Assembly: GCA_964529745.1 (NCBI GenBank)
Contig: CAZGZR010000005.1
Location: 79 to 64,078, forward strand
Direction of reading: 5' to 3'
DNA length: 64,000 nucleotides
DNA from: an uncultured Candidatus Bathyarchaeia archaeon
GTDB taxonomy: Archaea > Thermoproteota > Bathyarchaeia > TCS64
The notes under the pieces were generated by a model, which was given only the letters and a program-made list of their open reading frames with translations, made no database searches and was not told the DNA's origin. The first letter of the stretch is position 1. The number at the start of each line of letters is the position of its first letter. Made by a program: the position numbers and the translations under genes. This document shows, one piece after another, positions 1-64,000 of this stretch.

Positions 1-1
1 G

Positions 2-145
2 AAGAAACGCAAGGTGGTGCGCGGCAACACCGTGAACGCGGAGATCGCGTTCCTCAACTTCACCGTGGTAGAGGCCCCCAAGGGCAAGAAGAAAGCAAAG
101 GAGCCGGCGCCGGCCGAGGCCCCCGAAGCGGAAGAAACCGAGTAG
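2..145 (+). CDS. 3' end of an unidentified protein (partial; gene starts upstream of the window)
   Basis: Open frame from the window edge to TAG at 143-145. Host-like GC-rich codon usage. Lys/Glu/Pro-rich tail ...KGKKKAKEPAPAEAPEAEETE. Only 47 aa visible, so no family call. Confidence 0.4.
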   Translation, partial: KKRKVVRGNTVNAEIAFLNFTVVEAPKGKKKAKEPAPAEAPEAEETE

Positions 146-149
146 CCCT

Positions 150-737
150 TTAATCTGTTTTACCGGAGAGCAGCTGTTTCAGGTCTTCCTCGCCTTCGCT
201 GTACCCCGAGGCTATTACGTCGTCGCCGGGCAGCAGCACTGTGCTGGGCCTGGGCTTCATCCATCTTTCTCCGCGTCTGATGTATAGTATCCACATCCCC
301 GTCTCGTCCGCGATCCTGGCCTCCTTCAAAGACTTGCCCGCCACGGGTGAGTCCTTCGACACCGTCACCCTCTCAACGGTCTCCTCGGCGTCCTGGATGA
401 CCATCTGCAGTATGGGGTGGGGCTCGATGCCCCTGAGCACCACCTCCGCTATCTCTGACGCGGCGTCGGCTATGCGCTCGGTGACGTTGCCCATCCGGAT
501 TATTCCCAGGAGGCTCAACGGGTCCACCACCTCGTCCGTCCTGGAGAAGACCCTGGATTGGAACTCGATGTGGAGGCTGTCCACCTCCTCCTCCAGTGTC
601 TGGACCTCCTCGGCGAGGTACCTGTTGTTGAGCAGCACGGCGGAGTACGCTAGGTCCATCATCATCTCGCTGGTGTTCTTCAGCTTCACTAGGTCGCTGG
701 TGATACGCTCCCAGTGCCGCATGTCGGCGTCACTCAA
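150..737 (-). CDS. PhoU-like helical domain / TrkA-C (RCK-C) domain regulatory protein
   Basis: 195-aa ORF. N-terminal helical region (DLAYSAVLLNNRYLAEEV) resembles PhoU-like repeats. C-terminal VSKDSPVAGKSLKEARI...LLPGDDVIASG fits a TrkA-C ligand-binding fold. Confidence 0.7.
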   Translation of the reverse strand: MSDADMRHWERITSDLVKLKNTSEMMMDLAYSAVLLNNRYLAEEVQTLEEEVDSLHIEFQSRVFSRTDEVVDPLSLLGIIRMGNVTERIADAASEIAEVVLRGIEPHPILQMVIQDAEETVERVTVSKDSPVAGKSLKEARIADETGMWILYIRRGERWMKPRPSTVLLPGDDVIASGYSEGEEDLKQLLSGKTD

Positions 738-1332
738 GGGTGTCCACCTCCCCCCGCGCGGCCTTTACGAGTATCTTCAGGCCCTCGTCTGTGCCCCTGG
801 CCACGAGCACGTCGTCCGGCACGAGTATCTCCTTGTCGGGGTTTATGTGCCAGTGCACGCCCCGCCTGATGGCTATTATGTCTACGCCCACCTCGGCGGC
901 GAGGTCCAGGTCGTCCACCGTCTTGCCTGCGAGGATGGAGTCCTCCGAGAGAACCACCCTCGCCAGGTGTTCCTCGGCCCTCTGGAACACCTCCCGCACC
1001 ACGGGGTGCACCTCTATGCCGCGGATGACGAGGCTCGCTATGTCCGCAGCGGCGTCGCTGATGGCGTTGGTGAGGCTGCCCACCTTGGCGACGCCCGCCA
1101 GGGTCTCGGCGTCGTACCTGTCCCTGGCCGCGAGCATTAGGTTCATGTTCAGCAGGTAGACCAGGTCGTCTACCTTAGCCTCTAGCGCCATGACCTCCTC
1201 CGCCAGCTCCCTGTTGTTGAAGAGGGCCGCAGAGTACGCGAGGTCGATCATCAGCTCGGAGATGTCCTTCATCTGTATGAGGGTCTCACGGACCGGGGCG
1301 GGCCTATACTCTGTCTTCTTCACCTTGCTCAT
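730..1332 (-). CDS. PhoU-like / TrkA-C domain regulatory protein (paralog of 150..737)
   Basis: 200-aa ORF with the same architecture (DLAYSAALFNNRELAEEV ... LSEDSILAGKTVDDLDL ... LVPDDVLVARG). Overlaps the downstream paralog by 8 nt. Confidence 0.7.
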   Translation of the reverse strand: MSKVKKTEYRPAPVRETLIQMKDISELMIDLAYSAALFNNRELAEEVMALEAKVDDLVYLLNMNLMLAARDRYDAETLAGVAKVGSLTNAISDAAADIASLVIRGIEVHPVVREVFQRAEEHLARVVLSEDSILAGKTVDDLDLAAEVGVDIIAIRRGVHWHINPDKEILVPDDVLVARGTDEGLKILVKAARGEVDTLE

Positions 1333-1465
1333 ATAAACGGCTCAACCTGTTCACTGGCGGCATCCTACCGTTGCACCCAACGAATCAAAATATGCAATAC
1401 TCGGACCGTTCTTAACCTTTCTGGTCTGCATGCACGGTGGTCCTCAGGGAGCGATTAACGCATGG

Positions 1466-3484
1466 TCAGGCATCTTCGTCTGGGTAGTGGATCTTGTAGA
1501 TCATGACGTACCCGTTTGGCGAGGCGTGGGCCCCCTCGAAGTACCTGCCGTCGGCAATCCTGTACATCAGGCTCGCGAGGGTTGACTCGAAGTAGGCGTC
1601 CTTGTACTCCCCCGTGGTCGAGTTGAGGTACTCGTCTAGTTCGAGTCTGCCGATCTGGACCATCCACGTCCACTTGACGTCGTCGCCGACCCTGAGAGAC
1701 TCATAGAAGTTGTTGGGGTTGAAGGCGTAGAAGACGACGATGTAGTCGGCGCCGTACCTCTCCAGCAGCTTGATGGACTCGTTCTGGGGCAGCATCATTA
1801 TCTTGCCTATCATCTCCAGCTGTCTCTCGGTCTGGGTGGCGCCGTCGGCCATGGTGGTCTTGCCTGCCATGGCCTCGATCCAGTACCCGTAGTCCCACCA
1901 GCTGCAAACGATCTCGTCGTCGCCCACGTTCTCCTTCATCCACTCCAGCGCCTCGGGCCAATCCTTGGAGTACTCGCCGCCGATCTTGTAGGGTATCCCG
2001 CTGTCCGCGAGGCTCGTGGGGCCGTCTGCCGTGCCCACGGCCCTCCGTATGCCGGGCATGAACCCGACGACGATGAAGAGTATGAACAACACGCCTAGGT
2101 ACTTGTTGACTCCAAAAACGGCTCTGCGCCTCTTTCTCCTCCTGCTGCCTCCCCCTGTCTCGACGGTGGTGGCGAAGAACGGCCTTGAAACCTCGACCAG
2201 GCCGTACGCGCCCATTATGCAGGCGGGGGCCGCGAGTATCTGGCTCAGACGCACCATAACCCCGGCGAAGTAGAGAGACGTCATGAAGAAGAGGACGCCG
2301 TAGATGTTCTTCTCGTTCTGGTTCTTCACGGAGAAGAAGACTCCAGTAGTTGCGAGGACGAGCACCGCGCCGAAGCTGCTGAAGAGGCTTGCCCACGACA
2401 CCACCTTGTTCTCCGCCACCGATTGGTAGAGGGCGTTCTCTATGGAGGTAAAGGGGTTGAGCACCCTGAGGAACTTGTAGGTCATGGGTATCTTGATGCC
2501 GATCGCTGGCAGAATATAGATGGCTAGGGCGCCTAGTATTATGGCGGCCCCTGCGATGTTCGCGAGGAGCTTGACGTCCACCCTGTCCTTGACGAGCTCG
2601 TACCCCACCATGACGGGCACCAGGCCGAATGCGGCCAGGTTGTCTATGGTGAGGAGCGAGTTGACTCCGAGCCTAGGCACCATGAGGACGATGAGGAACC
2701 CGAACCCGATGGTGAGGCAGTATGTGAGGAGGTGCCTGACCTCGAACCTCTCGGTGTAGAGCAGCAAGAGCATGTAGAGTATGAGGAGGCCGTTCATGTA
2801 CCGGGCAGCGCCCCAAGAGGCGAATATGTAGCCGAGGGTAAGCCCGGAGAGCACCCCGTACGCTATGCGGTGCTCCAGCTTCCTGTCCCCGTCGATGGAC
2901 CTCAGGAAGAAGAGGCCGATGGTGACCATGGAGAATATGCCGATGGTCTCCGTGTCGAAGAAGCCCAGCGTGGACCGGCCGATGAACGCCGGGTTCACGG
3001 CCAAGAATATGGCGGCGAAGAGCCCCGCCGCCTTGCCCTTAAGCTCCTTCCCCAGATAGTAGCTTGAGATGCATGTCAAGGACGCCATGAACAGGGGGAA
3101 GTAGAGGCATACTCGGTAGACCGTCGCCGAAGGTATGATGGGCTTGATAACCATGTACAGTAAAGCCGCGGTGAAAGGCACGCCGGGGTAGGCGCTGTTG
3201 GCCACGTTTCTTCCCATGGGGTACCAGCTCAGGCTGTCGTGCCACGTCCCCCACGCGCCGAACCCGTTCTCCACCACGTACTCGGTGGCCCGGTACTGGA
3301 ACAACGGGTCGTAGGCCGTGAAGTAGGGCCCATATTGGAGGGGTAGTACCCTGATGAGCGCGGCGATCACCAAGACGAGCGTGAGAACCCCCAGCTCCAT
3401 CGCCGTCGTCCGCTTCAGCCTCAGCGGAATCTTGGATAGGCTGGGCAATGCCTTGACGGGGGTTTCCTGTGCGTCCTCTGTCAA
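1466..3484 (-). CDS. aglB: Archaeal oligosaccharyltransferase AglB (STT3 family)
   Basis: 672-aa ORF. Polytopic N-terminal membrane domain plus a C-terminal soluble domain carrying the STT3 signature SWWDYGYWIE (WWDYG motif). Confidence 0.9.
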   Translation of the reverse strand: MTEDAQETPVKALPSLSKIPLRLKRTTAMELGVLTLVLVIAALIRVLPLQYGPYFTAYDPLFQYRATEYVVENGFGAWGTWHDSLSWYPMGRNVANSAYPGVPFTAALLYMVIKPIIPSATVYRVCLYFPLFMASLTCISSYYLGKELKGKAAGLFAAIFLAVNPAFIGRSTLGFFDTETIGIFSMVTIGLFFLRSIDGDRKLEHRIAYGVLSGLTLGYIFASWGAARYMNGLLILYMLLLLYTERFEVRHLLTYCLTIGFGFLIVLMVPRLGVNSLLTIDNLAAFGLVPVMVGYELVKDRVDVKLLANIAGAAIILGALAIYILPAIGIKIPMTYKFLRVLNPFTSIENALYQSVAENKVVSWASLFSSFGAVLVLATTGVFFSVKNQNEKNIYGVLFFMTSLYFAGVMVRLSQILAAPACIMGAYGLVEVSRPFFATTVETGGGSRRRKRRRAVFGVNKYLGVLFILFIVVGFMPGIRRAVGTADGPTSLADSGIPYKIGGEYSKDWPEALEWMKENVGDDEIVCSWWDYGYWIEAMAGKTTMADGATQTERQLEMIGKIMMLPQNESIKLLERYGADYIVVFYAFNPNNFYESLRVGDDVKWTWMVQIGRLELDEYLNSTTGEYKDAYFESTLASLMYRIADGRYFEGAHASPNGYVMIYKIHYPDEDA

Positions 3485-3615
3485 TTTTTCTCGGACTCCG
3501 ATACTTAGGATACGATGGGCTCTTATTTAAATTAAGAATACCCGGCAGCATACCGATGATCCCAAGAATAGTCTTCATGGATAGGCTTAACAGTCGATGC
3601 GCGTCTGAGAGTGTA

Positions 3616-3942
3616 ATGAGCCTCCAGTTCTCCACCGGCTCCATAGACCAGGAAGGAGTCGAGTTGCAAGCCGCGGTGGTCGAGCTAGAAAACGCCGTCA
3701 TAGCGTTGATCTGGGCGGGCGACAGGCCTCGCCTCGGCTCCATGACCGCCACGCTGCCCAACAGGGCCAGCAGCCAGCTCCTCGGGGACAGGGACGAAGT
3801 TTTGTCACGGATGGTGGGGGAGAGGCTTGCTTCGCGTCGCGGGAAACTGGTGCTTGTCTCCAGTAACCTCCCCACCGGCTTCCAGGTGGGTAGACCACTG
3901 CTAGAGTTGATGGACGAGTTGGTCGGTGAAAGAGTTGAGTGA
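3616..3942 (+). CDS. Small conserved-looking partner protein of the UbiD-family enzyme (possibly LpdD-like prenyl-FMN chaperone)
   Basis: 108 aa from ATG 3616 (MSLQFSTGSIDQ...). The ORF is open from 3469, and ATG 3556 is an alternative start. Its 3' end overlaps the UbiD-family start by 17 nt. Size and a GD-x-PRLGSMT segment recall LpdD-type proteins, but that is from memory only. Confidence 0.4.
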   Translation: MSLQFSTGSIDQEGVELQAAVVELENAVIALIWAGDRPRLGSMTATLPNRASSQLLGDRDEVLSRMVGERLASRRGKLVLVSSNLPTGFQVGRPLLELMDELVGERVE

Positions 3943-5263
3943 CTTAAGATCTTTCTTGGATGAGATAGATGACGAGGTGATCCGGATCAAGGAGCCCCTC
4001 AGCGCCAAGTACGAGATACCGGCGGCGCTGCACAGGTTCGACGGCGGCAAGGTTCTGTTCTTCGAGAAAACGAAGGAAACAGACACCAGGGTCGTGGGAG
4101 GCGTATGCGGGGCGAGGCACCGGATACTGAAGGGGCTGGGCCTCACCACCGAGAACCTCTACGAGAGGATGATCGACGCGACCAAGAACCCGGTGAAGTG
4201 CAGGGTCGGTGACGGCCCGGTCAAGGAGGTCGTGGAGGAGGTAAGCCTCAAGGATGTGCCCGTCCTGACACACTTCAGGGGAGACCCGGGGCCCTACATC
4301 ACCGCCGGCATCGTCTACACCAGCGTCCCCGGCGGCCACGAGAACGTGAGCTTCCACAGGCTCCTGGTGCTAGACGAGAGGAGGCTAGCCATACGCATCG
4401 TGCCCCGTCACCTCTATAGGTTCACCCAGCTGGCCAGGGACGAGGGACTAAGCAGCCTGGACGTGAGCATCAGCATCGGGCTCCACCCCGCAACGATGAT
4501 AGCTGGCAGCCTGACGGCGCCTTTCGGCGCGAGCGAGTTCGACGTGGTGAACAACTTCCACGGAGGCGGGCTGAAGCTCACGAGGTGCGAGCACGTGGAC
4601 GCCTTGGCTCCGGCCCACGCCGAACTGGTGCTAGAGGGAAAGCTGAGGCTGGACGAGAAGGTGACGGAGGGACCCTTCGTGGACCTATCGGGTACCTTCG
4701 ACGTCCAGAGGCAGCAGCCAATCATAGAGGTGGTGGGGGCGATGCACCGCGAGGACTACATCTACCAGGGGCTGCTCCCCGCGGGCTCCGAGCACAGGCT
4801 CATGATGGGTATGCCCCAGGAGCCCAGGATATGGGAGTACGTCCGCGGCGTCGTCCCCAACGTCCGGGGCGTGAACCTGACGGTGGGCGGCATGGGGTGG
4901 CTCCACTGCGTGGTGAGCTTCGAGAAGTTCAGGGAGGGCGACCCCAAGAACGTGTTGATGGCGATATTCGCGGCCCACCCCAGCCTCAAGCACGCCGTGG
5001 TGGTGGACAGCGACATCGATCCCTTCGACATGCAGCAGGTGGAGTGGGCCATAGCGACCCGGTTCGAGGGGGACGAGGACCTGCTCGTGGTGCCCAACGT
5101 AAGGGTGTCGAGCCTGGACCCGGCCTCCGACCAGGAGAAGGAGCTCGGCTGCAAGGTGGGGATCGACGCGACGCGCCCCATGTTCAAGGACCCCGCGGGG
5201 TTCAGGAGAGCCGAGATACCCGTGAGCGAGAAACTCCAGAAGATCCTCGACAAATACTCTTAA
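3926..5263 (+). CDS. UbiD-family (prenyl-FMN-dependent) decarboxylase; candidate anhydromevalonate-phosphate decarboxylase
   Basis: 445-aa ORF with GTG start and a typical UbiD N-terminus (LRSFLDEIDDEVIRIKEPLSAKYEIPA) and length. The pathway assignment is inferred from the nearby AcnX-type dehydratase genes. Confidence 0.85.
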   Translation: MKELSDLRSFLDEIDDEVIRIKEPLSAKYEIPAALHRFDGGKVLFFEKTKETDTRVVGGVCGARHRILKGLGLTTENLYERMIDATKNPVKCRVGDGPVKEVVEEVSLKDVPVLTHFRGDPGPYITAGIVYTSVPGGHENVSFHRLLVLDERRLAIRIVPRHLYRFTQLARDEGLSSLDVSISIGLHPATMIAGSLTAPFGASEFDVVNNFHGGGLKLTRCEHVDALAPAHAELVLEGKLRLDEKVTEGPFVDLSGTFDVQRQQPIIEVVGAMHREDYIYQGLLPAGSEHRLMMGMPQEPRIWEYVRGVVPNVRGVNLTVGGMGWLHCVVSFEKFREGDPKNVLMAIFAAHPSLKHAVVVDSDIDPFDMQQVEWAIATRFEGDEDLLVVPNVRVSSLDPASDQEKELGCKVGIDATRPMFKDPAGFRRAEIPVSEKLQKILDKYS

Positions 5264-5322
5264 CTTTATTGTGTTCTAACAGTAAACATTTAGTACTGGT
5301 TTAAGGTACGCAGACAGGGGGC

Positions 5323-6276
5323 ATGAATAAGGTCGGCGTGGCCGTCGTGGGCTGCGGCGTCTGGGGAGTAAACCACGCCAGAGTCTACGCCGAGCTCGAC
5401 GAAGCGAGGCTTGTGAAGATCGCGGAAGCGGATCCCGGTAGACGGAGGCTCGCCGGTGAGAGGTTCGACGTCCAGTGCTGCGCTGAACCAAGAGACGTCT
5501 TCAATGACGAGGAAGTAGACGCCGTCTCCATCTGCACTCCGACGGTGACCCACGCCCGGCTGGCACGCGAGGCGCTACGGGCAGGGAAGCACGTGCTCGT
5601 GGAGAAGCCCATGGCTACGACGCTACCCGACGCCGAGGAGCTGGTCAGGCTCTCGGAGAGGGAGAGCCTCGTCTTGGCGGTGGGGCTTGTGGAGCGTTTC
5701 AACCCGGCGGTCTCGGAGACGCTGAGGCTGGTGAAGGAAGGCTGCGTTGGTCGGCTGCTCACCGTCCACGCTTCCAGGCTCAGCAGACGCCCAGACAGGC
5801 TGGGCGACGTCGGCGTGGTCAAGGACCTGGCGATGCACGACGTTGACGTCGTGACCAGGGTGCTGGGGGCCCAGCCGGTCTCGGTTTTCTCGCGCTGCGG
5901 GAGCCTGAGCCACAGCTTCGAGGACTACGCGCATCTCAGCTTGATGTATGACGACGTGGCGTCCGGGTTCGTAGAGGCCAACTGGCTCACGCCCAGGAAG
6001 GTGAGGCGCCTCACTGTGACGGGGTCTGAGGGCGTCATCAGGGTCGAGTACCTGTCCCAGCAGGTAAGCGTGGAGAGGCTCGACGAGTTCACTATGATCG
6101 ACAACGGGTACAGGGAGCCGCTGATGCTTGAGCTCAGGGACTTCGTGGACGCTGTCCTCGACGACAGGGAGCCAGCGGTGACGGGCTTGGACGGTATCAA
6201 CGCTCTGAGGGTATGCGAGGCGGCGCTCCGAAGCTCCGCGTGTGGCCGCGTTGTTCGGCTCTCCGAGATTGGGTGA
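5323..6276 (+). CDS. Gfo/Idh/MocA-family NAD-dependent sugar-nucleotide oxidoreductase (WbpB-like)
   Basis: 317 aa. N-terminal Rossmann motif VAVVGCGVWG and EKP motif (VLVEKPMA) typical of the Gfo/Idh/MocA family. Lies in a nucleotide-sugar operon. Confidence 0.8.
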   Translation: MNKVGVAVVGCGVWGVNHARVYAELDEARLVKIAEADPGRRRLAGERFDVQCCAEPRDVFNDEEVDAVSICTPTVTHARLAREALRAGKHVLVEKPMATTLPDAEELVRLSERESLVLAVGLVERFNPAVSETLRLVKEGCVGRLLTVHASRLSRRPDRLGDVGVVKDLAMHDVDVVTRVLGAQPVSVFSRCGSLSHSFEDYAHLSLMYDDVASGFVEANWLTPRKVRRLTVTGSEGVIRVEYLSQQVSVERLDEFTMIDNGYREPLMLELRDFVDAVLDDREPAVTGLDGINALRVCEAALRSSACGRVVRLSEIG

Positions 6277-6285
6277 GGGATAGCG

Positions 6286-7629
6286 ATGAAGGTTGCGGTC
6301 GTGGGAATGGGCTACGTGGGGGTGCCGCTGGCGGCCGTCCTCGCCAACGTACCTGGATTCGATGTCGTTGGTGTTCAGAGGAGGTCGGAGAGGTCGGGCT
6401 GGAAGATCGATCTCCTCAACAGGGGCCTGTCACCCTACAGGCTGGAGCCCGAGCTCGGTGAATTGCTATCCAACGCCGTGTCCCGCGGCTGTCTCAGCGT
6501 GACCGACAGCCTAGACGCCTGCGGAGACGCGGAGTGCGTCGTCATCACCGTTCAGGTTCCCATAGACGAGGAGAGGAAACCCAGGTTCGAGAACCTTAGA
6601 CGGTTATCCGGTGAGGTGGGCTCCCGTCTCAGGCGTGGCGTCTTGGTCTCCCTTGAGTCCACGGTGCCGCCGGGAACCACGGAGAAGGTCGTGAAGCCCG
6701 CGCTGGAGGATCAGAGCAGCATGAGAGCCGGGGACGGCTTCAGCCTCGTCTACAGCTACGAACGGGTGACCCCCGGCAGGCTCGTGCAAAACATCAGACA
6801 CCTGCCCCGGGTCGTCGGAGGCTACACGCCTGGATGCGCGTCGAGGGGCGTCGAGTTCTACCGGAACATATGCTTGGCCGGCGTCCACCCTACGGACATG
6901 GCTACGGCCGAGGCGGCTAAGCTCGTCGAGAACGCTTACAGGGACGTGAACATAGCCTTCGCCAACGAGGCCGCCGTGATATGCGGCGGCATGGGGGTGG
7001 ACTTCTATCGGGTGAGGGAGCTGGTGAACGGCCTCCCCTACGTCGAAGGCGAGCCCCGGCTCGACCCCTACAGGCACGTACACTTCCCCGGCGCCGGGGT
7101 AGGCGGCCACTGCCTACCCAAGGATCCCTGGCTGCTTCTCCACGGCCACGAGGACGAAGGCTTTCCGCCGAGGCTCATCCCGGCGGCCCGGACCGTGAAC
7201 GACGCCATGCCTGGGCAAATGAAGAGGCTTGTCCTCGATGCTCTGGGCGAGCGAGGAGTGGGGCTCAGCGAGGCTAGGATCATCCTCCTAGGCTTAGGCT
7301 TCAGGGGGGACACCGAGGACGCCCGCAACAGCCCGACGCTCAACCTCTACGAGCTGCTGAGGCATGAGGCAGGGGACGTGGCTGTCCACGACCCGTACAT
7401 CGAGCGCTGGGAAGGGGTATCCCTGATCTACGACCTCGATGAAGCGGTTGAGGGCAGAGACTGCCTAGTGGTGACGACACGCCACAGCATGTACCTGGGG
7501 ATCGACCTGGGCTGGCTAAGAGGCAAGATGAACAAACCCATAATAGTTGACGGCAGAGACGTCTTCGACCCCGAAGAGTGCCGCGGAGAAGGCTTCACGT
7601 ACAGAGGCGTAGGCCATGCGCCGCGGTGA
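6286..7629 (+). CDS. UDP-N-acetyl-hexosamine 6-dehydrogenase (nucleotide-sugar dehydrogenase, WbpA/WecC family)
   Basis: 447 aa. N-terminal VAVVGMGYVGVPLA Rossmann motif and catalytic-Cys region GGHCLPKDP, typical of UDP-glucose/GDP-mannose dehydrogenase family proteins. Confidence 0.85.
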   Translation: MKVAVVGMGYVGVPLAAVLANVPGFDVVGVQRRSERSGWKIDLLNRGLSPYRLEPELGELLSNAVSRGCLSVTDSLDACGDAECVVITVQVPIDEERKPRFENLRRLSGEVGSRLRRGVLVSLESTVPPGTTEKVVKPALEDQSSMRAGDGFSLVYSYERVTPGRLVQNIRHLPRVVGGYTPGCASRGVEFYRNICLAGVHPTDMATAEAAKLVENAYRDVNIAFANEAAVICGGMGVDFYRVRELVNGLPYVEGEPRLDPYRHVHFPGAGVGGHCLPKDPWLLLHGHEDEGFPPRLIPAARTVNDAMPGQMKRLVLDALGERGVGLSEARIILLGLGFRGDTEDARNSPTLNLYELLRHEAGDVAVHDPYIERWEGVSLIYDLDEAVEGRDCLVVTTRHSMYLGIDLGWLRGKMNKPIIVDGRDVFDPEECRGEGFTYRGVGHAPR

Positions 7630-8755
7630 GCTGGCTCTGCTCGGCGGACCGCCCGCCTCGCCTACCTTTGTGAGGCTGGCCAAGCCGCACTTCGGCGAGG
7701 AGTGCATCGGACGGGTGGTTGACGTCCTTTCCTCGGGTATGCTCAGGGAGGGCGACGCCACGAGGGAGTTCGAGGAAAGGTTCTCCCGGAGGGTGGGGGC
7801 GCTGCACGGCGTGGCCGTGTGCAACGGGACGGCCGCCCTCGCCGCGGCGTACTCCTGTGCGTTGGAGCCGGGCGACGAGGTGGTGCTGCCGGCCTTCACC
7901 TACACTGCCTCGGCTGGCGCAGCCGTCCGGTGCGGGGCGAGGCCCGTGTTCGCCGACGTGGACCCGTCCACGTTTCTCCTCGACGTGGACAGCCTGGTGG
8001 AGAAGATAGGCGGCAGAACCAGGGCGGTCTTGCCCGTCCACCTCTTCGGCAGCGTGGCCGAGATGGGTGCGCTTAACGAGGCGGCGGAGGACCATGGGCT
8101 GTGTGTGATTGGGGACTGCTGCCAGGCCATAGGGAGCCGGTACATGGGAAGGGGGCTTGGCGAGGTCCATGACCTGTGCTGCTACAGCTTCTACCCGAGC
8201 AAGGTGATCACCACGGGCGAGGGAGGAATGGTCACGGCAAACGACCCAGAGAACGCCAGGTGGATCAGGGGCTTCAAGTCGCCCGAGAGAAAGGTGAGGA
8301 AGCAGTTGGGAGTGAACTACAGGTTCGACGACGTGAGGGCGGCGCTGGGCCTCTGCCAGCTGGACAAGATAGACTCTCTTATTTCCCGTCGCAGAATGAT
8401 AGCCCGTGAATACGACAGGGTCGTCGGCGGGCTCGGGTGTGCAGCACCCCAGAGGATCATGCCCCACGTCGAGAGCTGCTATAACTACTACACGGTCAAG
8501 CTGGACCTGGAGAGGCTTAGGTGCGGGAGGGACAGGTTCGTCGAGGCGTTGAGGGCCGAGAACGTCGAGTGCGGCGTCTACTATCCCTCGCCGCTTACGC
8601 GGCATCCCCTGCTGGGGGGTGGATCGGCTTGCCCCAACGCCGAGGAGCTCAGCCGGTGCGTCCTCAGCCTGCCCATGCACCCGTTCCTAGGTGAGGACGA
8701 GGTTGAGGCTGTGGCCGAGGCCCTGGGCAAGGTGGTCAGCCACTTTCTTCGGTGA
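7616..8755 (+). CDS. DegT/DnrJ/EryC1/StrS-family PLP-dependent sugar aminotransferase (WbpE-like)
   Basis: 379 aa with family-typical segments (NGTAALAAAY, YSFYPSKVITTGEGGMV). Overlaps the upstream dehydrogenase by 14 nt. Confidence 0.85.
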   Translation: MRRGELALLGGPPASPTFVRLAKPHFGEECIGRVVDVLSSGMLREGDATREFEERFSRRVGALHGVAVCNGTAALAAAYSCALEPGDEVVLPAFTYTASAGAAVRCGARPVFADVDPSTFLLDVDSLVEKIGGRTRAVLPVHLFGSVAEMGALNEAAEDHGLCVIGDCCQAIGSRYMGRGLGEVHDLCCYSFYPSKVITTGEGGMVTANDPENARWIRGFKSPERKVRKQLGVNYRFDDVRAALGLCQLDKIDSLISRRRMIAREYDRVVGGLGCAAPQRIMPHVESCYNYYTVKLDLERLRCGRDRFVEALRAENVECGVYYPSPLTRHPLLGGGSACPNAEELSRCVLSLPMHPFLGEDEVEAVAEALGKVVSHFLR

Positions 8756-9251
8756 CCTCCCACGCCCTCCTGCGTTCGAGGTACTCACTGTAGCCGTATC
8801 GGCGGGCCGCCGGGCTGCCGTGGTGTACCTCGCCGGGCGGCACGTCCCTGGTGACGACGGAGCCCATACCCACGACGGCGTGCTTACCCACGGTGACGCC
8901 GGAGAGGAGCGTAGCCCCCGCGCATACTATGGCGCCGTCCTCCACGGTGACCCCTTTGAGCCTCTTGGAAGGCGGGTAGGGGTCATTGGTGAACACGACT
9001 CCTGGCCCGATGAACACGTCGTCTCCGATGACGGTGCCCGGCGGCAGATAGACCATGCCCTGGACGCGGCAGCCGCGGCCTATGGTGACGCCGGAGTCCA
9101 CGTGACAGAGGGAGCCTATGGTGGTATCGTCGCCGATGCTGGTGTCGTCGCCTATGTAGGTTAGTTGCCATATCTTGACGCCCCTCCCGAGGGTGACGTT
9201 GCGGCCTATGGTGCTCGTCGATGACATGCGCTTCACATCCAGTTGAATCAT
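8736..9251 (-). CDS. Left-handed beta-helix (hexapeptide-repeat) N-acetyltransferase (WbpD-like)
   Basis: 171 aa of repeated [LIV]G-x4 hexapeptides (IGDDTSIGDDTTIGSLCHVDSGVTIGRGCRV...). Convergent with the aminotransferase and overlaps it by 20 nt. Confidence 0.8.
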   Translation of the reverse strand: MIQLDVKRMSSTSTIGRNVTLGRGVKIWQLTYIGDDTSIGDDTTIGSLCHVDSGVTIGRGCRVQGMVYLPPGTVIGDDVFIGPGVVFTNDPYPPSKRLKGVTVEDGAIVCAGATLLSGVTVGKHAVVGMGSVVTRDVPPGEVHHGSPAARRYGYSEYLERRRAWEVTEESG

Positions 9252-9297
9252 CGTCGAGGGTGTTTATATTCTCCCGGTTTCCTTTTCAAGTGATTCG

Positions 9298-10488
9298 ATG
9301 CATCTCACGCGCGGCCAGGAACGCATGCTGGAGGGGGAAGACGGGGACGCCGTCAGGAAGGGCATGGAGCTGCTCGTGGCGCTGGGCGAGGTCTTCGGCG
9401 CCGAGAAGCTGGCGCCCGTGGAGTCGGCCCACATAAGCGGCGTCAGCTACAAGAACCTGGGCGACGCCGGCACCGAGTGGCTCGAGGAGCAGGCGGAGCT
9501 GGGCTCACGGTGCCGCGTCAGGGCAACGCTGAACCCGGCGGGCATGGACATGGAGAAGTGGGTGGAGATGGGAGTGCCCCCAGAGTTCGCCGAGGGACAG
9601 GTTCGTGTCATTGAGGCGTTCAAGAGGATGGGGGTCGAGCCCACGTGCACATGCACGCCGTACCTGATAGGCCACGTGCCTCGGAGGGGCGCCCAGGTGG
9701 CGTGGGCAGAGAGCAACGCCGTCTGTTACTGCAACAGCGTCCTCGGCGCCCGCACCAACAGGGAGTCCGGCCCCACGACGCTGGCGTCCGCCGTCACCGG
9801 ACTGACACCTCTATATGGTTACAGGCTGTACGAGAACCGGCGGCCCGGGAAGATCGTCCAGATAGATACGGAGCTGAAGACGAGGCTGGACTACAGCGCC
9901 CTGGGGTACGTGACGGGGAAGATCCTGGGCAACGCCGTGCCGTACTTCAGGGGGCTGGGAAGCCCCGACGTGGAGTCCATGAAGACCCTCGGCGCCGCGT
10001 GCGCCACCAGCGGCGGCGTCGCCCTGTGGCACGGGGAGGGTGTCACGCCGGAGGCCGGGTGGGCGGCGGGGCACCTCGACGGAGTCGAGGAGGTGACTGT
10101 GGAGCGCGGCGACCTGGAGGAGGCCCGTGAGCGCCTCGTCTGCGACCCCTCGAACCCCACGTACTGCGTCGGCTGCCCCCACTGCAGCCTGAGGGAGATA
10201 GCGGAGACCGCCGAGCTCGCCAGAGGCAGGGACCTCGGGGGCAGGCTCTGGGTGTTCACCAGCCGAGGCGTCTACCGGGAGGCGGCGAGAGCCGGCCACG
10301 TGAAGACCATAGAGGAGGCCGGCGGCAGGGTCTACAGGGACACCTGCATGGTGGTGGCGCCACTCCGCGAGATGGGCTGGGAGGGCGTGGCCACCAACAG
10401 CTTCAAGGGCGGCCACTACAGCGTGGCCCACGGCTTCGAGACAGAGATCACTACCTTGGACAAGCTGGTGGAGGGAGCCGCGGGATGA
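9298..10488 (+). CDS. Aconitase X (DUF521) large subunit; candidate phosphomevalonate dehydratase large subunit
   Basis: 396 aa. Family-typical CTCTPYL and AWAESNAVCYCNSVLGARTNRESG segments. Confidence 0.8.
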   Translation: MHLTRGQERMLEGEDGDAVRKGMELLVALGEVFGAEKLAPVESAHISGVSYKNLGDAGTEWLEEQAELGSRCRVRATLNPAGMDMEKWVEMGVPPEFAEGQVRVIEAFKRMGVEPTCTCTPYLIGHVPRRGAQVAWAESNAVCYCNSVLGARTNRESGPTTLASAVTGLTPLYGYRLYENRRPGKIVQIDTELKTRLDYSALGYVTGKILGNAVPYFRGLGSPDVESMKTLGAACATSGGVALWHGEGVTPEAGWAAGHLDGVEEVTVERGDLEEARERLVCDPSNPTYCVGCPHCSLREIAETAELARGRDLGGRLWVFTSRGVYREAARAGHVKTIEEAGGRVYRDTCMVVAPLREMGWEGVATNSFKGGHYSVAHGFETEITTLDKLVEGAAG

Positions 10489-10883
10489 TACTCAGGGGGC
10501 GCAGGGTAATGGGCGGCTCAGCGGAGGGCGAGGCGTTGGTGAGCGTGGAGCCTGTGAGCTTCTACGGCGGCGTGGACCCCGAGACTGGCTGCGTCACGGA
10601 GCCCGGGCACTGCTGCTGCGGGGAGAACATCAGCGGCAGGGTCTTCGTGTTCCCCACGGGGAAAGGCAGCACCGTGGGCAGCTACGTCATCTACAGGATG
10701 AAGAAGCTGGGAACCGCGCCGGCTGCCATAGTCAACGTGGAGACCGAGGCCATCATCGCCACCGGCTGCGTCATAAGCGACATACCGCTCGTGGACAAGC
10801 TCGACGGTGACCCCCTGGAGACCATAAGGACCGGGATGAGGGTCAGGGTCAACGGCGACGACGGACTAGTCGAGACCCTTTAG
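10485..10883 (+). CDS. Aconitase X swivel-domain (DUF126) small subunit; candidate phosphomevalonate dehydratase small subunit
   Basis: 132 aa. GEALVSVEPVSFYGGVDPETG ... VFVFPTGKGSTVGSYVIY pattern typical of DUF126. 4-nt overlap with the large-subunit gene. Confidence 0.8.
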   Translation: MILRGRRVMGGSAEGEALVSVEPVSFYGGVDPETGCVTEPGHCCCGENISGRVFVFPTGKGSTVGSYVIYRMKKLGTAPAAIVNVETEAIIATGCVISDIPLVDKLDGDPLETIRTGMRVRVNGDDGLVETL

Positions 10884-10928
10884 CCCCACCGTTAACGACT
10901 TAACGGCACACAACCCTACAATCCATGG

Positions 10929-11726
10929 GTGTCTGCTTTGCTTGAGAAGATTCAGCGGGAGCTTGAGCGTGTCGAGGTTTACAGGAAGAAGGCCATCGAG
11001 TTCAAGGACCGTAGGTTCCCCCGGCTTGAGGGGTTCAGCCTCATCGAGGGCATGCCGTACCACGTCGTGGATGGTGTGCCCCACTACTATTACATCGTCG
11101 AGGAGGTGAGTGAGCGCCTGTTCCTCCACCACGCAGGGACGCTGGACGAGTGCGCCCTCGCGGTCATGGCGGTCACCGACATGAACGAGGTGGACGTCAT
11201 AGGAGCCCTTGAGGCCATGGCCATACCCATCTGCACCAGCCTCTGCCTCAAGACCAGGAAGCCCATGGCCGTCATCGGCAAACGTGAGTACGTTGACGAC
11301 GTCTCCGGCTACACGCCCCCCGGCCAGATAGAGATAGTGAAGACGACCGGCTACAGCGAGACCCGCCTCTACGCCAACAACATACCCCGGGGCAGCAACG
11401 TGCTTCTCGTGGAGCCCATCTCCAGCACCGGCGGCAGCTTACGCCGGGTAACCGAGGAATTGACGAAGAACGGCATCAAAGTCGCCGACATGGTCACCGT
11501 CGTAGGGAAGCCCGACTACGGCTACGAGGAGGAGATAGCCAAGTCCGGCCAGGCGGTCAAGACCCTCCTCAAGGTCCGCATCGAGAACTACGTGGAGCTG
11601 GGGGACGGCCACGGCTACTGCGAGACATCAGTCGAGAAGACCAGGTGGTTCAGGAAGGCGGAGCCCACGGTGGATAGGCTGAGGGACCGGTACGAGGAGG
11701 CCATGACCCGGCTGCTGGAGACGTGA
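10929..11726 (+). CDS. Phosphoribosyltransferase-family protein with an N-terminal extension
   Basis: 265 aa with GTG start. PRPP-binding-type motif VLLVEPISSTGGSL in the C-terminal half. The roughly 100-aa N-terminal region is not recognised. Confidence 0.6.
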   Translation: MSALLEKIQRELERVEVYRKKAIEFKDRRFPRLEGFSLIEGMPYHVVDGVPHYYYIVEEVSERLFLHHAGTLDECALAVMAVTDMNEVDVIGALEAMAIPICTSLCLKTRKPMAVIGKREYVDDVSGYTPPGQIEIVKTTGYSETRLYANNIPRGSNVLLVEPISSTGGSLRRVTEELTKNGIKVADMVTVVGKPDYGYEEEIAKSGQAVKTLLKVRIENYVELGDGHGYCETSVEKTRWFRKAEPTVDRLRDRYEEAMTRLLET

Positions 11727-11833
11727 AAACACAGCCCTGATCCAGAGCGGGAGTATGGTATCCTGATGCCATACCCATCAACGTGAGCCGAATACAGAGT
11801 ATAATGTCATAAATGCTTTAACATAAGTATAGA

Positions 11834-12991
11834 GTGAGTATCGATATGGGCAACTACGACCGCAGGCTCAACGGAATCCAGGCGAAGATGGAGGAGAACG
11901 GGCTAGACCTCGCCGTCCTAGGCGTCGGCCCCGACTATGAGTACCTCACAGGGGCCCCCGTCGAGTGGCGGAGATGGAGAGACCTGACGAACCCGGCGGA
12001 CACGGTCTTCGTTCCGGCGGACGGGGAGCCGATAATCCTAGCTGGGATGGGATCTGCGAAGGACGCGAGACGGGGCTGGGTAGACGAGGTGAGGGTTCTC
12101 GGCATGTTCGAGAACCCCGCGCCTGCGGTGAAGGATATAATTGAGGAGCTCGTGGATGAGCCGAAGAAGGTGGGCGTCGGCGAGTACACGTGGGGGAGCC
12201 TCACGTTGACCGTGGCCTCCCTCTGCAAGGGCGCCTCCTTCAGGAGCGCCGAGGGGCTCCTCGACGATGTGCGCATGATCAAGGAGCCAGGGGAGATTGA
12301 CAGGCTCAGGAAGGCGGCGAAGCTCACCGAGGACGTTATGAGCCGGATAATCGGCCAGGTGGACGCCGGGGAGACCATGAGGGGCGCCGGCCTGAAGATA
12401 GAGACCATGGGCAGGATGATCGGCGCCAGCGACGTAAGCTTCCCCGCCACAGCCGGGTTCTGCAAGTCGAGCAGCGAGCCCACCGACGAGGTCTTCAACT
12501 ACGAGAAGGGGCAGGGCCTTGAGCCGGGCACAAGCATAGCCTTCGACGTCGGCTTCGTGCTCGACGGCTACTGCAGCGACTGGGGCCGCAGCTTCTACTA
12601 CGGCGAGCCCGAGGAGCACGTCGAGGAGGCATACGCGGCGCTCCAGGCGGCCGTGGTTGAGACCGTGGACGACATAGGCGACGAGGTGCACAGGGTCAAC
12701 GAGATATTCCCCAGCATAGAGATCATCTGCGACAGGGAGGGCTACGGCGAACAGCTTCGCGCGAGGCTGCCCGAAGGCACGGTGGGCCACCAGATAGGTG
12801 TCGAGGTCCACGAGGACCCGTGGCTCAGGCCGGAGAACAGCCAAGAGCTGGTGGACGGCATGGTGTTCTGTGTAGAGCCCAAGCTCTGGCAAAAGGGGGA
12901 GTACTATCTACGTGTCGAGGACATGGTGCTGATAAGGAACGGCGGGGCCGAGTTCCTCACCAACTACGACCGCTATCACTTCAAACTCTAA
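11834..12991 (+). CDS. M24-family metallopeptidase (Xaa-Pro aminopeptidase/creatinase-like)
   Basis: 385 aa. Creatinase-like N-domain followed by a pita-bread fold with His/Glu ligand contexts (GHQIGVEVHE, FCVEP, YLRVEDMVLI). Confidence 0.8.
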   Translation: MSIDMGNYDRRLNGIQAKMEENGLDLAVLGVGPDYEYLTGAPVEWRRWRDLTNPADTVFVPADGEPIILAGMGSAKDARRGWVDEVRVLGMFENPAPAVKDIIEELVDEPKKVGVGEYTWGSLTLTVASLCKGASFRSAEGLLDDVRMIKEPGEIDRLRKAAKLTEDVMSRIIGQVDAGETMRGAGLKIETMGRMIGASDVSFPATAGFCKSSSEPTDEVFNYEKGQGLEPGTSIAFDVGFVLDGYCSDWGRSFYYGEPEEHVEEAYAALQAAVVETVDDIGDEVHRVNEIFPSIEIICDREGYGEQLRARLPEGTVGHQIGVEVHEDPWLRPENSQELVDGMVFCVEPKLWQKGEYYLRVEDMVLIRNGGAEFLTNYDRYHFKL

Positions 12992-13905
12992 TATTACAAA
13001 ATATGTTTAATATCCAATTTTATATTCTATGACGGTCAATATAGACAAGCTCGGAGAGCTAATGATGTCAAGAGGCTGTTTTATAGTCTTCGAAGGAATT
13101 GATGGATCAGGTAAAACTGCTCAGTGTGAAATCCTCTCCGAGAAATTAAAGGACGAATATAACGTTCTTCAAACCAAAGAACCAACTGGATCTTTACCTA
13201 TTGGTAAATTAATACGTAAAGTATTACTTGAAGAAGAGGAATCCAAAGACATACCAGAAGAGTCATTAGCACTTTTATTTGCAGCTGATAGAATTTCTCA
13301 TTTAAAAAGAATAGTTCTTCCTGCTCTTAACAATGGATCAATTGTTATTTCCGATAGATATGTATATAGTTCATATGCTTATCAAACTAAAGGTATGAAT
13401 AAAGAAATGCCGCTAAATTGGATATATGATATAAATAAATATGCAATAGATCCTGATATTGTGATATTTTTAGATATACCTCCGGAATTAGGTCAAGAAA
13501 GATTATTTAAAGGTCAAAAAAGAGTTCAAGATCATACATATTTTGAAACACTTATACAGCAACAAAAAATTAGATCAGTTTATTATGAGGTTTTTAATTT
13601 TGATAAAAAAACAGTGGATTTATTAAATTTCAATAAAAAAAAGAAAAAGAATAAAAGAATAGAAATTAATAAAATAAAGAATACTACAATATTGCGGATA
13701 GATGGAACCTTATCTAAGAAAAAGATAGAAAATTCCATTTTTAAATACGTAAGTAATTATTTAAAAGAAAAAAATATTTCTAAAAACGATAATAAAGACT
13801 CTAAAAAACAACCTTTAACATTATTCTCGTAAGAAGTGGATTATTATAGATGTAATCAATATACAACTTTATACTTAATTTGCAATCTAAATGTCTTACC
13901 TTGAT
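12992..13905. other. AT-rich compositional island 1 (carries tmk)
   Basis: Abrupt switch from GC-rich host sequence to AT-rich sequence directly after the M24 stop codon. Composition returns to GC-rich near 13905. Boundaries judged by eye. Confidence 0.7.
13029..13832 (+). CDS. tmk: Thymidylate (dTMP) kinase with Lys-rich insertion and tail, foreign codon usage
   Basis: 267 aa. P-loop FEGIDGSGKT, TKEPT, DRY-type motif SDRYVYSSYAYQ and a LID-like GQKRVQD. AAA/ATT/TTA-dominated codons, unlike neighbouring genes. Confidence 0.85.
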   Translation: MTVNIDKLGELMMSRGCFIVFEGIDGSGKTAQCEILSEKLKDEYNVLQTKEPTGSLPIGKLIRKVLLEEEESKDIPEESLALLFAADRISHLKRIVLPALNNGSIVISDRYVYSSYAYQTKGMNKEMPLNWIYDINKYAIDPDIVIFLDIPPELGQERLFKGQKRVQDHTYFETLIQQQKIRSVYYEVFNFDKKTVDLLNFNKKKKKNKRIEINKIKNTTILRIDGTLSKKKIENSIFKYVSNYLKEKNISKNDNKDSKKQPLTLFS

Positions 13906-14098
13906 AACAGTGTTTAGCTTCAGGCTCTCGGCAGTACTCTTTCCATCGACCAGGTTGAGAAGATCTTTTTGAGAGAGCGTCGGGTCTCTTGAAGGAGCTG
14001 AATGTTGAGCCGGAGGAGAGGGACGCGAAGGCGGAGTCCCTGACCTGGTTCATCGAGGAGTAGCCGTCATACCTCGATCTTTATATCCTTCACGATGT

Positions 14099-14968
14099 TT
14101 GGTTGTTGGATCTGGTTTGCAGGTTGAAGCCTACGCGTTGGTGACTGCCTTCAGCTTCGGGCTCTCGGCGGTGCTCGTCCGTAAAGGGCTGAGCGAGTCC
14201 ACGGCCGTCACCGCCACCCTCGTCATCAGCGGGGTCCAGGTGGTCGTCCTAGGCTTCCTGCTCCTGCTGTCGCCGCCGAGCCTCAGCTGGGCGGCGGTGG
14301 GCTACTTCGTGGTCGCGGGGCTGTTGGCCGCTACGTTTGGCAGGACCCTGAACTACATGAGCATCGACAGGCTGGGGGTGCCCATAAGCACGTCTCTGAG
14401 CGGCACCAACCCGTTGTTCACCATAGTGTTCGCGTCCCTCCTCATAGGCGAGGCCGTGGAGGCGAGCACCGTGGCGGGCACGGCGTTGGTGGTCGCCGGG
14501 ATCGCGTTGATAAGCGGCTGGGGCGGAGAGAACAGCGTCAGGAAAGGCGACCTCGTCATCCCGTTGGCCGCCGCGAGCCTCTACGCCCTCTCTAGCATCT
14601 TGAGGAAGACGGCCCTCACCATGCTGCCGGAACCCGTGCTGGGCGCTGTCGTCGGGGCGCTGGCGAGCCTCTTCACCTTCCCCGTCGTGCTGAGGCTGAT
14701 GAACAGAGTGGGAGACCTCAGGCTCACGAGGGGCTCCCTGCCCTACTTCGCTGCGGCCGGCGTCTCCAACAGCGTCGCCTGGGTAAGCATGTACCTGGCC
14801 ACCCAGAGCGGCTCGGTGTCGGTGGTCTCCGCCATAATCGGGGCCAACCCCTTGTTCGGGCTGGTCCTCAGCGCCATCTTCCTCAGGGGCGTCGAGAGGA
14901 TAACCCCCAGGACCATAGCCGGCTGCCTCGTCATCGTAGCCGGGATAACCGTGATTACGCTGCTCTAG
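14099..14968 (+). CDS. EamA/DMT-superfamily transporter
   Basis: 289 aa with about 10 hydrophobic segments in a two-fold EamA-like arrangement. TTG start, so the N-terminus is uncertain. Confidence 0.75.
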   Translation: MVVGSGLQVEAYALVTAFSFGLSAVLVRKGLSESTAVTATLVISGVQVVVLGFLLLLSPPSLSWAAVGYFVVAGLLAATFGRTLNYMSIDRLGVPISTSLSGTNPLFTIVFASLLIGEAVEASTVAGTALVVAGIALISGWGGENSVRKGDLVIPLAAASLYALSSILRKTALTMLPEPVLGAVVGALASLFTFPVVLRLMNRVGDLRLTRGSLPYFAAAGVSNSVAWVSMYLATQSGSVSVVSAIIGANPLFGLVLSAIFLRGVERITPRTIAGCLVIVAGITVITLL

Positions 14969-15345
14969 GCTCCCATCTTCTTAGCCCTGTCGAGGGCCTC
15001 CATGAGCTTCATCAGGGTGTCCGTGAGCTCGACCATCGCCGCGGGGTCGTCCTCCTCGTCCAACCTCTTCTGGACCTCGTCGATCTTCTTACGCAGGGAC
15101 TCTGCGAGCCTCTCCCTGTGGGCCTCGGACTGAACATCGGCGTCGCCTTTGACGTACCTCACCGGCCTGTTACACATGGGGCAGATGACGTCGCCGTTGC
15201 TCAGCTGGAAAAGGGGTGTCCCGCAGTCCGGGCACGTGTCGCTGAGCATGCGGGCGCCTTGCCGCAGTAGCTCGCCCATCTTCTTCATGCTACCTTCAGA
15301 CAATCCGACACCAGAAACGGATACACGCGCCTGCTTAAGAATCAT
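14965..15345 (-). CDS. Zinc-ribbon protein of the UPF0148 / autoantigen-p27-like family
   Basis: CPDCGTPLF...CPMCN zinc ribbon followed by an acidic helical tail. The likely true start is the internal Met at 15288 (MKKMGELLRQGARML). Confidence 0.65.
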   Translation of the reverse strand: MILKQARVSVSGVGLSEGSMKKMGELLRQGARMLSDTCPDCGTPLFQLSNGDVICPMCNRPVRYVKGDADVQSEAHRERLAESLRKKIDEVQKRLDEEDDPAAMVELTDTLMKLMEALDRAKKMGA

Positions 15346-15672
15346 TCAGGTCGGGAGATCGAAGAAACCGTCCACGCCGGGCTCGAGGCGCTCCACCTTC
15401 ACGACGGCGCCCAAGTTGATGGGCCCGTAGACGTGGGGATACAGCTCGCCGCCGCCCCCGTCCTCCTCTACAACCCGCGAATCCAGACTTTCCGGGTCGA
15501 TGTGGAGGAGAACCAGGCCCCGCCGCCCCCTGTAGACCATGTTAGCCACCCTGATCACCTGATGCGGGTACGAGCAGTGTATGAAGCCCTGATCCCTCAG
15601 CGACGCCGTCCTGTATATCCCGTCCACCTGGGCCCTCGCCCACTCCTCGCCGTGGGCTATGTGAAGCAACAT
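15346..15672 (-). CDS. DUF952-family protein
   Basis: 108 aa from ATG 15672 (MLLHIAHGEEW...GFIHCSYPHQV...LLHID...ELYPHVYGPI), matching DUF952 length and pattern. The longer 202-aa ORF in the track looks like an upstream over-extension. Confidence 0.7.
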   Translation of the reverse strand: MLLHIAHGEEWARAQVDGIYRTASLRDQGFIHCSYPHQVIRVANMVYRGRRGLVLLHIDPESLDSRVVEEDGGGGELYPHVYGPINLGAVVKVERLEPGVDGFFDLPT

Positions 15673-16010
15673 GGAGGAACCTCGGCTCGACGCGTTAATA
15701 ATGATATACCCTCCACCGAGACAGGGGCCGGCTTCATTGATGGACCAAGAAGCAACGCCCAAGAGCCGGTTACTTATAAAACCGTTCGGAGAACAAAACA
15801 CCGTGCCTCTGGTTGACAGGTTCAAAAGGGTGACCGGCCTCATAGTAGGCGCCACCCTGTGAGGCGTCGTGGGCAACGCCTTCGGCAACCTAGGGCTAGG
15901 CGTCGTCATCGGCGCGTCCCTGGGGCTCCTGCTTGGGCAGTGGTGCCGCATCAAAGCAGAAACCTGGTAAGAGCCCAGTTTTTAAGGCAAGCAACCGTAG
16001 TTGAGAATAC

Positions 16011-16733
16011 ATGATCCAGCTAGAGGGAAGAAACACGGTGCAGGAGGCGCTGAAGGCGGGGACCGTAACCCTCATCCGAGTGGAGAAGGACAAGCAGAGC
16101 GACCCCAAGATACAGGAAATCCTCGGCTCCGCCGCCCGAATGAAGGTGCCCGTAGAGTTCGTCACGAGGCAGAAGCTGGACAATGTGAGCGAGACAGGGC
16201 GCCACCAGGGGATCATGGCCGTGGCCGAGCCCAGTCCCGCATGGAGCCTGGAGAGGGTGCTCAAGGAGACCGGGAGGGAAGCCTGCATACTACTGTTGGA
16301 CCGGGTGCAGGATCCCCACAACCTGGGAGCCATACTCAGGACCTCGGACGCCGCCGGGGTGGACGGGGTGGTCGTACCCAAACGGGGAAGCGCCGACCTC
16401 GGGACCACCGTCCACAGAGTATCCATGGGGGGCAGCCTCCACGTCCCGGTATGGAGACAGAGCCTCTACACAGCCATCAAGACCCTGAAAGACGACGGCT
16501 TCAAGGTAATCGGATTAGACGCCTCCGCGGATACACCCTACTGGGGGATCGACCTGACTGGAGCCGTAGCCTTCGTCTTGGGCGGCGAGGACAGGGGCAT
16601 AAACCCCACCCTCCTCGACAAGTGCGACACCCTAGTCAAGATACCCATGATGGGCAAGATACCTTCGCTTAACGTGAGCGTCGCCACGGCCATAGTCATC
16701 TACGAGAGGCTGAGGCAACAAGAAAACGGGTGA
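16011..16733 (+). CDS. SpoU/TrmH-family RNA 2'-O-ribose methyltransferase (RlmB-like)
   Basis: 240 aa. Motifs LLLDRVQDPHNLGAILRTSDAAGVD, LGGEDRGI and IPMMGKIPSLNVSVATAIVIYE. Confidence 0.85.
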   Translation: MIQLEGRNTVQEALKAGTVTLIRVEKDKQSDPKIQEILGSAARMKVPVEFVTRQKLDNVSETGRHQGIMAVAEPSPAWSLERVLKETGREACILLLDRVQDPHNLGAILRTSDAAGVDGVVVPKRGSADLGTTVHRVSMGGSLHVPVWRQSLYTAIKTLKDDGFKVIGLDASADTPYWGIDLTGAVAFVLGGEDRGINPTLLDKCDTLVKIPMMGKIPSLNVSVATAIVIYERLRQQENG

Positions 16734-16743
16734 GAAAAGCGGG

Positions 16744-17058
16744 TCAGCGTCTATTATAGGCGTTGCTTATGATAATGACGCCGATGGCTATGATGAACAG
16801 CGGCCAGAGCGTGTCCCACCCAATCCACCCGAACGTGTCCTCCAGCAGCGTCGAGAGACCCATTAGGATCAGAAACGCGCCTATGAGCAGCGGCCACGTC
16901 ATCCTGTTCCTGCCGCCGAAGCATTCGTCGTCGTAGTCCCAGTCCCGCCTTCTGGTCCTGTACGCCGGGGGGCGGAGGCTGGCCCCGCAGTTCTTGCAGA
17001 CCTCCGCGTCTTCATCGTTCTCGGTTCCGCACTTGGTGCAATATACCAAAACCTTCAC
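16744..17058 (-). CDS. Zinc-ribbon membrane protein
   Basis: 104 aa. N-terminal CTKCGTEN...CKNCG ribbon followed by two hydrophobic helices. Confidence 0.6.
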   Translation of the reverse strand: MKVLVYCTKCGTENDEDAEVCKNCGASLRPPAYRTRRRDWDYDDECFGGRNRMTWPLLIGAFLILMGLSTLLEDTFGWIGWDTLWPLFIIAIGVIIISNAYNRR

Positions 17059-17106
17059 CTAGGACGCTGATCGTCGTCGTCTTATAGAAACGTTACTCAC
17101 GGAACG

Positions 17107-18336
17107 TCATCTGTACCCGTCTGGACAGGGCTCAGCGCACCGGCTGCACGCCCTTACATGCTCCTCTTGGGACACCCTGATGCGAGCCGCCACCCAGAAC
17201 AGAACCGAAGCCATCAGATAAGCCTCAACGAGGAAGCTGACGCCCATCTCCATCAGGGAAGCAGTCAACATGAACGCGCCGAAGACCAACGAGACGTTCA
17301 GCACCAGGTGAAACAGCGGGCTGCCCATGTCGATGAAATGCTGGACGAGCCCCAGGGCGACGAGCAGCGCGCCGGCGTAGAAGACGGTCACGGGGTCGCC
17401 GACGCTGAACCCGCCGAAGAAGCAAAGGAATCCGCCCACGATGGCCGAGGCGGCTCCCAGGGCGAGCCCCGTACACCCGGCGCACAGCGCCCTACCGTTC
17501 ACCCTTAAAACGTGCCCCCTGAACTCCGGGCAGTCCGGGTGGTGGCCAACGAGCCTAGGTTTAAGATTAGCGTCGTGCCCCAAACCATTCAGCCTCCATG
17601 GAGCCGCTGCCGCCACGAGCCCCGCCGTGCAAACGAGGATGAAAAGGCTGCCTGTCACGAGATTCTGGTCTGCAAAGGTTATCATGGGCGTGCTCGGGCT
17701 GAACGCGAGTAGCCCGAGGAATACGAGTAGAACCAACCCAATGGAAACATACAGTATCTGAGTCCTCCGCCCAGCCAGGCCGTGCCTGACGAATCCGCGG
17801 TAAAGCTCTCCCGGGTCCGGGACGAGGAAGGGCGTTCTCTCTTTGTACCTTCGGTACTCGTCGCCGAACCTCTCCTCCAAGTCCGGCTCCTCCCTCAGCT
17901 TGACTATCGCCACGTTCAGCAGCAGGACCAGGGGGGTGATGGACAGGGCCATCCCCGGCGACTGGAGCAGCACCCCCATCGCCAACGGGAGCGTAGAGTA
18001 GCCCAGCACCATAGGGTTCCTGGTATAGGCGTATACCCCGGACGTGACCAGCCTGCTGGTCTTGGCGTCCTCGACGGCCTCGCCCCATGGCAGGCCCCCT
18101 CCATGACGATAGAGGAGACGCGTAGACCTCAAACCGACGCCGAGGCCGAAGATGAAAACGGATACACCCATATAGAGATTCCAAGGAAAAGGGGGGTAGC
18201 TCTGTAGACTGAGGACGGCGTCCACCTGTCTACCGGCGACGTATGTGATGACGGGCATGGCGACGAATATCAACAGATACAGCGCCAGCTGTCCACCCTT
18301 CACGGATACCGTCCGGGTCTGTCCGTCGTAATCCAT
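17107..18336 (-). CDS. Membrane methyltransferase (ICMT/PEMT-like) fused to a Cys-rich polytopic membrane domain
   Basis: 409 aa. The N-terminal half has GVYAYTRNPMVLGY ... EEPDLEERFGDEYRRYKERTPFLVP (ICMT-family signature). The C-terminal half has HHPDCPEF...LCAGCTG and CSRCAEPCP motifs within transmembrane segments (DUF2085-like, tentative). Confidence 0.6.
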   Translation of the reverse strand: MDYDGQTRTVSVKGGQLALYLLIFVAMPVITYVAGRQVDAVLSLQSYPPFPWNLYMGVSVFIFGLGVGLRSTRLLYRHGGGLPWGEAVEDAKTSRLVTSGVYAYTRNPMVLGYSTLPLAMGVLLQSPGMALSITPLVLLLNVAIVKLREEPDLEERFGDEYRRYKERTPFLVPDPGELYRGFVRHGLAGRRTQILYVSIGLVLLVFLGLLAFSPSTPMITFADQNLVTGSLFILVCTAGLVAAAAPWRLNGLGHDANLKPRLVGHHPDCPEFRGHVLRVNGRALCAGCTGLALGAASAIVGGFLCFFGGFSVGDPVTVFYAGALLVALGLVQHFIDMGSPLFHLVLNVSLVFGAFMLTASLMEMGVSFLVEAYLMASVLFWVAARIRVSQEEHVRACSRCAEPCPDGYR

Positions 18337-18346
18337 AGTCGTCGCC

Positions 18347-19771
18347 TCAGAGTAGGCTCTTCAGCTGCATCAACAGCGCCTGCTTTGATAGGTAGGCGTA
18401 GGTGCGTCGGGTGAAGGAGTTTCTGCTGCCTATCCCCCGGAACCTGCGGTCCCAGCTGCCGAAGAAGTCCTCGTAGCACCGGTAGAGCTCCTCTTGAACC
18501 TCCTCACGCGTCAGGTGCATGGTGGGCATGACGGCGTGGACCATGTCGTAGTGGGCCCAGTTGTCGTCCATTATCCAGCCGCCCTGCCTCGCCTCATCGT
18601 ATACCTCAGTGCCGGGGAACGGCGTCAACACGAAGAACGAGGCTATGTCGGGGTCGAGCCTGTCCGCGTACCGTCGCAATGCCTCGATGGACTCGTGGCT
18701 GTCCCTCCTCTCGCCGATGATGAATGTCCCCTGGATGAACATGTCGTTGTCCCGTAACAGCTTCACGGCCTCCGTTGCGCGTGTCTCGTCTATGCCTCTG
18801 CGCCTGAAGGAGCTGAGGGTCTCCCGGCTCGGGCTGTCGAAGCCCACGAGCGCCCAGACGGCCCCCGCGTCCCGCATGGACGCCACCGTCTCGGGGTTCT
18901 CCACCACATCGTCTGCCCTTACCTGGCAGAACCACTCGATCTCGTCCCCCAGGCCCCGATCCACGAGGCCCCTGCATATCTCCCGGGTCTCCTCGCCCAA
19001 GCCGAGGTTGTCGTCGCTGAACCAGAAGAAGCGGCTGCCGTACTCGCTGTAGAGGTGCTCGAACTCGTCCACCACCCTCCCGGGGGACTTGCGGCGGTGA
19101 CAACTGCGCCAGAACCTCCACTGGCTGCAGTAGCTGCAGTCGTGGCGGCAGCCCCTGGAGCCCTCGACTATGGCGAAGGGCTTCCCCTGGTCGGCCATGA
19201 GGGAGAAGTAGTAGCCCGCCATGTGCTCCTCAACCTTGTGGTAGGCGGGGTAGGGGAGGGTGTCGAGGTCGGAGATGAGGGGCCTATCCGGCTGGTGATG
19301 GATCTCCTCACCTTTTCTAAGGGAGACCCCCGGGACGGCGGCTGTCCGCCCGTCGTTGACGGCGCGTAGCAGCTCCGTGAAAGTCTCCTCCCCCTCCCCC
19401 CGCACGACGTAGTCTATGAACGGGTACGTCCTGAGGGTCTCGTCGGCTAGGGCCGTGAAGTGCTGGCCACCGAGCACCGTGACGGTCTCCGGGTTCAGCT
19501 TCTTAGCCGCCTCGGCGGCCCTTACGGCGTAGAACGCGTTGGCCGTGGCCATCCCCGAGGGGGCGACGACGTCAGGCTCAGCCTCTCCCATCCTCGCCTC
19601 AAGGCCGTCCCAGTCCAGCCCCTCGCTCTGGCTGTCCACGACCTCCACCTCCACCCAGGGGAGACGCTCCTCGACGTATGCGGCGAGGCAGAGTAGGCCG
19701 AAGGGCGGCGGTATGTACTGCCCCATGATGAACCAGAAGTCCTTGGGAGGCTCGACGAGAAGCACCTTCAC
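18347..19771 (-). CDS. B12-binding-domain radical SAM protein (class B)
   Basis: 474 aa. N-terminal cobalamin-binding-like domain and a radical SAM cluster motif CRHDCSYCSQ. Confidence 0.85.
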   Translation of the reverse strand: MKVLLVEPPKDFWFIMGQYIPPPFGLLCLAAYVEERLPWVEVEVVDSQSEGLDWDGLEARMGEAEPDVVAPSGMATANAFYAVRAAEAAKKLNPETVTVLGGQHFTALADETLRTYPFIDYVVRGEGEETFTELLRAVNDGRTAAVPGVSLRKGEEIHHQPDRPLISDLDTLPYPAYHKVEEHMAGYYFSLMADQGKPFAIVEGSRGCRHDCSYCSQWRFWRSCHRRKSPGRVVDEFEHLYSEYGSRFFWFSDDNLGLGEETREICRGLVDRGLGDEIEWFCQVRADDVVENPETVASMRDAGAVWALVGFDSPSRETLSSFRRRGIDETRATEAVKLLRDNDMFIQGTFIIGERRDSHESIEALRRYADRLDPDIASFFVLTPFPGTEVYDEARQGGWIMDDNWAHYDMVHAVMPTMHLTREEVQEELYRCYEDFFGSWDRRFRGIGSRNSFTRRTYAYLSKQALLMQLKSLL

Positions 19772-19928
19772 GGCGGATCACGATTGCGTGGATGGGTCAA
19801 AGCTAGTGGTTAAACATATTTACTGGACCTTAAAAACAGTGGACACCGTAGACGGCAAACACAGGATTCTAAACACTTGAACCCAGACACGGGAAATCTT
19901 CATTAAGAGATGAAACGGAGACGATACC

Positions 19929-20417
19929 ATGCCGGAAAACGAGAAAATGCCGGGCTGGGTCTACGAGGACAGGAGGCCCGCCACGGATCGGGAGTACTTC
20001 ATGAACATGACCAGGTGTATCTTCCAGGCCGGGCTCAACTGGCAGATGATCGCCGACAAGTGGCCCAACTTCAGGGAGGCGTTCGACGGGTTCGACATCG
20101 ACAAGGTGGCCGCCTACGGGCCCGACGACGTGGCCAGGCTGCGCGGAGACAAGGGCATCATAAGGAACAGGCAGAAGATAGAGGCAACCATACTCAACGC
20201 CGAGGAGTTCAAGCGCATCGCGGCGGAGCACGGCAACTTCCAGAAGTGGCTGGACGGAATGGACAAGGGCAGCAACTACGACTACGTGGTGAAGAGGCTC
20301 AAGAGCAGGTTCAGACGGGTGGGCACCGGCACCGCCCACATCTTCCTGTGGAGCGTTGGCGAGCCCATACGGTACGACCCGAGCGTCCACGGCAGACGGC
20401 CCACGAAGATCGCTTAA
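19929..20417 (+). CDS. tag: DNA-3-methyladenine glycosylase I family protein
   Basis: 162 aa. Tag-like core FQAGLNWQMIADKWPNFREAFDGFDIDKVA...IIRNRQKIEATILNA. Confidence 0.7.
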   Translation: MPENEKMPGWVYEDRRPATDREYFMNMTRCIFQAGLNWQMIADKWPNFREAFDGFDIDKVAAYGPDDVARLRGDKGIIRNRQKIEATILNAEEFKRIAAEHGNFQKWLDGMDKGSNYDYVVKRLKSRFRRVGTGTAHIFLWSVGEPIRYDPSVHGRRPTKIA

Positions 20418-20682
20418 CCCCCATATTTTTCCCAAAGCTAATGGACGTGACGCCGCTGGTTCAAACGGATCAGGGACCGGTATCACGCCTATAGTCTATG
20501 CCTAGATAGGGCGCATCCGCAAACCCCATTTAAGCGCCAGCGCATGGGTCACTGCCCGGGGACGGTTATATCTTTTAGAAGGGGAAGGAGAAAAACCGCC
20601 CCCGTGCGCCTCCCAATAAAAATCAGTAATGTGGAGAACCCAACCTTCTCTGATACAGCTTCTTCCGTGAGTGAAAAAGGGG

Positions 20683-21834
20683 TTATTGCGGCTTGGTGAA
20701 GATGCGCCGAGCTTCACCCATGAACTTCCTGATGGGAAGCTCCTGCGGGCACTGTTCCTCACAGACGCCGCAGGAGACGCACTGGTCGGCATGGGCCTCG
20801 GGGCCTATCTTCTCCCAGTACCTCTCCTCGACCTCGTCGCTCTGGCCGCTCATGTAGTACTCGTTGTACATGCCCAGTATCCCCGGGATATCGACGCCCT
20901 GGGGGCAAGGCATACAGTACCTGCACGCGGTGCACCCGACGAACCCCAGCTTGTTATAGGCTTCCTTAGCCTTCTCTACTATCTTCAGCTCGTCGGCCGT
21001 GAGTGAACCTGCGCCGCTTCGTCCCGCGTACTCCACGTTCTCCTCGACGTGCCTCATCTCGCTCATGCCGCTGAGGACGACGCTCACCTCGGGGTGGTTC
21101 CAAACCCACTGGAGGGCCCACTCCGCGGGAGTCCTCTTGGTCTCGGCCTTCGCCCACACCGCCTGGACGTCCCTGGGCGGCGTCACGGCGAGCTTCCCGC
21201 CCTTGATGGGCTCCATGACTACGACGGCGAGCCCCTTCTCGGCGGCGTACCGTAGCCCCTCGAGGCCCGCCTGGTACTCGGTGTCCATGTAGTTGAACTG
21301 TATCTGGCAGAAGGTCCAGTCGTGGCTGTCCACGATCTCCTTGAAGAGCCCCACGTCGTCGTGGAAGCTGAAGCCCAGGTGCCCTATCTTGCCTTCCTGT
21401 ATCTTCTCGTCGGCCCAGCCGAACACGTCGAGGTCCCTCACTGTGGGCCATCTCTCGCGCCTCAACCCGTGGAGCAGGTAGAAGTCTATCCTGTCGGTCT
21501 GGAGCTTTATGAGCTGCTCGTCGAGGTACCTGTCGAAGTCGCCGCGCTCTTCTATGAGCCAAGTAGGCATCTTCGTGGCGAGCCTGACCTTCTCGTGGTA
21601 CCCGTCCTTGAGGGCCTTACCGACTAGCCTCTCGGACTCGCCCTGATGGTAGGGGTAAGCCGTGTCCACGTAGTTGACGCCGTGGTCTATGGCGTACCTG
21701 ATCATCTCTACGGCCCTGGGCTCATCGATCTTGCTGGTATCGCCCCCTATCACTGGGAGCCTCATGGCTCCGAACCCCAGCGCCGAGACCTTCCAGTCTA
21801 GTCCTCCGAATCTACGGTACTTCACACCCAGCAC
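20683..21834 (-). CDS. Aldo/keto reductase with C-terminal 4Fe-4S ferredoxin-type domain
   Basis: 383 aa. AKR N-terminus (LGFGAMRLP...NYVDTAYPY) and a C-terminal CxxCxxC-type region (CTACRYCMPCP ... CVSCGVCEEQCP). Confidence 0.85.
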   Translation of the reverse strand: MLGVKYRRFGGLDWKVSALGFGAMRLPVIGGDTSKIDEPRAVEMIRYAIDHGVNYVDTAYPYHQGESERLVGKALKDGYHEKVRLATKMPTWLIEERGDFDRYLDEQLIKLQTDRIDFYLLHGLRRERWPTVRDLDVFGWADEKIQEGKIGHLGFSFHDDVGLFKEIVDSHDWTFCQIQFNYMDTEYQAGLEGLRYAAEKGLAVVVMEPIKGGKLAVTPPRDVQAVWAKAETKRTPAEWALQWVWNHPEVSVVLSGMSEMRHVEENVEYAGRSGAGSLTADELKIVEKAKEAYNKLGFVGCTACRYCMPCPQGVDIPGILGMYNEYYMSGQSDEVEERYWEKIGPEAHADQCVSCGVCEEQCPQELPIRKFMGEARRIFTKPQ

Positions 21835-21876
21835 CTAAAACAGATGAGATGTGAACGGAGGCATCACATATAGAAG

Positions 21877-22311
21877 TTACTCAAGGCCCATCACGGCCCT
21901 CGGGTGGACCCTCTGCACCAGACCCGTCCCGTCGTAGTCCCTGTCCTCGCTGACGATGAGCCCGATGCCGTTCTCGAGCATGGTTGCCACGTTTATGGCG
22001 TCTTTCGGTCTGAGGGGTTTTATCTCCATTATTTCCATGGCCTGCATCAGGGTCGAGTACTCCATGGTGTACCTCGACAACCCTGGCAGCAGCATTAGGT
22101 TGCGGACAACTCTCAAAGCGTCTACGCGCGGGATAAGCCTCGACAGGATGAAAAGTGTCTCCTCCAGCGTCTCGAGGCTGGTTGCCGCCTCTAGCTGCCG
22201 TTTAGCCACCATATCCAATAGTTCTCGGCAGTGCCTGTGGCTCTCCGCGTCCTTATCGACGGCGCTGATGAAGGTCGTGGAGTCTATGAAGTAGACGGGT
22301 TTCTCAGTCAC
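21877..22311 (-). CDS. vapC: PIN-domain ribonuclease toxin (VapC family)
   Basis: 144 aa. N-terminal YFIDSTTFI acidic motif and PIN-like length. 8-nt overlap with the upstream AbrB-type gene. Confidence 0.75.
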   Translation of the reverse strand: MTEKPVYFIDSTTFISAVDKDAESHRHCRELLDMVAKRQLEAATSLETLEETLFILSRLIPRVDALRVVRNLMLLPGLSRYTMEYSTLMQAMEIMEIKPLRPKDAINVATMLENGIGLIVSEDRDYDGTGLVQRVHPRAVMGLE

Positions 22312-22585
22312 TCTGGGCCCTGCCTCTGATGAATTCTTTCAGGCGCTCCTCGTCTGAGAGACGCTTCAGCTCTTGGGCTGACAGCCCGATGGAGATGCGC
22401 TCCGCGAGCCTATTCAGGTCCTCTAGGGGGTCCTCTGGGGTCTCCCTGATTCTGAGGGTGATCTCGTCTCCTTTGACTATCATAGTCACTTCGTCTCCTG
22501 CCTTTACGTCGTACTCCTCCCTGATCTCTTTGGGCAGTACGATGCGGCCCTGTTTTCCGATCCTCAAGCGGTACATCTGTGCCAC
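22304..22585 (-). CDS. vapB: AbrB/SpoVT-family antitoxin (VapB)
   Basis: 93 aa. N-terminal swapped-hairpin motif RIGKQGRIVLPKEIREEYDVKAGDEV. Confidence 0.8.
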   Translation of the reverse strand: MAQMYRLRIGKQGRIVLPKEIREEYDVKAGDEVTMIVKGDEITLRIRETPEDPLEDLNRLAERISIGLSAQELKRLSDEERLKEFIRGRAQSD

Positions 22586-22701
22586 GGATATTCACCAGTG
22601 TCATTTATGTGGTTTGTGGCACGTTATATAAAGAGTGCCATATTCTAGTCGAGCGCCGCGGGTTGATGGACTGACTTTTATCCTCGGCCGGCCTCTAATG
22701 T

Positions 22702-23781
22702 TTGATAATCATGGAGTCTGAGAGATTCGAGAGGGTCATGGCGGTGATGCGCAGGGAGGTGCCCGACAGGGTGCCCTGGAGCATCTGGGGCCACTTCCCA
22801 GCCGTGAACTGGCTCGACTACTACAGCTGGGAGCTTGCCACCCGCAGCGGCGAGGAGTCGGCCAAGGCACACATGGCGCTGCTCCGTGAGCTCGACTACA
22901 AGATGGACATGCTCAAGGTGACACCCTACTACAGGTTCATGGTCATGAAGTGGGGCAGCAGCTTCGACTTCAGGGACAACGAGGAGGAGGCGCACACACT
23001 CAGCACCACGGTCAAGGAACCCGGCGACTGGGAGAAGCTCTGGGTCCTCGACCCCATGAAGGAGCTCCGGGAGTACGTGCGGTGCAACGAGGTGCTGGCG
23101 CGGGACCTGCGCAGGATGCCCTTCATCTACACCGTCCCGAGCCCCATAATACAGGCCATGAACGGCGTCGGCACCCCCGAGCGGGTGATGGAGGACATGA
23201 GGAGCAGCCCCGACACTCTGAGGGAGGGCATGGAGACCATCACTGAGACCACCATCGAGTTCGCCAAGGCGTGTGTCAACGCCGGGGCCACCGGCATATT
23301 CTACGGGATCGGCGGAGGCGGCAGAGTTTGGCGGGAGCTCTCCAAGGATCAGCTTGAGGAGTACGCTTTTGGCTATGATAAACGGGTTCTTGAGGCCGTG
23401 GACTGCCCCATCAGGTTCATGCACATCTGCAGCACGCCCCAGGGCAACCCCCAGGACAAGAACCTCATGGAGGGCGGCTGGTTCAAGAAGTACCCCGTGG
23501 ACTGCATCAACTGGGACGCCCACGAGTACACGTGGCTGGACAAGGCCAAGAAGGTGTACGGGGACAGTTTCGCCGTCTGCGGCGGCTTGAATCGGGTGAC
23601 GACTCTAAGGACGGGGACGCCTAAGCAGGTTGAGTCCGAGGTCCGGAAGGCCATAGAGGACGCGGGTGAGGGAGGCGGCTTCATGCTGGGCCCCGGCTGC
23701 ACAGTCTACCAGGACATGCCCCGGGAGAACTACAACGCCGTGGGCAGGGCCGCCGTCAAGTACGGCTACTACAAGAAGTAG
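22702..23781 (+). CDS. Uroporphyrinogen-decarboxylase-family protein (MtaA/CmuA-like methyltransferase family)
   Basis: 359 aa. URO-D fold length and N-terminal ERFERVMAVMRREVPDRVPW pattern. Substrate not assignable. Confidence 0.75.
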   Translation: MIIMESERFERVMAVMRREVPDRVPWSIWGHFPAVNWLDYYSWELATRSGEESAKAHMALLRELDYKMDMLKVTPYYRFMVMKWGSSFDFRDNEEEAHTLSTTVKEPGDWEKLWVLDPMKELREYVRCNEVLARDLRRMPFIYTVPSPIIQAMNGVGTPERVMEDMRSSPDTLREGMETITETTIEFAKACVNAGATGIFYGIGGGGRVWRELSKDQLEEYAFGYDKRVLEAVDCPIRFMHICSTPQGNPQDKNLMEGGWFKKYPVDCINWDAHEYTWLDKAKKVYGDSFAVCGGLNRVTTLRTGTPKQVESEVRKAIEDAGEGGGFMLGPGCTVYQDMPRENYNAVGRAAVKYGYYKK

Positions 23782-24129
23782 ACCGAGCTCATCATTTATC
23801 TTATTTTTTACCGGTACTTAACATCTAGATGTTAGGCTTCGTCCGAACCCTTGAGCATGGTTTCTACCTGAATGGGGTCTAGTTATTTAAGTGGAGAAGC
23901 CCTGCCTCGTGGTTAGAAAAGCCGTTTTTTCTTGCATTAATGGCATCACCGCCTTGTTGGTTTCTCTGTTTGATGCAATGAAGGTTGTTGATTGTCCGCT
24001 GATTTCGTTATTCAGGACAATTCCAATTGGGTGCGAAACGACTTGAAATCTTGGATAATTCAATAAAAAAGATATGATTTTATAATGATGTGTCCTATGT
24101 CTGTGTGAAAAACCCTTATTGGTGAAAAG

Positions 24130-24501
24130 ATGGCGCAGGGAGACTCGAAACTCAAGGGCGTAGTCAGCCAGGTGGGGCTGGAGCGGGACGAGGATGAGTT
24201 CCGCAGCTTCAACCTCACGCTGGGGATTAAGGTGAAGACGGGCAAGAAGCTTAACCTGAGGGAGGGAGAGCGCCTCATAAAGCAGATGAGGAAGGATTTC
24301 CTGGGCAAGAACATCGAGTTCGAGGCCACCGCCATCCCGTGCCCTGTCTGCGGCAAGACGTTTAACACGGAGGCGGGCATGAAGCAGCACCACAGGTTGA
24401 TGCACAAGAACGGCGTAGACGAAACCAAGGCGAAGAAGAAGGCTTCCTCCAAGAAGCGAAAGAAGAAGACTAGTAAGAAGTCGTCTAAAAAGAAGTCCTA
24501 A
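24130..24501 (+). CDS. C2H2 zinc-finger protein with poly-Lys/Ser tail
   Basis: 123 aa. Single C2H2 finger CPVCGKTFNTEAGMKQHHRLMH and C-terminal KAKKKASSKKRKKKTSKKSSKKKS. Confidence 0.65.
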   Translation: MAQGDSKLKGVVSQVGLERDEDEFRSFNLTLGIKVKTGKKLNLREGERLIKQMRKDFLGKNIEFEATAIPCPVCGKTFNTEAGMKQHHRLMHKNGVDETKAKKKASSKKRKKKTSKKSSKKKS

Positions 24502-24830
24502 CCGCTCTCGTCGAGGCTGTTCTTGAACTCGATGAGCGCCTTTACCTTGGGGTTGCCTGTGTTAAGCTGGTAGACCACGGTGACTTTACCTACCTTGCAG
24601 CCCGTGACCAGACCCCTTTCGAGCAGCTCGGGCATGACGGGGCTGACGGAGCCGGGGTTCTTGTCTATTCTCCTGGCTATCTCCCTGAGGTTCATCCACT
24701 GGTTGGGGTTGTCTATGAGCATGTCTAGAACCAGCATCATTATGGATGGCCCCAGGAGGTCGTTTATGGAGGGCTTCACAGGTTTAACATGTGTCTCGGG
24801 AATATAAACGATGACCCCAATATCAAACAT
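24498..24830 (-). CDS. Winged-helix transcriptional regulator
   Basis: 110 aa. MNLREIARRIDKNPGSVSPVMPELLERGLV helix-turn-helix followed by a beta wing. Convergent with the C2H2 gene, with a 4-nt overlap. Confidence 0.6.
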   Translation of the reverse strand: MFDIGVIVYIPETHVKPVKPSINDLLGPSIMMLVLDMLIDNPNQWMNLREIARRIDKNPGSVSPVMPELLERGLVTGCKVGKVTVVYQLNTGNPKVKALIEFKNSLDESG

Positions 24831-24933
24831 ATAATAATATATTCAAATGAATGATTGAAAATCCAAACGTTTATATTTATATGGCTGCCCCTGATACAAA
24901 GACATATTCTGTTCAACCCTTGGAGGAAACAGT

Positions 24934-25959
24934 TTGAACAAGGTTAGGCTAGGTAAGACCGGGCTCATGGTCTCCCGCGTCGCCATGGGAGGCATACCCA
25001 TCCAGCGTCCCCCGCTGGACGAGGCCGTAAAGGTCATCAACAGGGCGCTGGACCTCGGCGTCAACCTCATCGACACCAGCATCGGCTACGGGGACAGCGA
25101 GCTCATCATAGGTAAGGCCGTGTCAGGGAGAAGAGACGAGGTGCTACTCGCCACCAAAGGGCGCTGGCGAGACAAAGAGACCCTGGCGGGGAACATAGAC
25201 TCCAGCCTGAAGAGGCTGGGAACCGATCACATCGACATATGGCAGATGCACAACATCAGAGACCCGACGGCATTCAAGCAAGTCGTGGCGCCTGGGGGCT
25301 CGATCGAGGCGGCACGCGAGGCGCTGGATGAGGGTAAGATACTGCACCTCGGGTTCAGCACCCACAACCTAGAGGTGGCGTACATGGGGGTGGAGTCCGG
25401 TTTCTTCGAGACGGTTCAGTTCCCGTTCAACTTCATCGCTAGGGAGGCCTCGGAAGAGCTAATCTCTCACGCAAGGAAGCGCAGCGTCGGCTTCATTGGG
25501 ATGAAGCCGTTCGCGGGCGGCAACATCACGGACGCCAGGTTGGCTATCGGCTATGTGCTTCACCACGAGACCGTGGTACCTGACCCTGGGGTGGAGCGGG
25601 TGGAGGAGATCGAGGAGATAGTCGGCCTCGTGGATGAGGGCATCGAACTCGGTGAAGGCGACTGGGCTAGGATGGACGCCATCCGCGACGAGTTGGGCGA
25701 CCGGTTCTGCCGCCAGTGCATGTACTGCATGCCCTGCCCCCAAGGCGTGGAGATATGGCTGCTGACCTACATGAGGAACCTGTTCAGGCTCTGGCCCAGA
25801 GAGAGGGTTATCCAGGCGTTCGGAGACCGCGCGGTCACCGCTGAGAAGTGCATACAGTGCGGGGAGTGCGAGGAGAAGTGCCCCTACGGGCTGCCCATCA
25901 GGGAGCTGATACAGGAGAACTACGAGTTCTACATTAACGAAGTAGCGAGGGATGGTTAG
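24934..25959 (+). CDS. Aldo/keto reductase with C-terminal Fe-S domain (paralog of 20683..21834)
   Basis: 341 aa. AKR N-terminus and C-terminal CRQCMYCMPCP ... CIQCGECEEKCP. Confidence 0.85.
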   Translation: MNKVRLGKTGLMVSRVAMGGIPIQRPPLDEAVKVINRALDLGVNLIDTSIGYGDSELIIGKAVSGRRDEVLLATKGRWRDKETLAGNIDSSLKRLGTDHIDIWQMHNIRDPTAFKQVVAPGGSIEAAREALDEGKILHLGFSTHNLEVAYMGVESGFFETVQFPFNFIAREASEELISHARKRSVGFIGMKPFAGGNITDARLAIGYVLHHETVVPDPGVERVEEIEEIVGLVDEGIELGEGDWARMDAIRDELGDRFCRQCMYCMPCPQGVEIWLLTYMRNLFRLWPRERVIQAFGDRAVTAEKCIQCGECEEKCPYGLPIRELIQENYEFYINEVARDG

Positions 25960-25961
25960 AA

Positions 25962-26900
25962 GTGAAGATCGGGTTACAGGTTCCAAGGTTCCACTGGCCG
26001 GGAAGCCCCGGCAGCATCGGCTCCAGGCTCGCCGAAATAGCGGCAGCGGCGGACGACGCTGGCTTCGACAGCCTCTGGGTGATGGACCACTTCTACCAGG
26101 TTGGGCAGGGCTACGGGGCCCCCGAGGAGCCCATGCTGGAGGCCTACACGGCGCTAGCCTACATGGCCGCCGTGACCCGGAGCGTCAGGCTAGGCACCAT
26201 GGTGACGGGGGCCTTCTACAGGAACCCAGGCGTCCTCGTCAAGACGGTGACGACGCTCGACGTGCTGTCAGGTGGAAGAGGCATGCTCGGGATAGGGGCC
26301 GGCTGGTATGAGCTGGAGAGCAGGGGGATGGGCGTCCCCTTCCCCTACTCGATGAAGGAGCGCATGGGACGCCTCGAGGAGACGCTGCAGATCGCCCACC
26401 ACATGTGGAGCGACGACAGATCATCGTATGAGGGGAAATACTACCGCTTGGAGGCGCCCATCTGCAGCCCCCAACCCATAAGCAGCCCCCACCCCTACAT
26501 AATGATAGGCGGCGGCGGCGAGAGGAAGACCCTCCGCTATGTGGCGAAGTATGGCGACGCCTGCAACCTCCACCTGGGCGCACACCCGAAGCTCAAGGGA
26601 TACACACAGAGAGCCTACAACAACTATGGCGACCGCTTTACGCGCCTCGACCACAAGCTGGATGTGCTTAGAAGGCACTGCGAGAGAGAGGGACGGGACT
26701 ACGACATAATAGACAAGTCGGTGCTCTGCCCCATGGATGTCTCGCCGGGGGCGTTAACGCCGGTGGAGGTGGTGGGTATGTGCAGGGAGCTCTCGGAGAT
26801 GGGCTTCAACTACGTGGTCTTCAACATGCCCAACGACCACGAGATCACGCCCATCGAGGTGATGAGGGACGAGGTGATCCCCAGCGTACAGGACCTTTGA
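25962..26900 (+). CDS. Luciferase-like (LLM-class) flavin/F420-dependent oxidoreductase
   Basis: 312 aa with GTG start. LLM-family pattern FDSLWVMDHF ... LGTMVTG ... LSGGRGMLGIGAGW. Confidence 0.85.
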   Translation: MKIGLQVPRFHWPGSPGSIGSRLAEIAAAADDAGFDSLWVMDHFYQVGQGYGAPEEPMLEAYTALAYMAAVTRSVRLGTMVTGAFYRNPGVLVKTVTTLDVLSGGRGMLGIGAGWYELESRGMGVPFPYSMKERMGRLEETLQIAHHMWSDDRSSYEGKYYRLEAPICSPQPISSPHPYIMIGGGGERKTLRYVAKYGDACNLHLGAHPKLKGYTQRAYNNYGDRFTRLDHKLDVLRRHCEREGRDYDIIDKSVLCPMDVSPGALTPVEVVGMCRELSEMGFNYVVFNMPNDHEITPIEVMRDEVIPSVQDL

Positions 26901-26997
26901 TGCAAAAGTTCGAGCCAGAGCGTGGGCGCTCGTCGCCGCGGCGTCGATCTACCTCACAGGCGCCACGTAGAGACTCCCTTGCCGGGCTTAGAAAGGT

Positions 26998-27072
26998 TGG
27001 AGCCTCGGGCGGGAATTGAACCCGCGACCAACAGCTTACAAGGCTGCCGCTCTGCCACTGAGCTACCAAGGC
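26998..27072 (-). tRNA. tRNA-Thr (anticodon UGU), CCA encoded
   Basis: Manual cloverleaf fold: acceptor GCCUUGG/CCGAGGC, anticodon stem GCAGC/GCUGU, loop CUUGUAA, T-loop GGUUCAAUUCC, 3' UCCA. Confidence 0.9.
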
Positions 27073-27146
27073 ACGCACCATGTAAACCCGGAGACGCCAA
27101 ATAAATTTTTGTCTAACGCTGTAATCAGAAAAGGTGAAGGGCTATA

Positions 27147-28199
27147 GTGTCAACAAAGAACTCGATGAAAGCGTTCACTGGGAGAATATACCTGGTACTG
27201 TTACTCGCGTCCATGCTATACCCACCCACTGCTGCCAGAGGTCAACCCCAAGAAACCGTGGTAAACGTCGTAGAGATCGGGGGCGTCGAGGCGGTTTTAG
27301 TCAACAGCACCCTATATGGCCCCGAGGCATCCGGGGAGGTAAGGAAATGGATCGACGGGGGGACCCCGGTTATCTTCTACGGGAGCCAGCCTGAGCGACT
27401 CATGGACGTCTACACGCCCCGGATATGCGTGGAAAACTCGTCAATCGGAGGGTCGAGGCTCGTCGCTCTCGGTGTCATCACCTCCCCCGGGAACAGGTCC
27501 GGTGACCTTGTGCTCAGGGTGAGGGGCAGGGCGTCCACGGAAGACGCTCTGGAGCATGCCATCGATTGGGTGAGCTACGGTGAAGAAACAGAGGGGGGCT
27601 CGTCTGATGGTTACGAGCGGGTGGGGCTGCTCAGGGATGTGGAGAGGCAGGGTCCCTACGGCGTCGTCGAGTCCAACGTGGAGCTGGTGCGGGTGATGGA
27701 CGACGGCTCAGAGACTTACGACTGGTACGACGTCACCGTTACGCAGACAGTCTCTCCGGGAAAATACATGGGGGTCTCGGGCTGGGGCTGGAGCTGGCTG
27801 GAGTACACGATGAACGGCTCCGCGGACGGCGCCGACGTCTACCTCTCGGACTACAATGCGCCGCCCTCGGGGGAGCAGCCCGTCGGGTTGTTCAGCTTCC
27901 TCTGGAGGATCATGACGTTCAGGTGGGATGAGGCGTTCCCGTGGCTCAGAGGGAAACCGGTCGTCCAGGGGCTGGACATGAGCGACTTCAGCCGGGAACT
28001 TTTCATGGCGAGGTACGAGAACAGGGGCGACGCCGGCGCACGGTTCACCGTAAGGCATCACTACGTGCTGCGCGTAGGTGAGGGCCAGGCGCCCACGTTC
28101 TGGCATCAGACCCAAGTCAAGTACGTCAAAGGCGCTGTGTTCAACGTCGAGAGATACATAACGCCGCCGATGCTTGACGGCCTCGTGACAGTGAACTGA
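27147..28199 (+). CDS. Secreted or cell-surface hypothetical protein
   Basis: 350 aa. N-terminal signal-like segment (RIYLVLLLASMLYPPTAA) and several N-x-S/T sequons. No recognisable family. Confidence 0.5.
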   Translation: MSTKNSMKAFTGRIYLVLLLASMLYPPTAARGQPQETVVNVVEIGGVEAVLVNSTLYGPEASGEVRKWIDGGTPVIFYGSQPERLMDVYTPRICVENSSIGGSRLVALGVITSPGNRSGDLVLRVRGRASTEDALEHAIDWVSYGEETEGGSSDGYERVGLLRDVERQGPYGVVESNVELVRVMDDGSETYDWYDVTVTQTVSPGKYMGVSGWGWSWLEYTMNGSADGADVYLSDYNAPPSGEQPVGLFSFLWRIMTFRWDEAFPWLRGKPVVQGLDMSDFSRELFMARYENRGDAGARFTVRHHYVLRVGEGQAPTFWHQTQVKYVKGAVFNVERYITPPMLDGLVTVN

Positions 28200-28239
28200 C
28201 CCACCCACGACTATAACATGGATTATGCGTCAGGCTGGG

Positions 28240-28785
28240 CTAGAACCTCTTACCCGTCTCCCTGGCTTCCGCGAGGAGGCCCTCGTTGTCCCGCACGGGC
28301 CTCTGGTGGCTGCCGTAGCCCTTGAGGGAGCCTATTATCTGCATCCTCCAGTAGTTGGTCATCCTGCCGTTCATCCACTCCAGCACCTCGTCGTACGCGT
28401 TGGGGTGGTCCAGGCCGCAGGTGATGGCGGTGACGCACTTCACGCCCTCCGGGAAGAGCCTCCTGTACTCTGCGCCGTGGCTCATGCTGTAGTAGTAGAG
28501 GCGGTCGATGAACAGCTTGGTGCGGCTGCTGACGTAGTCGTAGTAGATGGGGGTGCCCATGACCAGGCCGCCCATGGTCTCCAGGTGGGGCATCAGCGAC
28601 TGGAAGTCGTCTTCAGGGTACACGTAGCCGTCCTCACCGTATTCCAGGGGCCTGATCTCCATGTCGCTGAGGTAGAATACGTGGGTCTCGTTGCCCGCAT
28701 CCCTCGCGCCGGCGAGGGCCTCCTCGACGAGCCTAGCCGTGTTGCCGTCGCGGCGGGGGCTGCCCACCAAGCCTATGACTTTCAT
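28240..28785 (-). CDS. Flavodoxin-like NADPH-dependent FMN reductase family protein
   Basis: 181 aa. N-terminal MKVIGLVGSPRRDGNT motif typical of NAD(P)H-dependent FMN reductases and iron-sulfur flavoproteins. Confidence 0.75.
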   Translation of the reverse strand: MKVIGLVGSPRRDGNTARLVEEALAGARDAGNETHVFYLSDMEIRPLEYGEDGYVYPEDDFQSLMPHLETMGGLVMGTPIYYDYVSSRTKLFIDRLYYYSMSHGAEYRRLFPEGVKCVTAITCGLDHPNAYDEVLEWMNGRMTNYWRMQIIGSLKGYGSHQRPVRDNEGLLAEARETGKRF

Positions 28786-28865
28786 GGTGGTACCGGATCA
28801 ACGTAGGGATATAAAGGTTCAATTCAGGTGGTTACCCTTATCCGATCCTAGCCTGATCCACCTCT

Positions 28866-29804
28866 ATGAAACGCTTCAACGTTGAGGGGAGCTGGCCGGC
28901 CCTCGTCACGCCCATGACGACCGGGGACGAGGTGGATTATGGGGTGCTGCGGCAGCTCGTCGGGTTCCAGGCAGAGAACGGCAGCGCGGGGGTATTGTTG
29001 CTGGGGTCCACCGGGGAAGCCATAATGCTCACAGGCGATGAGCGGAGGAAGATCATTGATACTGTGCTGGACGAGGCGAACGACAAGACCCCTGTAATGG
29101 TTGGCGTAGCGGCCGTCACCACCAGACAGACCATCGATAACGCGAGATACGCGAAGGAAGCCGGGGCCGCCGCCGGACTCGTAGTTCAGCCTCCATACAT
29201 CAAGCCGACACAGACCGCCCTATATCAATACTTCAAGGACGTCGCTGACACAGTAGACATGCCCTTCGTAATCTACAACAACCCGGAGCGCTGCGGCGTC
29301 AACGTCGAGCCCGAGACCATCGCCCGGCTAGCGCAGCACCAGAACATCGTAGCCGTCAAGGAGGCCGGCCCCAACCCGTATGGCGTGATGAGGACCGTCG
29401 AGCTCACACGGGGCGGGTTCAACGTCCTCTGCTGCGACTGCCCCTTCTACGCGCTGATACCAGTCGTCATGAGCTCAGGCGGCAAGGGGACAAGCAACGT
29501 CACGGGGAGCCTGTGCCCCAGGGAGATGGCCGAGATCAGCAAGCCCTGGGAGGGCTACGGGGACGCCGAGACCATGCGGGAGTACCTGTACAGGTACCTG
29601 CCCCTCATGAGGATGATGTACAGCGAGTCCAACCCGGTCCCCCTCAAATGGGCGCTGAACCAGGTGGGGGCGAACGTGGGGAAACCCCGTAAACCGCTGC
29701 AGGAGCTGGGCGAGGCGAACCAGCGCGCCATGCACCAGACAATGGAGCGCCTCGGGATACTGAACGAGGACAGCTACCAGCGGGAGTACTTCTCAAGAAG
29801 ATAA
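28866..29804 (+). CDS. Dihydrodipicolinate synthase / N-acetylneuraminate lyase family (class I aldolase)
   Basis: 312 aa. GSTGE motif (LLLGSTGEAIML), YNNP (FVIYNNPERCG) and Schiff-base Lys context (IVAVKEA). Confidence 0.8.
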   Translation: MKRFNVEGSWPALVTPMTTGDEVDYGVLRQLVGFQAENGSAGVLLLGSTGEAIMLTGDERRKIIDTVLDEANDKTPVMVGVAAVTTRQTIDNARYAKEAGAAAGLVVQPPYIKPTQTALYQYFKDVADTVDMPFVIYNNPERCGVNVEPETIARLAQHQNIVAVKEAGPNPYGVMRTVELTRGGFNVLCCDCPFYALIPVVMSSGGKGTSNVTGSLCPREMAEISKPWEGYGDAETMREYLYRYLPLMRMMYSESNPVPLKWALNQVGANVGKPRKPLQELGEANQRAMHQTMERLGILNEDSYQREYFSRR

Positions 29805-30215
29805 TATATTTTAACTGTTTTTTCTTTTTAACCATCTTTAAATGAATTGTTGTAATTCTTTGTATATTTCTAATATCGATTCCTTTTTCCCACTGAACTC
29901 TAATTTTTTCCTTGTTGTCGTGATGTTTACTATCCCTTTCTTCGATACGATTCCCTTCTCGTTGAAAACCATGTCTACGATGTCGCTGATGTTTTCGGAA
30001 ATGATATTATCTTTTTTGAAGATCAAGCCTTTTTGCCTGTGCCATATGACACGTCGATCGGTTATCATGAAGTAGTATTTTCCTCCTTGATATTCCACTG
30101 GTTCCGGGCTTGAGTACCTTACACTTTCTCCTGGCATAAGAAAATCTTCGAGTGGCATACATATTCAAATTTTTATGTAAATATAAAACTTTATCGAGTG
30201 CTGGATCATAAAAAT
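29805..30215. other. AT-rich compositional island 2 (carries a PH-like gene)
   Basis: About 410 bp of AT-rich sequence between two GC-rich genes, starting right after the stop at 29804 and ending before the GYD gene. Boundaries judged by eye. Confidence 0.65.
29838..30158 (-). CDS. Bacterial-type PH-domain (DUF304/bPH-like) small protein
   Basis: 106 aa. GESVRYSS...YYFMITDRRVIWHRQKGLIFKKDNIISENISDIVDM pattern typical of bPH domains. AT-rich codons. Confidence 0.55.
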   Translation of the reverse strand: MPLEDFLMPGESVRYSSPEPVEYQGGKYYFMITDRRVIWHRQKGLIFKKDNIISENISDIVDMVFNEKGIVSKKGIVNITTTRKKLEFSGKKESILEIYKELQQFI

Positions 30216-30223
30216 AGGAGGGG

Positions 30224-30508
30224 TTACTTCAGCTTATCTATGAGGTGGTCGATGGTAACGGCGGGCATGCTCAGTATCTTGATGGTGCCCCTGCTCCCCA
30301 GCTCGACGCTCATCTTGAACACCGAGTCGTTGTCGGGGGCCTCCACTATGTTCACGAAGTCGTAGGGGCCGAGGACGGCGTACTGCTCCAGAACCTTGAC
30401 GCCGAAGGCCTCGATCTCCTTGTTGACCTCCTTGATTCGCTCAGGCTTGCTCTTCAGGGTCTTCTGTCCGTCGGGTGTCAACGTTGATAAGAGGATGTAC
30501 TTGGCCAC
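30224..30508 (-). CDS. GYD-domain protein
   Basis: 94 aa from GTG 30508 (MAKYILLSTLTPDG...AVLGPYDFVNIVEAPDND), matching GYD family length and the G-x-YD motif. The track ORF extends 11 codons further upstream. Confidence 0.75.
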   Translation of the reverse strand: MAKYILLSTLTPDGQKTLKSKPERIKEVNKEIEAFGVKVLEQYAVLGPYDFVNIVEAPDNDSVFKMSVELGSRGTIKILSMPAVTIDHLIDKLK

Positions 30509-30609
30509 TGTATACACCAAGATGACGTTGAAGAGGGGCACTGATATGGTTATCGATCGTTACGCCGACAGAAACATCACATGTCCGGGCTTCGCTGCGA
30601 CCACAATCA

Positions 30610-31224
30610 TCACTGACGTTCTAAGAGAGTTCGCACTATCTTGATCATCATGTCTATGAACTCCCGTTCGGAGCCGAACGTCGCCTCAACGTAGACGAAC
30701 CGGTGCATAAGGGCGTCGATTACCTTGTTGACTCTCGACTCCTTGCCTTCGAGGCTTAGACCCTCCTCTGGGTGCCTCTCCAAGAGGGTTCTAAGAACCC
30801 TGGTAACGGGCTCCGCATCGGATCTCATCATCTCCTCCACCTCGATGGAATCGGCGACACGATCGTATGCGACCAGGTTCGACAGCACCTCGCTATCCAT
30901 CGCGGCGAGGACCAGCCTTTCCTCGCGATGGATCTCGATCAGGGTCTCCAAGAGCAGTTCAAGTCCCTGATTGAGAGACGCCGTCCCCCTTAGACGCTTC
31001 TGGGGGAGTCTTTCCTCGAACCTCTTCACGTATTTTTCGGCAATTTGTTCACGTATCTCCATGAGTATGGAAGTCTTGCCGTTCGGGAAATGGTAGTAGA
31101 GGGTCCCGATGCTTACCCCTGCCTCGTGGGCTATCTCGTTGACGTTGAGGTTGGCGTAGCCCACCCTGCTGAACATCTCTTCTGCGACGCGTAGTATGTT
31201 TTTCTTGGCCCTGGACTCCCTCAT
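30610..31224 (-). CDS. TetR/AcrR-family transcriptional regulator
   Basis: 204 aa. N-terminal HTH ILRVAEEMFSRVGYANLNVNEIAHEAGVSIGTLYYHFPNGK. Confidence 0.85.
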   Translation of the reverse strand: MRESRAKKNILRVAEEMFSRVGYANLNVNEIAHEAGVSIGTLYYHFPNGKTSILMEIREQIAEKYVKRFEERLPQKRLRGTASLNQGLELLLETLIEIHREERLVLAAMDSEVLSNLVAYDRVADSIEVEEMMRSDAEPVTRVLRTLLERHPEEGLSLEGKESRVNKVIDALMHRFVYVEATFGSEREFIDMMIKIVRTLLERQ

Positions 31225-31256
31225 TGTATAGCTCTTTGTGGTTCCACGATTTAGAT

Positions 31257-31329
31257 ATTTCGAGTTCGAGTCGAAATCGACATATTTATATCCGCCTCCA
31301 ACATACTCGAATTCGAGTCAAACTCGAAT
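31257..31329. promoter_or_regulatory. Candidate TetR operator array in a divergent promoter
   Basis: Five copies of the half-site ACTCGAA/TTCGAGT. These comprise an inverted repeat ATTTCGA-N7-TCGAAAT at 31257-31277, a perfect 14-bp palindrome ACTCGAATTCGAGT at 31305-31318, and an extra half-site at 31322-31329. Confidence 0.5.
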
Positions 31330-31332
31330 ACC

Positions 31333-32160
31333 GTGAACATCATGACCCAGGAAAGCGATCAGACCGAGCAGCACTTCTTCGATTTCGCCGCCGAGGCGGG
31401 CCTGACGAAGCACTTCGGCGGCCTAGAGGCGACGGAGGAACTCGTCGATCTATGCGGAATAGGGGAGGACAGCTATGTCCTGGACGTCGGCTGCGGCGTC
31501 GGGCAGACGCCATGCTACCTCGCCAAGAAGCATGGCTGCAGGGTGGTCGGCGTTGACATCAACGAGGGGATGATCGAGAGATCCCGGGAGACGGCGGAGA
31601 GGGAGGGAGTAACGGAAAAGACGGAGTTCAGGGTCGCTGACGCTCAGAACCTTCCCTTCATGGACGGAACCTTCGACGCCGTCGTCACGGAGTCCGTGAC
31701 CGTCTTCCCGGAGGACAAGCAGAAGGCCGTCGGGGAGTACACGCGGGTGACGAAGACCGGCGGCCACGTCGGGCTCAACGAGGCGACTTGGCTGAAGACG
31801 CCGCCTCCACCCGAGATAATCGCGTGGGCGTCCCAGGATCTTGGTGCGTGCGTGAAGCCTCTAACCTCTGATGAGTGGGCTGGTCTACTGGAGGAAGCCG
31901 GACTGACAGATATAGTCGTGAAAGTCCGTGAGGTCAGGCCACGTAGAGAGGCGAGGGGGCTTGTCCGCAGGTACGGCTACCTGGGGATGCTGCGAAGCCT
32001 CTTCAGAGCCGCTTCTCTGTATCTGAGGAGTCCAGCCTACAGGAGGTTCGTGAAGGAAGTGCGGAAGGAAGGCATCACCCCCGACAACCTTGAAGAGTAT
32101 CTGGGATACGGCCTGTTCGTCGGGAGAAAGGAGCAGCGCGATGCCCTAGGCGAGATATGA
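31333..32160 (+). CDS. Class I SAM-dependent methyltransferase
   Basis: 275 aa with GTG start. Motif I VLDVGCGVGQT and acidic motif II region. Confidence 0.8.
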   Translation: MNIMTQESDQTEQHFFDFAAEAGLTKHFGGLEATEELVDLCGIGEDSYVLDVGCGVGQTPCYLAKKHGCRVVGVDINEGMIERSRETAEREGVTEKTEFRVADAQNLPFMDGTFDAVVTESVTVFPEDKQKAVGEYTRVTKTGGHVGLNEATWLKTPPPPEIIAWASQDLGACVKPLTSDEWAGLLEEAGLTDIVVKVREVRPRREARGLVRRYGYLGMLRSLFRAASLYLRSPAYRRFVKEVRKEGITPDNLEEYLGYGLFVGRKEQRDALGEI

Positions 32161-32232
32161 ACCCACAACCATCGACTCGCTGATAGGGCCCGGCTCTTCC
32201 ATATGCTCTCGTGCTCTTGGCCGCCAAATCGG

Positions 32233-32276
32233 GTGGGAATAATATTATAAGTGGGAACCATATATAAAAGTGGGAA
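32233..32276 (+). promoter_or_regulatory. Three direct GTGGGAA repeats in the vapBC promoter/start region
   Basis: GTGGGAA at 32233-32239, 32251-32257 and 32270-32276, spaced 18 and 19 bp with AT-rich spacers. The last copy overlaps the vapB start. Confidence 0.35.
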
Positions 32277-32524
32277 TGGCCGAGATAGTGAAGGTGGACG
32301 CCAAAGGCCGCGTGCTCATACCCAAGAAGCTGAGAACCAAGGCGGAGATCACTGAAGGCGGCTACGTCAAGGTGGAGGCAGACGAGAACAGGATCGTCAT
32401 CAAGCCCTTGGAGCCCGTCGCCGAGAAGTACTACGGCGCCTTCGAGGTGGACTCGTGGCCGGACGATCTCGACGCGTATATCACGGAGGCGCTGAGGAAG
32501 GAGTGGACCCGGAAGCGTACCTAG
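32270..32524 (+). CDS. vapB: AbrB/SpoVT-family antitoxin (VapB)
   Basis: 84 aa. VKVDAKGRVLIPKKLRTKAEITEGGYV swapped-hairpin motif. ATG at 32276 is an alternative start. Confidence 0.8.
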   Translation: MGMAEIVKVDAKGRVLIPKKLRTKAEITEGGYVKVEADENRIVIKPLEPVAEKYYGAFEVDSWPDDLDAYITEALRKEWTRKRT

Positions 32525-32922
32525 ACGTAAACGTGTTCGTCTACTGGCTCGGGGGCCACCCCGCATATGGCGCACAGGCTCACCGGTGGATAAAAGCGGT
32601 GCAGAACAGCGTCGGGGCGAGGTACACCACCTCGACCCTCTCGCTCTACCAGGTCCTCGTGGTGATGGCCGGCCTCACAGGCACGACCTTGAGCGACGCC
32701 GGGTTCGTGGAAAAGGTTCACACGGCCATCACGGGCCTGCCGGGGCTCCAGATGGTGCCCCTGACATCGAGTCACTTCTCAAGAGCCTTGGATCTGATGC
32801 AGATATACGGCGTTGACTACGAGGATGCGCTCCACCTGGCCGTGGCCATGGACGAGGGTCTAAACAAGATCGTGTCCAACGACAAAGACTTCGATAAGAC
32901 ACCGTTGAACCGTGTGTTTTAG
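32503..32922 (+). CDS. vapC: PIN-domain toxin (VapC family)
   Basis: About 139 aa from GTG 32503 (VDPEAYLDVNVFVYWL...). C-terminal SNDKDFD acidic motif. Overlaps the vapB 3' end. The track ORF starts at 32455. Confidence 0.75.
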   Translation: MDPEAYLDVNVFVYWLGGHPAYGAQAHRWIKAVQNSVGARYTTSTLSLYQVLVVMAGLTGTTLSDAGFVEKVHTAITGLPGLQMVPLTSSHFSRALDLMQIYGVDYEDALHLAVAMDEGLNKIVSNDKDFDKTPLNRVF

Positions 32923-32923
32923 G

Positions 32924-32968
32924 TGGAGCCTCGAGCGGGATTTGAACCCGCGGCCTACAACTTACGAG
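32924..32968 (-). repeat. Partial copy (3' 45 nt) of tRNA-Thr(CGU); distal att-like direct repeat
   Basis: TGGAGCCTCGAGCGGGATTTGAACCCGCGGCCTACAaCTTACGAG matches 34640-34684 at 44 of 45 positions. It corresponds to tRNA positions 32-76 and starts 2 nt after the vapC stop. Confidence 0.85.
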
Positions 32969-33055
32969 ATTAACATAATAGTCACTAAATCACAAGAACG
33001 AGTTTTTAATTATGTAATTTAATTTACTGTAAAAATTTTTTTAAGGTAATAAATC

Positions 33056-34219
33056 ATGTTTTTAAAGACTAACTTGAGTTATTTTACTAAATTAAAAAAT
33101 GAACAAATGTTGTGCTATCAAAACATTATAAATGATATTGATATTTATAGAACTCGCACTACAAATCCATGTCATCATGAATCGCTAAGAATATTTCGCC
33201 GTATAGTTGAGAATAATCTTGATGACATAACAGACTTAGAGCCTCCCTTATTCGAAAGTTTACAACTTGTATCGTATGCACATTTTAATATTAAAGAATT
33301 AGAGCCAAATTTAACTGATTTATCTTTAAGATTTGGTCCTTCAAAGATTCGTTTCAGATACGTTTACAATTTTATCGATAAAATTTGTGATGAAATAGTT
33401 GATCGTTCTAACATTGGAATACACCCCCATCCTTATTTAGGTATATTTGGTGGAGAACGATATAGAAACTCTTATCCAATGAATTTTATTTGTTGTAGAT
33501 TAACAGATTATTATAGATTCTGGCATTTAGGTTTATTAGGGCATGAGTTAGGGCATTCTATTTTAAAGTATTATTTTGAGCCAGATCCCGTATTTCATCA
33601 AACACCATTTGATGAACAGGGTCAACCTATCATTGAACAAATTGTTGAAAATTGGGAGATTGAAATAATTGCTGACATGATTGGTACGTTAACTGTCGGT
33701 CCTACTTTGTTGTTTTCTCATGCTATGATGCCAACTTTTTGGGTTTTTCACCCTAGACGTGAAGCTGAGTATTTAAGAACATTCCATACGCATCCACCAT
33801 GCGAATTTCGTTTTTATATACATGATAAAATACTTGACGACCTTGACTTGTCAAATGAATTTCCACTGCCTGATTTGTTTGGATTTTTCAGAAACATTGA
33901 TTTCTCAGAAAGTGAGGATTATAGAATATTATTTAATCAAAGACTAGATAATATTCGTAATTTTCAGGATATCATCAATGAGAAATTTGAACGAATTTAT
34001 CCAATATTAAAAGAAAATATTCGTTATTTTAATGTTGATGATTGGCAAAATAGTAAAGAAATTGCACAGATTCTCAATGAAAACGGTGATATTTCTTTAG
34101 ACCAATATTCACCTATTCAAATTCTTAACGGAATAATATTAATTAAGCCTAATGAATTGACTTCTGTACTTGAAGAAGAGATTATGGATAGAATCTTACC
34201 AATATTTACTTGTTTATAA
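33056..34219 (+). CDS. HEXXH zinc-metallopeptidase-like protein (ImmA/IrrE-like core, tentative)
   Basis: 387 aa. WHLGLLGHELGHSIL (HEXXH) followed about 45 aa later by ENWEIEIIADMIG (an E-x-x-A-D-x-x-G type third-ligand region). Flanking N- and C-terminal regions not recognised. AT-rich codons. Confidence 0.55.
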   Translation: MFLKTNLSYFTKLKNEQMLCYQNIINDIDIYRTRTTNPCHHESLRIFRRIVENNLDDITDLEPPLFESLQLVSYAHFNIKELEPNLTDLSLRFGPSKIRFRYVYNFIDKICDEIVDRSNIGIHPHPYLGIFGGERYRNSYPMNFICCRLTDYYRFWHLGLLGHELGHSILKYYFEPDPVFHQTPFDEQGQPIIEQIVENWEIEIIADMIGTLTVGPTLLFSHAMMPTFWVFHPRREAEYLRTFHTHPPCEFRFYIHDKILDDLDLSNEFPLPDLFGFFRNIDFSESEDYRILFNQRLDNIRNFQDIINEKFERIYPILKENIRYFNVDDWQNSKEIAQILNENGDISLDQYSPIQILNGIILIKPNELTSVLEEEIMDRILPIFTCL

Positions 34220-34278
34220 ATATCACACACACACAACTTTTATTAAGTTGAAACGCGTTACAACTTAATTGATACTAA

Positions 34279-34605
34279 ATGAAAAAAAAGGCTAGTGAGA
34301 TCCCTGTAAGTGTTAGCTCCGAGACTGAGAAGATGGTTAAATTAATAAAAGAACAGTTTTCAGAGATTTTTCTAGCGACAACCTATGCAACTAAGCAAGA
34401 TAGGAAACGTGCTCTTTATAATTGCTTAGAAGAAGGGGTAGATTATACCGTAAAAGAATTACAAAATGAATTTATGCGTAGATATTCCATCCCAATCAGT
34501 CGAGTAGCTATAAACACATACGTAAATGAATTAGAAGCGGAGGGTAAAGTTGTTTTCACTAGGCAAGGCCTTGGTGGATTAAAAATAATTAGACTCTCCG
34601 AATAA
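34279..34605 (+). CDS. Small winged-helix DNA-binding protein
   Basis: 108 aa. YTVKELQNEFMRRYSIPISRVAINTYVNELEAEGKVVF looks like an HTH plus wing. 59 bp downstream of the HEXXH gene on the same strand. Confidence 0.5.
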   Translation: MKKKASEIPVSVSSETEKMVKLIKEQFSEIFLATTYATKQDRKRALYNCLEEGVDYTVKELQNEFMRRYSIPISRVAINTYVNELEAEGKVVFTRQGLGGLKIIRLSE

Positions 34606-34639
34606 CTTTTTCCCTATTTACCTATTATCATAATATAAA

Positions 34640-34715
34640 TGGAGCCTCGAGCGGGATTTGAACCCGCGGCCTACAGCTTACGAGGCTGCCGCTCTGGCCA
34701 CTGAGCTACCGAGGC
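34640..34715 (-). tRNA. tRNA-Thr (anticodon CGU), CCA encoded
   Basis: Manual fold: acceptor GCCUCGG/UCGAGGC, anticodon stem GCAGC/GCUGU, loop CUCGUAA, T-arm GCGGG-UUCAAAU-CCCGC, 3' UCCA. 76 nt. Confidence 0.9.
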
Positions 34716-34763
34716 GCCCTTGAAGGTATGAAAGAGATAGAATTTAAGAGATATGGTCCGGGG

Positions 34764-35927
34764 CTAGGCGCTGTAGGATATGACGCCCTTCTTCATGAGG
34801 TCCCTTATCTTTTCGTCGTCGAACCCCATGAGCTCCTTCAGCAGTTCCTCGTTGTTCTGCCCCAGCACGGGCGCCGGGGTCCGCAGCACGGGCTGGGTCT
34901 CGCTGAACTTCAGCGGGAAGTTGATGAGCTTGATCTTTCCAGCCAGCGGGTGCTCCAGCTCAACGAACATGTCCCGTGCTATGACGTGGGGGTCCTTGAT
35001 GGTCTCGTCCACGTGGTAGATGGGTGCGCAGGGGAGCCCGATGCTGGTGAACGTCTCCACGGCCTCGTCGCGGGTCATCTCCGCCACCTTCTCCTTCATC
35101 ATCTCCTGGCTGATGTCGTCGAGTTCCACGCCCATGTGCTGGACTATCCTGTCCAGCGCCCTGGGCCCGAACGCCGCGATCCTTACGTAGCCGCCGTCCT
35201 TGGTCTTGAATATGCCCCCCGCTCCCCTGCCCCTGGGAAACTTCTCCCTGAGCTCACGGGGCTTCATCCCGGAGAGCAGGTAGCCAGTTATTGCGGTGTT
35301 GTAGGCGACCATGCAATCAAGCTGGGCGACGTCGATCATCTGTCCCTTCCCCGTCTTGTCCCTGAACCTCAGCGCCGCGAGTATCGCCATAGTCGCCATG
35401 GTGCCGGGGCCCAGGTCCCCGTAGGCCTGGGCCATCTCGACGGGAGGCCCCTCCGGGTCCGCGTTCTCGCCGGTGAGCATGGTGTGACCGCTCATGGCCT
35501 CCGCGATCATGGCGTAGCTCCTCCACTCCCTGTAAGGGCCTGTCTGGCCGAAGCCGCTGAGCGCCGCGTAGATTATCCCCGGGTTAAGCTCCTTGAGCAC
35601 CTCGTAGCCCAGGCCCAGGCTCTCCATGGTGCCCGGGCTGAAGTTCTGGACGACCACGTCGCTCTTCTTCACCAGCTCCTTGAATATCTCCAGCCCCTCG
35701 GGGTCCTTGAGGTTGAGGGTCAGGTCCTTCTTGTTGATGTTCAGGTGGTGGAAGGTGTAGCTGGCGCCGCCGAAAAGGGCCCCCTCGGCGAGCCTGTCTA
35801 TCGCCCCCCAGGGGGGCTCGATCCTTATCACCTCGGCGCCCATGTCCGCCAACATCATGGTCGCCCATGGGCCGAACCACACGTGGGAGAGGTCGAGCAC
35901 CCTTATGTCTTCAAGAGGCATGTTCAT
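34764..35927 (-). CDS. Family III CoA-transferase (CaiB/BaiF family)
   Basis: 387 aa. N-terminal LEDIRVLDLSHVWFGPWATMMLADMGAEVIRIE signature of CaiB/BaiF proteins. Confidence 0.85.
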   Translation of the reverse strand: MNMPLEDIRVLDLSHVWFGPWATMMLADMGAEVIRIEPPWGAIDRLAEGALFGGASYTFHHLNINKKDLTLNLKDPEGLEIFKELVKKSDVVVQNFSPGTMESLGLGYEVLKELNPGIIYAALSGFGQTGPYREWRSYAMIAEAMSGHTMLTGENADPEGPPVEMAQAYGDLGPGTMATMAILAALRFRDKTGKGQMIDVAQLDCMVAYNTAITGYLLSGMKPRELREKFPRGRGAGGIFKTKDGGYVRIAAFGPRALDRIVQHMGVELDDISQEMMKEKVAEMTRDEAVETFTSIGLPCAPIYHVDETIKDPHVIARDMFVELEHPLAGKIKLINFPLKFSETQPVLRTPAPVLGQNNEELLKELMGFDDEKIRDLMKKGVISYSA

Positions 35928-36032
35928 TCTGTTTCGACTCCGATCACTATACGACCGCTAGTCATAGTATATTATGTTTACCTAAATACTGAAAAACTAA
36001 AAACCTGAAAGGCTACAAACATCTGATCGTAC

Positions 36033-37025
36033 ATGGCCAAGGTCTCGGACGTAGGGGAGAGGAGGCTCATTGAGCGGATGATGCTTCACCTGACTCGGAT
36101 GCCGGGGATGCCCATACCTTTCTGGGACGACGCGAGCGCCCTCAGCCTCGGCGACGGCCGGGCGATGGTGATAAACACGGACATGCTGGTCTGGGAGACC
36201 GATATCCCGCGGGGGATGACGCCCTATCAGGCTGCGCGCAAGTCCGTGGTCATGGGGGTAAGCGATCTCGCCGCGAAGGGTGTTCAGCCCATCGCGTTCA
36301 TGCCCAGCATAGGGCTCCCCATTAGCTACCCCGTCGCCGACGTCGAGGAGATGGCGAGGGGGTTTGAGGCCGGCGCCCGTGAGTACGGGGCATACGTGGT
36401 GGGCGGCGACACCAACGAGGCGTGTGACGTGGTTATCGCGGGGGCCGCGCTGGGCATAGCCCTGGAGTCCAGCGTGATGATGAGGGACAACGGGGCACGT
36501 CCCGGCGACCTCCTCGCCACCACTGGGGTCTTCGGAGCCACCTCAGCTGGCTTCAAGCATCTCCTGGAGGGGCTTGAGATGCCCGTTGGCTCCGCGAAAC
36601 CCATACTTGACAGCGTCTACATGCCTCGGGCCAGGGTCAGAGAGGGGGTGGCGTTGGCAGCGACGGGGGCCGTGACTGGTTGCATGGACTCAAGCGACGG
36701 CCTAGCGGTGAGCCTCTACGACCTGGCCAAAAGCACGGGCTTGGGTTACAGGGTCACGGAGGTGCCCGTGGACCCGGTTGCGGCGAGGTTCGCTAGGCTG
36801 AACGGCCTCGACGCAGCCGATTTGGCTCTCTACGGCGGGGAGGAGTACGAGCTCGTCTTCACCTTTAGGCCGGAGGATGAGGGTGAAATAAGGAGAGCGT
36901 TGGGCGGTGTCGGCTGCAGTCTCCACGTCATCGGCGAGGTCACGGAGGCTCGGGACATCTCACTGGTTGTAAACGGGGTGGAGAAGCCCATCAGGCACGG
37001 CGGCTGGGAACACTTCACCAGCTAG
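36033..37025 (+). CDS. thiL: Thiamine-monophosphate kinase (AIR-synthase-related fold)
   Basis: 330 aa. GERRLIERM..., DDASAL...VINTDMLV and GGDTNE motifs typical of ThiL. Confidence 0.75.
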   Translation: MAKVSDVGERRLIERMMLHLTRMPGMPIPFWDDASALSLGDGRAMVINTDMLVWETDIPRGMTPYQAARKSVVMGVSDLAAKGVQPIAFMPSIGLPISYPVADVEEMARGFEAGAREYGAYVVGGDTNEACDVVIAGAALGIALESSVMMRDNGARPGDLLATTGVFGATSAGFKHLLEGLEMPVGSAKPILDSVYMPRARVREGVALAATGAVTGCMDSSDGLAVSLYDLAKSTGLGYRVTEVPVDPVAARFARLNGLDAADLALYGGEEYELVFTFRPEDEGEIRRALGGVGCSLHVIGEVTEARDISLVVNGVEKPIRHGGWEHFTS

Positions 37026-37065
37026 CGGTCAAAACTTTATCTAACCTATAGACACCAGTAACCCC

Positions 37066-37956
37066 ATGGAGACAGACGGCCTCGTATCGAAGCCCCTCGC
37101 CCTCGTCGTCATCGGCCTCATCCTGGGGGCAAGCCTGGGGCTGGGGTCAGGCTACGCCGTTTTCTACCCCGAGATGGTTGAGCAGAGCAACAGGAACATC
37201 GAGGACAGGATAACGGACCTGGAGGCCAGCATAGACGAAGTTATTGTCCGGGTAGAGGACATGAACGGGAGCCTGGGTCCGATACATGATAGCCTCCAGT
37301 CCATGGTCACGCTGAGCCAAGCCATCAACAGCCTCAACACCCGCATCGGGCAGGCTGAGCAGGACGTGATCGAGATTTATGATAACATCACCAGCACGAG
37401 GAACAAACTGGAGGAAAGCATAGACGAGTTGCTTGACGGCGTCGAGGAACTGAATCAGAGGTACGACGATCTCCACGGAGAATGGGAGGACACCTTCGAG
37501 GAGCTGGGCGAGGTATCGTCCACCATTGGCTCGTTGAACGAAAGGCTGCAGGAACTCGACGAGAGGCTGGACAAGGAGGCGGCCCTGGAGATGTTTAAGA
37601 GACACCTAGCGAACCCGGACCCAGATGCCGTCACCGCCATGACGGACGAGCTTTTCGAGGAGCTTCTCAGCGACCCCGAGTTCAACGACTGGGTCACCGA
37701 TTTAGGTGAGGTCCCCGCGAAGAGCCTGCTGAAACAAGAGATCGTCAGGATGACGGGTGGGTTGGTCTGGTACAAGGTGTCCACGCAGAGCCTTGGGGCC
37801 ATAGAGTATCTGGTGAAGGTGGAGACGTTCTTCGAGTTCGAGTTCGGCCCGGCCTCTGTGTCCATACCCCGGATGAGGATGCAGGTGAGGGGCACCGTGA
37901 ACATCGCCGTCGGCGAGTTCAGCCAGGTGCAGGTTGACGCCATGGAGATACTCTAG
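37066..37956 (+). CDS. Membrane-anchored coiled-coil hypothetical protein
   Basis: 296 aa. One N-terminal transmembrane segment (LALVVIGLILGASLGLG), then long heptad-like acidic helices. No family recognised. Confidence 0.5.
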   Translation: METDGLVSKPLALVVIGLILGASLGLGSGYAVFYPEMVEQSNRNIEDRITDLEASIDEVIVRVEDMNGSLGPIHDSLQSMVTLSQAINSLNTRIGQAEQDVIEIYDNITSTRNKLEESIDELLDGVEELNQRYDDLHGEWEDTFEELGEVSSTIGSLNERLQELDERLDKEAALEMFKRHLANPDPDAVTAMTDELFEELLSDPEFNDWVTDLGEVPAKSLLKQEIVRMTGGLVWYKVSTQSLGAIEYLVKVETFFEFEFGPASVSIPRMRMQVRGTVNIAVGEFSQVQVDAMEIL

Positions 37957-37960
37957 AATT

Positions 37961-38037
37961 TGGCGCCGCCATTCGGATTTGAACCGAAGACCAACTGCTT
38001 AACAGGCAGACGCTCTACCGAGCTGAGCTATGGCGGC
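37961..38037 (-). tRNA. tRNA-Asn (anticodon GUU), CCA encoded
   Basis: Manual fold: acceptor GCCGCCA/UGGCGGC, anticodon loop CUGUUAA, T-arm UUCGG-UUCAAAU-CCGAA, 3' GCCA. 77 nt. Confidence 0.9.
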
Positions 38038-38161
38038 CCGCGACTCTCCAAATATGGGCTGACAGATATTAATCTTTGTTGCATGGGCTTCACTGGACGG
38101 ATGGCTGCATCACTGCGTTGTATCCTCCAAGTTTTTAACCGGATAAAATGAGGTATTTGCC

Positions 38162-38929
38162 ATGAGCCGAGGGTACACCGAGAGATCGAGCAAGGAGTTC
38201 AACAAGATAGCGAAAGAGTACGATAAGGGGCGGAGCAGCGAGAACGTGGAGTTCTGGGCCGCCGAGACGAGGCGGCTCGCCGGGCTAACTGAACACTCGA
38301 TCATAATGGACCTCGGCTGCGGCACCGGCCTGTACACGGTGGGCCTCATGGAGGAGACGGGGGCGACGACTTGCGGCCTCGACCCCGTGCCTGGGATGGT
38401 GGGGCAGGCACGATACAAATCGCATAATGTGCACTGGTTCAACGCCGTGGGCGAGTGGATGCCCCTGCGCCCCGGGGTGCTCGACTGCGTCTTCAGCAGC
38501 CAGGTCTGGCACCACATCGAGGACAAGCAGGGCACCGCCGACGAGTGCGGCCGGGTGCTTAAGATGGGCGGTCGCGTGGTTATCCGCACCATCAGCCACG
38601 AGCAGCTCCACGAGAAGGTGGTCTTCAAGTACTTCCCGGAGATCAAGGCGAACCAGCTGAGGGTATACCCGAGCAACGACGAGTTCAGGCGCTACTTCGG
38701 CGAAGCCGGGTTCAGGGAGACGGTGTTCCACGCCTACAGCCTCGAACGGTACCAGCCTGTGGAGGAGTTCGTGGAGATAGCCGAGAAGAGGCTGTGGAGC
38801 ATGTTCAGGCCCATCTCGGAGGAGGGGCTCGGGAGGGGCGTCGAGGCGCTGAGGAGGTACCGTGAGGAGTCCGGCGGCTTGCCCTTGCGGAACGACGAGC
38901 TCATCACGTTGGTGGTGGCCTCTAAATAG
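38162..38929 (+). CDS. Class I SAM-dependent methyltransferase
   Basis: 255 aa. Motif I IIMDLGCGTGLYT and later VFSSQVWHHI. Confidence 0.8.
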   Translation: MSRGYTERSSKEFNKIAKEYDKGRSSENVEFWAAETRRLAGLTEHSIIMDLGCGTGLYTVGLMEETGATTCGLDPVPGMVGQARYKSHNVHWFNAVGEWMPLRPGVLDCVFSSQVWHHIEDKQGTADECGRVLKMGGRVVIRTISHEQLHEKVVFKYFPEIKANQLRVYPSNDEFRRYFGEAGFRETVFHAYSLERYQPVEEFVEIAEKRLWSMFRPISEEGLGRGVEALRRYREESGGLPLRNDELITLVVASK

Positions 38930-38950
38930 GTTTTAATGGACTACAAATAC

Positions 38951-38999
38951 TACTTTGTACTACAAAGTACTTAAATAATGCAAAGTAATTTACATTGCA
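38951..38999. promoter_or_regulatory. Two palindromes upstream of the membrane-protein/wHTH gene pair
   Basis: TACTTTGTA-C-TACAAAGTA at 38951-38969 (perfect 9-bp arms) and TGCAAAGTAA-T-TTACATTGCA at 38979-38999 (10-bp arms, 1 mismatch). Both share a CAAAGTA core and lie within 55 bp of the 39003 start. Confidence 0.35.
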
Positions 39000-39002
39000 C
39001 AG

Positions 39003-39653
39003 TTGATTTGGATGGGCGAGAAGATCGACGTCAGGAAGATCCAGCAGAAGATATTCCGTGACAGCATGAGAGACGGCGTCACGGAGATGATCACCGGAGT
39101 GCTGCTCCTGTGCGCGTCGCTCATGTTCGTTAACTCAGGGTTCACGGTGCTCTACCTGTTATTCGTGATGTACCTGAACAAGGGCATGCAGCGCATCAGG
39201 GAAAAGTACATCCACCCAAGGACGGGGTACGTCGAGCTCAAGAGAGAGGAACCCGCGAAGACTGTGGGAGGCATCTTCTTCTACTTCTTCGCCGTGGGGC
39301 TCCTGATGTACGCCGCCCTCTACCTAGCCGAGGGGGCGCTGCCCAGCTCAGACGCTTTGTACAGGTGGACGCCCACATTCATAGGGCTCATGTTCCTTGG
39401 AGCCATGCTATACCTCAGAGACAAGACGGGAAACACAGCCGTACTCACGTGGGCCGCATACGCGATAGCTCTCGGCCTCGTTTTCTCCATCTACGAGTTC
39501 ACCTCCCCCAAGGGCGGGGTTACCCTTTACACTATGACGATGGGCATGAGCTTCCTGCTAGTCGGGTTCATCAAGTTCCGCAGATTCCTTTCTACAAACC
39601 CCGTAATACAGGAGACGAATGAATCGAATCAGCACGAAGCGAGGGAGACATAA
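39003..39653 (+). CDS. Polytopic membrane protein, unknown function
   Basis: 216 aa (TTG start; ATG at 39012 is an alternative). About 5-6 hydrophobic helices. No family recognised. Confidence 0.55.
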   Translation: MIWMGEKIDVRKIQQKIFRDSMRDGVTEMITGVLLLCASLMFVNSGFTVLYLLFVMYLNKGMQRIREKYIHPRTGYVELKREEPAKTVGGIFFYFFAVGLLMYAALYLAEGALPSSDALYRWTPTFIGLMFLGAMLYLRDKTGNTAVLTWAAYAIALGLVFSIYEFTSPKGGVTLYTMTMGMSFLLVGFIKFRRFLSTNPVIQETNESNQHEARET

Positions 39654-39727
39654 CGAGCGACCCAGAGACCCCCGGCTTCCCAGAAGCCAAAGCCTTCGAC
39701 AAGACGATACACGAGCCAGCCAGGCTG

Positions 39728-39970
39728 TTGATGATGGCCCACCTGTACGTCGTGGAGAGCGCCGACTTCCTCTTCCTCATGAAGCAGACGGGGCTCACCT
39801 TCGGGAACCTCAGCAGCCACATGACCCGGCTCGAGGAAGCCGGCTACATAAGAGTGGACAAGGAGTTCATAGACAAGAAGCCCAACACCAGGCTGAGCCT
39901 CACCGAGACAGGGAGAAGAGCCTTCGAGGATTACAGGGAGAACATGAAGCAGCTCTTCGAGGAGCTATAG
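39728..39970 (+). CDS. Winged-helix transcriptional regulator (N-terminus apparently disrupted)
   Basis: 80 aa from TTG 39728. LTFGNLSSHMTRLEEAGYIRVDKEF...RLSLTETGRRAFEDY is a typical wHTH. The conserved-looking FDKTIHEPARL lies in frame upstream (39695-39727) with no canonical start before it. Confidence 0.65.
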   Translation: MMMAHLYVVESADFLFLMKQTGLTFGNLSSHMTRLEEAGYIRVDKEFIDKKPNTRLSLTETGRRAFEDYRENMKQLFEEL

Positions 39971-40150
39971 AGTCTTCATTTTGTATCGAAGGTGTATAAC
40001 GCTCAAAAGGCTGAGGTTACGGAGCTATCACGATCTCTTATGATAGACGGATGCCGAAGAGTCTTCACGGCGTCCGCTTCCCCCACATTGGCCGGCCAAG
40101 GGGCAGGCTTAATCCGCATTTTTCTTAAACTCCCCAGTCATTCTTGACCT

Positions 40151-41068
40151 GTGAGCCAGCTATATGACCCCGAGAGGCTCCTGCTGAGCATAGCGGAGGA
40201 CAGGCTGCACGGCGCCGAGTGGCTGAGCAACGCCGCATTGGGCGCCATGATAGCCTTCGCGTTGAATGCCGGCGCTGACACCGCAGACGAGCTCAGGGAG
40301 GCGATGAGGGGCTACGCGAGGAGGATAGCCGAGTCCAGGCCCAGCATGACGCCCATAACCAACAAGCTCGGCATCTTCTACAGCAGGCTGCCTGAGGAGA
40401 CGACGCTCAGCGAGCTAAGGGCCGAGGCCGCCAAGGAGGCTTCTATGATGATCAAGGAGTCGAGGAAGAACAAAGGCAAGTTGGTTGAGAACGCCAGGAA
40501 CGTGCTGGGAAAGCCCGGCACCGTGTTCACCGTCAGCGACAGCAGCACCGTCGAGGATGTAGTCCTCGGGCTGGGCGTAAAGAACGTCGTGGTGACAGAG
40601 TCTAGGCCCCAGATGGAGGGCAGGAACCTCGCGGAGAGGCTGGCCGGGGTGGGGGTCAAGGTCCTGTTGGTCGTAGACGCGGCGGCAGCCATGTTCATGG
40701 AGTCTGCTGGCGTCGCCGTCGTGGGCGCCGACAGCGTGATGTACGACGGCAGCTTCGTCAACAAGGTGGGCACCCGGACGGCTGCGCTGGCGGCGAGGGA
40801 TCGAGACGTGCCGTTCTACGTGGTATGCTCTACCTCCAAGTTCAACGTCATGAACTACCTGGGCCGCGGCGTCGAGCTCGAGGAGAAGGACCCCGCCGAG
40901 GTGGCGGAGATCAAAGGCGTCCGAGTGAGGAACCCGTACTTCGAGGTGACCCCCGGCAGGCTCGTGACGGGGATAATCACGGAGATGGGGGTCATGGAGC
41001 CGCTGGACATCCGCCGGAGGATGGAGGAGATGCGGAAACAGGTCGAGCCCCTCTACAGGACGCCATAG
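40151..41068 (+). CDS. eIF-2B alpha/beta/delta-family protein (ribose-1,5-bisphosphate isomerase / aIF-2B-like)
   Basis: 305 aa with GTG start. Family-typical C-terminal half (VVVTESRPQMEGR ... VGADSVMYDGSFVNKVGT ... PFYVVCSTSKF). Confidence 0.8.
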   Translation: MSQLYDPERLLLSIAEDRLHGAEWLSNAALGAMIAFALNAGADTADELREAMRGYARRIAESRPSMTPITNKLGIFYSRLPEETTLSELRAEAAKEASMMIKESRKNKGKLVENARNVLGKPGTVFTVSDSSTVEDVVLGLGVKNVVVTESRPQMEGRNLAERLAGVGVKVLLVVDAAAAMFMESAGVAVVGADSVMYDGSFVNKVGTRTAALAARDRDVPFYVVCSTSKFNVMNYLGRGVELEEKDPAEVAEIKGVRVRNPYFEVTPGRLVTGIITEMGVMEPLDIRRRMEEMRKQVEPLYRTP

Positions 41069-41118
41069 AGAGCTAATAACAGACACAGTACATCGGCTAA
41101 TACGCATGGAATCGTACA

Positions 41119-41586
41119 CTAGATGTGTACCACGTACCTGCAGACGTCGTCTCCGAAGCCTATCGCCTTCTCGAGGTCTGCGTGGACCCTCCTCTTCAGG
41201 AGTATCCCGAAGACGGTCTCCACCCAGCCCAGGGAGCAGTAGCAGAAGACCCTCGTCTGCTTCACCACCCCGTTCTTCACGAGGGGGCAGCCGCACTCCT
41301 CGCAGATGCACGTGACGCTGTCGCCGTCGAGCATCCACTCGCCGCACCACGAGATCTCCTCGTTAGCCCTCTCGATGACCCTCTCCAGGTCTTGTTCCTG
41401 CTCAGAGATCCTTCCCGCTATGGCGACGGCGGGGCCCCAAGCCTCATCCTCGGCGCAGGCCCTGCCGCACCTCTTCATCATCTCCGTCCTGGACTCCTCG
41501 TCCACTGTATCCAGACCTTCCATGACTGCGTCTAGGACTTCCCCCGCGAGTCTCAGCAGCGTCTCTCTTCTCTCCTCGGCATCCAT
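41119..41586 (-). CDS. Cysteine-rich hypothetical protein
   Basis: 155 aa. Cys clusters CGRACAE, CICEECGCP and FCYCSLGW. No family call. Confidence 0.45.
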   Translation of the reverse strand: MDAEERRETLLRLAGEVLDAVMEGLDTVDEESRTEMMKRCGRACAEDEAWGPAVAIAGRISEQEQDLERVIERANEEISWCGEWMLDGDSVTCICEECGCPLVKNGVVKQTRVFCYCSLGWVETVFGILLKRRVHADLEKAIGFGDDVCRYVVHI

Positions 41587-41651
41587 GGGTCAGACCAGCC
41601 TCGACATGGTTCAATTACTCATGGGTATACAAAAGGATGTGAGGTGGATGC

Positions 41652-43115
41652 TCACTGGCCCGTGTTGACGAAGCTGAACGATGCGTCAGCCCACTTTCTC
41701 TCCAAGCCCCGCAGCATGGGCACGGATACAAGCAGAAGTATGACGGACACAGCTACCACGGCGTAGGTCGCCGCCGGCCGCATCGGCATTATGAGGGCGG
41801 CTATCTCCGCCACGATCATGGGGGGGACCACCGCGGCGCAGAACCTGAGGATTATCCCGGCGTCGAAGAACATGGTGTTGGTCCAGAGCCCCGTGAGGTA
41901 GCTTGTGACGCCGACAACGTAGACGCTTGTCGCCGCCGCGAGGAGCAGCCCCAGGGGCACCATCTCCAATTGATGCTTCATGACACCCAGCCCCACCACG
42001 TAGAGCGCCGTGACGCCGGCCGTGAGCGCGAAGTAGACGGCGAGCTTGCCCTTGACCACCTGGTCCACGGAGACTGGCTGGACGTTGAGGTACTCGTTGT
42101 GCTCCAGGTTGGTGATGAAGCTGTAGGTCATGACACCCATGAAGCCCACGAAGCCGCTGTAGAAAACCACGTTGAACCCCAGGTCCACGCCCACGCCCAT
42201 CTCGAACACCCAGCTCATGAGGTAAACCGCGAGGAGGTGGCCGCTGAAGCTGAAGATCACGGGGCCGAGGGCTCCGCTGCGCCGGACCTCTATCCACTCC
42301 TTGGCCGCCAGGGTGCTGAGCCCGCCCATGAAGCCGAGGAGCCGATCGACTTTGAGGAGGCTGTCACCGTAGCGTGACCGCCTGACCTCGTACTTTTCCT
42401 TCATCAGAGCCACGCCCAGTGACGCGAATATGAGCGATGCAGCCGCCGAGACCCCCATGCCCTGTGGGTCCTTGGAGGCCCAGTAGCCGAGGGAGGGCAT
42501 CAGGCACTCCGGCCCAATCATGCCCAGGGGATAGATCATGGCGACGACGCATGCTAGCGCTGCGTACAGGGCGACGCCGGCCATCCTAGACCTCACCGAG
42601 ACAGCCGACAGGGTGAAGCTGACGCCCATCCCCACCATGAAAGCGAGGAAGGTCGTAAGCCCCAGCATGGCTACACCCGAGAAGCTTACACCAGCAATGG
42701 GCGCCGCGACGGCGATCCCCAGCGTCAAAGGGATATAACTGTAGAGGAGGTAGAAGACGGCGTCCTTGACGTAGAACACCGCCATCATCCGCCTGAAGCT
42801 CACCGGATAGGTCTGGGGCATCTGCATGATCATGATCACCTGACCGAGGCGCCTGGTCATGACGTGCTCCCCTATGCTCCCGAAGTTGCCCACGAAGAGG
42901 CCGTAGGCGACGCTCGCCGCGTGGAGCATCAGCAGTATGGTCTCCGTGGGCATCCTGCTTAGGAGCAGGGGCGTGACCACGGCCAGGAACGCCGTGAACA
43001 CGAATATCATGGCTGGGAACAGCCCTGAGCCCAGGGGCCCCACCAGGCTCTGGTGTAGCCTCCATTCCTCCTTCATCATGGCCTTGAAGAGGCGGAGGCT
43101 AAGCGACTGCCCCAC
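41652..43115 (-). CDS. ABC-transporter permease-like polytopic membrane protein
   Basis: 487 aa with about 12 hydrophobic helices. Overlaps the upstream ABC ATPase gene by 17 nt. Confidence 0.65.
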   Translation of the reverse strand: MGQSLSLRLFKAMMKEEWRLHQSLVGPLGSGLFPAMIFVFTAFLAVVTPLLLSRMPTETILLMLHAASVAYGLFVGNFGSIGEHVMTRRLGQVIMIMQMPQTYPVSFRRMMAVFYVKDAVFYLLYSYIPLTLGIAVAAPIAGVSFSGVAMLGLTTFLAFMVGMGVSFTLSAVSVRSRMAGVALYAALACVVAMIYPLGMIGPECLMPSLGYWASKDPQGMGVSAAASLIFASLGVALMKEKYEVRRSRYGDSLLKVDRLLGFMGGLSTLAAKEWIEVRRSGALGPVIFSFSGHLLAVYLMSWVFEMGVGVDLGFNVVFYSGFVGFMGVMTYSFITNLEHNEYLNVQPVSVDQVVKGKLAVYFALTAGVTALYVVGLGVMKHQLEMVPLGLLLAAATSVYVVGVTSYLTGLWTNTMFFDAGIILRFCAAVVPPMIVAEIAALIMPMRPAATYAVVAVSVILLLVSVPMLRGLERKWADASFSFVNTGQ

Positions 43116-43824
43116 CCTCCACCGCCCTCAGGAAGACCTCCTCTAGGCCGCCCCCCCGGCTAATCTCGGCGAGCCTCCCCTGCTCCACCAAGCGGCCCCG
43201 GTGGATGACGGCGACAGTGTCACACAGCCTCTCGGCTATCTCCAGTATGTGGGTGCACATGAAGACGGTGCGCCCCTCCGAGGCCACCCCCTGGAGGTAC
43301 TCCCGCAGGCGCCGCTGGTAGATGGGGTCCAGGTTGATGAACGGCTCGTCGAGCAGCAGCAGCTCAGGCTCGTGTATGAACGCCGCGGCCAGCATCACCT
43401 TCTGCCGCTCACCCTTGGACAGGTCCCTGCACAGAATGTCAACCTTGTCTTCGAGATCGAAGAAACGTATCCAGTTCTCGATGCGGCGCTGTATGTCGTC
43501 TAGGCCCCTGATCCTGCACGTCAGTTCAAGGGTTTCCTGGGCGGTGAGGAAGGTGGGCGGGGTCTCGGCCTCGGGGACGATGCCCACACGCTGCTTGAGC
43601 CTGATGGGGTCGGTGTTGGGCACGCCCGCGGTGACGACCGTTCCCTTGTCCTGCATCAGCTGACCCGTGAGCACCCGTAGCAGGGTCGTCTTCCCCGCGC
43701 CGTTGGGGCCGAACAGCCCGAAGAACTCGCCCTCGTCCACGGTCAACGAGACTCCCTGCAGCACCGCCGTGGCTCCGAAGCTCTTGGATATGTCGCTGAC
43801 CTCTATCACTGGCAAGGCGTTCAC
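43099..43824 (-). CDS. ABC transporter ATP-binding protein
   Basis: 241 aa. Walker A GPNGAGKTT, signature LSKGERQKV, Walker B LLLLDEP, H-loop CTHIL. Confidence 0.9.
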   Translation of the reverse strand: MNALPVIEVSDISKSFGATAVLQGVSLTVDEGEFFGLFGPNGAGKTTLLRVLTGQLMQDKGTVVTAGVPNTDPIRLKQRVGIVPEAETPPTFLTAQETLELTCRIRGLDDIQRRIENWIRFFDLEDKVDILCRDLSKGERQKVMLAAAFIHEPELLLLDEPFINLDPIYQRRLREYLQGVASEGRTVFMCTHILEIAERLCDTVAVIHRGRLVEQGRLAEISRGGGLEEVFLRAVEGGAVA

Positions 43825-43951
43825 CGTTGGTATTCGGGTTTCAGGCTGCCGCTGCGTCTAAAATGATTATGAAATGCTAACATGAGAGCTGTGTTCCACA
43901 TGTACGCTGGTTGATGGCTGGAGTCTAAACCTGTGCTCCATCAAAGATAAA

Positions 43952-44179
43952 TTGCTGGAGGCTGAACCAGTGAGTCAGCGCTGGCACCCAGCTACTGGAG
44001 GGTCTGGAGTAGACGAGTTCACCGCCGACGGCGTCTTCGCTTTCGTGTGTCTACTTGCATCCATACTCTACTCCGCCGTTGGGGACGGCAAGCAGGCCCT
44101 CTTCTTCCTCGGCTGCGCCTTCGTGTTCGTAACCAAGGACATAGCCACCAACAGCAGGGTGCATGCCTCACCGCAGTGA
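43952..44179 (+). CDS. Possible small two-helix membrane protein
   Basis: 75-aa ORF with TTG start and two hydrophobic stretches. No homology recognised, so it may not be a real gene. Confidence 0.25.
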   Translation: MLEAEPVSQRWHPATGGSGVDEFTADGVFAFVCLLASILYSAVGDGKQALFFLGCAFVFVTKDIATNSRVHASPQ

Positions 44180-44221
44180 CTTGATAAAAAAGGGAGGAAA
44201 GTCCCTTGGCCGATGCTTTCC

Positions 44222-45277
44222 CTAGGATTCGAGGGGGTTCGGGGAACCGATGAACTCCTTGACGGGGTTCGCGCCCGGAGGATCTAGTTGCTTGGCGAGG
44301 AACTCGTATATCTCTCCTCGCACGCCCTTCGAGAACTTGGTGTCGAGCCTGCTGAAGCCGTGGGCGCCCGGCGTCGGCGGATATACCTTGTACTCGAAGT
44401 CCCAGTTCTTCGCTTTGAGCGATTTTATCAGATGCTCCACCTCCAGGCAGTTCACGTCTTGGTCGTTCTCCGTCGTGTGAACCAGCAGCGGCGGGTAGAC
44501 CTTCGGATCGTACTCGGGCACCGCCCAGGCGGGTGACCTCCGCTTGTACTCAGCGTAATTATCGTTGCCGCTCTTCCCAATGTGGTACTTCGCCTCGAAC
44601 AGGTTCCTGTAGTCCTGCGACTTGTAGCCCATGCGGGCTACGACGTCGCTCACAGGGACCGAGGCGTGGGCGACTTGGTAGGCTTCGGGGTGGTTGAATA
44701 CGTTGAACAGCGTGTGCATTCCGCCGTGGCTCCAGCCCATGACTCCCACCCTCTCCGGGTCAACGTACTCGCAGTTCTCCACCATGTAGTTTCGGGCCTC
44801 GTAGGTGTCCTCCGACTCCAGGCCGCCGTAGTCAATGAGCTCGTAGAACTGTTGGCCGTAGCCCGTGCTGCCTCTGTACTCGGGGGCGACTATGATGTAC
44901 TCCTGTGCGATGAGCTCCCTGACGACGTTGGAGGCCATCGAGTTGAAGTTGGAGTGGACCCCTCCGTGGGGTAGCGTGATCAGCGGGTACTTCTCGCCGC
45001 TCTTCACCGTCCTCGGAATGAACGTATAGGCTACGAAGGTGACCCTGTTACCGGCTCCTTGGGCCGTCGGGTTGGGCTGGTACTGTGACGGCGGCCCCGT
45101 GAGCTTCACCTTGTCTATGTAAGAAACGTCTCCCACCCTGTGGTACCAGAGCAAGTCATCCACCATCATCTGGGTGGCCGCGTGAGCATGGGCCAGAGGC
45201 GCGTACTCCGCGCCGTTGACGACTAGTTTCCTCAATACCTTCTCGGCTATCTTCTCAATATCCTCTTCAGTTAACAT
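44222..45277 (-). CDS. Prolyl-oligopeptidase-family (S9) serine hydrolase domain protein
   Basis: 351 aa. Nucleophile elbow GVMGWSHGG and alpha/beta-hydrolase layout with later Asp and His contexts (TTENDQDV, GAHGF). Confidence 0.75.
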   Translation of the reverse strand: MLTEEDIEKIAEKVLRKLVVNGAEYAPLAHAHAATQMMVDDLLWYHRVGDVSYIDKVKLTGPPSQYQPNPTAQGAGNRVTFVAYTFIPRTVKSGEKYPLITLPHGGVHSNFNSMASNVVRELIAQEYIIVAPEYRGSTGYGQQFYELIDYGGLESEDTYEARNYMVENCEYVDPERVGVMGWSHGGMHTLFNVFNHPEAYQVAHASVPVSDVVARMGYKSQDYRNLFEAKYHIGKSGNDNYAEYKRRSPAWAVPEYDPKVYPPLLVHTTENDQDVNCLEVEHLIKSLKAKNWDFEYKVYPPTPGAHGFSRLDTKFSKGVRGEIYEFLAKQLDPPGANPVKEFIGSPNPLES

Positions 45278-45472
45278 AGAGTTTCTTCAAACGTTTGCAT
45301 TCCCAAATCGACATGCTGCTAGATACACGCCATGGGCCATCCCCCCGTCGTGGGGTTGAGTGCGTTCCAACGCTCCGCCGATGCGGAGACCAATCTGGCG
45401 ATCCCTCGGCACGAGTTGAGCATTTTTTATTCATTGGTAAAATGCACACCAACGTGATAAAAAAGTGGGAGT

Positions 45473-46108
45473 TTACATCGGGATGATCTTCAGTACCTGT
45501 AGGAGATACTCGATCCTGCCCGATAGCATTGACATTCTGAATAGGACGGTGTTGCCGAACATTACGCCTAGGCCGATCATGACGATCAGTCGGCCTATTC
45601 TGGCCGTTGGGGCCAGTATCCCCTTGTGTTCCCTCGTGAACAGGAAGTAGGATAGCGCGCATATTGTACCTATGCCGACGTAGAGGAAGTTGAACCAATC
45701 CATCATGCTTGAGCCGTCAGGCGCAGCAATAGTCGAGGCAACCTGGTTGACTATGTTGGGTATCAATGTACCGCTGGTCACGACACCTATCATCACGCCC
45801 ACGAGCATGGCGATGGAGTACCTTGAGATCCATCGATACTCGTCGGCGAAGACCGTGTACATTCCCAGTCCAAGAAGTATGGGTATGATGAAAACGACCT
45901 CTCCCCCCAGTAACGGCGTGATCGCGATCCTGTTCGTGTTCTGAACCGCGACGACGGCTGTAATAGCAAAGGCGATGCCAAGGTAGATGTGTTCAGCCAG
46001 CCTGTATAATGGGTTCTCCTTGTAGAGCATGTAGCTGTAGATGGCTACGGTGAGGATCGCCCCCACCCAGATGCCGATTAGACCCCATATTTCTGTTGGA
46101 TACGCCAT
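45473..46108 (-). CDS. Polytopic membrane protein, unknown family (gene 4 of a 4-gene operon)
   Basis: 211 aa with about 6 hydrophobic helices. Its start abuts the stop of the upstream gene (46109). Confidence 0.6.
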   Translation of the reverse strand: MAYPTEIWGLIGIWVGAILTVAIYSYMLYKENPLYRLAEHIYLGIAFAITAVVAVQNTNRIAITPLLGGEVVFIIPILLGLGMYTVFADEYRWISRYSIAMLVGVMIGVVTSGTLIPNIVNQVASTIAAPDGSSMMDWFNFLYVGIGTICALSYFLFTREHKGILAPTARIGRLIVMIGLGVMFGNTVLFRMSMLSGRIEYLLQVLKIIPM

Positions 46109-46936
46109 TTAGCTTCCTCCCTTGATTTTGTTGTATATTATCGGCAAGTTGGCTAGGACAATCAGTATCACGAACAATAGATGGGTAGAGCTGATGGCGT
46201 CCATCGTCGTTGTGGCTGCACCAGGCATGCCAGCGAGTTTCTCTAGCTCCGCTGCTCCCCTCACGCCAACCGCTAGACCGAAGATGTCTCCGCTGGCGAG
46301 GTAAGGCGCAAGAGCCGAGCCCTTCATGGCGATGCCCATGCCGGCAACAGGTACCCCGTAGGGCTCTCCCCATTGCTGTATCCACTTCACCTCTCCCTCC
46401 GCCGTGAACAGGACCATGGCGTAGTCTGTGGCGCTGTTTGACTCACTCATCAAGGGTAGATCCTCGATGGGCGTGCCGAAATGGTCTGCCGGGAATATGG
46501 AGCTCATGTCAACGGCCATCTGTGCTGCGGCGGCGTCTTCTCCAGTGTAGTAACCGAGGAAAACCACGTCCGCGCCGTATTCCAGATTCTCTATCCTTGG
46601 CACAAGTTCCTTCAAACGCTCCCAGGACCTAGAGACGTCCACGCTGTTACCTATGTACACGAGTTTCGCTCCCTGGTCTATGAGTGTGTTCGTCTCCACG
46701 ACGAGCCCACCCATGCACTCGGGCCACGTGCTTACGCTCATGAAGATGTCGACGAGAACAACGTCGCCTTCCTGGACCGATGTCAAGCCATCGTATAGAG
46801 CCCTAGATGAGGGCTTGACCGTGATCGGCAGCCCGATGGGGCTTACCAGGGGCCAGGTTATCACTATGACGATGAGCCAGTAATAGATCCTTCTGTCGAG
46901 TTTGTCAAGTCTATCGAAGATGGTTTGATTAGACAT
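46109..46936 (-). CDS. Bitopic membrane protein with a large extracytoplasmic-type domain, unknown family (gene 3)
   Basis: 275 aa. N-terminal helix (IYYWLIVIVITWPLV), a roughly 200-aa soluble domain, then a C-terminal helix (LLFVILIVLANLPII). Its start abuts the upstream stop. Confidence 0.6.
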   Translation of the reverse strand: MSNQTIFDRLDKLDRRIYYWLIVIVITWPLVSPIGLPITVKPSSRALYDGLTSVQEGDVVLVDIFMSVSTWPECMGGLVVETNTLIDQGAKLVYIGNSVDVSRSWERLKELVPRIENLEYGADVVFLGYYTGEDAAAAQMAVDMSSIFPADHFGTPIEDLPLMSESNSATDYAMVLFTAEGEVKWIQQWGEPYGVPVAGMGIAMKGSALAPYLASGDIFGLAVGVRGAAELEKLAGMPGAATTTMDAISSTHLLFVILIVLANLPIIYNKIKGGS

Positions 46937-47566
46937 CTATTCACCTCCGCCGAAGAACCCTCTCTCGTTGCCGGTGATTACTCTGTAGGCGTACACGATC
47001 GTCCCGAAGCCTGCGATCAGCATGAGAACCCTGTACCCGGGCAGCTGCCCTGGACCGAGCAGCCAGTCGCCTATCACAGGGAACCCTGACCAGATCACCT
47101 CCCCGATGGGGGCGTTGGTGAAGACGACGATGCACCCGGCTATGAGCAGCAGAGCAGCGTCGATGTTCCTGGCTCTGAAAGCCCTGTAAGCCGAGGATAC
47201 GATGAAGAAACCGGTGCTCGCGTACATGGTTTGCTGTAACGTGGTGTACACGTGGTTGAACGCCCACTGGTATTGGTCGCTGTTGACGTTTATTACCCCC
47301 AGTAGGAAAACCGTCACGAACGTCACTATGGTCACTATACTGTACTGCCAACTGCCTTCCAGTCTCCTCTGCACGTTCCTTCCGTGGATCCTCAACAGGC
47401 TGATGACGCCCAGCCCTAAGGCGATGTTTGAGATCACCACAGCGAATTGTCTGAGGATCTCAGTTATCGACCCTAGGCTGGCGATGTCGAAGAAGTAGTT
47501 GGCGATGATTACAGCGAACACTATGACAGGTATGTACTTGAAGGCTGTTGATTTGATAAACGACAT
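46937..47566 (-). CDS. Polytopic membrane protein, unknown family (gene 2)
   Basis: 209 aa with about 6 hydrophobic helices. 4-nt gap to gene 1. Confidence 0.6.
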   Translation of the reverse strand: MSFIKSTAFKYIPVIVFAVIIANYFFDIASLGSITEILRQFAVVISNIALGLGVISLLRIHGRNVQRRLEGSWQYSIVTIVTFVTVFLLGVINVNSDQYQWAFNHVYTTLQQTMYASTGFFIVSSAYRAFRARNIDAALLLIAGCIVVFTNAPIGEVIWSGFPVIGDWLLGPGQLPGYRVLMLIAGFGTIVYAYRVITGNERGFFGGGE

Positions 47567-47570
47567 AGTA

Positions 47571-48374
47571 TCACAACCCCAATAGATCCACCAAGAACGT
47601 GATGCCTAGAGGAGCGAGAACCATTCCCAGGATCATTATCCCGAGGGCCACGAACTTGATCACGTCTTCGGCAGCTATGGGCCCCACGGCCCCCGCGTCG
47701 CCTGACACGGCTGCGGCTGCAGCGAAAAGCTCCTCCATGATCAAAGTATAGTCAGTGCTGGCGACGAGGAATGGTATCTGGTAGAGGTTTACTGTCCCGC
47801 TTATCTGCATGGCGCCTACGACGTTACCTGCCTCTGATAGTACCACAGACTCGTATGCGAGGTATCCTATCAAGCACGCACCGGCTGGCCTCTCCCTCTG
47901 AACTGCACCGATATACCTTGACACCAATGAGCTCTGGTTCGCGATTAGCTCGATGTCGTCGTCGCTATATTCCTCGACTTTCCCTTCGATGGCGTAAGCG
48001 TTTTTAATCGTTTCCTGGATGAGAGGCATGGCGTCGATTGTTACTGTGAACAGTCTGAGTTTGACGCCTGCCTTGGCCGCGAAACCGGCCAACCGTCCCA
48101 GTATGGTGATCCCGGCGAGGATGTATGCTCCGCTTGAGAGGCTTAGCGATGAACCGATGCCAGGCATGTAGAAGATGGGTCTACCCATCTCGGCGCACCG
48201 TCCAACCGCCTCAGGCAACGCCTCTAGGGCTGCTAGTGTACGAATTTTAAAGTCCTTGCCTTGCTGCATCATTCTCGTGAATACGTAGTATAGTACGAAC
48301 GAGCCAAACAATAGAATGAAGGCAACGATCCGCCCTTCTTTTAGAATCATCTCATTCTTTTTTCCCTTTTGCAT
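47571..48374 (-). CDS. Bitopic membrane protein with central soluble domain, unknown family (gene 1)
   Basis: 267 aa. N-terminal helix (IVAFILLFGSFVLYYVF), a central domain, then a C-terminal helix (FVALGIMILGMVLAPLGITFLV). First gene of the operon. Confidence 0.6.
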   Translation of the reverse strand: MQKGKKNEMILKEGRIVAFILLFGSFVLYYVFTRMMQQGKDFKIRTLAALEALPEAVGRCAEMGRPIFYMPGIGSSLSLSSGAYILAGITILGRLAGFAAKAGVKLRLFTVTIDAMPLIQETIKNAYAIEGKVEEYSDDDIELIANQSSLVSRYIGAVQRERPAGACLIGYLAYESVVLSEAGNVVGAMQISGTVNLYQIPFLVASTDYTLIMEELFAAAAAVSGDAGAVGPIAAEDVIKFVALGIMILGMVLAPLGITFLVDLLGL

Positions 48375-48649
48375 TCCCCGTTATTTGTTTAACAGGGCGT
48401 TCACCCCGTCGTGGGGCATAGCGCCTTTCTGTCATCTCTTCATACACTGGTCTGAGACTCATTCAGCGATCTCCCAGGCGCGGGTTATGATAGTGTAAAC
48501 CTTAGAAAATTTAAAACCATCCATAAAAAATTAATAACCACTATTAAGTAGTGAAATTTATATTTAAATATTAGATTAGAATAAATTACTTTTATTATTT
48601 AATAGATAATAAAAATAAACATATAATGGGCACTACTGACATTCATTCC

Positions 48650-50464
48650 TCAATTCGTTCTCTCATGCAAAGTACTGTATTTTAGGCGAGATGAATCGAG
48701 TTTTTTAACGGTCTCAGGGAATAGGCGTAAGTCTCTGTGCGGAAGCAGCAAGGCATCCACATAGGCTTGGCTATACCCTCTCATCTTCGCCAGCTCGATG
48801 TACTCGATACTTCCGCTGATAGCTCGGGCCTCCTTTCGAACCCCCGTGGACAAGAGAGCCATCCGTGCGCCTGTCCCCGCGGCGTTCCCAACCTGCTGAA
48901 TATCGAAGGGGTTGAACTCAGGGATCATCCCCACTTTGATCGCGCTGTCACGGCTGATGTAGGTGCCGAACGCTCCAGCCATGTATATGTTGACGATCTC
49001 GCTTGGCTGCGCCCCGAGGCGGTTCAGCGCCATCTGGGCCCCAGAAAAGATGGCGGCTTTGCCTTTCTGCAGCTCACGGACGTCGAGCTGGGTGACGACT
49101 ATGTCGCTTTCGATGGCGGAGTCCCTCTCCCAGGCTATCACGTACTCGGGGACGCCGCCGCTCCTCCTGATGCGGGGGTTCTCTATCTCTGTCCGTATCT
49201 TTCCCGAGGTGTCTATGATGCCCGACTTCAGCATCTCGGACAGCGCGTCGATGAGCCCTGACCCGCAGATGCCGACGGGTTCGGCGTCGTCTATGGTTGT
49301 CAGGCTGGGTTCGAGGCTGTCCGGTTCGATCCACACACCCTCTACGGCTCCCGACGCCGCCCTCATCCCGTGCTTTATGTGAGCGCCTTCGAAGGCCGGC
49401 CCCGACGCGCAGGAGCACGCGACCATGCGGTCCTTGTCTCCGACTACTATCTCGGTGTTGGTGCCTATGTCTATGAGGAAACAGGGCTCCTCCGACTTGT
49501 GTACCCCCGTCGCTAGTATGGACGCCACGCAGTCAGCCCCCACGAACCCGGCGACGAGAGGGAGGACGTATGCCTCACCCCTAGGGTTCCCGATGCCAAA
49601 ATACGCTGAATCGAGGTCTCTGGGCCCAAGGTCTTTCGGCGTGAACGGGCTGCGGGTCAGTGGAGAAGGATCCAGGTCTAGGAGGAAGTGGTGCATGGCC
49701 GTGTTCCCCACGAACACCATCTCATACACGTCACGCGGATCCGCGTCGGCCTTCCCGCACGCGTCTGCCAGCATGTCTCTGATTCCGTCCACCAGCGACC
49801 TGTGTAGAGTCATCCTTTGTTCCCTGCCGCCCATCGCGTAGGTGAGCCTGGTCATGATGTCCTCGCCGTACTGTATCTGGGAGTTCATGGCCGTCACCAC
49901 GGCCAGCACCTCGCCGGCAGAGAGATCCATCAAGTATCCGGCAAGCTTCGTGGTTCCAACGTCCACCGCGAACCCGTGGATAGGCGCGTCGCGGACTGGG
50001 ATAACGTCGATGACCGTGTCTCCGCACAGAATCTGCGTGGTTTCCCCCTTCGCCTGTCTCCTTATGTCAGGATCGAGCTTCACGGGGGTGTCGAGGCCCT
50101 CGCTCTGGAGCCGCTGGGCGCCCCTCCAGCTCTCCCTGGGCACGAGAATGACAGTGTCCCCCATGATCCTAGAGCGGCACGCGAGCCTGTAGCCTCCGAT
50201 CAGCCTATCCCCGAGTAGATCCACCTCCAGTGGAGCAGGATCGCTCAGGCTTTCTCTGCCCTGCACGATCCTCACGATGCACTTGCCGCAGGAGCCGGCT
50301 CCCCCGCAGACCGAGTTGATTTCCACCCCGAGGGCCCTCGCGGCCTGGAGCACGGTTAGTTCTTCATCGAACCTGGCTCTTCTACCATGGGGCTGGAACA
50401 CGACCTCGAAACTTGGCAAGGGACTCAAAGAAGATGGCGTCGCCGCGCGTTTAGTTATTTGCAT
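48650..50464 (-). CDS. Corrinoid activation/regeneration protein (RACo-like; 2Fe-2S ferredoxin domain + ASKHA ATPase domain)
   Basis: 604 aa. N-terminal plant-type ferredoxin motif CGGAGSCGKC followed by a long ASKHA/DUF4445-like region (AVDVGTTKLAGYL ..., IDIGTNTE). The true start may be TTG 50419 (MPSFEVVFQP). Confidence 0.8.
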   Translation of the reverse strand: MQITKRAATPSSLSPLPSFEVVFQPHGRRARFDEELTVLQAARALGVEINSVCGGAGSCGKCIVRIVQGRESLSDPAPLEVDLLGDRLIGGYRLACRSRIMGDTVILVPRESWRGAQRLQSEGLDTPVKLDPDIRRQAKGETTQILCGDTVIDVIPVRDAPIHGFAVDVGTTKLAGYLMDLSAGEVLAVVTAMNSQIQYGEDIMTRLTYAMGGREQRMTLHRSLVDGIRDMLADACGKADADPRDVYEMVFVGNTAMHHFLLDLDPSPLTRSPFTPKDLGPRDLDSAYFGIGNPRGEAYVLPLVAGFVGADCVASILATGVHKSEEPCFLIDIGTNTEIVVGDKDRMVACSCASGPAFEGAHIKHGMRAASGAVEGVWIEPDSLEPSLTTIDDAEPVGICGSGLIDALSEMLKSGIIDTSGKIRTEIENPRIRRSGGVPEYVIAWERDSAIESDIVVTQLDVRELQKGKAAIFSGAQMALNRLGAQPSEIVNIYMAGAFGTYISRDSAIKVGMIPEFNPFDIQQVGNAAGTGARMALLSTGVRKEARAISGSIEYIELAKMRGYSQAYVDALLLPHRDLRLFPETVKKLDSSRLKYSTLHERTN

Positions 50465-50556
50465 TTAAAAACATCATGCACCACATATGATGGGAAGGTG
50501 GCATCAAGCTGTTCGATTACTCGGTTGAGCAGAAGACCTACGAGATAGGCGGCACC

Positions 50557-51408
50557 GTGATCGGCGGGGAGCCCGGCCTCAACCCCACCGTCATGGTGGG
50601 ATCCATGTTCTACAAGGGGGACAGAACAGTGGAAAAAAGGACCGAGGGCCTGTTCAAGAAGGACGAGGCCGAGGGGGTTCTGCGGAAAGCGGAGGAGATG
50701 TCGGACTCGACGGGGCTGCCGTCCATGGTGGACCTCATAGCGGAGAACGCCGCGGCGGCGTCGAGGTTCCTGGGCTTCGTGTACGAGGCCACGGACATGC
50801 CCATCTTCCTCGACATCGTGTCCGAGATTGGCCTCACGGAGTCCCTGCAGTACGCCTCGGATCACGGGATGATGGACAGGATCATTGTCAACTCGCTGAA
50901 TCCCCACTCGGGTGAACGGCTGTACGAAAAGATCAGGGAGACTGGCTGCGCCAGCGCCGTCCTGCTGCTCCACAGCTCCGAGTACATGTTGACCTCCAAC
51001 AAGGACCCGCTCGTGGAGACGATGGTGCCCAGGGCAGAGGCGGCGGGGATAAGGAACATGCTCATGGACACGGCGGTCATCGACATCCCATCCCTGGGAT
51101 TGGCAACCGAGGCGATCCACAGGATCAAGGACAGGTACGGCTACCCGTGCGGCTGCGGAGCCCACAACGCCGTGGCGTCGTGGAAGCGGCTGAGGAAGAA
51201 GTACACGAGGGACGCCGTCTCGGTGGCGGTGGGCGTGGTGAACGCGCTGCCTGTTGCCGCCGGGGCCGACTTCGTCATCTACGGGCCGCTGAGGAACGCG
51301 GAGACCATATACCCGGCCGTGGCCATGATAGACGCCGCCTACAGCCAGCAGATGATAGAGAAACATAAAAGGCCGAGCAGGAGCCACCCCCGGTTCAGGA
51401 TAGGCTAG
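50557..51408 (+). CDS. MtrH-family methyltransferase (methyl-corrinoid:pterin type); 5' end out of frame
   Basis: 283 aa from GTG 50557 (IGGEPGLNPTVMVGSMFYKGD...). In-frame conserved FDYSVEQKTYEIGGTV lies upstream (50491-50556) without a canonical start. ATGATG at 50487 is one base out of frame. Confidence 0.8.
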   Translation: MIGGEPGLNPTVMVGSMFYKGDRTVEKRTEGLFKKDEAEGVLRKAEEMSDSTGLPSMVDLIAENAAAASRFLGFVYEATDMPIFLDIVSEIGLTESLQYASDHGMMDRIIVNSLNPHSGERLYEKIRETGCASAVLLLHSSEYMLTSNKDPLVETMVPRAEAAGIRNMLMDTAVIDIPSLGLATEAIHRIKDRYGYPCGCGAHNAVASWKRLRKKYTRDAVSVAVGVVNALPVAAGADFVIYGPLRNAETIYPAVAMIDAAYSQQMIEKHKRPSRSHPRFRIG

Positions 51409-51503
51409 AAATCAGCCAGTGTCCTAACAGGGTATTGCGAGTAAAACAAATCTTAACCTATTTTATAATACATCAGCCTGTACCATGTTTTGAGGCAGTA
51501 TAG

Positions 51504-52622
51504 TTGAAGATCACCGACATCAGGGCCATAGCCCTCAAGATACCGTTGAAGGAGGGATCGCCCGTCTCAGCCTACCCCAACCGGAGGAGGGTGCACATAC
51601 TCGTCGAGGTCTCCACGGACGAGGGCATAGCAGGGTACGGCGAGTCCATCCCGTTCACATACGGCTCCGTGGGCGGATACATCGAGCAGCAGCTGAAGCC
51701 TCTGCTAGTTGGGGAGAACCCGATGCACGTGGATAGGCTCTGGGACAAGGCCTACAGGGTGAGCTTCGGCCACGGCATAAGAGGCATCTCGCTGTACGCG
51801 TTGAGCGCGGTCGAGGTCGCCCTCTGGGACATCATCGGGAAAGCCAGGAAGCTCCCGGTCTATGAGATGATTGGCGGCCTCTGCCGGGAGAAGATCAAGG
51901 CCTACGCGAGCCTGATGGAGTACCGAAAACCAGAGGAAGTCGGGAATATATCGGTCCAGTGGGTCGAGGAGGGGTACAAGGCGGTCAAGATCCATCAGGG
52001 GAGAAGCGACGCGGTGGAGTCCACGAAGGCCGTGAGGGACGCCGTCGGCGACGACGTGGAGATCATGCTCGACGTGAACGGCGCGTGGACGCCCATGGAG
52101 GCGGCTAAACACGTCAAAGCCCTTGAGAGATATGATCTCACGTGGCTCGAGGAGCCCATCTGGCCCGTGGACGACTACGGCAGCCTGGCGAGGCTCAGGG
52201 AGAAGACGAGCATACCCATCGCCGGCGGCGAGAACGAGCATACTCACCACGGGTTCAGGAACCTGATAACCCGGGGCGCGGTGGACATAGTTCAGCCGGA
52301 CGTGATCATGACGGGCGGCATCTCCACGTGCAAGAAGATATTCGCCCTCGCTGAGGCCTGGAACCTCGGCGTTGCCACACACAGCTTCTTCTATGGGCCA
52401 GGCGTCCCGGCGTCGGTGCACCTGAGCCTTAGCAACGTGAGGAGCGAGTGGGTGGAGATAAACGCGGTCCCACTGGAGGCCTTCTTCATAGACCCGGCGT
52501 ACAGGCCGGTAAAGGGGTACATCTCGGCTCCCGACAAGCCCGGGCTGGGCTTCGAGGTGGACTGGGATGTAGTGGAGAAGTACATGGTGAAGGAGGCCCC
52601 CACAGGTTCCCTCTACTATTGA
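51504..52622 (+). CDS. Enolase-superfamily enzyme (mandelate racemase/muconate lactonizing family)
   Basis: 372 aa with TTG start. KIHQG..., MLDVNGAW, WLEEP and GGENE metal-ligand contexts typical of MR/MLE proteins. Confidence 0.85.
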   Translation: MKITDIRAIALKIPLKEGSPVSAYPNRRRVHILVEVSTDEGIAGYGESIPFTYGSVGGYIEQQLKPLLVGENPMHVDRLWDKAYRVSFGHGIRGISLYALSAVEVALWDIIGKARKLPVYEMIGGLCREKIKAYASLMEYRKPEEVGNISVQWVEEGYKAVKIHQGRSDAVESTKAVRDAVGDDVEIMLDVNGAWTPMEAAKHVKALERYDLTWLEEPIWPVDDYGSLARLREKTSIPIAGGENEHTHHGFRNLITRGAVDIVQPDVIMTGGISTCKKIFALAEAWNLGVATHSFFYGPGVPASVHLSLSNVRSEWVEINAVPLEAFFIDPAYRPVKGYISAPDKPGLGFEVDWDVVEKYMVKEAPTGSLYY

Positions 52623-52702
52623 CCTGAGCGCCTAGTAAAAAGTCGATGACGTATACTGGTTGATTTCTTATTTACAGCAAATAAAGTTGAAATACACTGC
52701 CA

Positions 52703-53290
52703 ATGGAAGTTCTATCCATGAAACCGAATCGTGTCTTGATCTTAATGGCGAGCCCGCGCAAGAACGGCAACAGCACGATCCTGGCGTTGAAAGCCGCCGA
52801 GGGAGTCAAAGCCGCGGGCGGCGAGGCCGACGTGGTTCCGATAGGAAAAATGAGCATCGCCCCCTGCACGGCGTGCGACTCCTGCAGGGTGAACCCGGAG
52901 GCGGGGTGCGTGATCGAGGACGAAATGCAGCCGCTGTACAAGAAGCTCAGGGACGCACAGGGAGTGATATTCGCGACCCCGGTCTACTGGTTCAACGTGT
53001 CCGCCCAGATGAAGCTGTTCATCGACAGAACATACGCGGTACACGATGAAGACGGCTACGCGCTCACCGGGAAGGACGTTGGCGTGATCCTGACCTACGA
53101 GGACGAGGACGTGTTCGCCTCGGGGGGAGTCAACGCGCTGCGCGGTTTCCAGGACATATGCGCCTACGTCAAGGCCCGTCTCGTGGGGGCGGTCTACGGA
53201 AGCGCGGGTAAGGCGGGGGACGTCCAAGCCAACCCTGAACTGTTACAGAAGGCTCACGAACTAGGGAGGAAGATAGCCACTAAGAGATAG
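52703..53290 (+). CDS. Flavodoxin-like NADPH-dependent FMN reductase family protein (paralog-like of 28240..28785)
   Basis: 195 aa. VLILMASPRKNGNST motif and CTACDSC Cys cluster as in iron-sulfur flavoproteins. Confidence 0.75.
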   Translation: MEVLSMKPNRVLILMASPRKNGNSTILALKAAEGVKAAGGEADVVPIGKMSIAPCTACDSCRVNPEAGCVIEDEMQPLYKKLRDAQGVIFATPVYWFNVSAQMKLFIDRTYAVHDEDGYALTGKDVGVILTYEDEDVFASGGVNALRGFQDICAYVKARLVGAVYGSAGKAGDVQANPELLQKAHELGRKIATKR

Positions 53291-53302
53291 GTGAGTGAAT
53301 TG

Positions 53303-53584
53303 ATGAAGTATCTCGAATTCTTCGAGTATTCTGCTGAGGATCTCGAAAAGTTAATAGAAAAAACGTGAAAATGACAGAGATGAGAAGAAAGGATCTGTCT
53401 CAGTACCCAGAGTATCTTTTTCCTCCACACAACATCGGTGGGGAGACTAAGGGTTGAAGCCACGCCAGAGCAGATAGTGAGAGGTGTAAACTATTGGCTC
53501 CCTGAACTAAAACTCAAGTTTATGCCTATATTCGAGAACGCCAGATTCATTGACAATAAAGACGATCATTTTTTCAATATTTAG
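53303..53584 (+). pseudogene. Small gene (about 93 aa if repaired) interrupted by two frame changes
   Basis: Three consecutive coding-like segments in different frames. These are MKYLEFFEYSAEDLEKLIEKT* (53303-53368), VKMTEMRRKDLSQYPEYLFPPHNIGGETKG* (53365-53457) and VEATPEQIVRGVNYWLPELKLKFMPIFENARF...* (53453-53584). The first break is at an A6 run. Confidence 0.5.
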
Positions 53585-53681
53585 ATGATGGTTCGATGAA
53601 GTGAGGATAAAATCATCGCCCCACACACTTTGTATGGTAAATTTAAAATAGGGCTGATCGCGCATGGGGGCAGGCCGTGTC

Positions 53682-53978
53682 TTACTTCTTTGCCGGTTTT
53701 TTCTCGGACCGGAGCACCTTTTCCAGTCCTTTGACGTTTTCCCTTAGATACACCAGGTCTGAATGAAACATCCCTACCCCTTTTCTCAGACGCGAGAACT
53801 CCTGGGAGAATTCTGGTGAGTGCAACAATTGTTCAAGTGATTCAAGGTGCTTCAGCAATGGGTCGATCCTCAATTTAGTCCAATCTGTCTTGGAATCAAG
53901 ATCTGAGAACTCCACTTTCAATTTCTCGAGAGCTTTCCTCAGTCGGGGCAAGTCCGCCTTATACACTCTATCTACCAT
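53682..53978 (-). CDS. Helical hypothetical protein
   Basis: 98-aa ORF in the lower-GC segment. Charged helical sequence with no family recognised. Confidence 0.4.
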   Translation of the reverse strand: MVDRVYKADLPRLRKALEKLKVEFSDLDSKTDWTKLRIDPLLKHLESLEQLLHSPEFSQEFSRLRKGVGMFHSDLVYLRENVKGLEKVLRSEKKPAKK

Positions 53979-54251
53979 TTCTTTCTTGGATTTCGTGAGT
54001 GTTAGTAAATATAGTGGTTTCGTTGAACTTACAGAGAAATAAGGATAGAATCATCGATTGGACAGTCCAATTGAGAATAACCTGTCTCTGGATGAAAGAA
54101 GGGTTTCTGTGTTACGTATATGGTATAATAATATGATTATCTTTTTTCTTCATCTCTTAGAAGGTCTTATCTATCTTAGAGTAGTCGAGAGAGATTGGAT
54201 TCATTTTATGATGAATGTATAAATATCGTGAACATATGTGAATAGTGTAGA

Positions 54252-54357
54252 TGCGGGAGGAGGGACTCGAACCCTCGAAGTCCTAAGACACGAGATATCT
54301 CACCCGAGGACTCGGATCTTAAGTCTCGCCCCTTTGACCAACCTCGGGAACTCCCGC
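54252..54357 (-). tRNA. tRNA-Leu (anticodon UAA) with a 21-nt intron after position 37; no encoded CCA
   Basis: Manual fold: acceptor GCGGGAG/CUCCCGC, anticodon stem CGAGA/UCUCG restored only after removing AUCCGAGUCCUCGGGUGAGAU (54297-54317), loop CUUAAGA, long variable arm, T-arm GAGGG-UUCGAGU-CCCUC. Confidence 0.85.
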
Positions 54358-54397
54358 CCGCAGAATAAGGGGCAGAGAGCCAGACTAAAAAACTTGC

Positions 54398-54580
54398 CTA
54401 GTGAACCCGCCTGCTACGGTTCACCGTCTTCCTGTTGTTAGCCGGCTTCCTCAACGTGCTGGAGGCGCCGTAACCGCACGCCGCACAGACCTTGTTCCTG
54501 ATATGGTAGGCGCGCCTGCCGCAGCGCCTGCAACGTATATGGATCCTCTTCCCATGGTGAATCGGTGCTTTGGTGGGCAT
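54398..54580 (-). CDS. rpl37e: 50S ribosomal protein L37e
   Basis: 60 aa. Zinc-ribbon [10 protein letters not shown]...CAACGYG and a basic composition typical of L37e. Confidence 0.9.
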
Positions 54581-54592
54581 CTGTCTTCAGCT

Positions 54593-54820
54593 CTACTCCG
54601 GCGGCGGGCTTATCATTATGACGTTGTCGCCGCGGAGCACTATGGTGCCGATCTCCTTGACGTTCATCGGGTCGCTTACCTCCTCGGCGTTACTCATGTA
54701 GAGGTTGACGTGCTGGTCGAACCCCTCCAGGACACCCCTGAGGGTCCTGCCGCCCCTAACCTTGATAAGCACAGTCTTGCCGACGCTTCGCTCTAGCACT
54801 TTCTCAATCATGTCAGCCAC
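54593..54820 (-). CDS. Sm-like archaeal protein (LSm/SmAP)
   Basis: 75 aa. Sm1/Sm2 motifs (VLIKVRGGRTLRGVLEGFDQHVNLYMSNAEE ... IVLRGDNVIMI). Classical lsm-rpl37e pairing. Confidence 0.9.
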   Translation of the reverse strand: MADMIEKVLERSVGKTVLIKVRGGRTLRGVLEGFDQHVNLYMSNAEEVSDPMNVKEIGTIVLRGDNVIMISPPPE

Positions 54821-55149
54821 TCACATTTCCTCTCCGGAGACACTCAGGCTTAATTCGAATAACAGGTATCGCCTATAAAAGTTTGTATTACATGAAGGGT
54901 TAAACACTCGGCAACCCTGTTTACGCCCGGAACGAAAGAAGGCATAAAAACGCCTCTCTGCGCGAGAGAGAACATAATAATCGGGTAACGTTTATTAGGG
55001 AGCAGTAGCCAATTGTTATAGCCTCGTTAGGGTTAGGAAGGTTTCTGTAAAATAGGTGAATCATGTTTAATGACGGAATCCGATCCCTCCGACATTAATG
55101 AACCCGCCCTTACCCGTTTAACGAGTCAAACTCAAAAAAGGTTGATTTA

Positions 55150-58100
55150 ATGCTTCTCACAGAAAACGACCTCTGGGATTTGATGAAGTCCTTCTACAAC
55201 GAGGAGGGCCTCGTCAAGCAGCACCTGGACAGCTACAACGACTTCGCCAGGAACACGCTGCAACAGATAATAGACGAGATCGGGGGCATCCAGATCGAGG
55301 TCCCCAACCACACCTACAACATACGCTTCGGCGCCATAGAGATAGGAGATCCCCGGGTCGTGGAGGTGGACGGCACCAACCGGGAGGTCTACCCGCGGGA
55401 AGCCAGGATACGCAACCTCACGTACAGCGCCCCCCTCTACCTGGAGATAGAGCTGGACGACGAGGGCCGCGAGACCTACGAGCGGGTCAACATCGGCGAC
55501 CTCCCCATAATGGTCAAATCTAATCTCTGCCTCCTCAGCAGGCACACCGAGGACCAGCTCGTGAAGCTCGGCGAAGACCCCAAGGAGGTAGGCGGATACT
55601 TCATAGTCAACGGCAGCGAGCGCGTCATAGTGAGCCTGGAGGACCTGGCGCCCAACAGGGTGCTCGTTGAGACAGACACCAGGGGCGCCAGACCCGTCTA
55701 CAAGGGCAAGGTCTTCAGCACCACCGTGGGCTTCAGGGCCCGCATCGAGATGAGCCTCAAGTCCAAGGGCGAGATGGTGGTCACCATCCCCGGCGTCCCA
55801 GTGCCTGTGCCCCTCGTGGTCCTCATGAGGGCGCTGGGCGTCGAGACCGACCGTGATGTGGCCGAGATGGTCAGCCTCGACCCGGACATACTCAACGAGC
55901 TGGAGGCCAGCTTCAGGGAGGCGTCCAACGTCCAGAGCGTCGAGGACGCCGTGCTCTACATAGGCAACCGCGTCGCCTTCGGCCAGGTCAGGGAGTTCAG
56001 GATAAAGCGCGCCGAGACCATCCTCGACCGCAACCTGCTGCCCCACATAGGCCGCGAGCCCGAGGACAGGCTGGACAAGGCCATATTCCTCGGCGAGATG
56101 GCTTCGAGGATCATAGAGCTCAAGCTGGGCCAACGCCAGGAGGACGACAAGGACCACCTCAAGAACAAGAGGATAAAGCTCGCGGGGCCGCTGCTTGCCG
56201 AGCTGTTCAGATCCGCCTTCTGGAGCCTCTACAGGGACATGAGGTACCAGTTCAGGCGCATGAGCACCAGGCGCAAGGGCGTGCTCATCAGCGCAGCCGT
56301 CAGGCCCGGGATAATAACGAGCAGGATACAGCACGCCCTCGCCACCGGAAACTGGAGGCGGGGCCGCGTCGGCATGACCCAGCTCCTCGATCGAACCAAC
56401 ACCCTTTCAACCCTTTCTCACCTCCGCAGGCTCCAGTCGCCTCTGAGCCGGAGCCAGCCGAACTTCGAGGCCCGTGACCTCCACAGCACCCACTGGGGCA
56501 GGCTCTGCCCCAACGAGACCCCTGAGGGCGCCAACTGTGGCCTCGTCAAGAACCTGGCGCTCATGAGCAGCGTCAGCATCGGCACGGACGCCGAGAAGGT
56601 AAAGCGCACCCTCGAGTTCATGGGGGTCATCAGGGCCAAGGACGCCGACGAGCAGCTGCGCCACGAAGGCACCAAGGTGTTCATCGAGGGCTACCTCCTG
56701 GGGTACAGCACCTCGCCTGAGATCCTTGTGAACACCTTCAGGGAGATGCGCCGCAGGGGCGAGATCAGCGGCCAGGCGAACATCGTCCTCTACCACGAGT
56801 ACAACGAGATATACGTCAACTGTGACGAGGGTAGGATACGGAGGCCCCTCATCGTGGTGGAGGAGGGCAAGCCGCTGCTTAAGCAGAGGCACATCCGCAA
56901 CATCAAGCAGGAGCGTTGGACCTGGAGCGACCTAGTCAGGGAGGGCATACTGGAGTACCTGGACGCCGACGAGGAGGAGAACGCCTACATAAGCATCGAC
57001 CAGGAGACCTTCACCGAGGAGCACACCCACATGGAGATATGCCCATACACCATCCTAGGCGTGGGTGCCGGCATCATACCATACGCCGAGCACAACCAGA
57101 GCCCCCGTAACACCTACCAGGCGGCCATGTCGAAGCAGGCGCCGGGCGTCTACGCGTTGAACTACAACGACAGGTCTGACACCCGCGGCCACCTGCTGCA
57201 CTACCCGCAGAAGCCGCTGGTCTCGACGAAGCCCATGGAGGTCATAAACTACAACGACCGGCCGGCGGGCCAGAACTTCGTCCTCGCCATACTCAGCAGC
57301 ATAGGGTACAACATGGAGGACGCCATCATATTCAACAAGGCCGCCGTGCAGCGTGGCCTAGGCCGCAGCAGCTTCTTCAGGATATACAAGGCCGAGTGCA
57401 AGCAGTACCTGGGCGGAGCAAAGGACAGGCTCACCATCCCCGAGGCAGGCATACGCGGCTACCACGGCGCCGAGGCGTACAGGCAGCTGGAGAGCGACGG
57501 CCTCATCGCCCAGGAGGCCGAGGTCAAGGGCGGGGACATCCTCATCGGCAAGACCAGCCCGCCCCGTTTCATGGAGGAGTACCGCGGCATAGAGATACGC
57601 GGCCCCCAGCTCCGGGACACATCAATCGGGGTCAGGCCCACAGAAGTCGGCCTCGTTGACAGCGTGTTCATAACCAAGGACATCGAGGGAAGCCAGCTGG
57701 TCAAGGTCAAGGTGCGGAGCAACAGGGTGCCCGAGCTGGGCGACAAGTTCGTCAGCAGGCACGGCCAGAAGGGCGTCATCGGCATGCTGGTGCCCCAGGA
57801 GGACATGCCCTTCAGCACAAGCGGAGTAACCCCGGACATCGTCATGAACCCCCACGCCTACCCCAGCCGCATGACCGTGGGCCAGTTCATCGAGGCCATC
57901 GCCGGGAAGGCGGCGGCCCTCAGGGGAGAGATCGTGGACGGCACGCCCTTCGCCAACGAGGACCCCAAGAGCCTCGAGGAGATTCTCACCGAGCTGGGCT
58001 TCCAGAGCGGCGGCCGAGAGATGATGTACGACGGCATGAGCGGCAAGATGTTCGAGGCCGAGATATTCATCGGAGTCGCCTTCTACCAGAAGCTCCACCA

Positions 58101-58479
58101 CATGGTCGTGGACAAGATCCACGCCAGGGCCCGCGGTCAGGTCCAGATGCTCACAAGGCAGCCCACTGAAGGCAGGGCCAGGGGCGGCGGCCTCAGGTTC
58201 GGCGAGATGGAGCGCGACTGCCTCGTAGGTCACGGGGCGGCCATGCTGCTCAAGGACAGGCTCCTGGAGGAGTCCGACGCCTACACGATATACGTCTGTG
58301 AGAGATGCGGCCGACAGGGCTTCTACGACATAAGGCAGCGCAAGTACGTGTGCCCGACATGTGAGGGTAAGGGCGACATAGAGCCTGTCACCGTCTCGTA
58401 CGCCTTCAAGCTTCTGCTGCAGGAGATGCAGAGCATGTGCCTGTCACCCAGCCTCGAGCTGGCCAAGGAGGTAGTCTAG
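55150..58479 (+). CDS. rpoB: DNA-directed RNA polymerase subunit B (unsplit)
   Basis: 1109 aa. Hallmarks include GYFIVNGSERV, RDLHSTHWGRLCPNETPEG, GDKFVSRHGQKGV, GGLRFGEMERD and a C-terminal zinc ribbon CERCG...CPTC. Confidence 0.97.
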   Translation: MLLTENDLWDLMKSFYNEEGLVKQHLDSYNDFARNTLQQIIDEIGGIQIEVPNHTYNIRFGAIEIGDPRVVEVDGTNREVYPREARIRNLTYSAPLYLEIELDDEGRETYERVNIGDLPIMVKSNLCLLSRHTEDQLVKLGEDPKEVGGYFIVNGSERVIVSLEDLAPNRVLVETDTRGARPVYKGKVFSTTVGFRARIEMSLKSKGEMVVTIPGVPVPVPLVVLMRALGVETDRDVAEMVSLDPDILNELEASFREASNVQSVEDAVLYIGNRVAFGQVREFRIKRAETILDRNLLPHIGREPEDRLDKAIFLGEMASRIIELKLGQRQEDDKDHLKNKRIKLAGPLLAELFRSAFWSLYRDMRYQFRRMSTRRKGVLISAAVRPGIITSRIQHALATGNWRRGRVGMTQLLDRTNTLSTLSHLRRLQSPLSRSQPNFEARDLHSTHWGRLCPNETPEGANCGLVKNLALMSSVSIGTDAEKVKRTLEFMGVIRAKDADEQLRHEGTKVFIEGYLLGYSTSPEILVNTFREMRRRGEISGQANIVLYHEYNEIYVNCDEGRIRRPLIVVEEGKPLLKQRHIRNIKQERWTWSDLVREGILEYLDADEEENAYISIDQETFTEEHTHMEICPYTILGVGAGIIPYAEHNQSPRNTYQAAMSKQAPGVYALNYNDRSDTRGHLLHYPQKPLVSTKPMEVINYNDRPAGQNFVLAILSSIGYNMEDAIIFNKAAVQRGLGRSSFFRIYKAECKQYLGGAKDRLTIPEAGIRGYHGAEAYRQLESDGLIAQEAEVKGGDILIGKTSPPRFMEEYRGIEIRGPQLRDTSIGVRPTEVGLVDSVFITKDIEGSQLVKVKVRSNRVPELGDKFVSRHGQKGVIGMLVPQEDMPFSTSGVTPDIVMNPHAYPSRMTVGQFIEAIAGKAAALRGEIVDGTPFANEDPKSLEEILTELGFQSGGREMMYDGMSGKMFEAEIFIGVAFYQKLHHMVVDKIHARARGQVQMLTRQPTEGRARGGGLRFGEMERDCLVGHGAAMLLKDRLLEESDAYTIYVCERCGRQGFYDIRQRKYVCPTCEGKGDIEPVTVSYAFKLLLQEMQSMCLSPSLELAKEVV

Positions 58480-61400
58480 TTGAGCAAGGTCATCGACGCC
58501 ATCAAGTTCGGCCTCCTGAGCCCTGACGAGACGAGGCGCCTAAGCGTAGTCGAGATAGGGACCAGCGACACCTACGACGAGGACGGGGCCCCAATCGCCG
58601 GCGGCCTCATGGATCAGCGTCTGGGCACGCTGGAGCCGAGGCAGCGGTGCCGCACCTGCGGAAACATAGCCATCAACTGCCCCGGCCACTTCGGCCACAT
58701 CGAGCTAGCTGTACCGGTAGTCCACGTGGAGTTCGCGAAACAGATCTACAGGGTCCTCAGCGCCACGTGCAGGAGCTGCGGCAGCGTTCTGCTGGACCTA
58801 GAGACCAGAGAGAAGCTGACGGAGCAGAGAGACCAAGACATTAAGCTGTTCGGCAAGGTCAGCGACGAGACTATCAAGGAGATATTGAAGCAGGCCAAGA
58901 AGTTCAAGCGGTACAAGGAGTGCCCATACTGCGGCATGGTCCAGAACGTCGTCAAGTTCAACAAGCCCACGACCTTCATCGAGATAGAGAAGGAGGTCTT
59001 CGAGGAGGAGATGGAGGACGAGGTGACCCGCAGGCTCACGGCCAACATGATCAGGGAGTGGTTCGAGCGCATACCTGACGACGACCTGGAGCTTCTGGGC
59101 TTCGAGCCAGGCAGCGCGCGGCCGGAGTGGATGATCCTTCAGGTGCTCCCGGTGCCGCCGGTGGACGTTCGTCCAAGCATCATCCTCGAGTCAGGCATCA
59201 GGGCGGAGGACGACCTCACCCACAAGCTCGTGGACATCATCAGGATAAACCAGAGGCTCCGTGAGAACATCGACGCCGGGGCCCCCACACTCATCATCGA
59301 GGACCTCAGCGAGCTCCTCCAGTACCACGTGACCACTTACTTCAACAACGAGGTCTCCGGCATACCGCCGGCCCGCCCCCGCAGCGGCAGGACCCTCAAG
59401 AGCCTCGCCCAGCGCCTGAAGGGCAAGGAGGGTAGGTTCAGGGGCAACCTGAGCGGCAAACGCGTCGACTACTCGGCCCGAACCGTCATCAGCCCCGACC
59501 CCAACATCGACATCAACCAGGTCGGCGTCCCGGTGCACATCGCCACCAAGCTTACCGTGCCAGACGTCGTGACCGAGCGGAACATAGAGGAAATGAGGAG
59601 GCTCGTCATGAACGGCCCCTACAAGCACCCGGGGGCGCTCTACATCATCAGGCCGGACCAGAAGCGGATAAGGCTCGAGTTCGTCACAGACAGGGCGCTC
59701 ATAGCCCAGAGCATCGAGCCGGGCTTCATCATCGAGAGGCACCTCAAGGACGGGGACATCGCCCTTTTCAACAGGCAGCCTTCGCTGCACAGGATGAGCA
59801 TCATGGCGCACAGGGTGAAGGTGCTGCCCTACAAGACTTTCAGGATGCACCTCACGGTGTGCCCGCCCTACAACGCGGACTTCGACGGCGACGAGATGAA
59901 CCTCCACATCCCCCAGAGCAAGGAGGCCCAGACCGAGGCCAGGATGCTCATGCAGGTCCAGGATCAGATACTGAGCCCCCGCTACGGGGCCCCCATCATA
60001 GGCGCCGGCAAGGACTATATCAGCGGGGCTTACCTGCTGACCCGGGAGGGGATGATGCTCACCGCGGACGAGGTTGGCAAGCTCATAGCCTACACCGGCT
60101 ACGAGGGAGACATACCCAAGCCTACGGTTCTTGAGCCCGAGCCCATGTGGAGCGGCAAGGCCGTGTTCAGCCTCTTCCTGCCCAGCGACTTCAGCTTCGT
60201 CAGCAGGGCCAACATCTGTATGCACTGTCCCGAGTGCAAGGAGGCCGAGTGCGAGTACGACGCATACGTGATGATCCAGAACGGGGAGCTTAAGACGGGG
60301 GTCATCGACAGGAACAGCATCGGGGCCGAGCGCCCAGACACCATCTTCCACAGGATAATCAAGGACTACGGCACCGACATGGGTCACGACTTCCTCAACG
60401 GGGTCAGTCGCCTCATCAACGGCTTCTTGACTCTGAAGGGTTTCACGTACAGCTACGACGAGCTTGAGCTCGACGAGAAGGACAAGCGGGACATCAGCCG
60501 GGTCATGAGGCGGATGGAGAAGAACGTCGAGAAACTTACGGAGGAGTACAACGAGGGCGTGCTGGAGCGGCTGCCCGGCCAGACGCTGCAGGAGAGCTTC
60601 GAGATCAAGGTCATGAACGAGCTCGCCAAGTCGCGTGACAAGGCAGGCGAGACGGTGCAGGAGGCGCTACCCATGAGCAACAGCGGCATAGTCATGACGC
60701 GCAGCGGCGCCCGCGGCAGCAGCCTCAACATCGGCCAGATGATGGGCAGCGTAGGCCAGCAAAGCATCCGTGGCAAACGCATCATGAGGGGCTACGAGAA
60801 CAGGACCCTCCCCCACTTCAAAGAGAACGACGCCGCACCCGTCGCCCGAGGCTTCGTATACAACTGCTACAGAGACGGCTTGACCCCTCTGGAGTTCTTC
60901 TTCCACGCCATGGGAGGCCGTGAGGGGCTGGTGGACACGGCCGTGCGCACCCAGCAGAGCGGGTACATGCAGCGCAGGCTCATCAACGCCCTGGAGCATC
61001 TAAGAGTCGAGTACGACGGCACCGTCAGGAACAGCGTGGGCGACATAGTCCAGTTCCAGTATGGGGAGGACGGCGTAGACCCCGCGAAATCCGACCACGG
61101 CGTCGCCGTAAACGTCGCCCAGCTAACGGACAGGACCCGCATCAACATGAAGAAGGGGCACATCATAGCGGACTCGACGATAGACAAGATGCTCGACGAC
61201 ATCGAGGAGGATATACCCCAGCTCCTGAAGGAAGAACTTAGACGCCAGCTCAAGCAGGCCAGGCTCACAAAGCAGGGAGTCCAGGACGTCATAGACGCCG
61301 TGCTACGGAACTACGACTACAGCCTCGTGGAGCCAGGTGAAGCAGTGGGCATCGTAGCCGCCCAGAGCATAGGTGAACCAGGCACACAGATGACCCTCAG

Positions 61401-62313
61401 GACCTTCCACTACGCTGGCGTCGCGGAGCTGAACGTCACACTCGGCCTGCCCCGGCTCATAGAGATAGTGGACGCCCGTAAGAGCCCGTCCACACCGGTC
61501 ATGAACATCTACCTCACGAGCAAATACTCTAGAAGCGAGAAGAAGGCCAGGCAGGTCGCCCAGAAGCTGACCTACACGATCATAGACGACGTCATCGACA
61601 GCGTCAACGTGGACCTCCGTGAGGAGGCCGTAAGGATCATCCTAGACCCAGAGAGGATGGAGACCCTGGGTGTCACCGTTAACGACGTCGAGAAGGCTAT
61701 ACCCTACAGCTACGCGAAGGAGGAGGACAACACCTATCTCATCAGCTTGGAGGAGGACAAGGCCCGGGACCCGGAGCCCATCATAGAGAACGTGACGGAG
61801 GCCAAGATCAAAGGCATCTCCGAGATCAAGAGGGTGCTCACCACCGTCGAGGACGGCGAGTGGGTCATAAGGACCGACGGAAGCAACCTCGAGGGGGTGC
61901 TCCGCATCGAGGGCGTCGACCCCACGAGAACCTCCACCAACAACGTACACGAGATAGCCGAGATACTCGGCATAGAGGCGGCGAGGAACTCCCTCATCAA
62001 GGAGGCCCATGCCGTGCTCACCGAGCAGGGGCTGGACGTAGACGTCCGCCACGTCATGCTCGTCTCAGACATAATGACAAAGACCGGCGAGGTACAGCAG
62101 ATAGGCCGTCACGGCATCAGCGGCGAGAAGAGCAGCGTCCTGGCCAGGGCGGCGTTCGAGCTCACCATACAGCACCTGGTCGACGCGGCCATCAAAGGCG
62201 AGACCGATCCCCTTAAAGGCGTGATCGAGAACATAATCGTCGGACAGTCGATGCCCCTAGGAACGGGAAGCGTCGAGCTGTTCATGACTCAGGGAGACAG
62301 AAGCGATGAGTAG
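58480..62313 (+). CDS. rpoA: DNA-directed RNA polymerase subunit A, single ORF spanning A' and A'' equivalents
   Basis: 1277 aa with TTG start immediately after the rpoB stop. A' hallmarks: CRTCG...CPGHFGH and the active site NADFDGDEMN. A'' hallmarks from about codon 890: VGIVAAQSIGEPGTQMTLRTFHYAGV. No stop between them. Confidence 0.9.
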   Translation: MSKVIDAIKFGLLSPDETRRLSVVEIGTSDTYDEDGAPIAGGLMDQRLGTLEPRQRCRTCGNIAINCPGHFGHIELAVPVVHVEFAKQIYRVLSATCRSCGSVLLDLETREKLTEQRDQDIKLFGKVSDETIKEILKQAKKFKRYKECPYCGMVQNVVKFNKPTTFIEIEKEVFEEEMEDEVTRRLTANMIREWFERIPDDDLELLGFEPGSARPEWMILQVLPVPPVDVRPSIILESGIRAEDDLTHKLVDIIRINQRLRENIDAGAPTLIIEDLSELLQYHVTTYFNNEVSGIPPARPRSGRTLKSLAQRLKGKEGRFRGNLSGKRVDYSARTVISPDPNIDINQVGVPVHIATKLTVPDVVTERNIEEMRRLVMNGPYKHPGALYIIRPDQKRIRLEFVTDRALIAQSIEPGFIIERHLKDGDIALFNRQPSLHRMSIMAHRVKVLPYKTFRMHLTVCPPYNADFDGDEMNLHIPQSKEAQTEARMLMQVQDQILSPRYGAPIIGAGKDYISGAYLLTREGMMLTADEVGKLIAYTGYEGDIPKPTVLEPEPMWSGKAVFSLFLPSDFSFVSRANICMHCPECKEAECEYDAYVMIQNGELKTGVIDRNSIGAERPDTIFHRIIKDYGTDMGHDFLNGVSRLINGFLTLKGFTYSYDELELDEKDKRDISRVMRRMEKNVEKLTEEYNEGVLERLPGQTLQESFEIKVMNELAKSRDKAGETVQEALPMSNSGIVMTRSGARGSSLNIGQMMGSVGQQSIRGKRIMRGYENRTLPHFKENDAAPVARGFVYNCYRDGLTPLEFFFHAMGGREGLVDTAVRTQQSGYMQRRLINALEHLRVEYDGTVRNSVGDIVQFQYGEDGVDPAKSDHGVAVNVAQLTDRTRINMKKGHIIADSTIDKMLDDIEEDIPQLLKEELRRQLKQARLTKQGVQDVIDAVLRNYDYSLVEPGEAVGIVAAQSIGEPGTQMTLRTFHYAGVAELNVTLGLPRLIEIVDARKSPSTPVMNIYLTSKYSRSEKKARQVAQKLTYTIIDDVIDSVNVDLREEAVRIILDPERMETLGVTVNDVEKAIPYSYAKEEDNTYLISLEEDKARDPEPIIENVTEAKIKGISEIKRVLTTVEDGEWVIRTDGSNLEGVLRIEGVDPTRTSTNNVHEIAEILGIEAARNSLIKEAHAVLTEQGLDVDVRHVMLVSDIMTKTGEVQQIGRHGISGEKSSVLARAAFELTIQHLVDAAIKGETDPLKGVIENIIVGQSMPLGTGSVELFMTQGDRSDE

Positions 62314-62611
62314 CGTAGACCACGAGCTGAGACTCGCTCTCTCCACCGGCAAGGTCCAGCTGGGATCGAAGACGGCGGTCAGGGAGATGAGGCGCGGCAG
62401 GGCAAGGATGGCCATACTCAGCTCCAACTGTCCAGCCGAGAACGCCGAGGCCATAGAGACATACGGCAGGCTGAGCGAGATACCTGTTCTTACGCACGCC
62501 AAAGACAGCGTTGATCTAGGGGTGCTGTGTGGAAAACCCTACCCCGTCTCAGCCATGGTCATCAGCGACCCAGGCGACTCAAACATACTTGAGATCACGA
62601 AGGAAGATTAG
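62306..62611 (+). CDS. rpl30e: 50S ribosomal protein L30e
   Basis: 101 aa. LALSTGKVQLGSKTAVREMRRGRARMAILSSNCP typical of L30e/L7Ae-fold proteins. Overlaps the rpoA 3' end by 8 nt. Confidence 0.9.
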   Translation: MSSVDHELRLALSTGKVQLGSKTAVREMRRGRARMAILSSNCPAENAEAIETYGRLSEIPVLTHAKDSVDLGVLCGKPYPVSAMVISDPGDSNILEITKED

Positions 62612-62614
62612 CGA

Positions 62615-63052
62615 ATGCTTAACAACATAAAGATAACGGAGACCGAGATGCGGTACATACAGCTGCTGCAGAACATGACGGGGGCTACCATCGTCGACTG
62701 CATCGTCGACGATGACGAGGACACCATCATATTCACGGTCAAGAAGGGAGAGGTCGGGCTTGCCGTCGGCAAGGGCGGTGAGAAGATAAAGCGTTTCCGC
62801 AGCATGACCAACAAGCGTGTGGAGATATACGAGTACCTGCCCGACGCCGAGAGCTTCATCAGGAACGCGTTGAAGCCGGCGAAGGTGAGGGACATACGCC
62901 TCGTCGACAGGATGGAGGGCAAGAAGATCGCCATGGTGAACGTGGAGCCCAAGGACAAGGGCATCGCCATAGGCAAGAACGGGAGCAACATCAAGAAGAT
63001 AAGGTTCCTGGCGAACAGGTACTTCCAGCTCGACACCGTCGTGATAAACTAG
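62615..63052 (+). CDS. nusA: Archaeal NusA-like KH-domain protein
   Basis: 145 aa with two KH-like modules (VGLAVGKGGEKIKRF; GIAIGKNGSNIKKI). In the conserved position after rpl30e. Confidence 0.85.
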   Translation: MLNNIKITETEMRYIQLLQNMTGATIVDCIVDDDEDTIIFTVKKGEVGLAVGKGGEKIKRFRSMTNKRVEIYEYLPDAESFIRNALKPAKVRDIRLVDRMEGKKIAMVNVEPKDKGIAIGKNGSNIKKIRFLANRYFQLDTVVIN

Positions 63053-63085
63053 GGTCCCTGTTTTCAGGGTTTTTCATGATATAGG

Positions 63086-64000
63086 CTAGAGCATGTTTAC
63101 GAGCATGCCGGCCAGCTCCAGGTTCGTCATGAGTGGTATCCCGTACTCGACGGCCTTCCTCCTTATCATGTAGCCGTCGCTCACGGTCCGTGAGTCGAGG
63201 CTGTCCTGGTTCGGCGTGTTGATGACGAGCTGTATCTCTTCGTTCTCTAACATGTCCAGTATGTTGGGCGTGCCGCCTTCGCTTACCTTGTTGACGGCCC
63301 TGCATGGGACGCCTCCGGTTTTGATGGCCTTCGCGGTGTTCCGTGTGGCGGCGACCCTGAACCCCTTGGCGTAGGCTGTTCTAGCTATCTCTACGGCCTG
63401 GGTCTTGCTGCCGCCAACGGTTACGAGTATGGTGTCCCCGGTGCTTGGCAGCCTCACCCCGCTGGCAACCAGGGAGTCGAGGAAGGCTTCGCGGAAGTTT
63501 CTCCCGAAGCACGCCACCTCGCCGGTGGACGCCATCTCGACGCCTGTGAGGGGCTCGGCCTTGTCGAGGCGCATGAAGCTGAACATGGGGGACTTGACTC
63601 CGTGCCTCAGGGGCTCGGCGTCCCCCTCCGTTATGCTGCCGCCCAGGGCGGAGACGGCGGCCAGCTCCATGAGGTTCACGCCGGTGGTCTTGGAGACGAA
63701 GGGCATGCTGCGGCTGGCGCGGAGGTTGCACTCGATGACGTAGACCTCGCCGTCCTTGGCGAGGAACTGTATGTTGAAGGGGCCCATGATCCCTAGGGCC
63801 CATGCGATCTTCCGGGAGGTTTCCTTCACCTTGTCCTTCAGCGGTTGGGGCAGCGTGAGGGTGGGGATGACCATGGTGGCGTCGCCGCTGTGGACGCCGG
63901 CGTTCTCTATGTGCTCTATGACGGGGCCCAGGTGCACGTTGTCGCCGTCGCAGACGCCGTCCACCTCGACCTCCTTGGCACCCCTCACGAACCTGGATAT
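63086..64000 (-). CDS. carB: Carbamoyl-phosphate synthase large subunit, C-terminal part (partial; 5' end beyond the window)
   Basis: Open to the window edge. Second ATP-grasp end (IEHIENAGVHSGD, FNIQFLAKDGEVYVIECNLRASRS) followed by an MGS-like allosteric domain (ILVTVGG...). Confidence 0.85.
   Translation of the reverse strand: MSRFVRGAKEVEVDGVCDGDNVHLGPVIEHIENAGVHSGDATMVIPTLTLPQPLKDKVKETSRKIAWALGIMGPFNIQFLAKDGEVYVIECNLRASRSMPFVSKTTGVNLMELAAVSALGGSITEGDAEPLRHGVKSPMFSFMRLDKAEPLTGVEMASTGEVACFGRNFREAFLDSLVASGVRLPSTGDTILVTVGGSKTQAVEIARTAYAKGFRVAATRNTAKAIKTGGVPCRAVNKVSEGGTPNILDMLENEEIQLVINTPNQDSLDSRTVSDGYMIRRKAVEYGIPLMTNLELAGMLVNML

Follow-up and report, generated by a model that had tools for sequence, protein, structure and literature searches.

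How did a strongly AT-rich segment with two genes come to lie at the 3' end of a tRNA gene, between two copies of that end, when it encodes no integrase? The question is raised by positions 32924 to 34715 of the window, the 64,000-nt stretch of an uncultured Candidatus Bathyarchaeia genome (contig CAZGZR010000005.1) analyzed in this work. We consider the segment to be a horizontally acquired, non-autonomous, att-flanked two-gene mini-island that was integrated in trans or left behind by an excising helper, a reading to which we give about half of our confidence. The locus contains the following features.

32270-32524, plus strand: vapB (AbrB/MazE-type, Pfam), of host composition, outside the insert and given for context only
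32455-32922, plus strand: vapC (PIN, Pfam), likewise of host composition, outside the insert and given for context only
32924-32968, minus strand: distal, attR-like repeat copy, corresponding to tRNA-Thr(CGU) positions 32-76 and identical to the gene at 44 of 45 positions
32969-33055, plus strand: left non-coding end of the insert (87 bp), with the palindrome TTTACTGTAAA at 33023-33033 and an AT-rich promoter-like stretch
33056-34219, plus strand: gene for a 387-aa HEXXH protein (ORF list, motif alignment, profile and structure searches)
34244-34267, no strand assigned: intergenic palindrome TAAGTTGAAACGCGTTACAACTTA, overlapping the TATA-like TTATTAA
34279-34605, plus strand: gene for a 108-aa winged-helix-like (wHTH) DNA-binding protein (ORF list), always directly downstream of the HEXXH gene
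34606-34639, plus strand: right non-coding end of the insert (34 bp), touching the CCA end of the tRNA gene
34640-34684, minus strand: proximal, attL-like repeat copy, the 3' 45 nt of the intact tRNA-Thr(CGU)
34640-34715, minus strand: intact tRNA-Thr(CGU) (ARAGORN, tRNA-Thr(cgt); Rfam RF00005, 70.4 bits)

The 45-mer occurs twice in the window, at 34640-34684 without a mismatch and at 32924-32968 with one, and shuffled sequences gave no occurrence. Its longest exact stretch is 36 nt, and the lone mismatch falls on repeat position 37 (raw tRNA position 40), where C is replaced by T, so that a G-U pair would be preserved in the anticodon stem; the A variant of the 45-mer adjoins vapC, and the G variant is the copy within the intact tRNA. 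Identity breaks off exactly at both ends of the repeat, which therefore begins with the first anticodon-loop base and ends with the terminal A of the CCA. This span matches the strand-exchange position reported for the SSV1 integrase (PMC8371274), and the repeat is as long as the median crenarchaeal att site, 45 bp (PMC6563490). A weak tRNA/tmRNA clan match overlaps the distal copy. The locus thus combines a regenerated intact tRNA with direct repeats that come from the 3' portion of this target gene; of the features described in the first-pass annotation, the tRNA was recovered by ARAGORN and Rfam and the att-like repeats by the 45-mer search.

The pre-insertion state was found in at least five related metagenomic contigs (L016, L023, L025, L027 and L030) by the empty-site check proposed in that annotation. 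There only 1-2 nt lie between the vapC stop codon and a single intact tRNA-Thr(CGU), which has the same sequence as in the window, and both flanks of the window (83-92% nucleotide identity) meet at a single 45-mer. These relatives do not carry two tRNA-derived copies, which removes the ancient tRNA pseudogene named earlier as the alternative. The empty site in relatives shows that the segment is a real Campbell-type insertion with the att repeat geometry of a tyrosine integrase. In the window the vapC stop codon (32920-32922) is separated from the distal repeat by a single nucleotide, G32923; this junction is the same as in the empty-site loci, and the distal repeat occupies the ancestral chromosomal position beside vapC. 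The vapBC pair adjoins the uninterrupted tRNA in the same five contigs and is absent in L013, L018 and L021; by this gene order, the ancestral neighbour on the 3' side of the tRNA is vapBC. A possible third tRNA-derived copy, degenerate and located at 32145-32164, would imply that vapBC is itself an earlier insertion; it was rejected since about 5% of windows score at least as well in the alignment, which is not significant. Such an earlier insertion is also disfavoured by the wide occurrence of vapC beside tRNA-Thr(CGU) in relatives. An exact protein look-up with the neighbouring CoA-transferase, aimed at polymorphism within the species, gave no record.

The insert between the repeat copies (32969-34639, 1671 bp) has a GC content of 0.302, compared with 0.567 and 0.592 in the 5-kb flanks and 58% in the host, and lies below all 312 of the 312 same-size windows sampled across the contig. 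Its GC3 is 0.21-0.29 against 0.76-0.90 in the host. The strong AT-richness noticed at first reading is therefore real and not host-like, and, together with the 44/45 identity of the repeats and the GC3 contrast, it marks the insert as recent and foreign. As also described earlier, only two ORFs of at least 60 aa are present (33056-34219 and 34279-34605), encoding the HEXXH and wHTH proteins. Both are intact, 89% of the insert is coding, the non-coding parts amount to 87, 59 and 34 bp, and no pseudogene debris was seen. Between the window copy and its homolog in the related locus L001, dN is about 0.27 and dS is saturated. Both genes are thus under purifying selection, and the insert is not decaying.

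No integrase, whole or split, is encoded in the insert, in agreement with the first-pass annotation: neither protein matches one in Pfam, PHROGs, PADLOC or NCBIfam, and between the att copies and the cargo genes there is neither an ORF nor coding space for an integrase fragment. Integrase domains were likewise absent from ten ORFs scanned between 27 and 43 kb and from the 10 kb on either side of the L001 copy. The insert resembles archaeal tyrosine-integrase elements integrated in tRNA genes (pNOB8-type class II; cryptic integrated elements of Thaumarchaeota) in its tRNA-3'-derived repeats, regenerated tRNA, foreign composition and small wHTH gene, but lacks an integrase gene of its own, as expected of tRNA-integrated tyrosine-recombinase elements that they encode. 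The smallest cryptic integrated element described in PMC6563490 (Thaumarchaeota; e.g., NitUzo-E2, 2.6 kb) has four genes including an integrase, and the present insert, with 1.67 kb and two genes, is smaller still. With SSV-type class I integration, or "gene capture", it shares the feature that an element can be fixed after integrase loss; in that type, however, the integrase is split into int(N) and int(C) at the ends, whereas the ends here are 87 and 34 bp of non-coding DNA containing no such fragments.

A helper element, an attP-bearing contig or an integrase was not found in the ORFs, flanks and databases searched. The tRNA 3' flanks of the relatives L022 and L024 hold ordinary metabolic genes, IMG/VR contains no match to the 45-mer or to either protein, and PLSDB and INPHARED contain none to the HEXXH protein; on these database results, an origin from a virus or plasmid was rejected. 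We also rejected an insertion sequence or transposon, because no transposase domain was detected (Pfam, PHROGs, PADLOC, NCBIfam), no terminal inverted repeat of at least 14 nt is present in the insert, the ends carry no conserved or inverted terminal sequence, and the duplication consists of 45 nt of tRNA. A type III toxin-antitoxin system, prompted by a weak ToxN match in Pfam, was dismissed since the match is far under threshold and the insert has no repeat array.

What do the two genes encode? The HEXXH protein belongs to a very rare family, with 19 representatives found among 1.84 billion proteins. The family shares the motif string HExxH...E..D..GP...HPxxxR, whose invariant residues in the window protein are H163-E164-x-x-H167, E203, D207, G215-P216, H246-P247 and R252. 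No Pfam match lies above cut-off; the best E-value to Pfam M48, reached under cut-off in 3 of 14 family members, is 0.069. In an alignment with the M48 peptidase 3c37, the family profile covers every one of these motifs (E 0.02-0.04). The AlphaFold model of the full protein is confident (pLDDT 86) and has no Foldseek neighbour in PDB or BFVD; a model of the core is poorer and likewise has no Foldseek neighbour. From the motifs and the profile alignment, the protein is probably an M48-like zinc metallopeptidase of a rare family, although its assignment as a protease is weak.

The wHTH protein carries the invariant motif PISRV.IN.Y.N.LEAE.K, and its MCM4_WHD match is below the Pfam cut-off in 5 of 7 members. 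The palindrome TAAGTTGAAACGCGTTACAACTTA in front of its gene is unique in the window (shuffles expect 0), is conserved in all seven aligned loci and is also visible in L031 and L032, so we regard it as a putative promoter/operator of the wHTH gene. The wHTH protein probably binds this palindrome, possibly as a repressor. At the left insert end, the alignment to L001 is conserved from ATTTACTGTAAAA onward, including the AT-rich promoter-like stretch. A similar arrangement is known from ImmA-ImmR (ICEBs1), IrrE-DdrO and BlaR1-BlaI, where a HEXXH metalloprotease-like gene also stands beside a small (w)HTH gene, as it does here, with a palindromic putative operator and on mobile DNA, beside an attachment site. 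The insert proteins, however, match none of the Pfam or NCBIfam models of those systems; the nearest signal is M48 rather than M78 or M56, no M78 or Xre match was obtained, and the likeness to the ImmA/IrrE-HTH pairs is confined to the logic of the gene pair. Purely by inference, the HEXXH protein might cleave the wHTH protein. The pair is most likely a self-regulating protease/repressor switch, possibly addictive or immunity-conferring, as mobile elements carry, and such a switch would account for the pair persisting alone.

The same pair recurs elsewhere. In all nine other loci with downstream sequence (L001, L004-L007, L011, L031, L032), the HEXXH gene is accompanied by both the palindrome and the wHTH gene, with host-like genes within about 50-600 bp of the pair and no integrase in the available flank. 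In three loci including the window, a tRNA gene in the same orientation lies within 600 bp downstream (Thr-CGU, Ser-GGA and Ser-UGA). Two points weigh against our main reading. The tRNAs differ between hosts, and the attP sequences would have to differ with them, which suits cargo carried by several integrative elements better than one satellite. Moreover, clean tRNA-derived repeats were seen with the window copy only; L011 and L031 lack both repeats and a tRNA. Candidate partial copies of tRNA-Ser, located at the far cassette end in L001 or L004, score at shuffle level and were rejected; in L004, whose left end is missing, an 11-nt match to the tRNA 3' end is merely suggestive. The L032 cassette has a possible flanking repeat of 20 nt and 85% identity, and a sequence to its left that looks tRNA-like by eye was discarded since neither Infernal nor relaxed ARAGORN called it.

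The mini-island would have arisen by site-specific recombination of the Campbell type, in which tRNA-Thr(CGU) took part with its 3' portion and the incoming DNA with a 45-bp attP-like sequence; an intact tRNA would thereby be regenerated on the attL side and the 45-nt fragment displaced beside vapC on the attR side. Because the module encodes no recombinase, it is non-autonomous, and two possible sources of the activity can be considered: a tyrosine integrase acting in trans, and a tandemly integrated helper that excised and left the module behind. Renewed movement would need such a helper. A functional parallel is given by the CIMEs of Firmicutes, which, like the insert, are att-flanked and free of recombination and transfer genes (PMC5704250, PMC7563491). 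CIMEs can be excised or co-mobilized by the integrase of a related element at the same site (PMC5704250, PMC7563491), which is possible for the insert in principle only. The insert differs from them in its archaeal host and unrelated cargo; no cognate autonomous element was found for it in the ten ORFs between 27 and 43 kb, the tRNA 3' flanks of L022 and L024 or IMG/VR, and its mobilization is hypothetical.

An alternative is that a larger, integrase-bearing element once entered tRNA-Thr(CGU) and was reduced by internal deletions that spared two genes, leaving a fixed, immobile remnant by "gene capture". We regard this as unlikely, though well worth weighing. Integrase loss followed by fixation is an established archaeal scenario in the part of PMC8371274 that cites She et al. 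2001/2004, the failure to find a helper in the ORFs, flanks and IMG/VR searched would be natural for it, and the L001 module, which adjoins a tRNA without a second att copy and without any repeat above shuffle level, looks as expected of older decayed insertions. On the other hand, the deletions must have stopped within 87 bp and 34 bp of the two att copies and spared both, and the high coding fraction, the missing debris and the purifying selection on both genes do not look like a remnant. Nor would random decay be expected to leave the same two genes alone in nine other loci of differing contexts; this recurrence speaks for a discrete module that hitchhikes rather than for the leftovers of random deletion. 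The first-pass annotation had left open whether the segment is a reduced remnant or a cassette mobilized in trans. Its premise of foreign integration is supported and the two options are not fully separated, with the recurrence in nine loci leaning towards the module.

The same repeats could also be produced with no integrase, if the recombination machinery of the host joined foreign DNA, circular or linear, that carries the 3' half of a tRNA-Thr (45 bp) to the chromosomal tRNA by homology. A ready anchor between distant hosts exists, since at least two divergent clades with differing tRNA 5' halves share an identical 45-mer, and the L005 module is flanked by 99-nt copies, 87% identical, of a host protein gene end, an atypical att site for an integrase. 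Homologous recombination, however, would not place the boundaries exactly at the CCA and at the anticodon loop's 5' edge, a classical recombinase sublocation (PMC8371274). This objection is softened if the incoming DNA inherited its boundaries from an earlier integrase event, and we consider this route improbable.

It can further be asked whether the pair moves by itself. The pair might form a mobile element of minimal size, or a novel module for integration/excision, that targets tRNA 3' ends with no known recombinase, the HEXXH protein processing DNA instead of, or besides, acting as a protease; we think this very improbable. A more specific proposal makes the HEXXH protein itself a new recombinase or integration factor for tRNA 3' ends, perhaps assisted by the wHTH protein in DNA targeting or directionality, and appears far-fetched. 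It would suit the proximity to three different tRNAs in three loci, the integrase that is never alongside and the HEXXH fold that has no structural neighbour, but in its conserved motifs the protein matches zinc peptidases and no known DNA transferase, the copies share no conserved terminal sequences, and several of them lie away from tRNAs.

An assembly artefact is barely credible; here the assembler would have built into the chromosome either a circle of 1.7 kb that was in fact free, or sequence from an AT-rich organism that has the 36-nt stretch in common. In favour of it, an independent Logan unitig from SRR14802572 (1740 bp, identical to window 32930-34669) ends at k=31 inside the repeat on both sides, so that it would fit a circle as well as an integrated copy, and the compositional contrast is extreme. 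Against it, an empty chromosome could not yield the junctions of vapC with the A variant and of the cassette with the G-variant tRNA as k-mers above about 40, such a small circle (1.7 kb) with no replication gene is implausible, and the homologous L001 module sits within a 187-kb contig beside a tRNA with no repeat to mislead the assembler.

The locus is a clean archaeal case of an att-flanked insert that has no integrase and whose empty site is documented in relatives. If mini-islands of this kind are mobilized in trans, archaeal integrases would move more than their own elements, like bacterial ICEs with CIMEs, and searches based on integrases would miss such mini-islands, which would affect the detection of integrated elements. 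The cargo defines a rare, uncharacterized family in which two proteins, one protease-like and one with a winged helix, go together with a conserved putative operator. In Bathyarchaeota the behaviour of the pair is like that of a selfish module, and the pair is a candidate for a new regulatory, addiction or immunity switch.

Relatives of this archaeon hold an empty site where the window carries 1671 bp of extra DNA (32969-34639), and foreign DNA is shown to have been inserted there through reciprocal recombination inside the last 45 nt of a tRNA-Thr(CGU) gene. The tRNA gene and the two genes of the insert are:

34640-34715, minus strand, tRNA-Thr(cgt) (ARAGORN; Rfam tRNA model, 70.4 bits)
33056-34219, HEXXH protein gene, 387 aa
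34279-34605, wHTH protein gene, 108 aa

The 45 nt of the tRNA gene at 34640-34684, which open with the anticodon loop's first base and close with the final A of CCA, have a second copy at 32924-32968. The copies differ at a single position, a C-to-T change on the 3' side of the anticodon stem, and the identity breaks off sharply at either end. No further match with up to three mismatches was found elsewhere in the window, and shuffles likewise gave none. The first-pass annotation had described an insert at tRNA-Thr between 45-nt repeats, which was borne out, the sole refinement being that a single nucleotide lies between the vapC stop and the repeat. The SSV1 integrase exchanges strands at the border of the anticodon loop (PMC8371274), and the att sites of Crenarchaeota are 29-69 bp long (median 45 bp; PMC6563490), both of which support the repeat geometry seen here.

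A scan of metagenome contigs recovered the 45-mer in 19 loci, as a single copy in each, and the variable position was G in all 19. In five of them (L025, L016, L027, L023 and L030) one intact tRNA-Thr(CGU) lies 1-2 nt beyond the vapC stop, which is how an unoccupied site had been expected to look. BLASTN aligned the window up to 32968 and from 34640 to opposite sides of the relatives' single 45-mer, at 83-92% identity across kilobases; because both flanks meet at one 45-mer, the window is longer by 1716 bases, of which 1671 are the insert and the rest is one copy of the repeat. On the vapC side the copy retains the ancestral junction, and the copy in the functional tRNA abuts cassette DNA. The segment is a Campbell-type product of a chromosomal attB and an attP containing the 3' 45 nt of the tRNA. 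The host is placed in Bathyarchaeota by its RpoB, which falls in a cluster with members of that name. The vapBC pair (window 32270-32922) lies beside the tRNA 3' end in some relatives and is absent from L013, L018 and L021, where the tRNA lies 1-2 nt beyond the end of a methyltransferase gene; the methyltransferase ORF of the window has a different, longer C-terminus. Among the tRNA-Thr(CGU) loci (L012-L030), two clades with unlike tRNA 5' halves and unlike genomic GC (about 0.6 vs 0.45-0.5) share an identical 45-nt 3' half, so an attP of such sequence would suit a broad host range; in the lower-GC clade too, the end of a vapC-like gene abuts the tRNA.

The insert has a GC content of 0.302, compared with 0.581 for the window and 0.57-0.59 for the flanks, and all 312 sampled stretches of equal length have a higher one. 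Only two ORFs of at least 60 aa are present, together making up 89% of its length, and the computed values agree with the strongly AT-rich, two-ORF segment read from the sequence at first pass. The earlier claim that it holds no integrase, split or intact, also stands, since neither ORF matches an integrase model and the non-coding stretches of 87, 59 and 34 bp leave no space for a split SSV-type gene. Ten ORFs scanned at 27-43 kb of the window gave no integrase domain, their domains being of ordinary metabolic kinds or unknown, and an integrase was likewise not found among called genes up to 10 kb either side of the gene pair in L001, a contig of Bathyarchaeota MAG QDN_4. The 45-mer and both proteins had no match in IMG/VR, the HEXXH protein had none in PLSDB or INPHARED, and the tRNA 3' flanks of two relatives contained metabolic genes and no helper element.

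The HEXXH gene, the intergenic palindrome TAAGTTGAAACGCGTTACAACTTA and the wHTH gene co-occur in all nine other loci with known downstream sequence (those named being L001, L004, L005, L006, L007, L011, L031 and L032). A tRNA-Ser(GGA) lies 59 bp from the pair in L001 and a tRNA-Ser(UGA) 600 bp downstream of it in L004, both in the orientation that the window's tRNA has with respect to the pair; a tRNA neighbour occurs in 3 of about 7 informative loci, against a chance expectation that we estimate at roughly 1%. No second tRNA-derived copy was found at L001, and neither repeat nor tRNA at L011 and L031; in L032 there is a weak 20-nt flanking repeat, and in L005 the pair is flanked by two 99-nt copies, 87% identical to each other, of a 62-aa host ORF's 3' end. 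Host-like genes begin about 50-600 bp from the pair at all loci with flanks. That the pair recurs alone in varied contexts indicates that it acts as a discrete unit, one often placed at the 3' end of a tRNA. The L005 copies lie at 236-336 and 2216-2316 with the intact 62-aa ORF downstream of the cassette, a geometry at odds with simple att duplication, and L006, from a different sample, has the same right-hand neighbour. On the far side of the tRNA-Ser(GGA), L001 carries a defence-type cluster (13816-21143) with AbiEii, a VapB antitoxin, DUF7662/DUF7669 and type I restriction-modification HsdM/HsdS.

An integrase of the tyrosine type, using the attP-like 45-mer, would have catalysed the recombination, and it may have come in trans from another element or from a tandemly integrated helper later excised via the middle att copy, as in the accretion model of bacterial CIMEs (PMC5704250, PMC7563491). 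The main rival reading, a plain deletion remnant of a larger element, accounts for the missing helper and for the repeat-less L001 copy, but it leaves unexplained the tight, debris-free boundaries of the insert and why the same two genes, and only they, recur; whether the insert is a satellite or a remnant is a matter of inference. Less likely are Campbell insertion through host homologous recombination, self-mobility of the module, and an assembly chimera. Run SRR14802572 yielded a Logan unitig that matches window 32930-34669 exactly and ends within the repeat on both sides, compatible with a circle or the integrated form; as a k=31 unitig must end in the repeat, it is silent on which.

The HEXXH protein had no match in Pfam, PHROGs, PADLOC or NCBIfam. 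Its single close homologue among 5.8 billion proteins is from QDN_4 (63% identity), and when 1.84 billion cluster representatives were searched in full with HMMER, only 19 relatives emerged. H163, E164, H167, E203, D207, G215, P216, H246, P247 and R252 are invariant in the family, whose profile aligns with the M48 peptidase 3c37 (E 0.02-0.04) across all conserved motifs (GG..Y, HExxH, E..AD..G and tHPxxxR); three members match Pfam M48 below cut-off. The AlphaFold model is confident and mainly helical (pLDDT 86, pTM 0.89), and Foldseek found it no neighbour in PDB or BFVD. The protein thus appears M48-like, by motif only. In L007 (Logan contig, 37-1184) the HEXXH gene is broken into 201-aa and 163-aa ORFs beside an intact wHTH gene; it could be a pseudogene, or the break a frameshift from sequencing. 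L008 (6001-8657; also L009 and L010) encodes a 505-aa distant relative (P0022) followed by 166-aa, 51-aa and 145-aa ORFs, with no Pfam matches, in place of the wHTH gene, so the wider family has other partners.

The wHTH protein gave winged-helix matches, all sub-threshold, and its C-terminal segment PISRV.IN.Y.N.LEAE.K is strongly conserved. The palindrome TAAGTTGAAACGCGTTACAACTTA overlaps a TATA-like TTATTAA, occurs once in the window, is kept at every family locus and looks as a putative promoter/operator would. Comparison with the L001 copy gave a dN of about 0.27 and a saturated dS, and GC3 is 0.21-0.29 in the insert genes vs 0.76-0.90 in adjacent host genes, which together indicate that both genes are functional and recently foreign. 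The most economical model of the cargo, its functions being inferred, would be a protease/repressor switch, in which the winged-helix protein would bind the palindrome and autoregulate and, on a signal, the putative zinc protease would inactivate it or another target. This logic resembles ImmA-ImmR, IrrE-DdrO and BlaR1-BlaI; membership tests placed the cargo in none of these families. A putative addictive or immunity function would account for persistence as a lone pair.

Other AT-rich patches were seen in the window. An island at 12992-14098 (GC about 0.29-0.31), between host genes for an M24-type peptidase and an EamA-type transporter, is essentially one thymidylate kinase gene (13029-13832; Pfam Thymidylate_kin, E 2e-45); at its right edge, 13913-13939 is a 27-nt copy (23/27, outscoring all 500 shuffles) of the transporter 5' region segment 14150-14176, followed by the GC-rich tail of an otherwise missing ORF. 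An islet at 29805-30209, between convergent DHDPS-family and GYD genes, holds a gene for a 106-aa protein (29838-30158, minus strand) whose matches to bacterial PH domains fall below threshold; L021, L020 and L022 lack the islet (only a few to about 18 nt between the two genes), L028 has part of it, and no flanking repeat was seen. A moderately AT-rich patch at 24130-24830 (GC about 0.44) has convergent genes for a lysine-rich protein of 123 aa, bearing the C2H2-like motif CPVCGK...HHRLMH, and for a 110-aa winged-helix-like protein.

The att geometry and tRNA target are those of textbook tRNA-integrated elements, whereas the insert differs from known ones in its lack of an integrase and its orphan cargo family; at 1.67 kb it is smaller than the smallest thaumarchaeal cryptic element, which is 2.6 kb and encodes an integrase (PMC6563490). 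We would file it as a tRNA-integrated islet in an archaeon, comparable to a CIME. The chance of mechanistic novelty is small, and its value lies in a well-documented case that includes the empty site and in a rare conserved gene pair worth testing.
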